DNA of 50,125 nt, from positions 1-50,125 of IMG/VR virus record IMGVR_UViG_3300025120_000087; one strand, 5' to 3'. Below, piece after piece: positions 1 to 50,125 of this stretch. Origin of the DNA: a virus. Taxonomy: Duplodnaviria > Caudoviricetes. The first letter of the stretch is position 1; every line of letters starts with the position of its first letter. The notes under the pieces are model-generated. The model made no database searches, was not told where the DNA came from, and saw only the letters and a list, made by a program, of their open reading frames with translations. Position numbers and translations under genes: made by a program.

Positions 1-3
1 CCA

Positions 4-93
4 TCACTTCTCTGAGTGTACAATACATTTCTCAATAAATTGTAGTGTAATTCCAAGTATAATTAGTATAGTAACATCGTGTATAATTTCCAT
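4..93 (-). CDS. Small hydrophobic hypothetical protein (29 aa, MEIIHDVTILIILGITLQFIEKCIVHSEK)
   Basis: Read manually. ATG at 93, TGA at 6-4, which overlaps a further ATG at 4-2 (TGATG coupling). A-rich leader. Below the ORF-track size cutoff. Confidence 0.5.
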   Translation of the reverse strand: MEIIHDVTILIILGITLQFIEKCIVHSEK

Positions 94-107
94 AATAGTA
101 TTGTTTT

Positions 108-157
108 GTAATAGACTACCGAAGTAGTTTCGACTATTGAAGTCTCGTCAGTATTAC
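108..157 (-). ncRNA. Hammerhead ribozyme, type I
   Basis: Minus strand reads GUAAUA-CUGACGA-GACU(UCAAU)AGUC-GAAA-CUAC(UUCG)GUAG-UC-UAUUAC. Full core (CUGANGA, GAAA, UH), perfectly paired stems I, II and III, GUC cleavage triplet. Confidence 0.93.
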
Positions 158-164
158 TTTATTT

Positions 165-253
165 GTAATTGTACCACGATTTACGTTGTTCACCACGTGG
201 AGCGATCTTTCGACTTATTTACACAATCTACATAGATCTCATCAGTATTACTT
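165..253 (-). ncRNA. Second hammerhead-like element, probably degenerate or variant
   Basis: AAGUAAUA-CUGAUGA-GA...AGUC-GAAA repeats the 5' half of the downstream ribozyme. Stem II is imperfect and no canonical stem III/UH junction could be built. Confidence 0.4.
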
Positions 254-466
254 AGACAGTCGTGCCCAGGTAGGTAAGTTGTTACTGTTAGTGTAGTTAC
301 CATATTTCTGGAAACATTCCATTGATTCTAACTTTTCTTGATTGATTGAATACACCGCATCGTGATCATATTCAAATGTACCTTTCTTAGTAGTGAATGT
401 AATGATTGTATTGTTACCGATTAGTGATTTACGTATTACAAATCTTTTAGTAGTTAATGTTGACAT
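248..466 (-). CDS. Hypothetical protein (72 aa), first gene of the leftward, probably early, transcript
   Basis: ORF track. A-rich leader (TAAACAATTAACT-ATG). Its stop codon overlaps the start of the hammerhead-like element. Confidence 0.75.
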   Translation of the reverse strand: MSTLTTKRFVIRKSLIGNNTIITFTTKKGTFEYDHDAVYSINQEKLESMECFQKYGNYTNSNNLPTWARLSK

Positions 467-804
467 AGTTAATTGTTTAAATTGTTTATAGTTTATTTAC
501 ATTATTATTATCCATTGTATTTCGTAACTAGTTTGTAAAAAATGCTATACATTATGTGAAAATTGTAAATTGTAATTGTAAAAACAAAAACGTAAAAAAT
601 TGTAAATGTGTTATGTGAAACGGCGGGGGCCTGGGCTAAACGAAACGATTTTGCAAATGGGCCGGCTTGTTGGTAGAGTAGGGGCAACACAACACTTCTA
701 TATTTGCAATGCTAAAAAATAGTGACAAGAGCCTATTAAGGTTATATAGTAACAGGCAAGTGTCACACTTTTAAGTATTTTATCTACTATGTGATAATCT
801 TTGT
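467..804. promoter_or_regulatory. Divergent intergenic control region; candidate genome terminus, packaging or origin region
   Basis: Coding strand switches here. Several TTGTAA repeats, TTATGTGAAA twice (552, 611), a G-rich patch at about 621-690 and a GTGACA...TGTCAC inverted repeat at about 722-767. Confidence 0.55.
699..706 (+). promoter_or_regulatory. Possible Bacteroidota sigma-A -7 element
   Basis: TATATTTG matches TAnnTTTG, about 100 nt upstream of the first rightward gene. No well-spaced -33 element seen. Confidence 0.3.
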
Positions 805-1035
805 ATGGGTTCACCAATTAAACTAAAACAAACACTATCGCCTAAAGCGGCGGCTGCTAAAAAGCGTAGAGATATTGCTGCGGCTAAAACACCAAAGCGT
901 AAGAAGCGTAAAGCAGAAAACCAAAGAATAGGTCAGTCATCAGAGTATGACTTACACCACAAGGCCGATGGATCAGTTGTAAAGATGAGCACCAAAAATA
1001 ATAGAAACGTGTGGAAGCACGGTGAAAGAAGTTAA
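805..1035 (+). CDS. Small basic protein with a possible minimal HNH-like motif
   Basis: K/R-rich N-terminus, then DLHH...KNNR resembling the DxxH...NR pattern of small phage HNH proteins. Confidence 0.5.
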   Translation: MGSPIKLKQTLSPKAAAAKKRRDIAAAKTPKRKKRKAENQRIGQSSEYDLHHKADGSVVKMSTKNNRNVWKHGERS

Positions 1036-1054
1036 TAACCAAAACCAATTAAAC

Positions 1055-1354
1055 ATGACGTACTTGTATTACAAGACTAGCACTTGGTCTAGCGACCCTA
1101 CCAAGATAGACGAGAAAACCAAAACACAATGGGAACACTTATCTAACAAGTCCAACTGGAGAATTACTCAACTTCCAAATGGATACTATCAAACAGAAGT
1201 TACTTATCCTGACAAGCCTGATCAATGGACAGACGTAACAAGACGTGAAACTCTTGAAGGTGCTGAATCAGCTATTGATGGAAGCATCGACCACTTCAAT
1301 AAGAAGTTAGAGGCTACTAAAGGACCAAAGGTTGTAAAGACGTTTGAAAAATAA
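1055..1354 (+). CDS. Hypothetical phage protein
   Basis: ORF track gives 1022. The in-frame ATG at 1055 has a better A-rich context (CAATTAAAC-ATG) and avoids the overlap. Confidence 0.7.
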   Translation: MTYLYYKTSTWSSDPTKIDEKTKTQWEHLSNKSNWRITQLPNGYYQTEVTYPDKPDQWTDVTRRETLEGAESAIDGSIDHFNKKLEATKGPKVVKTFEK

Positions 1355-1383
1355 ACTATTTTAATTAAATTTAATATAATATA

Positions 1384-2952
1384 ATGGAGTATAATTTACC
1401 AAGTGAGATTGTTAAAGATCTTAACTTTGGCGACAATGCCAAAAATAGAATAATCGCTGGTGTAGACAAATTGGCATCTGCCGTAAAGTCTACATTAGGC
1501 GCCTCTGGAAAGTGTGTTATTTATGAAGATGCTAGAGGCAACCCGGTCATAACAAAAGACGGTGTAACCGTTGCAGAAAGCGTAGTCTTATATGATCCGG
1601 TTGAAAACATGGGTGCAACTTTAATCAAAGAAGCAGCCCGAAATACTGTAAAAGAAGCAGGCGATGGCACAACAACCGCTACGGTGTTAGCTGAATCACT
1701 GCTAAAAACAGTAAACTCACCAAGATTTGAGCAAAATTCACTAAGAGAGCTAAAAACAGGTATAAGTTCAGGCCTTGAAAAGGTTAATGACTACCTTGAT
1801 ACTATCAAAATTGACGTAAATGACGATATGTTGCAAAACGTAGCAGCTATTTCGTGTAATAACGATGAAGAGCTCGGTAAAATCATAGCTGAAGCATACA
1901 CTACTGTTGGAAAAGACGGTGTTGTGCTCATGGAAACGTCAGAAACTGAAGAAACTTACGTTGAGGTTGTTGATGGTGTGCAATTTGACTCACCATTAAC
2001 ATCACCTCATTTCGCTACAGCTACAGAAAAGCAAAAAGCAGAGCTAGATAATCCGTTAATCTTAATATGCATGTCTGAAATACCTAATGTACGTAAAATA
2101 CAAGGTATATTAGAGCATGTTATAAAAACTAACAGATCTTTACTAATAGTAGCCCCAGTATCACAACAAGTAAAGTCGGCACTTTTAATGAATAAGGTAA
2201 AAGGTAACATTAAAGTTAACATTATTGACTTACCTGGCTTCGGTCCTACTAAAAAAGATTCATGTGAAGACTTAGCCGCACTAACCGGCGCTACGGTAAT
2301 GAACGAAGAACTAGGTGATGATTTAGATGGTATAACATTAGATATACTAGGAGAAGCTGAATACGCAACTACAGATATTAATAATACAGTAATAACAATA
2401 TTAGAAGGAGTAGATGTTGAAGATAGGATTGACCAAGTCGCAAAACTCATTGCAGATGAAAAAAGCGGTTTCTTTAAAAAGAAGCTGGAAGAAAGATTGT
2501 CTATGCTATCGGGTTCAGTTGGTATCATCAAAGTGGGTGCTGACTCTAAAGTCGAGCTCAAAGAAAAGAAGGATAGGGTTGAAGACGCAATATACGCGAC
2601 TAAAGCAGCGTTAAAAGAAGGTATAGTGCCAGGAGGCGGTATAGCCCTCTTTAATGCAGCGAAAAAAATCGAACCTACTAACGTAGGTGAAGAAGCATTG
2701 TTTTCTTCTATTGTAGCCCCAATGGCAACTATATTAGATAATGCTGGTATGCCAACTCATGTAGACTTACCAGAAGAACAAGGACACGGCTTTAACGTCG
2801 TAACTGGTGAAGTTGTTGATATGGTTAAAGAAGGTATCATCGATCCTGTGCTAGTAACTAAGACAGCTCTTAAAAATGCTGTATCTGTTGTAACTACTAT
2901 TATATCCGCCGACTGTGTAATTTCAAACATACGAGTAAATGAAAGCAGTTAA
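1384..2952 (+). CDS. groEL: Phage-encoded chaperonin GroEL (Cpn60)
   Basis: [41 protein letters not shown] and GIIDP motifs. No C-terminal GGM tail. Confidence 0.97.
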
Positions 2953-3196
2953 TCATTATTTAGTAATTGAGCCAATTAAACAAGAGCTCAAGAAGGTTGG
3001 TGGATTAATCCTTACAGACGAGGTCAACGAGGATAATAGATATTTAAAAGCAAAAGTCATATCAACTGGAAACCTTGTAGAAGGTATTAAAGAAGGTGAT
3101 GTGGTTTATTACGATAAACACGCTGGACATGGTATTCAGCACAAAGATAATTTTTACGGCGTTATTAAACAAATGGACGTCGTATTAATTGATTAA
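2939..3196 (+). CDS. groES: Co-chaperonin GroES (Cpn10)
   Basis: 85 aa with a GGLIL mobile loop and IKEGDVVYYDKHAG. Overlaps the end of groEL. Confidence 0.9.
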   Translation: MKAVNHYLVIEPIKQELKKVGGLILTDEVNEDNRYLKAKVISTGNLVEGIKEGDVVYYDKHAGHGIQHKDNFYGVIKQMDVVLID

Positions 3197-3270
3197 ACCT
3201 AAACCATAAACTTTAAACTTTAAACTTAAAACGACAAACAAATTATTTATTAATCAAAAACTTTTTAAAA

Positions 3271-3711
3271 ATGAACATGGACAAGTATTTATTTTTCCGA
3301 GCAGTTGCCGACGAAGATAACGACGATGGTGATGGAGCTTCAAGTGGAGTAAACCCAACATCAATTGCTATTCCAGCAAGAAACATTACAGCTATTGGAC
3401 CAGCTTCTGGTACTACTTTAGAAATTTATTTCGAAAGTGTAAGAAATCAAGCTGGTAATGGTACAGATGACGAAAACGTTGTTTCAGACAAGGTTGTTAT
3501 TGGCATCGGATCACACACGCACAAAGAAGTAATAGACAATATTTTAAGAGCTATTACATCAACAGGACCAAGCTATACTGATGGTTTTATTGACGTATGT
3601 GATGATATGACTACTAACGCTGCTAATGAAGCAGTTTCAGCTGTAAGACTAAACGCTAATATTACTGGTATCGCTGATACTGGTATTACAGTAGCTGCGG
3701 CATTATCTTAA
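3271..3711 (+). CDS. Acidic hypothetical protein, paralog 1 of a tandem pair
   Basis: Begins MDKYLFFRAVADEDNDDG and ends ITVAAALS, similar to the next ORF. Confidence 0.8.
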   Translation: MNMDKYLFFRAVADEDNDDGDGASSGVNPTSIAIPARNITAIGPASGTTLEIYFESVRNQAGNGTDDENVVSDKVVIGIGSHTHKEVIDNILRAITSTGPSYTDGFIDVCDDMTTNAANEAVSAVRLNANITGIADTGITVAAALS

Positions 3712-3737
3712 TTGTTAACTAATTAAAAAATAGAAAA

Positions 3738-4148
3738 ATGGAAAAATATTTGTATTTTAGAACACAGGCCGATCAAGATAATGATGACGGCATTGACGAT
3801 TCGGTATATGTAAAAGCTTCTAGTATCACTGGTTTAGTTCCAACGAGTACTACAGCTTTAACAATATTCTTTGAAAGCGTTAAAAATCAACCAGGTCACG
3901 CTGGTGCTACAGGTGATGAGATCATTAGAGACAGCGTTGTAGTTAATTGTACTGCTGGCAAAGTAAAGCAAGTTATGGGAACTATCGTTAGAGCTATCAA
4001 CTCTTCAGCACCTTTATATAATGATGGTGTAATAGTTGTTGCTGACGATGTTACTACAACTTTAGCAGACGCTACAGTAGCAGCTCAATACATCGACGCT
4101 GGTATTACAAGTTGTGGAGCTATTACAGTTGCTGCCGCTCTATCTTAA
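3738..4148 (+). CDS. Acidic hypothetical protein, paralog 2 of a tandem pair
   Basis: Begins MEKYLYFRTQADQDNDDG and ends ITVAAALS. Confidence 0.8.
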   Translation: MEKYLYFRTQADQDNDDGIDDSVYVKASSITGLVPTSTTALTIFFESVKNQPGHAGATGDEIIRDSVVVNCTAGKVKQVMGTIVRAINSSAPLYNDGVIVVADDVTTTLADATVAAQYIDAGITSCGAITVAAALS

Positions 4149-4151
4149 TAG

Positions 4152-4592
4152 ATGCGATTAACTAGTCACGATTTACGTGAATTACAAATCCTAAAGTATT
4201 ACAGGCTCACTAGAAAGTGGGCTTGTAAGACTTACGGGTTAACAGATGCCGATCTTGAACTTCTAATATTTTTAGATTGTCAAAAACGGTTTACAAGACA
4301 AGAATTTATTGATGGTACTTATACCATGAGCTGGGATAAAACTCGGTGGGATAAACTAAGAAAGTTAGGCTGGATTGAAGTGTGGAGACACAGAAATAGA
4401 ACAACGATAAAATACTCAATATTTAAAACATCGTTTAAATGCAGCCAGTTGATAAGTAGAATATACAGGATACTATTAGGTGAAGAAGATATGCCTGTGT
4501 CAGAAAGAAGTGTATTTTACAATAACAAATCATATACAGATAAAGTCTTTAACAAGGCTATAGACGATATGATAAAAGATAAAGATAGATAA
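4152..4592 (+). CDS. Putative winged-helix (MarR-like) DNA-binding protein
   Basis: YGLTDADLELLIFL...LRKLGWIEV pattern resembles MarR-type wHTH. Confidence 0.5.
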   Translation: MRLTSHDLRELQILKYYRLTRKWACKTYGLTDADLELLIFLDCQKRFTRQEFIDGTYTMSWDKTRWDKLRKLGWIEVWRHRNRTTIKYSIFKTSFKCSQLISRIYRILLGEEDMPVSERSVFYNNKSYTDKVFNKAIDDMIKDKDR

Positions 4593-5023
4593 TGGGATTT
4601 AAACTAGGTAAAGGTAGAACACCAATAGCAGTAAACGGGCGAATATCAAAGAAAATGAGATTTGGTCAAGAAGCCGGAGACGCTGACGTATCTGTACCTG
4701 GAACACCTATTATTAGAAAACCGCTAGAGCCTGGCGTTATGGGTGAAGCTAATATGGATGGTAGCATCTACATTAGTGATCAAATCCAGCCTGGTAGCGA
4801 TATAGAAAAACAAGTGGTCAATCACGAAATGAGACACTCTACAGATATGAAAACTGGTAAGTTAGAGTACGGTGATGATTATGTTAAATGGAATGGTAAT
4901 ACTTACCCAAGACAAACTATCAACGGTAAAGATATGATAATAGTTGATGGTATAGCTAAAGAAGCTGGTGACGGTAATTTTCCTTGGGAAAGAGAAGCAA
5001 ACAACGGAAACGCATATGGTTAA
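4592..5023 (+). CDS. Putative zincin-like metallopeptidase
   Basis: HEMRH (HExxH) preceded by GSIYI strand; later PWEREA could supply the third Glu ligand. Confidence 0.65.
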   Translation: MGFKLGKGRTPIAVNGRISKKMRFGQEAGDADVSVPGTPIIRKPLEPGVMGEANMDGSIYISDQIQPGSDIEKQVVNHEMRHSTDMKTGKLEYGDDYVKWNGNTYPRQTINGKDMIIVDGIAKEAGDGNFPWEREANNGNAYG

Positions 5024-5435
5024 TAATATATTAGGTGGTTTATTTGGCAAAGTAGTTGAAAACGCTGAAGGTATACTAGATAAAGTAATAACTACAGATA
5101 AAGAAAGAGACGCTGCCAAACTAGCGTTAAAACAAATAATGCTAGATGCAGAAAGAGAAGCTTTTGCAAAAGAAGTTGAAGATCGCAAATCTGCACGTGA
5201 TCTTTATAAAGACGACGCTATTATTCAAAAAGTATTAGCAACGCTGTTTACAGTAGCATACTTTGGCATTACATTTGTAATGTTTAATTACTTTGTTACT
5301 AAAAGCTTAGAGCTAGGTGAATTTGAGATTAGCTTTATATCAACAATCTTTGGTGCTATGAGTGCTAAGGTAAACACAATAATAGACTTCTTCTTCGGTG
5401 GAAGTTCAAAGAAAAACGAACAAACTAATAAATAA
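5016..5435 (+). CDS. Putative holin
   Basis: Likely start ATG 5016. ILDKVITTDKERDAAKL resembles the N-terminus of GTA-type 3TM holins; two hydrophobic segments then FFFGGSS. Confidence 0.6.
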   Translation: MVNNILGGLFGKVVENAEGILDKVITTDKERDAAKLALKQIMLDAEREAFAKEVEDRKSARDLYKDDAIIQKVLATLFTVAYFGITFVMFNYFVTKSLELGEFEISFISTIFGAMSAKVNTIIDFFFGGSSKKNEQTNK

Positions 5436-5440
5436 ATAAA

Positions 5441-5806
5441 ATGGGAATTAACAATACACAAACATCATACGCTTTTGGACAACTAGGTAGTGTTTACACT
5501 ACAGCTAGTAGTGACGCTATTAAACCTCCAACAGACAAGGTATTTGTAGCAATAACAATGCTTGCAGACACTGTATTCGACGCTTCAGGCGGTTTAATTG
5601 CAGACATACCTCTTATTGGATCTGATCAATATATTGGAACAGATCAACCAGCCCACGATTTAGCCGCAGGCTCTGAAACTGCGGACGAAGGTTCTGGTGG
5701 TCAAGTTGTTGATTCAGTTGTTTTTCCAAAAGGTGTTACTATTTACGGAAGATGGACTGAAATTGACGTAAACAGTGGTTCAGTTGTAGCTTATATAGGA
5801 GCGTAA
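5441..5806 (+). CDS. Hypothetical, probably virion-associated protein
   Basis: ORF track; beta-rich; coupled to the LamG gene by a TAATG overlap. Confidence 0.7.
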   Translation: MGINNTQTSYAFGQLGSVYTTASSDAIKPPTDKVFVAITMLADTVFDASGGLIADIPLIGSDQYIGTDQPAHDLAAGSETADEGSGGQVVDSVVFPKGVTIYGRWTEIDVNSGSVVAYIGA

Positions 5807-7059
5807 TGTTAGGGTTAACTAGCGCACTATCAAGTGGCTCTGGAAAAGAGCAGAACTATTCTTTAACTCTTGACGGGGTTAATGATCACGTAGACCTAGG
5901 CGATGTGTTAGATGTTGGCACAGCTGACTACTCTATTTCAGTATGGATTAAGCAGTCTGTTGCTGCTGATAGTTATGATTATGTATTTGCTAAGCATGAA
6001 GACAATGACAATAGAGTTGACATACTCTTAAATGATGCAAATCGTATTCAAGTGCTAGCAAAAGGCTCAGATAATCAAGCTTACAATTTTAATGGCGCCA
6101 CCGCTTTAGACGCTCTAATTGGAACTTGGGTTAATATAACTATTACCGTAGACAGAGACGGTCAAGCAAAAATGTATGTTAACGGATCAACAAACACGTA
6201 TGGCCACAGCGGCGTAAGCTGTACTAATACTTCGCAGAATTTAGATAATGCGGGCAAATGGAATATAGGCCGTAAAAAAGCTACCGCTAACTACTGGGGT
6301 GGAAAAGTAGGTGATATAGCAATATGGAATGTAGCGCTAGACGCAGACGCTGTGGCTGCAGTTTATAACTCAGGCACTGCTTTTAATTTAAACGTAAACA
6401 GAGGTAACTATGACAACAGCTCTGCGCTGCAAGGCTATTTGCGCATGGGTAGCGGAATTTTTGACGACAAAGCCAACGGCGTTGTTCGCGATCAAGTTAA
6501 CCCTGGGTATGGATCTAACCTGGTTTCTAACGCAGACTTTTCTGCTAACGAGGCTGAAGATCAATCGCACTTAAATGGAGGATTACAGTTTGACGATTGG
6601 ACTGAGCAATTAAGCTCTGGTCTTAGAAAATATGAAATAACAGCTGACGGGCAGGGCATAAGATGCACTATTGAAACTGCTAATGATGCTACATGGCATC
6701 AAAGAATATATCAGACCGTAAGTGATCATTTAGATATAGGATCATCATACGAGTTTAGCATTGAACTTTTAGCTAGTACTTCTTGTACTTTTCGAGCTGC
6801 AGTGCAGACAACAGGCTCTAATGACACTCAAACCTCTGCTAATATGCAGAGCGTAATCTTAAGCCCAAATGTTAGAACTGTTGTTAAAGATGTTTTTATA
6901 TGTAGCAATAACACCTCTCAAACTGTTCATTTGTTTCCTAACACCACTTTATCTGCTGGAGAATATTATGAAATAAGATTTCCAATGTTAAGAAAAATAA
7001 ACGGAGGAGTAGGAATAGTAACAGGAGCTACGTTTTCATCAGATAATCCAAACGGGTAA
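5806..7059 (+). CDS. LamG/concanavalin-A-like lectin domain protein (probable virion appendage)
   Basis: SLTLDGVNDHV, YSISVWIK, MYVNG, WNIG, GDIAIWNVAL pattern; CBM-like C-terminal part. Confidence 0.8.
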   Translation: MLGLTSALSSGSGKEQNYSLTLDGVNDHVDLGDVLDVGTADYSISVWIKQSVAADSYDYVFAKHEDNDNRVDILLNDANRIQVLAKGSDNQAYNFNGATALDALIGTWVNITITVDRDGQAKMYVNGSTNTYGHSGVSCTNTSQNLDNAGKWNIGRKKATANYWGGKVGDIAIWNVALDADAVAAVYNSGTAFNLNVNRGNYDNSSALQGYLRMGSGIFDDKANGVVRDQVNPGYGSNLVSNADFSANEAEDQSHLNGGLQFDDWTEQLSSGLRKYEITADGQGIRCTIETANDATWHQRIYQTVSDHLDIGSSYEFSIELLASTSCTFRAAVQTTGSNDTQTSANMQSVILSPNVRTVVKDVFICSNNTSQTVHLFPNTTLSAGEYYEIRFPMLRKINGGVGIVTGATFSSDNPNG

Positions 7060-7063
7060 CAAT

Positions 7064-7303
7064 ATGGCTAAATACGTAATAATAGATACTACAGAAGTTA
7101 TATCAGAAGATTCAGTTATAGACTTTAATAAGCTCATGAACAGAGGGCCTAGTTATTTAAGATATAACAACAACGGCAATAAGGCTGTGCTAAAGTACGA
7201 TGGAGACCAACCATCTTTTTTAAATGGTAAAACAGAATATACTCACGCTGAAATATTAGTTGAAATGAATAAGTCAGAGTGGGTTGTAGAAACTGAAGGT
7301 TAA
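7064..7303 (+). CDS. Hypothetical phage protein
   Basis: ORF track, in operon context. Confidence 0.7.
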   Translation: MAKYVIIDTTEVISEDSVIDFNKLMNRGPSYLRYNNNGNKAVLKYDGDQPSFLNGKTEYTHAEILVEMNKSEWVVETEG

Positions 7304-7323
7304 CAATTAAATTAAATTAAATT

Positions 7324-7605
7324 ATGGCAAAAAGAAAGACGGCAAAGGTCAAAGACCTTAGGCCAAGTAAAATCAATGATGAGCAACTAACAAAACTTCA
7401 AGGTATTGTTTCTGCAATAAACGAAAGTCACGCTAACTTAGGTAGGCTAGAAGTACAAAAACACCAATTGCTTCATCAAAACGAACAGCTGCAAGGAGCT
7501 ATTAAAGAGCTTCAACAAACTCTTGAAGATGAGTACGGTACTTGCAATATAGCTATTCAAGATGGTACTATAAAATACGAAGAAGATGAGCAAGCTAATT
7601 CGTAA
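7324..7605 (+). CDS. Hypothetical coiled-coil protein
   Basis: Heptad-like Q/L/E-rich helix; A-rich leader. Confidence 0.7.
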   Translation: MAKRKTAKVKDLRPSKINDEQLTKLQGIVSAINESHANLGRLEVQKHQLLHQNEQLQGAIKELQQTLEDEYGTCNIAIQDGTIKYEEDEQANS

Positions 7606-7807
7606 GATCACAATAGGAAAAGACTACAAAATTGACGCCATGCACTACTCTGTTAATCAGGAAGTGTATGGTGGTCATACTATTTGCGATATAATAGAAG
7701 AAGACGATAAATACTCTATATACATTAGAAAAGGAAAAGACGTGCTGCCTTGGAAAGACTTTAATAAAAACATGGCTATATCCGTTGAGTATAACTTAGA
7801 ATATTAG
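7586..7807 (+). CDS. Hypothetical phage protein
   Basis: ORF track; overlaps both neighbours. Confidence 0.7.
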   Translation: MSKLIRKITIGKDYKIDAMHYSVNQEVYGGHTICDIIEEDDKYSIYIRKGKDVLPWKDFNKNMAISVEYNLEY

Positions 7808-8388
7808 TGAAAGCACCATTTGATTTTGTTATTGAGCCTAAAGGCGAAAGATACAACAACTTTAAAAAAGTTGGAGATAAAGATCTTATTTTAAATACTG
7901 AGATATTTAATCATCAATACGTAAACAGAAGCGCTATCGTTAAGGCTGTGCCTACTGCTTTTGACACTGAGGTAAAAGTAGGTGATGAGGTTATAGTACA
8001 CCACAACGTGTTTAGAAGATGGCACGATCAACAAGGTAATGAAAAAAATAGCAGAAGTTATTTTGATGAAAATACTTACTTAGTTAAAGAAGATCAAATA
8101 TTCCTTTATAAATCAAAAGATAAGTGGAAAGCTTGCGATGGGTATTGCTTTGTTCAGCCGATAAAACAAAGAAACAAGTTATCAGAGGATATTGAAGAGC
8201 AATGTATTGGTATTGTTAAATATACTGATGGGCAAAACACAATAGGCGAGCTTGTGGGTTTTACACCTTTTTCTACGTACGAGTTTATTATTGATAACGT
8301 TAAGCTTTATAGAGTTTTAAATAAGTTTATTACAATTAAATATGAATATCAAGGAGACGAAGAAGAGTATAATCCAAGCTGGGCATAG
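7807..8388 (+). CDS. Tandem double GroES-like domain protein
   Basis: Both halves align by eye to the GroES at 2939: MKAPFDFVIEP...LIL...VKVGDEV and WKACDGYCFVQPIKQ...IGELVGF. GTG start. Confidence 0.7.
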   Translation: MKAPFDFVIEPKGERYNNFKKVGDKDLILNTEIFNHQYVNRSAIVKAVPTAFDTEVKVGDEVIVHHNVFRRWHDQQGNEKNSRSYFDENTYLVKEDQIFLYKSKDKWKACDGYCFVQPIKQRNKLSEDIEEQCIGIVKYTDGQNTIGELVGFTPFSTYEFIIDNVKLYRVLNKFITIKYEYQGDEEEYNPSWA

Positions 8389-8617
8389 AGCTGTTGAAGA
8401 GCTTATTAAAGTAGCTAAAGAAGCTATTGTTGATAGTGGCGATGACATTACAGCTGATAGACTTAAAAACGCGGCTGCCACTAAAAAGTTGGCTATATTC
8501 GATGCTTTTGAAATACTTAATCGTATCCAAGAAGAAGAGGCTATGCTTAACGGTAAAGATCCAGAAAAAAAAGAAGAGCGCGTGTTTAAAGGATTTGCTG
8601 AAGGAAGATCTAAATGA
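8342..8617 (+). CDS. Putative terminase small subunit
   Basis: Small helical protein overlapping the start of the large terminase; call is positional only. Confidence 0.45.
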   Translation: MNIKETKKSIIQAGHRAVEELIKVAKEAIVDSGDDITADRLKNAAATKKLAIFDAFEILNRIQEEEAMLNGKDPEKKEERVFKGFAEGRSK

Positions 8618-10830
8618 GTTACAAGCAAACGCTATATAAAATAATAGAGCCTGTAAAAAGAACTACTATTAGCCGAATGAATAAAGGCAACAAGTGGAGG
8701 TACGGCTACGATAAAGATCACGATATTGTAGTTATATCTAAAACAGGTAAAATAGGAGATATATACGAAATACAAGGTTTAAAAATAGCTCTACCTAAAG
8801 CTCCAAAAACAGTGCACGCTAATGAAGATAACAAATGGTGTCAAATAGAAAAGCCAAAAGTTCTTGAAAAAATAAAAACTATATTTGATTGGCGAGCTTA
8901 TCCTGAAGAGCAAAAAGAACAATGGTACGATTATATAGATGAAGAATTCAAAAGACGTGACGAGGGTTTCTGGTTTCAAAATGCTAGTATTCCAACTTAT
9001 ATTACAGGAACTCACTACATGTACCTCCAATGGTCTAAAATAGATGTAGGCGCTCCAGACTTTCGTGAGGCTAATAGATTATTTTTTATATTTTGGGAAG
9101 CTTGTAAAGCTGACAAAAGATGTTACGGTATGTGTTATCTTAAAAACAGACGTTCTGGCTTTTCTTTCATGAGCTCTGCTGAAACCGTTAACTTAGCTAC
9201 AATATCGAGTGATAGTAGATATGGAATACTATCTAAAAGTGGTGGTGATGCTAAAAAGATGTTTACTGACAAGGTTGTACCTATATCCATAAACTATCCT
9301 TTTTTCTTCAAACCTATTCAAGATGGTATGGACAGACCTAAGTCTGAACTAGCGTATCGTGTGCCAGCGAGCAAGTTTACTCGTAAAAAAATAGAGGTAA
9401 ACGAAAAGCTAGAAGAGATAAAAGGACTTGACACAACGATTGATTGGAAGAATACAGGTGATAACAGCTATGATGGTGAAAAATTAGCGCTGTTAGTACA
9501 CGATGAAAGCGGTAAGTGGGAAAGACCTGACAACATACTTAACAACTGGCGAGTTACAAAAACTTGTCTTAGATTAGGTGCTAGAGTTGTAGGTAAGTGT
9601 ATGATGGGTTCAACATCTAACGCGTTAGATAAAGGTGGAGATAACTTTAAAAAGCTGTATAATGATTCAGATGTCACTTCTAGAAACCGCAATGGACAAA
9701 CAAAGTCTGGTTTATATTCTTTGTTTATCCCAATGGAATGGAACTATGAGGGATTTATTGATGAGTTTGGACAACCAGTATTTAATAACCCAGATCATGA
9801 TGTATACGGACCCGACGGTGAATTAATAGACATAGGTATTATTGATCACTGGAATAACGAGGCTGATGGATTAAAAGGAGATCAAGATGGTTTAAACGAA
9901 TTTTACCGTCAGTTTCCTAGAACAGAAGAGCATGCTTTTAGAGATGAAGCAAAGAATAGCTTGTTTAACTTAATAAAGATATACGAGCAAATAGATTATA
10001 ATGAAGGCGTTGGTAGTGATTCAACAGTAACAACAGGTAGCTTCCAGTGGGAGAACGGGATAAAAGACAGTAAAGTTATATTTTATCCAGATCCTAGCGG
10101 AAGATTTAAAATAAGCTGGGTACCACCATCAAACCTTCAAAACAAATTTATAACTAAAAATGGAGTTAAATATCCTGGCAATGAACACATGGGCGCTTTT
10201 GGCTGCGATAGTTATGATATTAGTGGTACTGTTGATGGTAGAGGATCCAACGGATCTCTTCATGGACTAACTAAGTTTTCTATGGAAGACTCGCCACCAA
10301 ACCACTTTTTTTTAGAATACATTGCAAGACCACAGACCGCAGAAATATTTTTTGAAGACGTGCTAATGGCCTGCATATTTTACGGTATGCCTATACTAGC
10401 GGAAAACAACAAACCAAGACTTTTGTATCATTTTAAAAGAAGAGGATATAGAGGATTTAGCATGAATAGACCAGACAAGGTTTGGAATAAATTATCTGTT
10501 ACTGAAAAAGAAATAGGTGGGATACCAAACTCTAGCGAAGACATAAAGCAAGCTCATGCGGCTGCTATAGAGATGTATATCAATGACCACGTTGGCCACA
10601 AAGGCGATGGAGTTTATGGTAACATTTATTTTAACGAAACGCTAAACGATTGGGCTAGGTTTGATATAAACAAAAGAACAAAGTTTGATGCCACTATAAG
10701 TTCAGGGCTTGCTGTAATGGCTTGCAATAGACACTTGTATAGACCACACGCAGAATTTAAAAAGCAACCATTAAACATAAGTATTTCTAGATATAGCAAT
10801 ACTGGTAACACATCAAGAATAATAAAATAA
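8614..10830 (+). CDS. terL: Terminase large subunit
   Basis: KNRRSGFS (variant Walker A), LLVHDESGKW (Walker B), MGSTSN, GCDSYD and FDATISSG nuclease acidic residues; precedes the portal. Confidence 0.9.
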   Translation: MSYKQTLYKIIEPVKRTTISRMNKGNKWRYGYDKDHDIVVISKTGKIGDIYEIQGLKIALPKAPKTVHANEDNKWCQIEKPKVLEKIKTIFDWRAYPEEQKEQWYDYIDEEFKRRDEGFWFQNASIPTYITGTHYMYLQWSKIDVGAPDFREANRLFFIFWEACKADKRCYGMCYLKNRRSGFSFMSSAETVNLATISSDSRYGILSKSGGDAKKMFTDKVVPISINYPFFFKPIQDGMDRPKSELAYRVPASKFTRKKIEVNEKLEEIKGLDTTIDWKNTGDNSYDGEKLALLVHDESGKWERPDNILNNWRVTKTCLRLGARVVGKCMMGSTSNALDKGGDNFKKLYNDSDVTSRNRNGQTKSGLYSLFIPMEWNYEGFIDEFGQPVFNNPDHDVYGPDGELIDIGIIDHWNNEADGLKGDQDGLNEFYRQFPRTEEHAFRDEAKNSLFNLIKIYEQIDYNEGVGSDSTVTTGSFQWENGIKDSKVIFYPDPSGRFKISWVPPSNLQNKFITKNGVKYPGNEHMGAFGCDSYDISGTVDGRGSNGSLHGLTKFSMEDSPPNHFFLEYIARPQTAEIFFEDVLMACIFYGMPILAENNKPRLLYHFKRRGYRGFSMNRPDKVWNKLSVTEKEIGGIPNSSEDIKQAHAAAIEMYINDHVGHKGDGVYGNIYFNETLNDWARFDINKRTKFDATISSGLAVMACNRHLYRPHAEFKKQPLNISISRYSNTGNTSRIIK

Positions 10831-10834
10831 AAAT

Positions 10835-13258
10835 ATGGCAGAGTCTGTTGTAAAGAGTTATTTTCCAAGTCAAGTAGTTAGCGATGCTGAAAAGTTAAGC
10901 TATGACTACGGTTTAAAAGTTGCGAAAGCAATAGAAACAGAGTGGTTTCATAATGACAGAAACCACAATAGGTATCAGAACAATTTAAACGACTTTCATA
11001 AATTAAGGCTGTACGCTAGGGGAGAGCAATCAGTTCAAAAATATAAAGACGAGTTATCAATAAATGGAGACTTGTCTTATTTAAACCTAGACTGGACACC
11101 TGTTCCAATAATCCCTAAGTTTGTTGATATTGTAGTTAACGGTATAGCTGATAGGGCTTTTGAAATAAAAGCTTATTCGCAAGATGAGTATGGAGTTTCT
11201 AAAAGAACAGAATATATGCAGAGTATTCTTGATGATATGGCTGCTAAAGAAATGAATGACTTCGTGGCTGATGAGTTTGGTATTAACTTATATCAAAACG
11301 ATCCTGAAACTTTACCAGAAAACAACGAAGAGCTAGAGCTGCACATGCAGTTAAACTACAAGCAAGCCGTAGAAATAGCTGAAGAGCAAGCTTTAAACGT
11401 TTTGCTTGAAGGTAATAATTACGACTTAATAAAGAAAAGACTATACTACGACTTAACAGTATTAGGTATTGGCGCTGTTAAAACTGATTTTACTACGTCT
11501 GAAGGTGTTACTATAGACTATGTTGATCCAGCTGATTTAGTTTACTCTTATACTGAATCGCCATATTTTGATGATATATACTATGTTGGAGAAGTTAAGA
11601 CAATACCTATTAACGAGCTCGCTAAGCAGTTTCCTTATTTAACGCAAGAAGACTTAGAAGAAATACAACAGTCTGGCTATGCTCAAACAAACTCTTATCA
11701 AAGCGGGCCTAGATACGAAGAGTCTGACAGAAATAAAGTTCAAGTTTTATATTTTAATTATAAAACACATATGAACGAGGTTTACAAAGTAAAAGAAACT
11801 GGAAGTGGAGCTGACAAGCTTATAGAAAAAGATGATAGTTTTAATCCTCCTGCTGAAGCTGAAGGAAATTTTTCAAAACTTGAAAGAGCTATTGAAACTC
11901 TATATGAAGGCGCTTTAATACTTGGAACTAACAAGCTGTTAAAGTGGGAGATGTCTGACAACATGATGAGATCTAAAAGTAATTTTACTAAGGTTAAAAT
12001 GAACTATAGTATTGTTGCTCCTCGTATGTATAAAGGTCGCATAGAATCTTTAGTAAAGCGTATAACTGGATTTGCTGATATGATACAGCTTACTCACTTA
12101 AAGTTGCAGCAAGTAATGTCGCGTATGGTTCCAGACGGCGTTTATTTAGATGCCGATGGTTTAGCAGAAGTTGATTTAGGTAATGGTACAAACTACAATC
12201 CACAAGAAGCTTTAAACATGTTCTTCCAAACAGGTTCTGTTATTGGTAGGTCATTTACAAGTGAAGGTGATATGAATCCAGGTAAAGTGCCTATTCAAGA
12301 AATTACATCTGGATCAGGAGGTAACAAAATAAACGCTTTAATAGGTAATTACAACTATTACTTGCAGATGATACGTGACGTAACCGGGCTTAATGAAGCT
12401 CGTGATGGTAGTACGCCTGATGAAAGAGCTTTAGTTGGTATCCAAAAAATGGCCGCCGCAAACAGTAATACAGCCACAAGACATATATTAGATTCAGGTT
12501 TATTTTTAACAGCTGAAACCGCAGAAAAGCTTTCGCTTCGTATATCTGACATTATAGAATATTCTCCTACAAAAGAAGCTTTTATACAAAGCATAGGCGT
12601 ACACAATGTTGCTACGCTAAAAGAAATGTCTGAGCTTCATTTATATGACTTTGGTATATTTTTAGATTTAGCTCCAGATGAAGAGCAAAAAGCTTTATTA
12701 GAAAATAACATCCAGCAAGCGTTAGCTCAGAAAACTATAGATATAGAAGACGCTATAGATCTTAGAGATATATCTAACATTAAAGTAGCTAATCAACTAC
12801 TTAAGCTTAGAAGAAACAAAAAGCAACAACAAGATCAGCAAGCGCAGCAGCAAAATATACAAGCTCAAGCGCAGGCTAATGTTCAACAGCAACAAGCCGC
12901 CGCTCAACTAGAAATTCAAAAGCAACAAGCTTTAAAACAAGCAGAAGCTCAATTGCTGCAAATGCAGTCTCAATTAGACGCTGGTAAAATGCAAGCTGAA
13001 ACACAAATGAAAGCTCAATTAGCTGCTCAGAAGTTTCAATATGACATGCAATTAAAATCTTTAGAATCTAGCGTATTAAAAGATAGAGAAAAAACTAAAG
13101 AAGACAGAAAAGACGAAAGAACTAAAATACAAGCCACTCAGCAGTCAGAAATGATTGATCAAAGAAAATCAGGCAAACCACCTAAAAACTTTGAGCAAAC
13201 GAGTAATGATATACTTGAAGGTGGATTTGATTTAGGACCTATTGATCTTAATAGATAA
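10835..13258 (+). CDS. Portal protein
   Basis: 807 aa directly after TerL; PIIPKFVDIVV, IRDVTGLNEARDGS; Q-rich C-terminal coiled coil as in podovirus portals. Confidence 0.85.
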   Translation: MAESVVKSYFPSQVVSDAEKLSYDYGLKVAKAIETEWFHNDRNHNRYQNNLNDFHKLRLYARGEQSVQKYKDELSINGDLSYLNLDWTPVPIIPKFVDIVVNGIADRAFEIKAYSQDEYGVSKRTEYMQSILDDMAAKEMNDFVADEFGINLYQNDPETLPENNEELELHMQLNYKQAVEIAEEQALNVLLEGNNYDLIKKRLYYDLTVLGIGAVKTDFTTSEGVTIDYVDPADLVYSYTESPYFDDIYYVGEVKTIPINELAKQFPYLTQEDLEEIQQSGYAQTNSYQSGPRYEESDRNKVQVLYFNYKTHMNEVYKVKETGSGADKLIEKDDSFNPPAEAEGNFSKLERAIETLYEGALILGTNKLLKWEMSDNMMRSKSNFTKVKMNYSIVAPRMYKGRIESLVKRITGFADMIQLTHLKLQQVMSRMVPDGVYLDADGLAEVDLGNGTNYNPQEALNMFFQTGSVIGRSFTSEGDMNPGKVPIQEITSGSGGNKINALIGNYNYYLQMIRDVTGLNEARDGSTPDERALVGIQKMAAANSNTATRHILDSGLFLTAETAEKLSLRISDIIEYSPTKEAFIQSIGVHNVATLKEMSELHLYDFGIFLDLAPDEEQKALLENNIQQALAQKTIDIEDAIDLRDISNIKVANQLLKLRRNKKQQQDQQAQQQNIQAQAQANVQQQQAAAQLEIQKQQALKQAEAQLLQMQSQLDAGKMQAETQMKAQLAAQKFQYDMQLKSLESSVLKDREKTKEDRKDERTKIQATQQSEMIDQRKSGKPPKNFEQTSNDILEGGFDLGPIDLNR

Positions 13259-13279
13259 CACTAACTTATATTTTATATT

Positions 13280-14473
13280 ATGGAAGAAAATGAAAACGTA
13301 GTTGAAGAAACTACACAAGAACAAACTGTAGATACAGTTGATGAAAGTAAGTTTGAAAGCGCTGGCGATGACAGTGTAATCAAAATAGATTTAGACAAAC
13401 CAATTAAAGATGAAAAACCAGAAGAAACAACAGAAGCTGCAGATGGCCCAGCTGACGACACAGGAGTGGTTGGAAGCGATGAAAGTGCCGACGCCACACC
13501 GGAACAAGAAGAAGTACAGCCGGAAGCTAAAGCACAAGACGCAGTACTAGAAGAAGTAACTGAAGAAGAAGTAAAAGAAGAAGTTGAGCAGGTTACAGAA
13601 GAAGTAGAAGAAGCTATAGCTGAAGCTAAAGAGACTGGAAAACCATTACCAGAAAACGTTCAAAAGTTAGTTGACTTTATGAACGATACGGGTGGTGATA
13701 TAGAAGACTATGTGAAGTTGAATAAAGATTATTCAAATCTAGACAACTTAAGTCTTTTAAAAGAATACTATAAGCAAACTAAACCTCATCTAGACTTAGA
13801 AGAAATAAACTTCATGATGGAAGATCAATTCGCTTTTGATGAAGAGATAGACGAGGAAAGAGATATAAAAAGAAAGAAATTAGCTTTGAAAGAGCAAGTT
13901 GCTCAAGCAAAGAACCACTTGGAAAGTGTAAAATCCAAATACTATGAAGACATCAAATACGGCTCTAAGTTGACACAAGATCAGCAAAAAGCCGTTGATT
14001 TCTTTAATAGATATAACAAAGAGTCGGAAGACAACAGGAAAGTAGCTGAAAAACAGCAAAGAACGTTTTTAAACAAGACTAGTCAACTATTCAACAAAGA
14101 CTTCAAAGGTTTTGAATACAATGTTGGAGATAAAAAGTACAGGTTTAATGTTAGAAACGCTGACGCTGTTAAAGATACTCAAAGCGATATTAATAACTTC
14201 ATAGGAAAGTTTCTTAATGAAAGTAATGAAATACAAGATGCTAAGGGTTATCACAAAGGTTTATTCACAGCTATGAACGCTGACGCTGTAGCGCAGCATT
14301 TCTACGAGCAAGGTAAAGCTGACGCACTCAAGGAGAGCGTTGCTAAATCTAAAAATGTTAACATGGACCCAAGACAACAGTTTACAGGACCAATTAACAC
14401 TGGTGGAATGAAAGCTAGAGTTTTAGGTGATAGTTCTTCTGATTTTAAGTTTAAAATTAAAAATAGAAAATAA
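13280..14473 (+). CDS. Putative capsid scaffolding protein
   Basis: Highly acidic N-terminus and helical body; lies between portal and capsid genes. Confidence 0.7.
   Translation: MEENENVVEETTQEQTVDTVDESKFESAGDDSVIKIDLDKPIKDEKPEETTEAADGPADDTGVVGSDESADATPEQEEVQPEAKAQDAVLEEVTEEEVKEEVEQVTEEVEEAIAEAKETGKPLPENVQKLVDFMNDTGGDIEDYVKLNKDYSNLDNLSLLKEYYKQTKPHLDLEEINFMMEDQFAFDEEIDEERDIKRKKLALKEQVAQAKNHLESVKSKYYEDIKYGSKLTQDQQKAVDFFNRYNKESEDNRKVAEKQQRTFLNKTSQLFNKDFKGFEYNVGDKKYRFNVRNADAVKDTQSDINNFIGKFLNESNEIQDAKGYHKGLFTAMNADAVAQHFYEQGKADALKESVAKSKNVNMDPRQQFTGPINTGGMKARVLGDSSSDFKFKIKNRK
13410..13550 (+). CDS. Nested +1-frame ORF (46 aa) with an ArfA-like basic C-terminal motif
   Basis: Read manually: MKNQKKQQKLQMAQLTTQEWLEAMKVPTPHRNKKKYSRKLKHKTQY*, leader CCAATTAAAG-ATG. 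Confidence 0.6.
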   Translation: MKNQKKQQKLQMAQLTTQEWLEAMKVPTPHRNKKKYSRKLKHKTQY

Positions 14474-14500
14474 ATTATTTAACGCTTAAAATTTAAAATT

Positions 14501-15982
14501 ATGTCAATTTCAAATCCTGGTAATTTGTTAAACAGTACTCCTGGTCCAATCCAGCAAGCTACTGCAGCAAACTACCTAGATCTTTCAACCAGTGCTGGTT
14601 GGGGTCAACAATACGTTCCAGATTTAATGGAAAAAGAAGCTGAGGTTTTTGGACCTCGTACAATTTCTGGTTTCTTAAATCAAGTTGGAGCAGAAGAGGC
14701 AATGACTGCTGATCAAGTTATTTGGTCTGAGCAGGGTCGCTTACACTTATCTTATACATGTTCAATCACTGACGTTGATGATGGTGCTTCTACAAATGGT
14801 GGTGAAATAACTATTACTGATCATATTGATACTAATGCGACTTACGTTTCAGGTTCTCACGGTGTAAGAGTTAACGATACTATTATCGTTGCTACTTCGG
14901 CTGCTGTACTAAAATGTTTAGTGGTTAAAGTTGTAGGTAACGTGCTAGATGTAGAGCCTTACGGCGCTGCTAACATTACATCTCTTGGAGAAGGTAACAC
15001 TGGTACATTATTAGTTTATGGTTCTGAATTTGCAAAAGGTAAATCATACAACTCTCAAGTAGCTGCTGCTGCTGATAGAAGAGAAGCTAATGAGCCTAAG
15101 TTTAACACTTTTAGTAACAAGCCTATCATTATAAAAGACTATTACGAAGTTAATGGTTCTGATGCTTCTAAAATTGGTTGGGTAGAGGTTTCTACTGAAA
15201 GCGGACAAGGCGGTTACCTATGGTACTTAAAAGCTGAAGCTGATACAAGAGCACGTTTCACTGATTATTTAGAAATGGCAATGTTAGAAGGTGAATTAGG
15301 TGTGGCTGGTACAGACGATGTTGCAGATTTCTTGTCTGGCGCAGATACTGACTCTTCAGGTACGCAAGGTTTATTTGCTGCTATTGAGTCAAGAGGTAAT
15401 GTTACTACTGGTGTTACTGGTGTTAACGCTGCTACTGATCTAGCTGAATTTGACGCTATTTTAGCTGAATTCGACAAGCAAGGTGCTATCGAAGAAAACA
15501 TGATGTTTGTTAATCGTTCAACTAGCTTAGCTATTGACGATATGCTAGCTTCTATGAACTCTTACGGTGCTGGTGGTACATCTTACGGTGTATTCAACAA
15601 CTCTGAAGATATGGCATTAAACCTAGGCTTTTCTGGTTTCCGTAGAGGATCTTACGACTTCTATAAGTCTGACTTCCGTTACTTAAACGACAAAGCTACT
15701 CGTGGTGGTATCAACGATGCTGCTGGTGCTAATGCGATCAGAGGGGTTGTAATTCCTGCTGGTTCTTCATCTGTTTATGATCAAACTGTTGGTGCTTCAA
15801 TTAAGCGTCCGTTCTTACACGTACGTTATAGAGCTTCTCAAACTGATGATCGTAGAATGAAGACTTGGGTTACTGGATCTGTAGGAGCTGCTACATCAGC
15901 TTTAGACATGATGCAACTTCACTTCTTATCAGAAAGATGTTTGATCACTCAAGGTGCAAACAACTTTATGTTAATGAAGTAA
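14501..15982 (+). CDS. Major capsid protein
   Basis: 493 aa after the scaffold, strongly biased codons (GCT/GGT/TTC/AAC), followed by a strong terminator. Confidence 0.85.
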   Translation: MSISNPGNLLNSTPGPIQQATAANYLDLSTSAGWGQQYVPDLMEKEAEVFGPRTISGFLNQVGAEEAMTADQVIWSEQGRLHLSYTCSITDVDDGASTNGGEITITDHIDTNATYVSGSHGVRVNDTIIVATSAAVLKCLVVKVVGNVLDVEPYGAANITSLGEGNTGTLLVYGSEFAKGKSYNSQVAAAADRREANEPKFNTFSNKPIIIKDYYEVNGSDASKIGWVEVSTESGQGGYLWYLKAEADTRARFTDYLEMAMLEGELGVAGTDDVADFLSGADTDSSGTQGLFAAIESRGNVTTGVTGVNAATDLAEFDAILAEFDKQGAIEENMMFVNRSTSLAIDDMLASMNSYGAGGTSYGVFNNSEDMALNLGFSGFRRGSYDFYKSDFRYLNDKATRGGINDAAGANAIRGVVIPAGSSSVYDQTVGASIKRPFLHVRYRASQTDDRRMKTWVTGSVGAATSALDMMQLHFLSERCLITQGANNFMLMK

Positions 15983-15990
15983 AACACTTT

Positions 15991-16025
15991 AAGCTACCTC
16001 GCCTTCGGGTGGGGTAGTTTTTTTT
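15991..16025 (+). terminator. Rho-independent terminator after the capsid gene
   Basis: GCTACCTCGCC-TTCG-GGTGGGGTAGT hairpin followed by a T run. Confidence 0.9.
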
Positions 16026-16048
16026 ATTAATTTTTATTATATTATATT

Positions 16049-16870
16049 ATGGCAAAAAAACAAACAAAGAAGGTTGATGCAGCACCTGAAGTAAAAGCTG
16101 CAAACGAAATGGTTGAGGTTAAAATTAATCCTGAACCTAAAAAACCAAGTTGGGAGATAAAAGATAAAGTTTATTATTTAAAAGGAAATAAAAAACCAAT
16201 ATCTTACATGCTTAAAACAAACGGGATTTATTATTTTGACGAAGAAAAAGGTTACGAAAGAGAGTTAAAATATTGTCAAAATCAAAGAACACCTTTTGTC
16301 GACGAAATGGTTGGAGATCAAAGGCTAGAGCATGTTGTTTTTAGAAACGGAGCTTTATTCGTACCTAAAAACAAAACAGTTTTACAAAAGCTTTTATCTT
16401 TGTATCACCCGCATAATGGAACTATTTTCTACGAACATAAACCTGAAGCTGTTGCTGCAGATGAAATAGAAGTACTAGAAATGGAAGCTGATGCAATATT
16501 AATGGCTAGACAAATAGACATTGACATGGCTGAAGCTATAATGCGAGTAGAGAAAGGATCTGGAGTGTCTAAGATGAGCTCTAAAGAGCTTAAAAGAGAT
16601 TTACTGCTATTCGCTCGAAACAATCCTGTTTTATTCTTAGAGTTGGCGGCTGATGATAATGTTCAGCTTAGAAACTTTGGTATTAAAGCTGTAGAAGAAG
16701 GGATTATTAAACTATCCGCCGATCAACGTAATTTTATATGGGGATCTAATGATAGAAAAATAATGACCGTACCGTTTGACGAGCACCCATATACCGCTCT
16801 TGCACATTGGTTTAAAACTGATGAAGGCATGGAGATATATTCAAATATTGAAAAGCGTTTAAACGCGTAA
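16049..16870 (+). CDS. Conserved-type hypothetical protein downstream of the capsid gene
   Basis: ORF track; position matches the gene after MCP in crAss-like layouts. Confidence 0.75.
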   Translation: MAKKQTKKVDAAPEVKAANEMVEVKINPEPKKPSWEIKDKVYYLKGNKKPISYMLKTNGIYYFDEEKGYERELKYCQNQRTPFVDEMVGDQRLEHVVFRNGALFVPKNKTVLQKLLSLYHPHNGTIFYEHKPEAVAADEIEVLEMEADAILMARQIDIDMAEAIMRVEKGSGVSKMSSKELKRDLLLFARNNPVLFLELAADDNVQLRNFGIKAVEEGIIKLSADQRNFIWGSNDRKIMTVPFDEHPYTALAHWFKTDEGMEIYSNIEKRLNA

Positions 16871-16882
16871 CCATATATAGTG

Positions 16883-16913
16883 GAGCAGCCACTCTTCTAT
16901 AGGGTGGTTGCTT
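16883..16913 (+). other. Intergenic stem-loop without a U-tract
   Basis: GAGCAGCCACTCT-TCTAT-AGGGTGGTTGCTT, 13 bp with G-U pairs. Confidence 0.65.
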
Positions 16914-16932
16914 AACTATAAAATAAAACATA

Positions 16933-17679
16933 ATGGCGGGACAACTTGCAAATATAAACACAGTATATCAAACAGTTTTAGCGTTAGCTAATAAAGAGCA
17001 AAGAGGATATATAACGCCTCAAGAATTTAACTTGTTCGCCAAACAAGCTCAGATGGAAATATTTGAGCAGTATTTTTTTGATTTAGATCAATTTAGAAGA
17101 GGTATAAGAGGAGCTGAATCTGATTTTACCCCTAATATTCAAACAGCGGTAGAGCAAAAACTCTCTAAATTTTTAACTTCAGCTCCAGCTGGAGAAGTTG
17201 CTCCTGGAGCTTTTAGTATTCCAACAAACTGCTATAAGCTATCAACAGTATCTGTCACTAAGTCTGCCCAAAACTATGGTTGTGTGGCAGACATGCTGGA
17301 TCATGATGAAGCTATTAAAATTTTAAATAGTGGATATTTAACTAGACCTACTTCTAATAGACCTATATGCTACATAAAAGGCTACGAGTCTAGCCACTTG
17401 TTATATGTAGCGCCATATGATCCAAGCACATCTACAGGCGTAATTTTATCTTATTTTGTAGCTCCAAAAGATCCTAACTGGACATATATAGTTGTTAACG
17501 AGAAAGCTATATTTGCAAATAACAATAATTCTCTTCAAAACTTTCAACTTGACAAATCTGAAGAGAGAAATTTAATATTAAAAATACTTCAGTTAGCCGG
17601 CATAGCTATAAAAGAGTTTTCTTTAGCACAAGCCGCTGCACAAGCTGACAGCAACGTTGTAATGCAACAAAAAAGATAA
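16933..17679 (+). CDS. Putative tail ring / head-tail adaptor protein
   Basis: NKEQRGYITPQEFNLFAKQAQ N-terminal helices, adaptor-like size and position. Confidence 0.6.
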   Translation: MAGQLANINTVYQTVLALANKEQRGYITPQEFNLFAKQAQMEIFEQYFFDLDQFRRGIRGAESDFTPNIQTAVEQKLSKFLTSAPAGEVAPGAFSIPTNCYKLSTVSVTKSAQNYGCVADMLDHDEAIKILNSGYLTRPTSNRPICYIKGYESSHLLYVAPYDPSTSTGVILSYFVAPKDPNWTYIVVNEKAIFANNNNSLQNFQLDKSEERNLILKILQLAGIAIKEFSLAQAAAQADSNVVMQQKR

Positions 17680-17683
17680 ATAA

Positions 17684-19228
17684 ATGGGTTATATAAACGA
17701 TACAGATTACAATTACTATGAAGGTAGCAACTTAGGCGGTTATCAGTTTGTTTCTATAGACGATATTGTTAGCCAGTTTATGGTTGCTTACGTTGGTGAA
17801 GAAAAGTTAATATCAAAAGTAAATAGAACAGACGTTCAGTTTCACGCGTATAGAGCTTTAGCAGAACTTTCTTTTGATACGTTTAGATCTTTTAAGGCTC
17901 AGCAAATAGACGTGCCACCTAGCTTAACCATGAGGCTTCCAAAAGACTATGTTAACTATACTAAGGTAAGTTGGGTAGACTCTGCAGGTATAAAACATCC
18001 TTTATATCCTACTAAGCACACTTCAAACCCTTATCAAATAGAGCAAGAATCTGACGGAGACTACACTTACTCTACGGCTATAGACTCTTTTGTGCTTTCA
18101 AAAGCTAATGGTTGGGTTGTTAATGGCTTCAAGTCTGGTGGTCGAACTGCTGCTACGCACATATTTGCTGATACAGACGAATTAGTTGTTAAACAACATT
18201 TTATTCAAAGATTTAAACTAGGATCTTATGTAACGTATTGCTACAAGGCCATAGATGTTTCTGAATATGTAGGAGCTTCATTAACAGCAACAGCTGTTTC
18301 AGCTGCAGCTTCTACTTTAGTTTTAGATGGAAGTGAAAGTGAGCCTGTAAACGCTACTACGTTAGCTAACGCCGGCACTTACGCTCAACCTGCCACTACA
18401 GTCAGAGTTGGGTTAAGCTCTACCCCTCCAGACGCTCCAGACGCTAGTGGACTTATTAATCTTAGAGAAATACCAGCGCCTGGTCAGCCGAGCGCCCTAC
18501 ACAGAGATCCAGGCTACTTTGACTTAGGATATATAGAATGGACGGCTGGCGAAACTGGACAAAAAGTTTTAGGTGAAGATGAAGAGTTAAATTTCGGTAA
18601 TTTAGATCAAGCCTACTTAGTAATAGTTTGTATTGCTCCGTACGAATTAAGTCAAACTGATATTAGTGGGGTTTCTAGTGTAAGTACGAACAATTTTGTT
18701 CAGTCTACTATTTCTGGTATATCATTAGAGTCTGTGGTGCCTTCAGCTAATATAAGCTCTACTAACGAGCAAGAATCATCTACATTTACTAGCTTTAAGT
18801 CTATGACGCCTAGCGAAAACGAAAATGATGATTACAAGAACGATGATTATCAAAGGGTGCCAGACGAAAGATACGGTTTAGATCCAGCTCACGCGCAGAC
18901 TAACGGTTCTTTTTATGTTGATCAAAGATTAGGTAAAATAAACTTTAGCTCTAATATTTCTGGAAAAACTGTAATATTAGATTACATAAGCGATAGTCTT
19001 GGCACTGACGGAGAGATGCAAGTTCATAAGTTTGCGGAAGACGCTATGTATAAATGGATTTCTTATGGCGTATTGTCTTCTAAAGCTAACATACCAGAAT
19101 ACGTAGTAAGAAGAGCAAAAAAAGAAAAGTTTGCCGCTACTAGGCAGGCTAAGCTAAGGCTCTCTAATATTAAGCTTGAAGAGATTACCCAAACACTTAG
19201 AGGAAAGTCTAAGCAAATAAAACACTAG
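17684..19228 (+). CDS. Putative tail ring/tubular protein with a central insertion
   Basis: RALAELSFD...LPKDYVNY N-terminal block, helical basic C-terminus, S/T/A-rich middle. Confidence 0.6.
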   Translation: MGYINDTDYNYYEGSNLGGYQFVSIDDIVSQFMVAYVGEEKLISKVNRTDVQFHAYRALAELSFDTFRSFKAQQIDVPPSLTMRLPKDYVNYTKVSWVDSAGIKHPLYPTKHTSNPYQIEQESDGDYTYSTAIDSFVLSKANGWVVNGFKSGGRTAATHIFADTDELVVKQHFIQRFKLGSYVTYCYKAIDVSEYVGASLTATAVSAAASTLVLDGSESEPVNATTLANAGTYAQPATTVRVGLSSTPPDAPDASGLINLREIPAPGQPSALHRDPGYFDLGYIEWTAGETGQKVLGEDEELNFGNLDQAYLVIVCIAPYELSQTDISGVSSVSTNNFVQSTISGISLESVVPSANISSTNEQESSTFTSFKSMTPSENENDDYKNDDYQRVPDERYGLDPAHAQTNGSFYVDQRLGKINFSSNISGKTVILDYISDSLGTDGEMQVHKFAEDAMYKWISYGVLSSKANIPEYVVRRAKKEKFAATRQAKLRLSNIKLEEITQTLRGKSKQIKH

Positions 19229-19231
19229 TAA

Positions 19232-22200
19232 ATGGCTGAAATTAAAAACACGTTTCTAAAAGGTAAAATGAATAAAGACCTTGACGAAAGATTAGTGCCT
19301 CAAGGTGAATACAGAGACGCTATGAACGTTGAGGTTTCTACTTCTGAAGGATCTAATGTTGGAACAGTTCAAAACATATTAGGAAATATACAGCTGCAGC
19401 AACCCGGACTTATAAATGAAGGCGCTTCATGTATAGGCTCTGTGTCAGACGAAAAAAACAACAGGCTATATTGGTTTGTTACTAGCGAAAACGTAGACGT
19501 AATATTAGAGTGGGACGATCTTGAACAAAAATCTTCTTTAGTGTTTGTTGATCCAAACAAAAAAAATTCAAACGCAACGCTTAAATTTCCTAACACGCAT
19601 ATAACTGGGATTAATATTTTAGATGATTTTTTACTTTGGACAGACGGTTTTAACGAACCAAAAAAAATAAATATAAAAGATAGCAAACTAGGTACAAGTC
19701 AAACTCAAACACCAACCCTTAAACACACAGAATTGATTGTTGACGGTGTTACAGTAAAGTCAGGCTATGTTAACGAAGATGGTGTAGAAGAAAATCAAAT
19801 TGTCACTGAACAATATATTACGGTAATAAAGAAAAGGCCTCAACTTCCACCTACTGTAAAAATAAACACTAACAAAGATAAGTCAGAAAAAGGTATATTT
19901 GAAAAAGTTCTACCTAGATTTTGTTACCGATACAAATACAAAGATGGCGAGTATTCTGCTTACGGCCCTTTTACTAACGTAGTATTTAGTGCAGAGCATC
20001 AAGACACAATAAACTCTACTAACTTCTACTCAATTGAAGAGAATAGAAACGCGTCGATGGCTAACTCTATAGAGTCTGTGGAGTTGTTAGATTTTGTTCC
20101 ATCAGACATACCAAAAGATGTTATTCAAGTTGATTTATTATACAAAAGTGAAAACTCAAACGTAGTTTATTCTGTAGCAAATATAAAGCGTAAGGATGAA
20201 GAGTTTGATTTACCAGGCTCGGCTCAAAATGTAGAAGAAATATATTTTGGAAACTTTTTAAGTGAAACTAATAAAGGTAGGTACTTGATAACTACCGAAA
20301 ATATATATGCTGCTTTACCAGAAAATCAATTACTTAGATCTTGGGACAATGTGCCTAAATCTGCTAAAGCTCAAGAGGTGTCTGGTAGTAGAGTTATATA
20401 CGCAAACTACAAGCAAGGGTACGACTTAAAGCAAAGTGTTATATTAAACTCTAGCTATGAAAAAAGAAACACTAGGCAAAATGATTTACAGTTAGGTGGA
20501 GTTGAAACAGTAAAGTCATTAAGAGATTACCAGCTAGGAGTGGTATGGGGAGATGAGCAGGGAAGAGAAACGCCTGTTTTTTCCTCAAGTAATAGCTCCG
20601 TTAAAATACCTTGGTTAAATGAAAGATATTCAACCCCTAACTATTATCTACCGCTATGTATTACTGGCGCTATAGAAACTCAAGCTCCAGACTGGGCTTC
20701 GTACTTTAAGTTTTATATAAAAGAAACTTCAGGTGAATACTACAATTTGCTAATGGACAAGCTGTATATACCTAGTCAAAGCACTGATTTTGATAATAAA
20801 GAGGATCATGTTTGGCTATCATTTCCTTCTTCAGAAATAAATAAAATAACAGAGCAAGATTATCTAATACTAAAAAGAGTATCATCATCTACAATAAACC
20901 CTGTAGAAGAAAAAAGCAGGTACAAAGTTATTGATATATCTACAGAAGCCCCTGACTCTATAGCCTACAACTACTTTTCTATAGGCGAAGCTTCTAACAT
21001 AGAGAATAATGATATTTTAGCAAACATAGATGAAGATGCCGCAATATTTCTAAATGCAGATAGAAGAATAGATAAAGAGACGGATGTTATTGAGATAGAT
21101 AGATCTAATACTCTAGAGATAGGTATACCTTTACTTAGAGCTATAGGTAACGCAAATGGTAACAGCGGAGTTGACAATAGCTCTGATGTTGACGAATTGT
21201 ACGTGGCTTGGAAGCAAGTCTCTTCAGGCGTAACTACGCACTCTAAAAGATATAAAGTTATTTCTAACGAGTTTGTAGGGACTTCTTATAAAATGAAGCT
21301 TTCTGAAAAAATAACAGAAGACGATGCTCTTCTAGCTGCCAACGACGCTAGTTCTTTAAATCAAGATTTAGTTTTTAGTATATTTAGAAAACAGCTAAGA
21401 GACGGTGAAAACTTTTCAGGTAAGTTTTTTGTAAAGATAAAGTCCGATGATATTATTAAAAATAAAATATTAAACTTAAATAATAATATATCTTCAAATA
21501 AGTTTATATCTTCATCTAGAGAGACATTTTGGTTTTATGATACTAGAGCCGGCGGATCAGGAGAGACAGAATCTATATTAAACGCTCCGGCTTTAGGGTC
21601 TCTACCTGATGTTATATCAAACAACGCAACAGAAAATATAGTCAATGGAGTTTCTAATACTTCTACAGAGTGGGATAACATACTGATAAACAAAGATAAG
21701 GCCTTTTTTATCGACAATATGTTTATGACCGCGGCTAACGTTTGCTCTAACAGCTACGCTAAAGAGGCTGGTCAAGGTGTAATTGCTAACCCAATACAGT
21801 ACGGCGAAGTAGAATGGAAATCTAACTTCAACGCTGACGAAGATGAATACCCTTGGTCTTTAAACGCGGAAACTACGTGGTCGCAGTCTGACGCTCCTAT
21901 TGCAGACTGGGGCTCTACAGTTCAAAACTTTATACCTGGTATAATTACATCAAACGCTGATCACGTAGACGAAGGAAAGTACGTTTGGAAAAAGTCGATA
22001 TTTGATTCTCAAGAAAATACTAAAACATACGGAGAAGAAGCTGGTGGGTTTTTCATGCACGTATCGTTTTTAGCTCCCGGTAAGAACTTACACGACGGAT
22101 CTTTTGACGGTGCTGCTAACTTAGATAACGTAGAAGTATTTGGTGAAAACAGTCTAGCTGGCCTTTTAAAAGGAATATGGGGTGGTGGTGCTTTTACAGA

Positions 22201-25200
22201 TGAGTTTGGAGGCAGTTTAGGTCAAGATGCCGAAGGCAATGACGTTAAGCTTGTTGAGCTTGAAGGAAACTATCTAGAAGAAAATCCTCTTGGAGATGCG
22301 CCAGGGCCTGGTGTAGGTAAAGGGTACGACTTAGAATATAGAGAGCATCACGAAAGACAGTGGGACCCAACGTTTGCTCCATCAAAACTTGAAGTTGGTA
22401 TTGACACAGCTTCTCAGGTTGATAAAGATTTAGAAGATTTTGTAAAAAATCTAGCTATTGGCAAAAAGTTTAAATTTCAAAACGACACTACAGAGCAGCT
22501 ATATACTATATTAGATGTTTCTATAAAACACGTTTATAATCACACTCCTTGGAGATCTAAGCTTGTTTATACTAATACCGGTGAAATTGCTAGAGGCGGT
22601 GATAGTGTTGAAGAAGCTGCTGTTGCTTGGGCTAAAGCTAAACTAACAAGTACACTAGCTGGTGAAGATACAGCGTTAGTAAATAAAATAGTAGATTTTG
22701 GTAAAGCTAGTAATAGAAGAACCGTATATATATTAAGACTAGATAAAGATCCTGTTGACGCAAGTGAAAGCCCTGTGGCTGGTTCATCGACAGATATAAA
22801 CTTTAGTTTGTCACAAAAAATGCAGTTTGTAGATTCTGACGCTCAAGTTAATTCTGGTTTAATAAAAGACGTTGAAGCTGTTTTTGAAACAGAGCCAAAA
22901 GAAGCTTTAGATCTAAACATATTCTACGAGGCTAGTCAGGCTATACCTACTTACTTAAATTTAGAAAATGCTAATCAATTTGCGCCTATAGGATGTAGAG
23001 TTGAATTTGTAGATTTGCCAGACGCTAGAGTTGGAGAAAACAATATATCTGAAACAATACACATTGCTGAGTGGAAACACACTGATAGCGGTGAATTAGC
23101 ATTTGTTTGCCAGCAAGAAAACGGAGTTGGATCAAACGCTAGAGGTTTTAATAAAAAAAGAGCTGATGGCGTAGAAATAGACTATGTAGATGCTAGAGTT
23201 AGATTTTATAGACCTGATGGTAGCTTTACAACATGTAGACTAGGGCCAATGCAAGCTGCCGGACAAGGCGCAAGTGGTCTTAGAAGATTATTTATAGTTA
23301 ATAGAATTGTAGACGTAACTCAAGAAACAGGTCTAGGCTGGTTTAACTGTTTTACTTTTGGAGATGGTGTAGAGTCTAATAGAATTGAAGATGACTTTAA
23401 CGCTAGTTTTATTAAAAATGGCGCTAGAGCTTCTACTACTTTAGACGAGCCTTACTCAGAAGAGCACCGCAAGTACGGTTTAATATATTCTGGTTTATAC
23501 AACGCTAGTTCTGGTTTAAATAACTTAAATCAATTTATACAAGCTGAAAAAATAACAAAAGACTTAAACCCTACGTATGGTAGTATACAGAAGCTTTTTT
23601 CAAGAAGAGCTGACTTAATAGCTTTCTGTGAAGATAGAGTGATAAAAATACTAGCTAACAAAGACGCAGTATTTAACGCTGACGGTAATCCTCAGCTTGT
23701 AGCTACAACTAACGTTCTTGGACAGGCTACGCCTTTTGTTGGAGACTACGGTATATCTACTAATCCAGAGTCTTTTTCTGCAGAATCATACAGGGCTTAT
23801 TTTACAGACAAACAAAGAGGCGCTGTGCTTAGATTATCTATGGACGGGCTAACCCCAATATCAGACGCTGGTATGCACGATTTTTTTAGAGACGAGCTTC
23901 CAAAAGCAGGTGTAGTACTAGGTACATACGATGAATACAAAAGACAATATAATGTAACGTTTAAAGATTTTGTCTATAACAATATAATTAAAAACTCTTA
24001 TCTTGCCGAGGGCGAGGAGCTTAATATAACCGACGATGTTACAGAAATAATAAAAAATCCTCTGCTAGATTCTGGTATTAACTATGTCGCTTCAGATATT
24101 AACACGATATATCAAGACGCTGTAGATTCAGGTACAGAACTACTATCAAACACAGGTATTGACGCTGGTGTTATTATAACTTATTTTCCAGGAATAGCAG
24201 CTGGAGACATCACGGCTTATCAAGCTCAAACAGTTGATCAACCAGCTGTATACGAAGATACCACTACCCCGGACTACGGGCCTATAGTTACTACTATAAA
24301 CGCGGGTGGTTTGCAGCAATATCAGACTAATCAAGGTGCACTAGTGACAACTCAAGATTTTGTTGCAGGTGTTTTTCCTGTATATGATGGTTTTAGAAAC
24401 TTGTTTAGAAGAGAACAGTTTTCCGCTAACTTAGATACGGACGGAATCACAAGTTCAAGCGCAACTGCCACCATACACGCGCCTTTTTATGTAAACCTTA
24501 CAGGTGCAGAACCTTTAGGCACTTCAAGTGGTGCTAACGATGGTCAGTCACGAGGAGTACCTAGTCCAGGAGGATTTGGGCTAAGCAATGGTGATTCGAT
24601 ACAAATTCCCGGCGCGCCTGTTGACGAATTCTTTTCTAATCAAGTTCAAAGTGCTACTGCTGCACAATATCCAGACGCTACAGACTGGACTATATTTAAC
24701 GGTGAAGAGCTAGTTGTCAAAATAAACTATAGAGTAGAGTTTTATAAAGCCAGCCAAAACCAGTGGGCAAACTCTACGTGTAGTCAAGCTAACGCTGCTC
24801 CTAATATGGATATTACGTTAAGGCTTATCGATGGCACTACAGGGAATGCAGACGGCTTTAGATCTGTACCGGGCAGTAATATAGGTATAAACAACTATGA
24901 AGGCGCTAGCGATACAGCAACTAGCACTAATAACCCGTGGACTTCTTTTGGCGGATCAGACACAAACTCAGATAACTTTGATACAGCCAACGCTGGGTAT
25001 GACAACGGTGGTTATTCAGAGTATTCTTGGGCTAACTCAAATAAACGTTATCTTTATTCGCCAGGTGGAGCTCTTAGTAGTTACGATTGCTCTTTTACAT
25101 GGACAGTTCCTGGCGTTCTTGTTGATGGAGATGTATTAAGCACAGCTGCTTATGTCGACGCAAACTCTACTCAAGAGGGTTATGAAAGTGAAAATGACAC

Positions 25201-28084
25201 ACAAACCCTAGCGTCTGGCGCAACACAAAATAACTTATACGGACAAAGGTACACAACCTCTGGAGGTTACAGATGGTATACTGAACATAGATCGATGCTT
25301 GTGAAGTTTAGAATATTTAAAGACGACGGCTCATCTTTAGCTAACAACGATATAGCTATACAAAAATTAGAGGCTCATATTGAAGCCACATCGAGCAATA
25401 CTACAAGTCATAAGGTTTGGGTTGAAGGTTTTTACGTGTTTAAGGTTAACGAATTAGATTCGCCAGGCGTTGAGTCTATATCTGAAGTTCAACAAGCTGC
25501 AGCTGCAGAGTACGATGTTATCACGAGCGCTGAGCTATATGGTGACGTTCAAGGAGACTTGCAGGTAGAAGAGTCAGTAAATGGTCAATCATACGGGACT
25601 TTAAGTCAAGCTACAGATCTGTTTGGCAATGTAGGTTTTGCTGAGGTGCTTGGAGATATTGTAACTGAAGTAGACGGAACACTTGTTTCAGCAGCAACCT
25701 TCTTTCCCGAAGTGCTAGCTTTTCCAGAAACAGATCTTGATCCTTTCGTTGTAGTAGAACATGTTAATCCTAGCGATTGGGCAGGGAGCCATTCTGACGG
25801 TAGGGTGAACCTAACGGCTGGTATAGAAGAAGTTTATGGTCCAGATAATTCTAGTCAAGTTCAATTAAAAAATCATACAGACGAGTTAGGAAACAGCTAT
25901 AGCTATTTTGCTCTTGAAGATAGTAGCGGTAACGCTATAACTGACAATGGCGTTACTTTTTATAGCGCGGCAAACAACGGTACAACAATAACTACATACA
26001 GCGGTGGCTCTGTAGACGACGGCTACTACCTAAGCATACCTACTCAAGAAACATTAAGCTTAGATAACTATGTTAGTGTTGTAGGATATGAAGGTGGTGA
26101 CATTACTTCAAATGCTTCCAGCGCCAAAATAACGCAAGACGTAAACTTAATTGACGGTAATTGGTACGCCGTTGACGTAGAGTTAGAGCCTGGTTATGTA
26201 ATAAGTGGTGCATCAAACAACATAACTATTAACGGTGGGAGACTGCTGCTGCACGGTGCTATTACGTCTGCGCTAAGTACTGCCGCTTACACTTTTGATC
26301 ATTTAAACCCTGGAACTAACTACCCAGCCGGTATGTTTGGTCAAATACACAATTCTTCTTGTGTTAGATTTATGCCTATAACAGTTAACTACGGCGGCGA
26401 ACAAAGAGAAGTTTTTAGAGTTGTATTCCAAGCTAATAATGGTACTTCAAATGGATTGAGCACGCTAGAAATTGGAGGTTGGAGTAATGAAACTGCTATA
26501 AATATAAATAGAGTAGACTTAATAGATGTAACTTTAGCCGATAGCAGCGGTAATAACGGTACTTTTTCTTTAAACTGGAACACAAGCACTACAAATAGCT
26601 TGGTTACAGCGCTAGACGTTCCTGTATCTTACTATCAAAACGGAGGTTGGGTTTGGGATCTTTACGAAGACGAAAACGCTCAACTAAACACTATTACTCA
26701 AGACTTAGAGGGTAACTTAACCGAAGCTACTGTAGATGGCTATACTTTATCTTTTGAAATAACAAACGCTCCAGACTACGACGCGACGGCTACAGGGCAA
26801 ATAAACGGAGTTGAAGGTGAGCTTCAAATACATGTTGTTACAGAAGCTTGGGAAGATGGTCAGCACAGAGTAATATCTGTTACCGGAATAAATACTTACG
26901 GAACTAGCTACTCTATACCTTTTAACCTTGATGGAAGCGCAGTTAGCACTGAATCAATATCTCAACCCGCAGGATCTAATATACAAGTTAATATAAATCC
27001 TGTAGCTCCTGAGGCGCTAGAATACGCAGAAAATCAAATAACAATATTACCTGGAGTTGAAGGCTTTTACGGTAGACTAACTCAAATATCTATACAAGAT
27101 GATTCTGAAATAGTAAGTGGAGGTAATACAGACTCTTGGATATTCACTAGTTATGATAGTGTTTCTTTAGAGTCTAATCCAATACAAGCTTCTTCTGAGT
27201 ATAAATTTGAAAACGAACAAATTGTTTTTACCGGTGCTCCAGAAAATATACAGGTTAGTCAATCTATAAGTCAAGATATTAACGAAGGTGAAACTTACAG
27301 AATATCTGTTGATGTAGATTATGTTGAAGGCCAGTTTGATATTTACTACTTTAGCAAGCCAGGCGTTGGCTTTGTTATTAATAGCGGTACAAACCCAGCT
27401 TCAGGCGTTGTTACAAAGACGGTGGAGCAATCAGACTATTACCAAAGCGGCATGATAACTGGAGCTTTAGTGTTTGTAACTACTGATAGCTTAAATACTT
27501 TTAGTTTAGACAACATAACAATGACTAGGGTAGCAGCAAACGAGGTTAATAAAAAAACAATATCATACAGCGAAGATGTTAACGGTTGGGTAAGTTTTAA
27601 ATCTTATTATCCTGAAAGCGGCGTTAATGTGTCTAAAAAATATTTTACTTTTAACGAAGGTAAGATACATCAACATTACCATCAAGATGCTATTGCCAAC
27701 ACTTTTTATAATCAACCTTCTGTAGAATCACAAATTACTACTGTTCTAAATGCAGAGCCTGGTGTTGTAAAAACGTTTAAAACTCTTGTGTACGAGGGTA
27801 GTCAAGCTAAAATTAACAAGCACGACTCCATGGGCCATGATGTTGAGCTGTACAATTTAATTGCTAAAGACGGGTGGAGAGTAGAGTCTATAAAAACTAA
27901 TCTAGATCAAGGATCAGTTAAAGAGTTTGTAGAAAAAGAAAACAAATGGTTTAATTACATTAAAGGTATTGAATACAGTTCAGATACTGTGGCAGAAAAT
28001 TTAGCTAATCTTAATTTCCAAGGCGTAGGTATCTTATTACAAAACCCAGTTTTAATGCTTGAAGAAGAAGAAGATCTATCATAA
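19232..28084 (+). CDS. Giant tail stabilization/muzzle-like protein (2950 aa)
   Basis: N-terminal KMNKDLDERLVPQGEYRDAMN, LLWTDGFNEPKKINI, YGISTNPESF, GWVSFKSY and EKENKWF blocks resemble crAss-like/P22 gp10-type tail proteins. Confidence 0.7.
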   Translation: MAEIKNTFLKGKMNKDLDERLVPQGEYRDAMNVEVSTSEGSNVGTVQNILGNIQLQQPGLINEGASCIGSVSDEKNNRLYWFVTSENVDVILEWDDLEQKSSLVFVDPNKKNSNATLKFPNTHITGINILDDFLLWTDGFNEPKKINIKDSKLGTSQTQTPTLKHTELIVDGVTVKSGYVNEDGVEENQIVTEQYITVIKKRPQLPPTVKINTNKDKSEKGIFEKVLPRFCYRYKYKDGEYSAYGPFTNVVFSAEHQDTINSTNFYSIEENRNASMANSIESVELLDFVPSDIPKDVIQVDLLYKSENSNVVYSVANIKRKDEEFDLPGSAQNVEEIYFGNFLSETNKGRYLITTENIYAALPENQLLRSWDNVPKSAKAQEVSGSRVIYANYKQGYDLKQSVILNSSYEKRNTRQNDLQLGGVETVKSLRDYQLGVVWGDEQGRETPVFSSSNSSVKIPWLNERYSTPNYYLPLCITGAIETQAPDWASYFKFYIKETSGEYYNLLMDKLYIPSQSTDFDNKEDHVWLSFPSSEINKITEQDYLILKRVSSSTINPVEEKSRYKVIDISTEAPDSIAYNYFSIGEASNIENNDILANIDEDAAIFLNADRRIDKETDVIEIDRSNTLEIGIPLLRAIGNANGNSGVDNSSDVDELYVAWKQVSSGVTTHSKRYKVISNEFVGTSYKMKLSEKITEDDALLAANDASSLNQDLVFSIFRKQLRDGENFSGKFFVKIKSDDIIKNKILNLNNNISSNKFISSSRETFWFYDTRAGGSGETESILNAPALGSLPDVISNNATENIVNGVSNTSTEWDNILINKDKAFFIDNMFMTAANVCSNSYAKEAGQGVIANPIQYGEVEWKSNFNADEDEYPWSLNAETTWSQSDAPIADWGSTVQNFIPGIITSNADHVDEGKYVWKKSIFDSQENTKTYGEEAGGFFMHVSFLAPGKNLHDGSFDGAANLDNVEVFGENSLAGLLKGIWGGGAFTDEFGGSLGQDAEGNDVKLVELEGNYLEENPLGDAPGPGVGKGYDLEYREHHERQWDPTFAPSKLEVGIDTASQVDKDLEDFVKNLAIGKKFKFQNDTTEQLYTILDVSIKHVYNHTPWRSKLVYTNTGEIARGGDSVEEAAVAWAKAKLTSTLAGEDTALVNKIVDFGKASNRRTVYILRLDKDPVDASESPVAGSSTDINFSLSQKMQFVDSDAQVNSGLIKDVEAVFETEPKEALDLNIFYEASQAIPTYLNLENANQFAPIGCRVEFVDLPDARVGENNISETIHIAEWKHTDSGELAFVCQQENGVGSNARGFNKKRADGVEIDYVDARVRFYRPDGSFTTCRLGPMQAAGQGASGLRRLFIVNRIVDVTQETGLGWFNCFTFGDGVESNRIEDDFNASFIKNGARASTTLDEPYSEEHRKYGLIYSGLYNASSGLNNLNQFIQAEKITKDLNPTYGSIQKLFSRRADLIAFCEDRVIKILANKDAVFNADGNPQLVATTNVLGQATPFVGDYGISTNPESFSAESYRAYFTDKQRGAVLRLSMDGLTPISDAGMHDFFRDELPKAGVVLGTYDEYKRQYNVTFKDFVYNNIIKNSYLAEGEELNITDDVTEIIKNPLLDSGINYVASDINTIYQDAVDSGTELLSNTGIDAGVIITYFPGIAAGDITAYQAQTVDQPAVYEDTTTPDYGPIVTTINAGGLQQYQTNQGALVTTQDFVAGVFPVYDGFRNLFRREQFSANLDTDGITSSSATATIHAPFYVNLTGAEPLGTSSGANDGQSRGVPSPGGFGLSNGDSIQIPGAPVDEFFSNQVQSATAAQYPDATDWTIFNGEELVVKINYRVEFYKASQNQWANSTCSQANAAPNMDITLRLIDGTTGNADGFRSVPGSNIGINNYEGASDTATSTNNPWTSFGGSDTNSDNFDTANAGYDNGGYSEYSWANSNKRYLYSPGGALSSYDCSFTWTVPGVLVDGDVLSTAAYVDANSTQEGYESENDTQTLASGATQNNLYGQRYTTSGGYRWYTEHRSMLVKFRIFKDDGSSLANNDIAIQKLEAHIEATSSNTTSHKVWVEGFYVFKVNELDSPGVESISEVQQAAAAEYDVITSAELYGDVQGDLQVEESVNGQSYGTLSQATDLFGNVGFAEVLGDIVTEVDGTLVSAATFFPEVLAFPETDLDPFVVVEHVNPSDWAGSHSDGRVNLTAGIEEVYGPDNSSQVQLKNHTDELGNSYSYFALEDSSGNAITDNGVTFYSAANNGTTITTYSGGSVDDGYYLSIPTQETLSLDNYVSVVGYEGGDITSNASSAKITQDVNLIDGNWYAVDVELEPGYVISGASNNITINGGRLLLHGAITSALSTAAYTFDHLNPGTNYPAGMFGQIHNSSCVRFMPITVNYGGEQREVFRVVFQANNGTSNGLSTLEIGGWSNETAININRVDLIDVTLADSSGNNGTFSLNWNTSTTNSLVTALDVPVSYYQNGGWVWDLYEDENAQLNTITQDLEGNLTEATVDGYTLSFEITNAPDYDATATGQINGVEGELQIHVVTEAWEDGQHRVISVTGINTYGTSYSIPFNLDGSAVSTESISQPAGSNIQVNINPVAPEALEYAENQITILPGVEGFYGRLTQISIQDDSEIVSGGNTDSWIFTSYDSVSLESNPIQASSEYKFENEQIVFTGAPENIQVSQSISQDINEGETYRISVDVDYVEGQFDIYYFSKPGVGFVINSGTNPASGVVTKTVEQSDYYQSGMITGALVFVTTDSLNTFSLDNITMTRVAANEVNKKTISYSEDVNGWVSFKSYYPESGVNVSKKYFTFNEGKIHQHYHQDAIANTFYNQPSVESQITTVLNAEPGVVKTFKTLVYEGSQAKINKHDSMGHDVELYNLIAKDGWRVESIKTNLDQGSVKEFVEKENKWFNYIKGIEYSSDTVAENLANLNFQGVGILLQNPVLMLEEEEDLS

Positions 28085-28085
28085 T

Positions 28086-29318
28086 ATGAAGTTAATAAAT
28101 AACATATCTATAAACCTAGTAGAACTTCCTGAAGCGGGTGGTTTAAAAAGATTTAAAATATTAGGAGACGACGGGGCTAAATTTATTATTATTGTTAGTA
28201 ATTCTTCTGGGGATTATTATAACTTTAACACCCAAACGTTTTCAGCTGGACACAGTCCTCAAAAGATGTTAAAAGGAACTATATCTGGATCTTTTTTTGA
28301 AGGCGTAATAGTTTTTCCAGGTGTAGCTGGGGCTAATTACGATATTTTGCTGCAAGCAGATCCTACTGATAATACAGAAATGCGTAGAGGTAAGCCTATA
28401 AATAAAAGACTAAAGCAACTGGGTAATACTACTTTAACGCTGGCTGTAGCCACTACAAATTATAGCACTTTTTACAACACGTTTCCTAGCAATATAGCAA
28501 TAACAAATAGCCCTACAGCGCCTCCATCTACAAATTCTATTAATTGGACAATAACTAATGTCACTTCAAACGTAAGTGATGGTTTCGGCAGCGGGCTTAT
28601 GTTTAACGCTAAAACAGTGATACCTATAATTCAAGATTCAGCTTGGTATTTCAATACGACTGACACTGTTAACGGGGCAATATCAGGAAGTAATGAATTA
28701 GTTGTAGACTCAGTAGATAATCTTTTTGCAGGTATGTCAATAGTATCGGGAGTTACTGGATTTAGCGGCGCGATTAAGCCAGTGATAGCAAAAATAGATC
28801 CGACTACAAAAACTTTATTTTTAAATAAAACATGTAATGCTAGTGATGGTGCTACACTAACTTTTAACGGGTATGGGCTAGCTAATATAAATGCTGCTTT
28901 AGGTTGTAGTATATCTGTAAGTTTAAAAATAACTAATATAGCCGAAGTAACAACAACTGTTAGAGGTGTTGTAAGCGGAACTACAGTAAACGTTAACGGC
29001 ACATACGGTATAAGTGGTCTTGACAACTATGACCCAGGCACTGGAGATACACACCCAGCTGCGTTCAGTGGTGTTAATGCTCAGCCTGCTGTTGTAACAA
29101 GTGTAACAGCTAACGCTACGCAAGGATCTTTTGTATCTAGCGTTAATCAAAGTTTTAAAGGCGGAGAAAAATTAACTTTTTCGCATATTAATAAAGACTT
29201 CGCGTACACAACTCAATTTACTGTAGAAGGAACTTTAAACATAAGTTCACACCCAAGTTCAAATCAAACTATATTTTTTGATTTAGATAAATTTGTAACA
29301 ACAGGACAAGACGATTAA
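28086..29318 (+). CDS. Putative tail-associated beta-rich protein
   Basis: ORF track gives 28059; the in-frame ATG at 28086 follows the upstream stop. T/S/N/G-rich. Confidence 0.65.
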   Translation: MKLINNISINLVELPEAGGLKRFKILGDDGAKFIIIVSNSSGDYYNFNTQTFSAGHSPQKMLKGTISGSFFEGVIVFPGVAGANYDILLQADPTDNTEMRRGKPINKRLKQLGNTTLTLAVATTNYSTFYNTFPSNIAITNSPTAPPSTNSINWTITNVTSNVSDGFGSGLMFNAKTVIPIIQDSAWYFNTTDTVNGAISGSNELVVDSVDNLFAGMSIVSGVTGFSGAIKPVIAKIDPTTKTLFLNKTCNASDGATLTFNGYGLANINAALGCSISVSLKITNIAEVTTTVRGVVSGTTVNVNGTYGISGLDNYDPGTGDTHPAAFSGVNAQPAVVTSVTANATQGSFVSSVNQSFKGGEKLTFSHINKDFAYTTQFTVEGTLNISSHPSSNQTIFFDLDKFVTTGQDD

Positions 29319-29320
29319 TT

Positions 29321-29689
29321 ATGGCAACGTATCACAAATTAATATTCAACTCAGGTATTGATAATCCATCTCTACAATCATACGATGTAGCTTATAAAGT
29401 ATCTGCTCAAACAACTCCATTTTCAGAGGTGAACGGTATAATGTACGCTGGCGCAAACGAATTACCAGTTAAGCTTGGAACAATAACAAAGTTAGGTAGT
29501 AATTTTATAATAATAAAAGATATGGTAGCTGAACCTCAGGCAAACGACTTAATAATGTTTGCTAAAAACAATTCTGTCAACAAGTCTGGAATTAAAGGAT
29601 ATTACGCGGAAGTTAAGTTAAAAAACAATTCTACAGAATTAGTAGAGCTATTTTCAATAGCGTCTGAAGTTTCTCCAAGCAGTAAATAG
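29321..29689 (+). CDS. Hypothetical tail-associated protein
   Basis: ORF track; GIKGYYAEVKLKN...ELFSIASE C-terminus. Confidence 0.65.
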   Translation: MATYHKLIFNSGIDNPSLQSYDVAYKVSAQTTPFSEVNGIMYAGANELPVKLGTITKLGSNFIIIKDMVAEPQANDLIMFAKNNSVNKSGIKGYYAEVKLKNNSTELVELFSIASEVSPSSK

Positions 29690-29730
29690 CGCACTTAAAA
29701 TGTAACTATAAAAAGATAAAATGTAATGAT

Positions 29731-30936
29731 ATGGCAATTGTAGGTAAAACATCACCTTATAAAAAAAATAAAAAAGAAAGTCCTTTTAAAGCTCCTTGGC
29801 TGCCTATAATCGCTGGGTTAAGCTACTTGTCTTCAAGAAAAGATGCTAAGCGAGCTCGTAACATGCGAAGAGAGGATCAAGAAAGGTACGAAGAGCAGAA
29901 AGAGGCTTTTGAAGCTTATCCGTTTACAAATCCTTACGAAGGCTTAGAAAACCCATACTCAGGATTAACTAACCAATTTACAGGCTTAGACAATCAGTTT
30001 AGTGGATTACAAAATAATTACCTAGGTTTATCTAGCCAATACTCTGGCATGGAAAATCAATTTGAAGGATTACAAAATCAATTTACAGGTTTACAAAATA
30101 GATTTGAAGGCGCTGAAAATGTATTTGAAGATTTAACTGTAGACAGACAAGCCGCTGATTACATGCGTGAGCAATCTCAACAACAACAAGCTAATCTACT
30201 AGGTCAACTTAGTGGCGTGGCCGGTGGTAGTGGTATAGCAGGTTTAGCTCAAACAATATCAAACGTAGGTACGCAGCAAGCTAGAGAAGCTTCTATAAAT
30301 ATAGCGCAGCAAGAACGTCAAAACCAAATGGCGTCTCGTCAAGAACAAGCTAGGCTACAACAAATGAGTAGAGGCGAAGCTTCAAGACTAGATCAATTAA
30401 GAGCTCAAGAAGATGCTAGACTACAGTCTATGACTGCTCAAGAGCAAAGTAGAATAAATCAACTACAAGCACAAGATCGATCTAGACTACAGCAACTGCA
30501 AGCTGGTGAAATGTCAAGGCTACAAACGCTAGAGGCTCAAGAAGCTTCTAAGCTATCTCAGTTAACAGCGCAAGAACAAGCTAGGCTAGATCAGTTAATA
30601 GCTACTGGTGATTTTCAGGTAGAGATGCTTGACCGTAAAGGCCAGCAATATGTTGAACAAATGGGCTTTAATAGACTTCAAGCCATGTATGGTTTATCGG
30701 CTTCTAATCTATCAGCTTCTACTCAGTTTGCTAATCAAGCTAGTGCTAACGCTAACGCCGCGTTTGGTAACTTTTTGACATCGGCTGTTAGCTCTGGTGT
30801 TTTTGGCGGTGCATCACCTGACACTTACGCGTCTGGAGCGCCAACATATTTAGATCCAATACAAGCTACTAGCGTGCCAACAAACACATCTATACCTCAG
30901 ACGCTGCAACCAGTAACTTTAAACTTACCTTCATAA
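29731..30936 (+). CDS. Putative ejection/DNA-pilot protein
   Basis: Short hydrophobic N-terminal segment, Gly-rich patch, Q-rich 7- and 11-residue repeats; first of three large genes after the tail block. Confidence 0.6.
   Translation: MAIVGKTSPYKKNKKESPFKAPWLPIIAGLSYLSSRKDAKRARNMRREDQERYEEQKEAFEAYPFTNPYEGLENPYSGLTNQFTGLDNQFSGLQNNYLGLSSQYSGMENQFEGLQNQFTGLQNRFEGAENVFEDLTVDRQAADYMREQSQQQQANLLGQLSGVAGGSGIAGLAQTISNVGTQQAREASINIAQQERQNQMASRQEQARLQQMSRGEASRLDQLRAQEDARLQSMTAQEQSRINQLQAQDRSRLQQLQAGEMSRLQTLEAQEASKLSQLTAQEQARLDQLIATGDFQVEMLDRKGQQYVEQMGFNRLQAMYGLSASNLSASTQFANQASANANAAFGNFLTSAVSSGVFGGASPDTYASGAPTYLDPIQATSVPTNTSIPQTLQPVTLNLPS
29929..30138 (+). repeat. Ten tandem 21-bp (7-aa) degenerate repeats, N-x-(F/Y)-x-G-L-x
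   Basis: NPYEGLE NPYSGLT NQFTGLD NQFSGLQ NNYLGLS SQYSGME NQFEGLQ NQFTGLQ NRFEGAE NVFEDLT. Confidence 0.9.
30340..30603 (+). repeat. Eight tandem 33-bp (11-aa) degenerate repeats
   Basis: QEQARLQQMSR GEASRLDQLRA QEDARLQSMTA QEQSRINQLQA QDRSRLQQLQA GEMSRLQTLEA QEASKLSQLTA QEQARLDQLIA. Confidence 0.9.
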
Positions 30937-30937
30937 C

Positions 30938-32410
30938 ATGGCAAAGAAGAAAACAACAAATCCAACAAACTTAATGAGCTATGACTTCTTACCAAGCATG
31001 GGCGCTAACGCTGGTGGTGGCCTGTATAGTCAACTAGCTCAGTTAGGTAGAGCACAAAGATCGCAGCCAGTCATGAATCAAATGGCTACGCAGGCGCTTT
31101 TTAGCCCTATAACAACTTACATTAATAAGGCTGAAGAACAGGCTGTAGCAGGTATGGTTGAGTATAATATGGCTAATCCTGATGTAGACGACTCACAACT
31201 TTTTGATGGTACAGAAGAAGCTATAGGCGCAGAGCTGCAAAATAACAGCGCTAGATTTAGAGAGCTTAATAGAAAGCTTGCTTACATGAGTCCTAACAAT
31301 AAAGACTATGCTGACACTGTAACAGAAATAAATAAAATAAACAAAGCTAACGTAGAACTAAGAGATCAAAACAAAAAGCTTTTAGATATTAGAAACTTAA
31401 TAAAATCGTCTGATGTTAGCGAGCTAGCTGGATATAATGGTGCTGCTGGAATAGCTATGTACACCGATATTCAGCAAGGCAATAAAGATAACTTTTCCGT
31501 AAAAAATGGAAAGATTACTTGGAACAACCCTAACGAAGGCCCAGTTAAATCTATAGACATTGATACTATATCAAGTGAAGGACCTGCATTTAAAAATAAA
31601 GCAGGATACAATTATCACACTCAAAACAAGTTAAAAACTTTTGAGTTAAACAAAAAAGGCGCTATGACACCCGACGCGTTAAACGGCTTGGCTTACACGA
31701 TGCGAGAAGAGCTTGGTGAAGCTGGTGTTAAATCTTTAATTTGGGACAATCAAAACGGAACAAACGCGTTAAGTAAAAACGGTAGATTTTATAACACAGA
31801 GCCTTTCATTCAGCAATATATAGCTAGCGCTGGTAAATCAATTTCTGATCCATTTATTATAGAAGAATTAAAGACAAAAAACACAAATTACGTTTTACCT
31901 GGCGCTGACAAAAGCATAGGTGACGCTTTTATGGATTTTTATAAAGGTAAGCTTTCAAGCGAGGAAACATTTGGTGCAGGTTACGCGCCTCCAAAAACAC
32001 CCCCAAGCAAAGAAACATTATACGGTAGGCCTTTAAGTGAAACACTGTTTACTGTTAGGACAAGTGAAGGAACTGACACAATAAAACCACTAGACGTTAA
32101 GAACGCTGTTGATTTATTTAAAGATATAGAGGCTAAAGGCAAAGGTGATTTTACAGCTTACAACGGTATATCTTATAGCTTAAAAAATGGGCAATGGTCA
32201 GACAACACGGGCAATCTAAAAAGAGAAGAAATATTCAACGCTTTGAACTGGCCTCAGCTAGGTATAATAAAGCTTGAAGGTTTAGATGTTAATCCTTTAA
32301 AGTCTACGTCTAGTACAGGAGAAGATAATAACTCTGAGCTTATACAGTTAGAGCCTTACAAGTTGTTTGGATTTATTTCAACAGGTAGACAAGTAGTTAA
32401 AGAAGATTAA
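30938..32410 (+). CDS. Putative internal virion (ejected) protein
   Basis: ORF track; lies between the pilot-like and giant proteins. Confidence 0.55.
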   Translation: MAKKKTTNPTNLMSYDFLPSMGANAGGGLYSQLAQLGRAQRSQPVMNQMATQALFSPITTYINKAEEQAVAGMVEYNMANPDVDDSQLFDGTEEAIGAELQNNSARFRELNRKLAYMSPNNKDYADTVTEINKINKANVELRDQNKKLLDIRNLIKSSDVSELAGYNGAAGIAMYTDIQQGNKDNFSVKNGKITWNNPNEGPVKSIDIDTISSEGPAFKNKAGYNYHTQNKLKTFELNKKGAMTPDALNGLAYTMREELGEAGVKSLIWDNQNGTNALSKNGRFYNTEPFIQQYIASAGKSISDPFIIEELKTKNTNYVLPGADKSIGDAFMDFYKGKLSSEETFGAGYAPPKTPPSKETLYGRPLSETLFTVRTSEGTDTIKPLDVKNAVDLFKDIEAKGKGDFTAYNGISYSLKNGQWSDNTGNLKREEIFNALNWPQLGIIKLEGLDVNPLKSTSSTGEDNNSELIQLEPYKLFGFISTGRQVVKED

Positions 32411-32420
32411 ATAATTTAAT

Positions 32421-35400
32421 ATGCCTCAATATTTTTACAATGGTCAAGAAGTTGGCGTAGAAGAGCTTATGCAAAGCGCTGAAGGTGTCGGTTTAAGTCT
32501 TGAAGATTTTATTAGTAAAGTTGCTTTACTTGATGAAGGCTTTGAAGTTAAGCCAGACGAGCCAATCAAGCAGTTATCAGCTGTAAATGTTGAACAGCCT
32601 GAACAGCCTCAGTTCGATGCTTCTATTATGGAAACATTTGTTAGAGACTCAATAAAAGAAATAAAATCAGATCCTGAAAAAGAAAAGCTATACGATAAGA
32701 CTAGAGAATTAGCTGATTTGTCTAGAAGAAAAGTAGAGATAAACCGTAATTACAGATTAGAAGAAGATAATTATCCTACTGTAGTAGATTACGATGAAAA
32801 TGGACTTCCAAAACAACAAGACGTATTTTTGCCTAATGGCAACGTTGTTTCTCAGCCTGTCACTAAAAAGGCTAATGCAGATCAAGTTGAAGATATGGCT
32901 AATTTTATCAAAATAGCTTTTGACAAAAAGTTTAACACTTTACTGTCTAGTGAAGTTAGCTCACTAAAAGATATACAAGAAGGCCAAGAAGACGCTTTTA
33001 CTGATAAGTTAGATCAGTACAAAGATGAAGTTTTTGCTGAGTTTAAAAAGCAATACCCCAGCATGAATAAAGACTTTTTTGTACAGCTAGCGGGTAATAC
33101 TTATAGCAACGGCGCTATAGCACAATCGTTAAACGAAAATATATCTAAAGAAGAAAAAGAACAGTCTAAACAATCTTTTTTAAACGCTAAAGACTTAGAC
33201 TTAAACTACATGAACTCTCGTTTAGGCGAAGAGTACGCTAGAAATTATAAGTCAGATCCAAGGTTTGCTCAAAAAATAAATATAAACAACAAAATAAAAG
33301 CTAATTACGATCAGTTAGAAAAGCTAGACCCTAATAATCCTGAAGATATTGACACAATAAATCAATTAGAGACTAGCAATAAAACTTTAATGAACGACAT
33401 AAAGAAGCTAAAAGACATAAAGCCTTCTTGGTCAAATGTGTATACTAGAGAGTATGACGAAATACTAGACAAATACGGACCTATAGCCGCTTTTGTAACT
33501 GGCCCAAAGCAAATGTTAGACTCGTACTACAAGATGAGCGACGTAAATGCCGCTAGTGATGAGCTAGCCACTTCTTACATGTCGTTTGAAAATTCTAAAT
33601 ACGAGTACGAACGATCTACAGAAGCTAAAATAAATTACAATAAGGCTTTTGAAACAGAGTTTAGCGCTTTTCAAGAAGGAAACCCTACGTTAACAAAAAG
33701 AAAAGCTTACGAACAGTTTTTAAAATCAAAGCTTTACGAAGAGCAACAAGTTGAAAAATTTGGATTAGAAACAATGATTACTATAGATCCTTCAGCTCCT
33801 AGTGGAAAAAGATCTGGTAGAGGTTTTAGAATGATGGCAGATCTTAGAAACACTTTAGTTAAAAAAGGTGCAATAGAAAGAGGTCAAGAAGGTAAAATAC
33901 AAGTATCTTTAAAAGATGTTTTTAACGCTGGCTATGACGGTAGAGATTTTGATAGCTGGTTTGACATGGAAGGCGCTGTGTCTAAAGAAGACGTTGAAAA
34001 GCTTCTTAGCTATGAAAGTGCTAGATACAGATCTAAAGCAGCAGTATCTACTACTTACGATCTTTTATACTTAAACAATGATCCAGGCTCTTTAGACAGA
34101 AGTCCCGGGGCTTTTAGATTGTTTGCAGAAACAGCTTCTAAGGCAACTTTAACGCACTTCTCTGATACAAGCCCAGAAGAAGCTGAAAAGATTGTAGCAG
34201 GCGGCTCAGAGCGCACCAGATCAACTATATTAGATAAGTTCGAGCAGCATGCTGGAGAGTATAATAATTTTTATTCAGAGCAAATTGGTAAAGGCGAATT
34301 AGAAAAACTAGAATTTTCTAAGGAGCAGATGGAAGCTTTAGAAAAAAGCTTTGGCGAAGAAATTGGTGAAGGTGTTGGTCATTTCGTACCGATGCTAATA
34401 GAGCTTGGTGTATTAACAGCTGCTACAGGTGGTGTTTTAAATGTAACAGGTGGCGCTAGATTTTTACAAGCTTTAAAAAATGGAACAGCTGTAAAAAACA
34501 TTAGCACTGGCTATCAAAAAGCAATGTATCACGGCATGATGGCTATGATTGAAGAAGGTAAAATGGCTGTTGCTGGATTTAATCCAGGTACTGGTGCTGC
34601 TTTTTATGGTATTGGCGCTGCAGCAGGTGGTATTAAATTAAAAGGTAGATTCGCAGCTCTTGATCCATTTTTTCAAAAAGTAGTTAAAGCTGGGCCTGTT
34701 GGAGCTGTAGCTTCTCAGACATCTGTAGTTGTAGAGAACGCAGTTCAAGATTTAATGGACAATAAAGACTTTGCTACTGAGATTAACGCTCATTTTGAAG
34801 ACTTTACTTTTAAAGACATTGTTGTAGAGTCTATAGTATTTAGCATTGTTGGCGCTCAACATCTTAAAAAAAGAGATGTTATGAGTACTAATAAAAAAAT
34901 TGATGCTTTAGCTGAGGTTAGATTAAATATAGACAAAGAATTAAAAAAAGAAAATCCTAACAACGATAGGTTAAACTCTTTTAGAAAAGCTGAGCAAGCT
35001 TTAGACCAAATGGTTTTAGCTGAAACAGGAGCTGTTAAGCTTGACGTTAAAAGTAAAAATTTTGAAAAAGATTATTCTAATATATATATTAAGCCTATAG
35101 AAGCTGCTTTAAGAAGATTAGATCCTAACTACAAAGGTATTGAAACTAGATTTGTAGAAGGCAAAGAAACTCTTTCTGAGGCAACTAATGATGCTGAGTT
35201 TCTCTATAAAGGCGGTAAAGAGGGTAAGGATTTAATTATCATAGATAAAAACGCTTGGGAGCCAGGAAAATCAACTCACGAAAATACTCACGCTTTAATG
35301 GAAAACTATTTCAATAGAAATCCAGAGCTTGCGGTAAGATTTTCTACTAACATGGCTAAAGTATTTAAAGCTGCCAATTTTAAAACTCAAGACGGAACAC

Positions 35401-38400
35401 CTTTAGATATAGCTATTAAAAAGGCGTACGAACTAGATCTTAGAAAGTCTAAAGACAAAGTAAAAGCAGCTAAAGAATATTTAGCTTACATGACAGAGAT
35501 TTTAACCAATCCAGAAGTATACTACAGAGAGGTAGCGCCTACTATGTTTAAGCAAATGCGTCAAGAGTTTATATCTATAGCAGAGGAAAACTTTGGGTAC
35601 AGACCTAAAATAAAAAATGCTAAACAGTTTATTGAACTAATAGGTAGATTCTCGCAAGATTCTAGAAGGAATTTAGGTATAGAAATGAAAGCTACTAGAC
35701 TTGCAGATCTTCAAGAGTTTGATTTTTTAGGCATAGAATTCATGGATGCTCAAGGTAAAGTTGTAGTTAATAATTTAGCTAGTAAAAACTTAAATCAAAA
35801 AGTCAATAAATCTTTAGCTGAAAAAACTAAACTAATAGAGTCTAATAAAAAGCTTTTTGCTGAAGGTAAACGTGAATCGAAAGAGTTTATTAATAATACT
35901 AATAAAATAAAAGAAATAAATAGTAGTATTGATAAAGCGAGAAAAAATATTGAAATATCAAACAGAAACGAAGAGTTATTTAAGGAATATGAACCAGTTG
36001 AAAAGCTTTTTAAAGAAACTCAAGACGAAAGTGCTAGTATCAAAAGATCAAGATTATTTGAGCAGATAAGAGAAAATAATAGAGGTATACTAGATAATTA
36101 CATTAACAAAACTTTTCAAACTGTTCAAGGCTCTAAGGTTACTAAAGATCAGTTTACTAAGTATGTTTATAACACTGAGTTTAACAAGCTTTTAAACTCT
36201 TACATGAATAGAGGATCTGAACTTAAAAACGTTCCATTTGGCGCTTATTTACAGTTGCCTAATACGCTTAATTTAAGAACTGGTAATATACTTAAAGCTT
36301 TACAGCAAGGTGAGGCTGTTGGTAGAGAGACTTCGTTAGACGCTATGCTTGAAAAAGGTTATGATCCAGCTATGTCTAGCGAAGCCGCAGGGATTAGCGC
36401 TTCAACATCTAGAGCTTATGAAGCTAACGGTAAAAGATTAGTAGAAGAGTTTAGCGTTCCACAGACTGTTGTTGAAAAAATAATGACAGAAGCTGGTAAA
36501 GTTGAAGTTGAAGGATTTACTTATAAAAATTTAAAAGACTTAGCGCCTGAGTTTGCTAATCAAATGGTAGGCGTAGAGCCTAAAACCGGCAATATAAGTA
36601 GAGGTAGTGTTGAAAATGCTCAAAAATGGTTTAGCGATCTTAAAAATGCTCAGCTGTTTATTGACCTTTTACCTAACGGAGCTATAACAGAAGGTAAGGC
36701 TGGTACTAAAGATATTTTTGGAACAGCTACCGGCGTTGAAAACTCCTTGTTAAAAGAGTTTTATACTAAAGGCGAAAGAGCAGAGACTGGGCCTGGCCTT
36801 CCTGTTCAAAGCAAAAACTCAAATATAGAAGTTTCTAAAGTTCAAGAGTTTTTTGGTATTAAGGAAGATGGAACTTTTGAATATAACAGAAATTTAAGTG
36901 CTAAGGTTAAAGCTGCCGTTAACCAAATAGGTAAAGCTATAACTAATCAAGTTGTTAGAGAAAACATTAAAACAGATCCTAGATTTGACTTTATAAATAA
37001 AGTTGAAGAAATAGTAAATAGACTTGAAGCTGGTAAGTCAGATGCTTTAGCAGCTAAAGATATATTAGGTTATTACAAAGAAAATAATATAAAAGGTGAG
37101 CCTCTAGCTGATTTAATATCTCTTATGATAAACCCTGAATCTCTTAAAAAGAATAATCCTAAAAAGTTCAAAGCTTTAAAAGATATTTTTGAAGAAGCAA
37201 GTATTAAAGAAGCTCAACTTGGTAGAGAAGCAGAAATTCAATTTACTAAAGAAACTAAAAAATTACCATACGAGTGGGCGCGAAACGGATCTTATCAAGT
37301 GTCTCAAGCTAAGTTTAAGAAAAACGATGTACTCATAGAAAAGTTTCAGAATAACAACTTTAACTTAGCGAGCATAATACCTTTAGACGCGGCTATGATT
37401 CTTGGTAACGGTAAAGTAATGGTAGATCTGTTTACTGGTCATTATGGCGCCGTTAGAGGTATAACTCAAATGGACAAGGTTAATAGCCCGTTTAAAACAA
37501 GGCTTAGAGCAGAGTTAACTAATGGTAAAGAATCACCATTGTCTAAAGAGCTGCAAGAAAGGTGGAAAAATTTTCCGTGGGAAAAATTAGTAACTTCTTA
37601 TGCTTCTGAGTTTTATACAGGATTAAAAGACGCTTACAAGTTAAAAACGCTTAAAGAGCAAAGAGAAGCTATATTTAAGTTTGCTAATTCTGATAAAGGT
37701 AAATTACAAGTAGAGCTTTATGATTTATGGAACTCCACGCTGCAAGAGTGGGCTATGCTAGAAACGCCAGGTAAAGAAAGATATAATGAAAAAATGAATC
37801 ATATTGCTAGGCTTAAAAAACATAACTCAGTCATTGGAACAACTGGTGAGAGAATATTAGCTCCAGCTGGTTATTATTATATTCCAGGCGTATCTATATT
37901 AGACAAAGGAGCTGTTACAAAAGATGTTAAAAAAATAGTTAAGTTTGAACACTTAAAATCTAGTAGTGAAATGTCTTATGAGTCTTTAGCCCTTATAGCT
38001 GAAGGCATGTGGACAACTAAAGGTACGCAAGCATTATCTAAATATCGTGGTATATGGGGACTACTCAAAGACTTTGATATGGTGGATAAAGCTACGGGAA
38101 AAACAAACTCAGCTGATATACATCGTATGGCTAAAAGCTTAGAGCTAGCAAAGAACATATACAGTGTTAAGAGTGGGCTAAAAGAAACTTTATATAGTGA
38201 AATAGTAAAAGACGTAGGTGTTAAAGAAGTCAACAAGATATTAAATGCTGACAAAACTATAACTAAGCAGTCTATCAAAAAGCTTAAAGATGCTGGCTTG
38301 TATTATGAAGGCACTACTAACGTTATGGCTTCTAAAAACTTAAAGCTACACGACAAAGCTTTAGAAAATGCTAGAAAAAAGAATAAAGAGAAAAAAGGTA

Positions 38401-41024
38401 TGTCTACCTTCGACTTTGACGAAACATTAATAGACAAAGGTAAAAACTTTATAATAGCGAGAGAGCCTAACACCGGCAAGCAGGTGAAGATAAGTTCTGG
38501 TAAGTGGCCAATTGAAGGCCCTAAGTATGCTGAGCAAGGTTATACTTTTGATTTTAAAGATTTCGTAAACGTTAGAGGCGGTGTTGAAGGGCCGTTGTTT
38601 AAAAAGTTTAAAGAACGATTAGCTAAGTTTGGTCCAGAAAACATGTTTATACTTACAGCTAGACCGCCTGAAGCTGCAACAGCTATATACGGTTGGCTAA
38701 AATCTAAAGGTGTAGAAATACCATTTAAAAACATAACAGGGCTAGGCAATAGCACTGGAGAAGCAAAAGCTATGTGGATGGTGGAGAAGTTTGCTGAAGG
38801 ATACAACGATATGTACTTCGTGGACGATGCTTTACCTAATGTTAAAGCTGTTAAAAAAGCGCTAGGTCAACTAGACATTAAGTCTGACGTTCAACAAGCT
38901 TTAGCTAGTAAAAATTTAAACTTAGAGTCAAATAAAATACTAGAGTCTACGTTTGGAATTCCAGCGTTGAAAAAGTTTACTAAAGCTGAAGGTAGACAAA
39001 GAGGTAAAGACAAAAAGAGAAGAAGATTTTTTATGCCTGACACAGCTTCTGATTTAGAGTTACTACTAGAACCATTGTACGGTAAAAGCAAAAAAGGTAT
39101 TGAAAACAAAAAGTGGTTTGATGAAAACTTTACTAGAAAATACGAAAGAGGTATAAACGATTTTAATAACGCAAGACAAACTATTACTAATGGTTATTTA
39201 GCATTAAGAAAAGCTAACAAAGATATTGTAAAAAACCTACCTAAAAGCGTAGAAGAAACAAACTTCACTTTAGATCAAGCTTTACGAGTTTATATTTGGA
39301 ATAAAAACGGGTATAATATACCTGATTTAGCAAAAACAACACAAAAAAAGTTAGTTAGTCATGTTATAAAAGATCCTAAGCTTCAAGCTTATGCTGAAAA
39401 GCTAGCTAAGATAACTAAAGTTGAAGGTGGTTTAAAAGAGCCTAGCGCTGAGTGGTGGGGTGAAACTATAGCTACTGAAATTAGCGATTTAGGAAAAGGT
39501 ATTGGCAGAGAGAAGTATTTAGCAGACTTTATACAAGCTAGAAAAGAAATATTCTCAGAAGAAAACTTAAACAAAATGGAAGCTGAGCTAGGCGGTAACT
39601 GGAGAGAGACTATAGAAGACATGTTTAGCCGTATGGAAACTGGTAGAACTAGAAGTGAAAATTTAGGTAAAGGTAGCGCTGCTATAATAAACTACTTAAA
39701 TGGATCTGTTGGTACTATTATGAACTTTAACACTAGGTCAGGTGCGCTACAATTAATATCTAGCGTTAACTTTATAAATCATTCGTTTAACAATCCTTTA
39801 AAAGCTACTCAAGCGTTTTTAAATCAACCACAATACTGGAAAGATTTCATGTATATCATGAACTCTAATATGTTAAAACAAAGACGAGCTGGTCTACAAA
39901 TAAATGTTACAGAGGCTGAGCTAGCTTCAGCTGTTGAAGGGAAACAAAATAAAGCTAAAGCAGCATTAGCACATATATTAAAAGCTGGCTATTTACCTAC
40001 AAAAATAGCAGATAGTTTTGCTATTGCTTCTGGAGGTGCTACTTATTATAGGAATCTTATAAAAAAATACACGAAAGAAGGTATGAGTAAGTCTCAAGCT
40101 GAAAAGCAGGCTTTTATAGATTTCCAAGTTGTAGCTGAAAGAACTCAACAGTCAAGTAGAGCAGATTTATTGTCTAAACAACAAACTTCACTTGAAGGTA
40201 GATTAATATTAGCCTTTTCTAATACGCCTATGCAGATGAACAGAATTATGATGAAAGAAATATTAGATCTGTCTAAAGGTAGATATGAAGGGTCTTTTGG
40301 AGATAATTCATTTACTCATAAAATGAGTAGAATAGCTTACTTTGGTGCCGCGCAGTCAATGATATTTGCAGCTCTTCAATCAGGTCTTTTAGCTTTGATA
40401 ACAAACGAAGATGAAGAAGATACAAACGATACTTTGATTGAAGAAAAGAAAACAATGGCGATTAATACCGTGGCAGATTCGTTTTTAAGAGGCATGGGTA
40501 TTGCTGGCGCTGTGGCTTCAGGCTTAAAAAACGCTGCGTTTGAGTTTGCTAAGCAAAACAAAAAAGACTTTGGGGCTGACTACAGTGAGGTTGCTGAAGA
40601 CCTACTCAACATATCTCCAACTATCGGCTCTAAATTTAGTAAGCTTGATGCGGCTGGTAACACTTACAGCTACAACAAAAAGCTTGTAGAAGCAGAAGGC
40701 TTGACGCTAAATGGTCCTTTAATGCAAGCTACAACTCAAGCTACTGAAGCTTTATTTAATGTACCTACTAATAGAGCTTATAAGAAGTTAAACAACATAA
40801 ACAACGCGCTTACGGGCGGCTACGAAGACTGGCAAAAGCTAATGGTGCTTTTAGGCTGGAGTAATTGGGATGTTGGCGCTGGTACGCCTAGAGTAGTAAA
40901 TAAAGGTAAAGAAAACGAGTATATTAGATATGAAACCGCAGAAGATATAAGAAGAAGAGAAGCTAAATCAATGCTAAGAAGCTCTAAGAAAAAGCCAAAA
41001 ACTACGGTAAGGTTTCGAGATTAA
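32421..41024 (+). CDS. Giant multidomain (polyvalent-type) internal virion protein, 2867 aa
   Basis: HENTH zincin motif (35277), complete HAD motifs (DFDET 38412, LTAR, K, VDD), Gly/Ala-rich hydrophobic stretches, helical C-terminus. Confidence 0.7.
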   Translation: MPQYFYNGQEVGVEELMQSAEGVGLSLEDFISKVALLDEGFEVKPDEPIKQLSAVNVEQPEQPQFDASIMETFVRDSIKEIKSDPEKEKLYDKTRELADLSRRKVEINRNYRLEEDNYPTVVDYDENGLPKQQDVFLPNGNVVSQPVTKKANADQVEDMANFIKIAFDKKFNTLLSSEVSSLKDIQEGQEDAFTDKLDQYKDEVFAEFKKQYPSMNKDFFVQLAGNTYSNGAIAQSLNENISKEEKEQSKQSFLNAKDLDLNYMNSRLGEEYARNYKSDPRFAQKININNKIKANYDQLEKLDPNNPEDIDTINQLETSNKTLMNDIKKLKDIKPSWSNVYTREYDEILDKYGPIAAFVTGPKQMLDSYYKMSDVNAASDELATSYMSFENSKYEYERSTEAKINYNKAFETEFSAFQEGNPTLTKRKAYEQFLKSKLYEEQQVEKFGLETMITIDPSAPSGKRSGRGFRMMADLRNTLVKKGAIERGQEGKIQVSLKDVFNAGYDGRDFDSWFDMEGAVSKEDVEKLLSYESARYRSKAAVSTTYDLLYLNNDPGSLDRSPGAFRLFAETASKATLTHFSDTSPEEAEKIVAGGSERTRSTILDKFEQHAGEYNNFYSEQIGKGELEKLEFSKEQMEALEKSFGEEIGEGVGHFVPMLIELGVLTAATGGVLNVTGGARFLQALKNGTAVKNISTGYQKAMYHGMMAMIEEGKMAVAGFNPGTGAAFYGIGAAAGGIKLKGRFAALDPFFQKVVKAGPVGAVASQTSVVVENAVQDLMDNKDFATEINAHFEDFTFKDIVVESIVFSIVGAQHLKKRDVMSTNKKIDALAEVRLNIDKELKKENPNNDRLNSFRKAEQALDQMVLAETGAVKLDVKSKNFEKDYSNIYIKPIEAALRRLDPNYKGIETRFVEGKETLSEATNDAEFLYKGGKEGKDLIIIDKNAWEPGKSTHENTHALMENYFNRNPELAVRFSTNMAKVFKAANFKTQDGTPLDIAIKKAYELDLRKSKDKVKAAKEYLAYMTEILTNPEVYYREVAPTMFKQMRQEFISIAEENFGYRPKIKNAKQFIELIGRFSQDSRRNLGIEMKATRLADLQEFDFLGIEFMDAQGKVVVNNLASKNLNQKVNKSLAEKTKLIESNKKLFAEGKRESKEFINNTNKIKEINSSIDKARKNIEISNRNEELFKEYEPVEKLFKETQDESASIKRSRLFEQIRENNRGILDNYINKTFQTVQGSKVTKDQFTKYVYNTEFNKLLNSYMNRGSELKNVPFGAYLQLPNTLNLRTGNILKALQQGEAVGRETSLDAMLEKGYDPAMSSEAAGISASTSRAYEANGKRLVEEFSVPQTVVEKIMTEAGKVEVEGFTYKNLKDLAPEFANQMVGVEPKTGNISRGSVENAQKWFSDLKNAQLFIDLLPNGAITEGKAGTKDIFGTATGVENSLLKEFYTKGERAETGPGLPVQSKNSNIEVSKVQEFFGIKEDGTFEYNRNLSAKVKAAVNQIGKAITNQVVRENIKTDPRFDFINKVEEIVNRLEAGKSDALAAKDILGYYKENNIKGEPLADLISLMINPESLKKNNPKKFKALKDIFEEASIKEAQLGREAEIQFTKETKKLPYEWARNGSYQVSQAKFKKNDVLIEKFQNNNFNLASIIPLDAAMILGNGKVMVDLFTGHYGAVRGITQMDKVNSPFKTRLRAELTNGKESPLSKELQERWKNFPWEKLVTSYASEFYTGLKDAYKLKTLKEQREAIFKFANSDKGKLQVELYDLWNSTLQEWAMLETPGKERYNEKMNHIARLKKHNSVIGTTGERILAPAGYYYIPGVSILDKGAVTKDVKKIVKFEHLKSSSEMSYESLALIAEGMWTTKGTQALSKYRGIWGLLKDFDMVDKATGKTNSADIHRMAKSLELAKNIYSVKSGLKETLYSEIVKDVGVKEVNKILNADKTITKQSIKKLKDAGLYYEGTTNVMASKNLKLHDKALENARKKNKEKKGMSTFDFDETLIDKGKNFIIAREPNTGKQVKISSGKWPIEGPKYAEQGYTFDFKDFVNVRGGVEGPLFKKFKERLAKFGPENMFILTARPPEAATAIYGWLKSKGVEIPFKNITGLGNSTGEAKAMWMVEKFAEGYNDMYFVDDALPNVKAVKKALGQLDIKSDVQQALASKNLNLESNKILESTFGIPALKKFTKAEGRQRGKDKKRRRFFMPDTASDLELLLEPLYGKSKKGIENKKWFDENFTRKYERGINDFNNARQTITNGYLALRKANKDIVKNLPKSVEETNFTLDQALRVYIWNKNGYNIPDLAKTTQKKLVSHVIKDPKLQAYAEKLAKITKVEGGLKEPSAEWWGETIATEISDLGKGIGREKYLADFIQARKEIFSEENLNKMEAELGGNWRETIEDMFSRMETGRTRSENLGKGSAAIINYLNGSVGTIMNFNTRSGALQLISSVNFINHSFNNPLKATQAFLNQPQYWKDFMYIMNSNMLKQRRAGLQINVTEAELASAVEGKQNKAKAALAHILKAGYLPTKIADSFAIASGGATYYRNLIKKYTKEGMSKSQAEKQAFIDFQVVAERTQQSSRADLLSKQQTSLEGRLILAFSNTPMQMNRIMMKEILDLSKGRYEGSFGDNSFTHKMSRIAYFGAAQSMIFAALQSGLLALITNEDEEDTNDTLIEEKKTMAINTVADSFLRGMGIAGAVASGLKNAAFEFAKQNKKDFGADYSEVAEDLLNISPTIGSKFSKLDAAGNTYSYNKKLVEAEGLTLNGPLMQATTQATEALFNVPTNRAYKKLNNINNALTGGYEDWQKLMVLLGWSNWDVGAGTPRVVNKGKENEYIRYETAEDIRRREAKSMLRSSKKKPKTTVRFRD

Positions 41025-41054
41025 CTAAGTAAAAAAACAAGTAATATATAGATT

Positions 41055-41414
41055 ATGGCTTATACTCAAAAAAACAACCCACTTGCAGTTACTTCTTGCG
41101 GCAGACGCAGAGCAGGGGGTATAGGCTCTGGCTTTAAAATGTCAGAAGAAGATTCGCCAATGCAAAAGCGATTAAGAAAAACAACTAAGGGTAAGGGTAG
41201 AAACTTTAGAACAGCGAAAGAAGGTGCTGGCATGACTTCTAAGGGAGTTAAAGAGTATAGACGTAAAAACCCAGGTAGTAAGCTAAAAACAGCTGTTACA
41301 GGTAAAGTTAAACCTGGCAGCAAGGCAGCTAAACGTAGAAAATCTTTTTGTGCAAGATCAAAAGGCTGGACGGGCGAAAGAGGTAAAGCTGCTAGACGTA
41401 GATGGAAATGTTAA
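41055..41414 (+). CDS. Basic hypothetical protein
   Basis: K/R-rich; KRRKSFCARS...RRWKC motif recalled from marine phage proteins. Confidence 0.75.
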   Translation: MAYTQKNNPLAVTSCGRRRAGGIGSGFKMSEEDSPMQKRLRKTTKGKGRNFRTAKEGAGMTSKGVKEYRRKNPGSKLKTAVTGKVKPGSKAAKRRKSFCARSKGWTGERGKAARRRWKC

Positions 41415-41424
41415 AAATATAGAT

Positions 41425-41679
41425 ATGGGATACGTAAATGCAGCACAAAGAAAAGCCGTGTGGGCTAGTAAAAAAGATGGTGGTAAAGGAAATCCAAATA
41501 AGAAAAGCCCTAACAAAGCGTTAGGTGTAAAAACAATTGGAGAAAAAAGCCCTATGCTAGGTAAAATTAGCGCTAGTTGTAAAGCTAGAGCTAAAAAGAA
41601 ATTTAAAGTTTGGCCTAGCGCTTACGCTTCAGGTTGGGGTGTAAGATGTACTAGAGGAGATTTTAAAAAGAAAAAGTAA
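41425..41679 (+). CDS. Basic hypothetical protein
   Basis: ORF track gives 41350; ATG 41425 avoids the overlap. Contains KVWPSAYASG. Confidence 0.7.
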   Translation: MGYVNAAQRKAVWASKKDGGKGNPNKKSPNKALGVKTIGEKSPMLGKISASCKARAKKKFKVWPSAYASGWGVRCTRGDFKKKK

Positions 41680-42221
41680 TGTTTAAAGACTTTGACATAT
41701 CTTCGTTCAAAAAGATGAAACCGCCAGGCGACAACACTTTTGATACGATGCAAGAGATCAAAGAACTTGAAAGCATACCGCTAAACAAAAAGTTTGTAAA
41801 AGACAACGACGACATTGAGGCTGCCTTTAAAAAAACAGCTAAAGACAGCGGTGTTAAAGATTATGATTCTAAGGTTGCAGCAAAACTCATAACTGACTCT
41901 GCACCTATTATAATAGAGTTAAAAAAACATTTCAACAGACCAAGACCTAAAACTATAGCTAAGAAAATGAATATCAACATAAAAGATATTGAAATGGACT
42001 CAATGAAAACACCATCATATCCATCAGGACACTCAGTGCAAGGTATATTAATAGCTAAAGCTCTTAGTGATAAATACCCTAAAGCTAAATCGGCGTTTAA
42101 TAAAACCGGCGAAAATATATCTTATAGTAGACGAGTTGCCCACGCTCACTATAAGTCAGATAGTAAAATGGGCGAGAAATTAGGTAACTCAATGTACAAA
42201 CACATTAAAAACAAAATTTAA
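41679..42221 (+). CDS. PAP2 superfamily phosphatase / vanadium haloperoxidase-like protein
   Basis: All three motifs: KKHFNRPRP (Kx6RP), YPSGHS, SRRVAHAHYKSD (SRx5Hx3D). Confidence 0.9.
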   Translation: MFKDFDISSFKKMKPPGDNTFDTMQEIKELESIPLNKKFVKDNDDIEAAFKKTAKDSGVKDYDSKVAAKLITDSAPIIIELKKHFNRPRPKTIAKKMNINIKDIEMDSMKTPSYPSGHSVQGILIAKALSDKYPKAKSAFNKTGENISYSRRVAHAHYKSDSKMGEKLGNSMYKHIKNKI

Positions 42222-42222
42222 A

Positions 42223-42519
42223 ATGAAAAAAGCACCTGCAAAAATGAAAAAAGGTCCAATGAAGATCACTGATGCTCAAAAGACTCTACCGCCGAAATTA
42301 CAAAAAGCTATTGTGGCAAAGGAAAAGAAAGAAGGTAAAGGTAGCATGGCTAAAATGAAAAAAGCAGCTATGAAAATGAAAGAAGAAGAAAAGTCTGTTA
42401 TGGCTATGAAGAAAACAGCTATGAAGATGAAAAAAGAGTCTATGGCTATGATGAAGAAAGCTGCAATGAAAATGAAAAAAGTTTCAGCTATGAAGATGAA
42501 AATGAAGAAGAAAAAGTAA
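42223..42519 (+). CDS. Lys/Met-rich low-complexity protein (histone-H1-like composition)
   Basis: Repeated AMKMKK-type units. Confidence 0.7.
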   Translation: MKKAPAKMKKGPMKITDAQKTLPPKLQKAIVAKEKKEGKGSMAKMKKAAMKMKEEEKSVMAMKKTAMKMKKESMAMMKKAAMKMKKVSAMKMKMKKKK

Positions 42520-42888
42520 ATGTACGACATTAAGTCTAAGTTTAAGAGTAGTCCACTGCCTTGTTGGAGCGGTTACGAAAGAGTGCCTGGAACTGCCAAG
42601 GGTAGCAAAGGTAGCTGTCGTAAGTCTTCGCCTGCAACTAAAAAGCAGAAAGGCGGTGGCACTCGAAAAACTTGTTTACCTGCAGCTAAAATAGCTAGCA
42701 TGAGCAAGAAGGAAAGACAAAGACTTGTTAGCGCTAAACAAAAATCTGGTAAAGCTGGTAAGTACAAAAGGTCTTCAAAAACTAATGTAAAAGGAGCTCG
42801 TAAAAAAGGAGCTACACTGAGAGATTGGTTTAAAAAGGAAGACTGGAGGCAGGTTAACAACCCCAGCAAAAAATGTGGTGAGAAATAA
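42520..42888 (+). CDS. Basic Cys-containing hypothetical protein
   Basis: CWSGYERVPG, CLPAAK and LRDWFKKEDW motifs. Confidence 0.7.
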   Translation: MYDIKSKFKSSPLPCWSGYERVPGTAKGSKGSCRKSSPATKKQKGGGTRKTCLPAAKIASMSKKERQRLVSAKQKSGKAGKYKRSSKTNVKGARKKGATLRDWFKKEDWRQVNNPSKKCGEK

Positions 42889-43163
42889 TGGCTAAAGAAT
42901 TAAACGAAAATACTAGTTTTAAAATTAGTATACAGACTCTAATAGGTATAGGATTTGGTATGGCAACTATTATAAGCATGTGGTTTGTTTTACAAGCTGA
43001 CATTGCTGAAGCTAAAGAGCTTCCAAAACCTGATATAACACGCATGGAGTTTCAAATGAAAGACGAAAACATTAGAAACACTATTATAGAAACTAGAGAT
43101 GACGTCAAGAAGTTAGAAGAGCGTATGATACGCATGGAAGATAAAATTGACGCGCTAAAATAA
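42888..43163 (+). CDS. Single-TM plus coiled-coil membrane protein
   Basis: Hydrophobic ISIQTLIGIGFGMATIISMWFVL, then heptad repeats. Confidence 0.7.
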   Translation: MAKELNENTSFKISIQTLIGIGFGMATIISMWFVLQADIAEAKELPKPDITRMEFQMKDENIRNTIIETRDDVKKLEERMIRMEDKIDALK

Positions 43164-43486
43164 TGAAAACGCTACTAACTACAATACTGCTTTTAATTTG
43201 TGCTACGGCATATTGTCAAATTGAAGCGGTTCACTTTAACGCCGGCTGGAACGACGCTAACGACGTTGAGTGGTTTTCTAAAATAAAAGACTGCGATACT
43301 AAAAGCTTGTTGATAGAAGACGATAACAATCAAAGCAAGCATGAGATCGCAATAGTACCAACAATAGTAATATTTGATGATGGAGAAGAAGTTAAAAGAT
43401 TTCAAGCAGACCTTAGTTTTAAAATGGTCGCAACTAAAGAAGAAGTTAAAGAATATATTGAAGAACTTATAATTAGTAAATTCTAA
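43163..43486 (+). CDS. Exported thioredoxin-fold protein lacking CxxC
   Basis: Signal peptide; VHFNAGWN in place of WCxxC; IVPTIVIFDDGEEVKRF typical of the thioredoxin C-terminal half. Confidence 0.7.
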   Translation: MKTLLTTILLLICATAYCQIEAVHFNAGWNDANDVEWFSKIKDCDTKSLLIEDDNNQSKHEIAIVPTIVIFDDGEEVKRFQADLSFKMVATKEEVKEYIEELIISKF

Positions 43487-45312
43487 TGAAAAATATAGCG
43501 CGATTATATATATTTTTATTTTTTGCGATGCTTGTTTCATGCCTTGCAAACGCTCAGTGTCCCAACGGTACATATCTAGATATTATAATAAATCCAGATC
43601 AATATCCAGAAGAAACTTCTTGGGCTATACTAGATGATAACTTAGATACTATAGTTACTGGTGGACCTTACGATGATATAGTTGATTATTCACCTCAAGT
43701 GACTCAGCTTTGTATACCTAACGGTGATTACGAATTTGTAATAAGTGATGGATATGGTGATGGTATGCAAGGTAGTCTGTGGGGAGGACAAGATGGCTCG
43801 TATTATTTAGTAAGATGTAATGACACAATAGTTGAAATAGATTCAGCTAGCTTTGGTTTTTCTGCTTACCATGGATTTACAGTAGATGATTGCGCGCCGC
43901 CACCGCCAATATACGGCTGCATGGACGACACTTATGTAGAGTTCTTGCCACAAGCCACGCTAGACACGGGTATGTGTTACACTCCAAAGTTATACGGGTG
44001 TACAGACGCAGAAGCCTTTAACTACGATAGCATAGCTAACACAGATATACTAACAGATAGTTGTACTCACACGCTAGAATTAACAGATTTAGCTGGTAAT
44101 GGTTGGGCTGGAGCATACTTACAAGTATTTCAAGGTAATAACTTTTTAGGTATATTTACTTTAGATAACGGTTTTGATACTGCATTTACTTTTGAGTTAA
44201 GCATAATAGAGCCTATTAGTGTTAAGTTTAACATAACACAGCAATCACAGTTTACATCAGTACAATGTGGTTATAGCTTGTATTCTGATGAGCATGTAGC
44301 TATTGATGCGCCAGGAGGTTTTGCTAGTCCTTTAATTCCTTTTGTAATAGTTAATGGTATGCCTTACTGTGGCGATAACTGTATAGAAAAAACTTACGGC
44401 TGTATAGATGAAACAGCTTTAAATTACAATGATAGTGTTAACACAGACGACGGAAGTTGCTACTACATTGCCGGTTGTACGAATCCAAATTACATCGAGT
44501 ACAATGCAGACGCTGACTTTGAAGACGGCTCTTGTTTAACACCAATCGTTTTAGGTTGTATGGATTCTACAGCCTTTAACTATAATCCTGAAGCTAACGT
44601 TGAGCTTGATGGATCTTGTATAGAGGTTGTGTTAGGTTGTATGGACGACGATGCTTTTAACTACAACCCTAACGCAAATGTAGAAGATGGTAGCTGCTTG
44701 CCTGTAGTGTTTGGATGTATTGACCCTACAGCTTTCAACTACTGTGATACGTGTAACACTGATAATGGAGGTTGTATACCAACTATTAACGGTTGTACTG
44801 ATAGTACGGCATTAAACTATAACGAAGTTGCAAACACTGATAATGGCTCTTGTATTTATCCACTGCCTGGTTGTACTGATCCGACCGCTGTTAATTATAA
44901 CGCAGAGGCTAACGTGCCAGACTCTAGCTGCTATTATTCTGCTGATTGCTACGTTGGTGATATATACTATATTCCTAATGCTTGTTTTGAGTGGGTGATA
45001 GAAGTAGATCCGTATTGCTGTGATGATCAATGGGATTATGCCTGCGATGATTTATATGCTTATTGCCAAGACGGTTGGACTGGACCGACAAGCGTAGAGT
45101 CTTTTAATAGACTAGGAGTTTTACCTTATCCTAATCCTTCTACAGGTTTAGTAAGCTTTAACGCTGAGGTTGACGTGCAAGTGTATAGCATAGAAGGTAA
45201 ACTTGTTTACGAAGCTAAAAGCATTATACGGTTAGAGTTAGATAAAGGATTTTACTTAGTTAAAATATCTAAAGATAACTTAAACATAACAACAAAGCTT
45301 ATTGTACAATGA
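43486..45312 (+). CDS. Secreted Cys-repeat protein with a T9SS type A C-terminal sorting domain
   Basis: Signal peptide; nine GC(T/M/I)(D/N) repeat units; C-terminal YPNPSTG...VYSIEGKLV...GFYLVKI...KLIVQ. Confidence 0.85.
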   Translation: MKNIARLYIFLFFAMLVSCLANAQCPNGTYLDIIINPDQYPEETSWAILDDNLDTIVTGGPYDDIVDYSPQVTQLCIPNGDYEFVISDGYGDGMQGSLWGGQDGSYYLVRCNDTIVEIDSASFGFSAYHGFTVDDCAPPPPIYGCMDDTYVEFLPQATLDTGMCYTPKLYGCTDAEAFNYDSIANTDILTDSCTHTLELTDLAGNGWAGAYLQVFQGNNFLGIFTLDNGFDTAFTFELSIIEPISVKFNITQQSQFTSVQCGYSLYSDEHVAIDAPGGFASPLIPFVIVNGMPYCGDNCIEKTYGCIDETALNYNDSVNTDDGSCYYIAGCTNPNYIEYNADADFEDGSCLTPIVLGCMDSTAFNYNPEANVELDGSCIEVVLGCMDDDAFNYNPNANVEDGSCLPVVFGCIDPTAFNYCDTCNTDNGGCIPTINGCTDSTALNYNEVANTDNGSCIYPLPGCTDPTAVNYNAEANVPDSSCYYSADCYVGDIYYIPNACFEWVIEVDPYCCDDQWDYACDDLYAYCQDGWTGPTSVESFNRLGVLPYPNPSTGLVSFNAEVDVQVYSIEGKLVYEAKSIIRLELDKGFYLVKISKDNLNITTKLIVQ

Positions 45313-46349
45313 GATATATAGCAATATTAATATTATTCTTAGCTTCTTGTGCAGCACCTAAAAAGTGTTGTTCACAAATTAAAAAAGCGTTTAAGTTTTC
45401 TACATTTTACGTAGCTGCAAATGGCGGTACTTCTTTATCAGATGAAGATATATATTCTGTAGACGGTAGTACGCTTGTATACGACACTATATTTACTCCG
45501 TACGATTACTCATTAACTATGGGTATACGTAGAATAAAAAGATTTGGCTACGAAGGATCAACGCCATTTAAAGATGGTACAGAAACATCGTTCTCAGACG
45601 CGGCTAGTATTGGTAGATCACCGTTTGAATACTTATTTGAAGTAGATTACAAAAGACAAGAAGGTATAGAGTACTTTGACCAAACGCATTTCTTGCGTTA
45701 TGTAAAAGATAATTGGCTAGCTAAAGCCGAATACATTAAAGATGGTTTTGCAGACATTGAATACTTTGAATCTTCACAGAGACTTAGAGTAGGTAAAGGT
45801 AAATTATCGTTTAACCTTGGAGCCGTACAAAGGCTTGCTGAGCCTTATGGCTATGATCCACTCGAAGAGTGGTCGTTTGACAACAATAGAATACATTACA
45901 CATGTTTAGCTATTGAAGAAGGTTACAGCGTAGATGTTTACGAATCTGAGTATAAAAATCCTAACGGAGACGTCGTAGCTACTAGCTCAGAGGTATGGAA
46001 TCAAGTAGTCATGCCTGGTATACTAAAAGACTTTGTAGAAGACAAACGTAAAGAGTTAAATAACCAATGGCAGCATTCTGTTGTTGTAGGTTTTGATTTT
46101 TATCATTACAAGAAAAACTTTTGGCTACATAGCTGGGGTAACTTAATGCCTTATCATTACAACGATGGTGGAGAGTTTTCTTACCACAACTTTAACGACG
46201 GAGAGCAATGGTATGATTATTCTGGAGGTTTAATATTTGGTTATAAGCTAAACAAAAACTTGGGATGCTTTATAGAGGGCAAATACAACAAGTACTGGAG
46301 CAAAGAGTGGTACGACTTTAAGTGTGGTATTAACTATGTAATCTTTTAA
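45309..46349 (+). CDS. Putative outer-membrane (beta-barrel-like) or lipoprotein
   Basis: Signal peptide with a LASC lipobox-like site; aromatic alternating strands; ends FKCGINYVIF. Confidence 0.55.
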   Translation: MRYIAILILFLASCAAPKKCCSQIKKAFKFSTFYVAANGGTSLSDEDIYSVDGSTLVYDTIFTPYDYSLTMGIRRIKRFGYEGSTPFKDGTETSFSDAASIGRSPFEYLFEVDYKRQEGIEYFDQTHFLRYVKDNWLAKAEYIKDGFADIEYFESSQRLRVGKGKLSFNLGAVQRLAEPYGYDPLEEWSFDNNRIHYTCLAIEEGYSVDVYESEYKNPNGDVVATSSEVWNQVVMPGILKDFVEDKRKELNNQWQHSVVVGFDFYHYKKNFWLHSWGNLMPYHYNDGGEFSYHNFNDGEQWYDYSGGLIFGYKLNKNLGCFIEGKYNKYWSKEWYDFKCGINYVIF

Positions 46350-46358
46350 ACGTATAAT

Positions 46359-46826
46359 ATGAAGTTAAAAGTATTAAGGTTTAGCTCAGAAAAAGACTCA
46401 ACTCACGGTCTTCTTTTTGAAGAGAACGATTTAGGAAACAGGTTTCTATGTTACACTTTGGAAGATGAAGCTAGAGCTTTAAAAGTAAAAGGTGAAACTA
46501 GAGTTCCTGCTGGAGTCTATAATATAGAGCTAAGAAAAGAAGGTGGTTTTCATGATAAATACAGTAGAAAATATCCTGGTGTACACCGTGGTATGCTTCA
46601 TGTCGTTGATGTTCCTGGGTTTGAGTATATTCTTATACACACTGGAAATACTGACGAGCACACTGCTGGTTGTTTACTTGTGGGCGACAGCCAAGAAAAT
46701 AACCAATTGTTACCTGACGGTTTCATTGGCAAAAGCGTTAACGCGTATAAAAGAATTTATCCTTCTATTGCAAAAGCGATAGAGCAAGGACAAGAAGTAA
46801 TAATAGAATATATAGATTTCGACTAA
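46359..46826 (+). CDS. DUF5675-type protein, putative endolysin/peptidase
   Basis: CYTLED, VPAGVY, ILIHTGN...HTAGCLLVG His/Cys motif. Confidence 0.75.
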   Translation: MKLKVLRFSSEKDSTHGLLFEENDLGNRFLCYTLEDEARALKVKGETRVPAGVYNIELRKEGGFHDKYSRKYPGVHRGMLHVVDVPGFEYILIHTGNTDEHTAGCLLVGDSQENNQLLPDGFIGKSVNAYKRIYPSIAKAIEQGQEVIIEYIDFD

Positions 46827-46828
46827 CT

Positions 46829-47233
46829 ATGGCAACAACAACAGCAACATTAACATTAGCTAGCACAGACTTATTGTCTGACGAATTAGCTTTAACTACG
46901 TCAGCTACACTTACAGGTCACGATAACTCAACTGGAGTTACAGCTACTATAGGTTTAAGTAGGCTAACAATATCAGGTACTAGTGAAACAACTATATTTG
47001 ATGCTTCAGCTTATACAGATGATAAAGCACATAAAATATACATAAAGAATACAGAGACAACAGCAAGCAAATCTTTTTTAGTTAAAGTGGGTGGGCAAGA
47101 GCTAGGTAGAGTATACGCTGGAGATTTTATGTTTGCGCCTTGGGGTGCGGACACAACCTCAACAGATAGTGATATATCAATAACACCTTCTGATGCTGGT
47201 ATGACTGTAGAATATATGGCTTTCATAGACTAA
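46829..47233 (+). CDS. Structural protein, paralog 1 of 3
   Basis: MATTTATLTLAS...GRVYAGDFMFAPW...VEY. Confidence 0.75.
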   Translation: MATTTATLTLASTDLLSDELALTTSATLTGHDNSTGVTATIGLSRLTISGTSETTIFDASAYTDDKAHKIYIKNTETTASKSFLVKVGGQELGRVYAGDFMFAPWGADTTSTDSDISITPSDAGMTVEYMAFID

Positions 47234-47259
47234 TAAATTAACAACAACAATAGATAAAA

Positions 47260-47694
47260 ATGGCAACAACAGCAACTTTTACATTAACAAGTGCAGACAT
47301 TGCTGGTGATCCAGTAAATGTTTCTAAAACGGCTACTTGCACAAAAGCAGGGGCTACAACTGATTTAGATCAAACTACTGGGCTCAACAGAGTTCATTTA
47401 AGATCTACAACGAATAAAGTATTACTTGGCGCTAACGCTGAAGGTAATGATTTAGCAGCTAAAGTTTATATTATAAATAAAGCTACAGATCCTAGCCTTT
47501 ACGTTACGATAACAATTAATGCTAGAACAATTGGAAAATTATACGCAGGAGACTGGATGTTTATTCCATGGAGCCAAACAGACGAAGCCGCTGACATTGA
47601 AGTAGCAGCGTCTAACTGGACAGCTTCAACTGGAGACATACCTGTTGAGTACGCGTTATTCCACGAAGATACAGATTTTTTAACTAACGCTTAA
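47260..47694 (+). CDS. Structural protein, paralog 2 of 3
   Basis: MATTATFTLTS...GKLYAGDWMFIPW...VEY. Confidence 0.75.
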   Translation: MATTATFTLTSADIAGDPVNVSKTATCTKAGATTDLDQTTGLNRVHLRSTTNKVLLGANAEGNDLAAKVYIINKATDPSLYVTITINARTIGKLYAGDWMFIPWSQTDEAADIEVAASNWTASTGDIPVEYALFHEDTDFLTNA

Positions 47695-47704
47695 TAATAA
47701 AGAC

Positions 47705-48112
47705 ATGGCAACAGTAAACGCAACAATTTCATTAGCTAGCGATATTACAGATAGCAATATCAATGTTAGCAACACTAGCTCTTTATTTGAAGCTGGTGGC
47801 ACGACAGGTTTAACAACAATGACGTCAGTGACTAAAGTTTTATCAAGCACTAACCAAGTTGATTTAATTACAACTGGTAGTGTTTCTACGACTCACTCAT
47901 ACGTCTACATCAACAATCCTTCAGCAGACGCTACAGAGTTTTTTAATATTACTATTGGTGCTGCGGGCGGTGGGTCTGCTACAGATACTGAAGAAATAGG
48001 TAGACTGTACGGTGGCGACTGGATGTGGTTTCCTTGGAATGTGGGCGATGACATCTGCATTACTCCTAGTGTAGCTACAGATATGACAGTTGAGTACCAA
48101 GTATTTAGCTAA
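47705..48112 (+). CDS. Structural protein, paralog 3 of 3
   Basis: MATVNATISLAS...GRLYGGDWMWFPW...VEY. Confidence 0.75.
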   Translation: MATVNATISLASDITDSNINVSNTSSLFEAGGTTGLTTMTSVTKVLSSTNQVDLITTGSVSTTHSYVYINNPSADATEFFNITIGAAGGGSATDTEEIGRLYGGDWMWFPWNVGDDICITPSVATDMTVEYQVFS

Positions 48113-48114
48113 GC

Positions 48115-48483
48115 ATGCCGGCGGTAAAGAGGCATAGTATAACCTATAACAGTGGCTTATTCCATAACGGAGTAGCCACTGGCGTAGATATAGATCTACT
48201 AAATCCTGGTGACGGAGTAAGTAGTATAAACTCTATAGTTATCGCTAACACCCACGACACCTCAGACGCTACTCTAAGTTTGTTTTTGCAGAACTCGCCT
48301 GCCAGCGGAACAGCTAAGACATTTTTTATTATTAAAAATGTAGTTATACCTAACGGGGTTTCATTATTGTTAGACGATCCTAGTATGCTTTCGTTTAACA
48401 ACAACTCTTCCACAGGTTTTGGTTTGTTCGCTACGATAGGCGCTAGTGACGGAACACAACTTGTAGATATTTTAATTAACTAA
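48115..48483 (+). CDS. Hypothetical beta-rich structural protein
   Basis: ORF track; SIVIANTH...IIKNVVIPNGVSLLL. Confidence 0.7.
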   Translation: MPAVKRHSITYNSGLFHNGVATGVDIDLLNPGDGVSSINSIVIANTHDTSDATLSLFLQNSPASGTAKTFFIIKNVVIPNGVSLLLDDPSMLSFNNNSSTGFGLFATIGASDGTQLVDILIN

Positions 48484-48484
48484 T

Positions 48485-48739
48485 ATGAAATACATAGGTA
48501 AAGAAGTAATGACGTCACCAATAATAGGTGATATTACGTATACTCACAACCAGAGTTCAACTTCTGATACGTGGGTAATAACTCATAACCTAAATAGATT
48601 TCCGTCTGTTACAGTTATAGACTCTGGAGGTACTATAGTTCAAGGTACTGTTGTTTATAACTCTAACAAACAATTAACAGTAACATTTTTTTCTGGCACC
48701 AACGCTTTAGCGTTTCAAGGAAAAGCATATCTTAATTAA
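48485..48739 (+). CDS. Small tail-fibre-associated protein
   Basis: WVITHNLNRFPSVTVIDS motif of the type seen in tail-fibre modules. Confidence 0.65.
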   Translation: MKYIGKEVMTSPIIGDITYTHNQSSTSDTWVITHNLNRFPSVTVIDSGGTIVQGTVVYNSNKQLTVTFFSGTNALAFQGKAYLN

Positions 48740-48751
48740 AAAAAATAAAAA

Positions 48752-50125
48752 ATGGCTATTAATTTTTATAGTAGTATAAGCTTAAATAAAAACGAGCTAC
48801 AAAACGCAGTGGTACAAAATGCAGGATCAGATCCTGGTAGCCCAGCCGCTGGTCAAATATACTACAACTCAGGAGACAATACGCTAAGAGTCTACGACGG
48901 ATCTAACTTTGTAACTTTATCAACAACAACTGGTGATATTACAGGTGTTACTGCTGGTACAGGTTTAACTGGCGGCGGAGCATCTGGCGCGGTAACTTTA
49001 AATGTTATTGGTGGCAATGGTATTACAGCTAACGCTGATGATATAGCTATTACAGCTGCGCAGACAACTATAACATCTGTATTAAACACTAGTTTAGTTT
49101 TAGGTAGAGATAATGACAATAAAGTTAGTTTCGCTACAGATAACCAAATTATATTTAGAGTTGGTGCTGGTGATAACGTCATATTTAAGGCTTCAGGTGA
49201 AATTGAAGCTGCTAGCTTAGATATATCTGGTGATGCAGACGTAGACGGTACATTAGAAGCAGATGCCATTACTGTAAATGGAACTGCTTTAGATGAGTTT
49301 ATACAAGATACTGTTGGCGCTATGTTCTCTAGTAATACAGAAACTAGAATAGCTGCAACCTATCAAGACGGTGATGGAACTATAGATCTTGTTGTTGATG
49401 ATATGACAGCCAACGACAATGACGACGTAAGCAACGCTAATTTACTAACTAGACTAGCTGCATTAGAATCTACAAGTGGTGCTGCAAATGAAAACATTGT
49501 TATAGGTACTGACTCAGGTGATACAATTGTTATTACTGGTAACTTACAAGTTTCAGGTACTACAACAACGATAGACTCAACTACTGTAACTATAGAAGAT
49601 CACAACATTGTATTAGATAAAGGCAACTCTACCTCAGCTGTAGTTGACGGCGCTGGTATAACTCTTGAAGGTGGATCTGGCGATGACGTTACTTGGATGT
49701 GGAGCGCTGGTAACGGTAGAATGGAGTTAAAAGCTGGATCTTCACTAGCTAGAGCAGCTTTTGACGAAGTTGTTGCTAACGTAACAGGTGCTCTTTCTGG
49801 AAACGCAAGCACAGCTACTTTAGCGTCAACTGTTACCGCTACAGCAAACAACTCTGCCAACGAAACTGTATACTTAACATTTGTTGACGGAGCTACAGGT
49901 GCACAAGGAATAGAAACTGATACAGCTTTAAATTATAATCCTTCTTCAAACATTTTAACTGTAGTTGAATTAGATGTAAGTGGAGATGTTGATGTAGACG
50001 GTACGCTTGAGACAGACGCTCTTACAATTGGTGGAGCAGCGGTGTTAGCTCAAGCTACTACAAGTGCTGTTGGTGCGGTTGAACTTGCTACGTCTGCAGA
50101 AACACAAACTGGTACTAGTACAACT
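48752..50125 (+). CDS. Tail fibre protein, partial (runs off the window end)
   Basis: Not in the ORF track because it has no stop. Starts MAINFYSSISLNKNELQNA; GQIYYNS, GDITGVTAGTGLTGGG; internal repeat LDISGDADVDGTLEADAITV / LDVSGDVDVDGTLETDALTI. Confidence 0.8.
   Translation, partial: MAINFYSSISLNKNELQNAVVQNAGSDPGSPAAGQIYYNSGDNTLRVYDGSNFVTLSTTTGDITGVTAGTGLTGGGASGAVTLNVIGGNGITANADDIAITAAQTTITSVLNTSLVLGRDNDNKVSFATDNQIIFRVGAGDNVIFKASGEIEAASLDISGDADVDGTLEADAITVNGTALDEFIQDTVGAMFSSNTETRIAATYQDGDGTIDLVVDDMTANDNDDVSNANLLTRLAALESTSGAANENIVIGTDSGDTIVITGNLQVSGTTTTIDSTTVTIEDHNIVLDKGNSTSAVVDGAGITLEGGSGDDVTWMWSAGNGRMELKAGSSLARAAFDEVVANVTGALSGNASTATLASTVTATANNSANETVYLTFVDGATGAQGIETDTALNYNPSSNILTVVELDVSGDVDVDGTLETDALTIGGAAVLAQATTSAVGAVELATSAETQTGTSTT

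Follow-up and report, generated by a model that had tools for sequence, protein, structure and literature searches.

Nested basic-peptide genes occupy a swappable slot in a scaffold-like phage gene and may encode ribosome-binding peptides

Introduction

Does a scaffold-like gene of a tailed phage conceal, in its +1 frame, a second gene whose product acts on ribosomes in the manner of the rescue factor ArfA? The question is posed by a 50-kb virus record (IMGVR_UViG_3300025120_000087, Caudoviricetes), the whole 50,125 nt of which were analysed and are referred to here as the window. A preliminary description had proposed that a late-expressed, ArfA-like peptide is overprinted on the scaffold gene.

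According to the source papers, ArfA residues 31-48 fill the mRNA tunnel and the tail is needed for ribosome affinity (PMC5378476), while Lys-His is the one motif common to ArfA and BrfA and contacts 16S U534, and brfA carries a terminator within its coding region (PMC6881298). A precedent for a phage-borne ArfA is HTVC027P gp30 (PMC12753301).

Results

A 46-residue ORF nested in the acidic linker of a scaffold-like gene

The head genes of the window lie on the + strand and comprise the terminase large subunit (8614..10830; phrog_6681, E 5e-169), the portal protein (10835..13258; phrog_6547, E 3.5e-156), a 397-aa ORF (13280..14473) and a virion structural protein, probably the major capsid protein (14501..15982; phrog_13704, E 4e-95). 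From the end of the portal gene to the end of the capsid-like gene the window has no terminator-like hairpin; one lies 3' of the capsid-like gene at 15991..16020 (+). The closest cultured relatives of the window are Elemovirus (Flavobacterium), Maribacter phage Panino and Cellulophaga phages, and we therefore infer a Bacteroidota-type phage with a Flavobacteriales host. The 397-aa ORF is probably the capsid scaffold, as judged from its position between the portal and capsid genes and its acidic, extended character (net charge -35 over residues 1-122). Its Elemovirus homologue is annotated as a "structural protein", and the protein itself has no Pfam or PHROG match of note.

Within the acidic N-terminal linker of this scaffold-like gene, a +1-frame ORF at 13410..13550 (+) encodes a 46-aa peptide with a net charge of +11, here called peptide A, at the place and with the ending given in the preliminary description. 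Its conserved L-T-x-x-E-W-L...P-x-P part (13452..13496, +) is followed by a basic tail, N-K-K-K-Y-x-R-K-x-K-H (13503..13535, +), that resembles both the tail of the family DUF7230 and the mRNA-tunnel tail of ArfA. The initiation region (13390..13409, +) is A-rich, unstructured and without a Shine-Dalgarno (SD) sequence; adenines at -3, -11, -12 and -13 and a minimum free energy of 0 kcal/mol agree with the A-rich start context noted earlier. An in-frame +1 stop lies five codons upstream of the nested ATG, and residue 12 is a second in-frame Met and a possible alternative start. AlphaFold predicts for the lone peptide a helix at residues 17-24, little else and no strand of the kind by which ArfA/BrfA-type factors bind RF2 domain 2/4, with a pTM of 0.32 that is uninformative for a peptide folding on the ribosome. 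Only one contig from an RNA library covers the whole nested ORF (13260-13791, eight differences); such contigs give neither strand nor level and are not proof of transcription.

Elsewhere in the window, phage GroEL and GroES are encoded at 1384-2952 and 2939-3196, with a putative 66-aa basic +1 ORF inside GroEL at 2414-2614. Five standalone small ORFs contain 27-36% Lys+Arg (805-1035, 41055-41414, 41425-41679, 42223-42519 and 42520-42888); one of them has a match to DUF6321, and a Met/Lys/Ala repeat protein is encoded at 42223-42519. Clustered short Ala/Thr/Asp-rich ORFs at 3271-4148, 5441-5806 and 46829-48483 look paralogous and are probably structural.

Conservation and selection, not length or codon use, set the nested ORF apart

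Two arguments for a nested gene had to be dropped, as both figures are at chance level. G/C-ending scaffold codons in the overlap, which the preliminary description had regarded as uncommon for this genome, number 12 of the 47 third positions of codons 44-90, against 10.9 +/- 2.8 expected from the codon usage of the window. Upon synonymous recoding of the scaffold gene (20,000 trials), codons 44-89 remained stop-free in the +1 frame in 39% of trials, and an ATG-initiated +1 ORF of at least 46 codons arose in 26%. By itself, the length of the nested ORF is unremarkable (P=0.26-0.39).

What lifts the ORF above chance is its conservation and the bias of its substitutions. Among 81 scaffold genes (the best 80 of at least 586 confirmed homologues, plus the window), peptide A is kept in 69; eight others carry an unrelated peptide, B, and four carry neither, one of them 5'-truncated. 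The peptide is present even in scaffolds with only 33% identity to that of the window. Across 63 distinct peptide A cores, the W, both P, the Y, the R and four K are invariant, and the H is found in 62. Nucleotide entropy over these cores is highest at the wobble position of peptide A (0.67 vs 0.41 and 0.41), and over the shared bases the scaffold varies more than the peptide.

The same direction is seen in 220 isolated substitutions from 75 nearest-neighbour pairs. In the nested region, 158 substitutions were silent for the peptide but changed the scaffold (49 expected), and 38 were silent for the scaffold but changed the peptide (60 expected). In the scaffold core, used as a control, the two classes were reversed, with 14 and 237 substitutions, respectively, vs 73 expected for each. 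The persistence of the ORF and its motif in scaffold homologues, put forward as a check in the preliminary description, is thereby borne out. On this comparative evidence, the nested ORF is almost certainly a real gene under purifying selection.

An in-frame ATG lies upstream in 105 of 106 A motifs, and the distance from the preceding +1 stop to the nested ATG has a median of five codons. An adenine occupies -3 in 0.89 of the nested A starts (n=82) and 81% of the B starts (n=21), compared with 0.36 and 0.42 in control +1 ATGs; acidic scaffold codons account for part of this share, and the relatedness of the sequences inflates it. It agrees with the adenine at -3 reported in PMC6847099 as a determinant of initiation in F. 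johnsoniae.

In a sister lineage of eight genes, the linker length is retained and A has decayed with stops. Decayed or start-less A sequences retained as scaffold linker (L331-L338, L344, L170, L316) constitute a natural loss series. We also considered a second small +1 ORF, at 14112-14204, and rejected it as a gene; it recurs in relatives, but selection there favours the scaffold frame (253 vs 31) and it is stop-free in only 35 of 107 genes.

The scaffold linker is a swappable slot

A survey of 199 usable genes, leaving out loci without a 5' end or the anchor motif, yielded 145 distinct scaffold N-termini: 93 with A, 12 with B and A, 9 with B and 31 with none. Since some of the sequences were collected via the A motif, these class counts should not be read as frequencies. 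By-eye inspection corrected one locus to B+A (L098) and another to B with a broken A (L170), and found decayed or start-less A in nine of the "none" class. The median linker spans 121 codons in genes with A and 130 in those with B+A, as opposed to 90 where no cassette is intact. In the distant clade, carriers and non-carriers have the extreme scaffold N-terminus in common, and the cassette therefore sits between conserved parts.

As judged by sequence identity, cassettes move between scaffold backbones. Locus L006 (A) matches locus L010 (B) at 96% identity in core DNA but at 53% in the cassette; L010 and L077, both with B, agree to 89% in the cassette and to 74% in the core. In the core tree, genes with only B are scattered and B+A genes lie at the base of the clade of the window. 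Tandem +1 genes, B then A, are found in ten loci (L089, L093, L124, L127, L145, L146, L148, L153, L168 and L169). Locus L093 has an insertion between its portal and scaffold genes, a homologue of the window ORF 5441-5806 that lies about 740 bp upstream of the peptide A gene.

Family B comprises at least four divergent subtypes that have an M-P-F-K start in common. It is likewise selected in the +1 frame (72 substitutions in 33 pairs, with 22 expected; a false match makes up one of the 44 rows), resembles phrog_1375 (E ~1e-5) and has standalone relatives in Streptomyces phages. The family is unrelated to A (hhalign probability of a match ~1), and the scaffold of the window itself holds no B peptide. 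Neither cassette was found in the cultured relatives with the same head genes. We therefore find, by comparison of these sequences, that the scaffold linker is a swappable slot that holds A, the unrelated basic B, B then A, a decayed A, or nothing.

Mean identity is lower among standalone copies of A (0.53) than among nested copies (0.64), and this greater diversity makes the capture of existing genes the simplest reading of how nested A arose. The peptide tree can be neither rooted nor resolved and gives no direction of capture.

Family A also occurs as standalone genes

A homologue search with the single sequence of peptide A gave no match, and a profile search with family A recovered 391 proteins among 8000 scored (58 representatives). 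Standalone copies are found in unrelated phage contigs and in a cultured phage, Immutovirus (gp123). Against cultured phages, tblastn gave no match with a close standalone relative and Immutovirus only with a distant one. Bacterial genomes carry the family in 3/301 (Flavobacteriales-type order), 5/61 and 2/61 of those searched, and these chromosomal copies adjoin alaS or recN. Genes near standalone A copies encode ligase, UvdE, RNase HII, a PNKP-type phosphatase, CCA/poly(A) polymerase and GroES/EL; most of the 114 neighbours have no Pfam family, and Pfam misses the head genes of this lineage. Two other phages (L160, L163) have a standalone A just downstream of GroES/GroEL. A gene after gapA in a Patescibacteria MAG (L178:3911-4105) has the same basic tail on an unrelated N-terminus. 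An anti-correlation with ArfB (0/7 cellular A carriers vs 15/61 and 20/61 relatives) was discarded as uninformative, as all 21 closest genomes around G001 lack ArfB regardless of the peptide.

Of the 153 standalone copies, 11 have a terminator-like hairpin before the stop codon, directly after the tail; none of the 162 nested copies has one. Leaving out 20 copies from a tail-biased scan, the hairpin occurs in 6/133 standalone copies vs 3/665 control neighbouring genes (Fisher p=0.001). Hairpin-positive copies represent about three lineages only, and 133 of the 153 standalone copies have no terminator-like element. The phage in-ORF hairpins abut a recurrent promoter-like element and may belong to shared regulatory DNA into which the ORF happens to extend. 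On large Bacteroidota-type phage contigs (L102, L120, L138, L156, L167, L507-L541), the recurrent hairpin shows compensatory changes and is followed by the promoter-like motif TCGTATAT. Three hairpins were tested by folding. That of L268 is no more stable than its shuffled versions (z -0.9), and that of the bacterial copy L422 is perfect, with a U-run (z -5.4). The L422 gene (L422:1480-1692; G497:C1 near 910844) is convergent with alaS, and its in-ORF hairpin precedes a hydrophobic tail. From this arrangement, L422 is a candidate tmRNA-gated rescue factor in Bacteroidota.

Peptide A is closest to DUF7230 and resembles ArfA in its tail

The ArfA-like character that had been proposed for the peptide stands for its tail and not for the family as a whole. 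A Y/F-x-R-K-x-K-H tail is present in 293 of 315 copies (153/162 nested, 140/153 standalone), and the A profile scores above 300/300 column shuffles against ArfA; for family B, 233/300 shuffles score as high. On the other side, the ArfA family PF03889 is matched by none of 42 family A members at E<=1 and by nothing in the genome of the window, and the KGKGS loop before the tyrosine of E. coli ArfA is found in 0/315 copies. In profile comparisons, alignment to ArfA (E. coli and relatives) is confined to the tail, with an hhalign probability of 10-33 over 14-20 columns; the values over all comparisons, 2-33, are low in absolute terms, and the probability against a phage ArfA set is <1. No relative was found in the PDB.

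DUF7230 is matched more closely. Peptide A of the window matches it weakly (E 0.008, 16.7 bits vs a gathering cut-off of 27), the best nested copy scores 22.2 and one standalone relative reaches 27.2. In all, 30/42 family A members match at E<=1, one of them above the gathering score. DUF7230 is also the top ESM Atlas cluster for peptide A (0.92, weak). An hhalign probability of 95 was obtained against a DUF7230-like set, a partly circular value, since the set was chosen by the common tail motif, and only the C-terminal 23-24 columns align. Three DUF7230-like genes, in a Pseudomonas jumbo phage (L269:1986-2138), a Pakpunavirus (L270:1998-2126) and a Demerecviridae Vibrio phage (L271:2004-2240), have an ArfA-like tail and no KGKGS loop. 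By these profile comparisons, peptide A is not a member of the ArfA family; its closest family is DUF7230, and it is best filed as DUF7230-related. No function is known for DUF7230 or for the PHROGs that match.

Discussion

The results suggest that peptide A probably binds ribosomes, be it to rescue or to block them. It may quite possibly bind the 30S mRNA channel for an ArfA-like rescue of ribosomes on stop-less mRNA, a narrower proposal that we put just short of probable. The following sequence of events would account for such a gene in such a place. Lys-rich genes read in the -1 frame would give Glu/Gln-rich, low-constraint sequence, and therefore whole genes would fit the acidic linker with the scaffold frame intact, while recombination would swap whole pre-existing genes there. 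Bacteroidota ribosomes, using upstream adenines and not SD sequences, would start at the nested ATG, and internal initiation on the late head-operon mRNA would yield peptide A. Like that of ArfA and BrfA, the Y-x-R-K-x-K-H tail would enter the 30S mRNA channel, and recruitment of a release factor could be helped by the N-terminal helix/PxP part. Since an in-ORF terminator is lacking in the nested copies, their expression would be free of tmRNA feedback and would accompany that of the head proteins, so that peptide A would keep ribosomes free during heavy late translation. Speaking against rescue, the slot is also filled by unrelated basic B peptides, as would be expected if basic peptides of any kind were selected.

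That same interchangeability with B is among the observations in favour of a different role, that of a basic, nucleic-acid-binding head or core peptide that neutralises DNA or partners the acidic scaffold. The J protein of microviruses offers a comparison. A net charge of +11, the location in the head operon and the several other Lys/Arg-rich small ORFs of the genome are consistent with it. However, the invariant W, P-x-P, Y, R and H go beyond what charge would need, and both A and B are missing from the cultured relatives that share the head genes. Standalone A beside DNA/RNA metabolism and chaperone genes (limited, given that most of the 114 neighbours have no family) and chromosomal copies beside alaS or recN also argue against a head function, which we regard as unlikely.

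If peptide A does enter the channel, it could plug it without a release factor, and so block, hibernate or bias ribosomes or compete with tmRNA-SmpB. Only the channel-binding tail is common to ArfA, the KGKGS loop and the N-terminus being different, and the family is mostly phage-borne, with the few Flavobacteriales-type genomes (3/301) noted above; both fit a blocker. Such a peptide, co-expressed with capsid proteins, would presumably hinder the late translation of the phage itself, and the in-ORF terminators of some standalone copies fit a tmRNA-gated backup rescue better. We consider plugging improbable. Similarly improbable is a target elsewhere in the host (RNA polymerase, the tRNA/RNA-repair machinery or a protein of host defence, for instance), with an ArfA-like tail that is convergent. 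The absence of a known function for DUF7230 and its matching PHROGs would accommodate it, as would the several standalone copies among RNA and DNA repair genes; the tail, however, beats shuffles against ArfA and retains the Lys-His pair.

That the +1 frame is no independent gene, being a by-product of the acidic linker or read only via a programmed +1 frameshift fusion, is very improbable: the ORF length is at chance level and the databases contain a few fusions of scaffold and peptide (P0002, P0004, P0141, P0144, P0150, P0152), but selection favours the +1 frame, standalone homologues exist, and the fusion junctions differ among each other, which fits indels. Programmed frameshifting as the main route was rejected in view of the stop shortly ahead of the ATG and because each slippery motif tested is confined to 14 or fewer of the 106 genes.

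Returning to ribosome rescue, we tentatively propose that a widespread group of marine Bacteroidota phages uses the scaffold linker as an exchangeable slot for captured, out-of-frame, Lys-rich host-takeover genes, which recombination would stack and swap. The commonest cargo would be a new ArfA/BrfA-like rescue family, extending to DUF7230 and also present on some Bacteroidota chromosomes, that is uncoupled from tmRNA control. All of DUF7230 may constitute a ribosome-channel family. If the peptide is indeed a rescue factor, a function would be gained for a large phage peptide family and for DUF7230, and Bacteroidota would gain a candidate release-factor-dependent rescue factor; the review, in its available part, names such factors only for other groups.

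Whatever the function, what is new here is the linker as a swappable slot and peptide A also as standalone genes. Gene callers miss such nested genes in hundreds of abundant marine phage genomes (at least 586 scaffold homologues). The slot illustrates how overlapping genes could arise when existing genes are captured, as opposed to new ones being invented. Gain, tandem stacking, swap and decay are all visible in one clade. In the literature searched, from which subscription journals are largely absent, DUF7230/PF23876 and two matching PHROGs are named in no paper found. Within the same range, supplements also lying outside it, we found no description of such nested genes in tailed-phage scaffold genes nor of a Bacteroidota ArfA-like factor.

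Comparison with known systems

Complete genes in another frame inside a phage gene are known from the classical cases of lambda Rz1 in Rz and of phiX174 B, E and K, and the nested genes described here are alike in this respect. Unlike them, the genes of the scaffold linker have standalone homologues, belong to at least two unrelated families, and can be tandem, swapped or lost as cassettes. In relatives, the +1 slot of A is also taken by the phrog_1375-like peptides (family B, M-P-F-K-S...Q), which are likewise selected in +1 but unrelated to A in sequence.

Among known peptide families, DUF7230 (PF23876) and phrog_6310, 1359 and 2701 also consist of basic phage peptides of 40-50 aa that end in K-Y-x-R-K-x-K-H. 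The DUF7230 members fetched have an N-terminal N-P-V-A motif, whereas peptide A has L-T-x-x-E-W-L...P-x-P and is nested in another gene. ArfA (PF03889, including that of pelagiphage HTVC027P) and peptide A are alike in size, in a helix followed by a basic tail and in the Y-x-R-K-x-K-H ending, and some standalone A relatives have putative non-stop-type hairpins. Peptide A differs from ArfA in the lack of the KGKGS loop (a 3-residue gap), of a Pfam match and of a similar N-terminus, and the nested gene, unlike that of ArfA, cannot be expressed from a terminated non-stop mRNA. With BrfA of Bacillus subtilis, family A has in common the Lys-His motif, a basic C-terminal tail and, in some standalone copies, a terminator-like hairpin in the coding region. 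BrfA is a chromosomal Bacillus gene with about 62 active residues, and its likeness to peptide A is one of description and not of sequence comparison.
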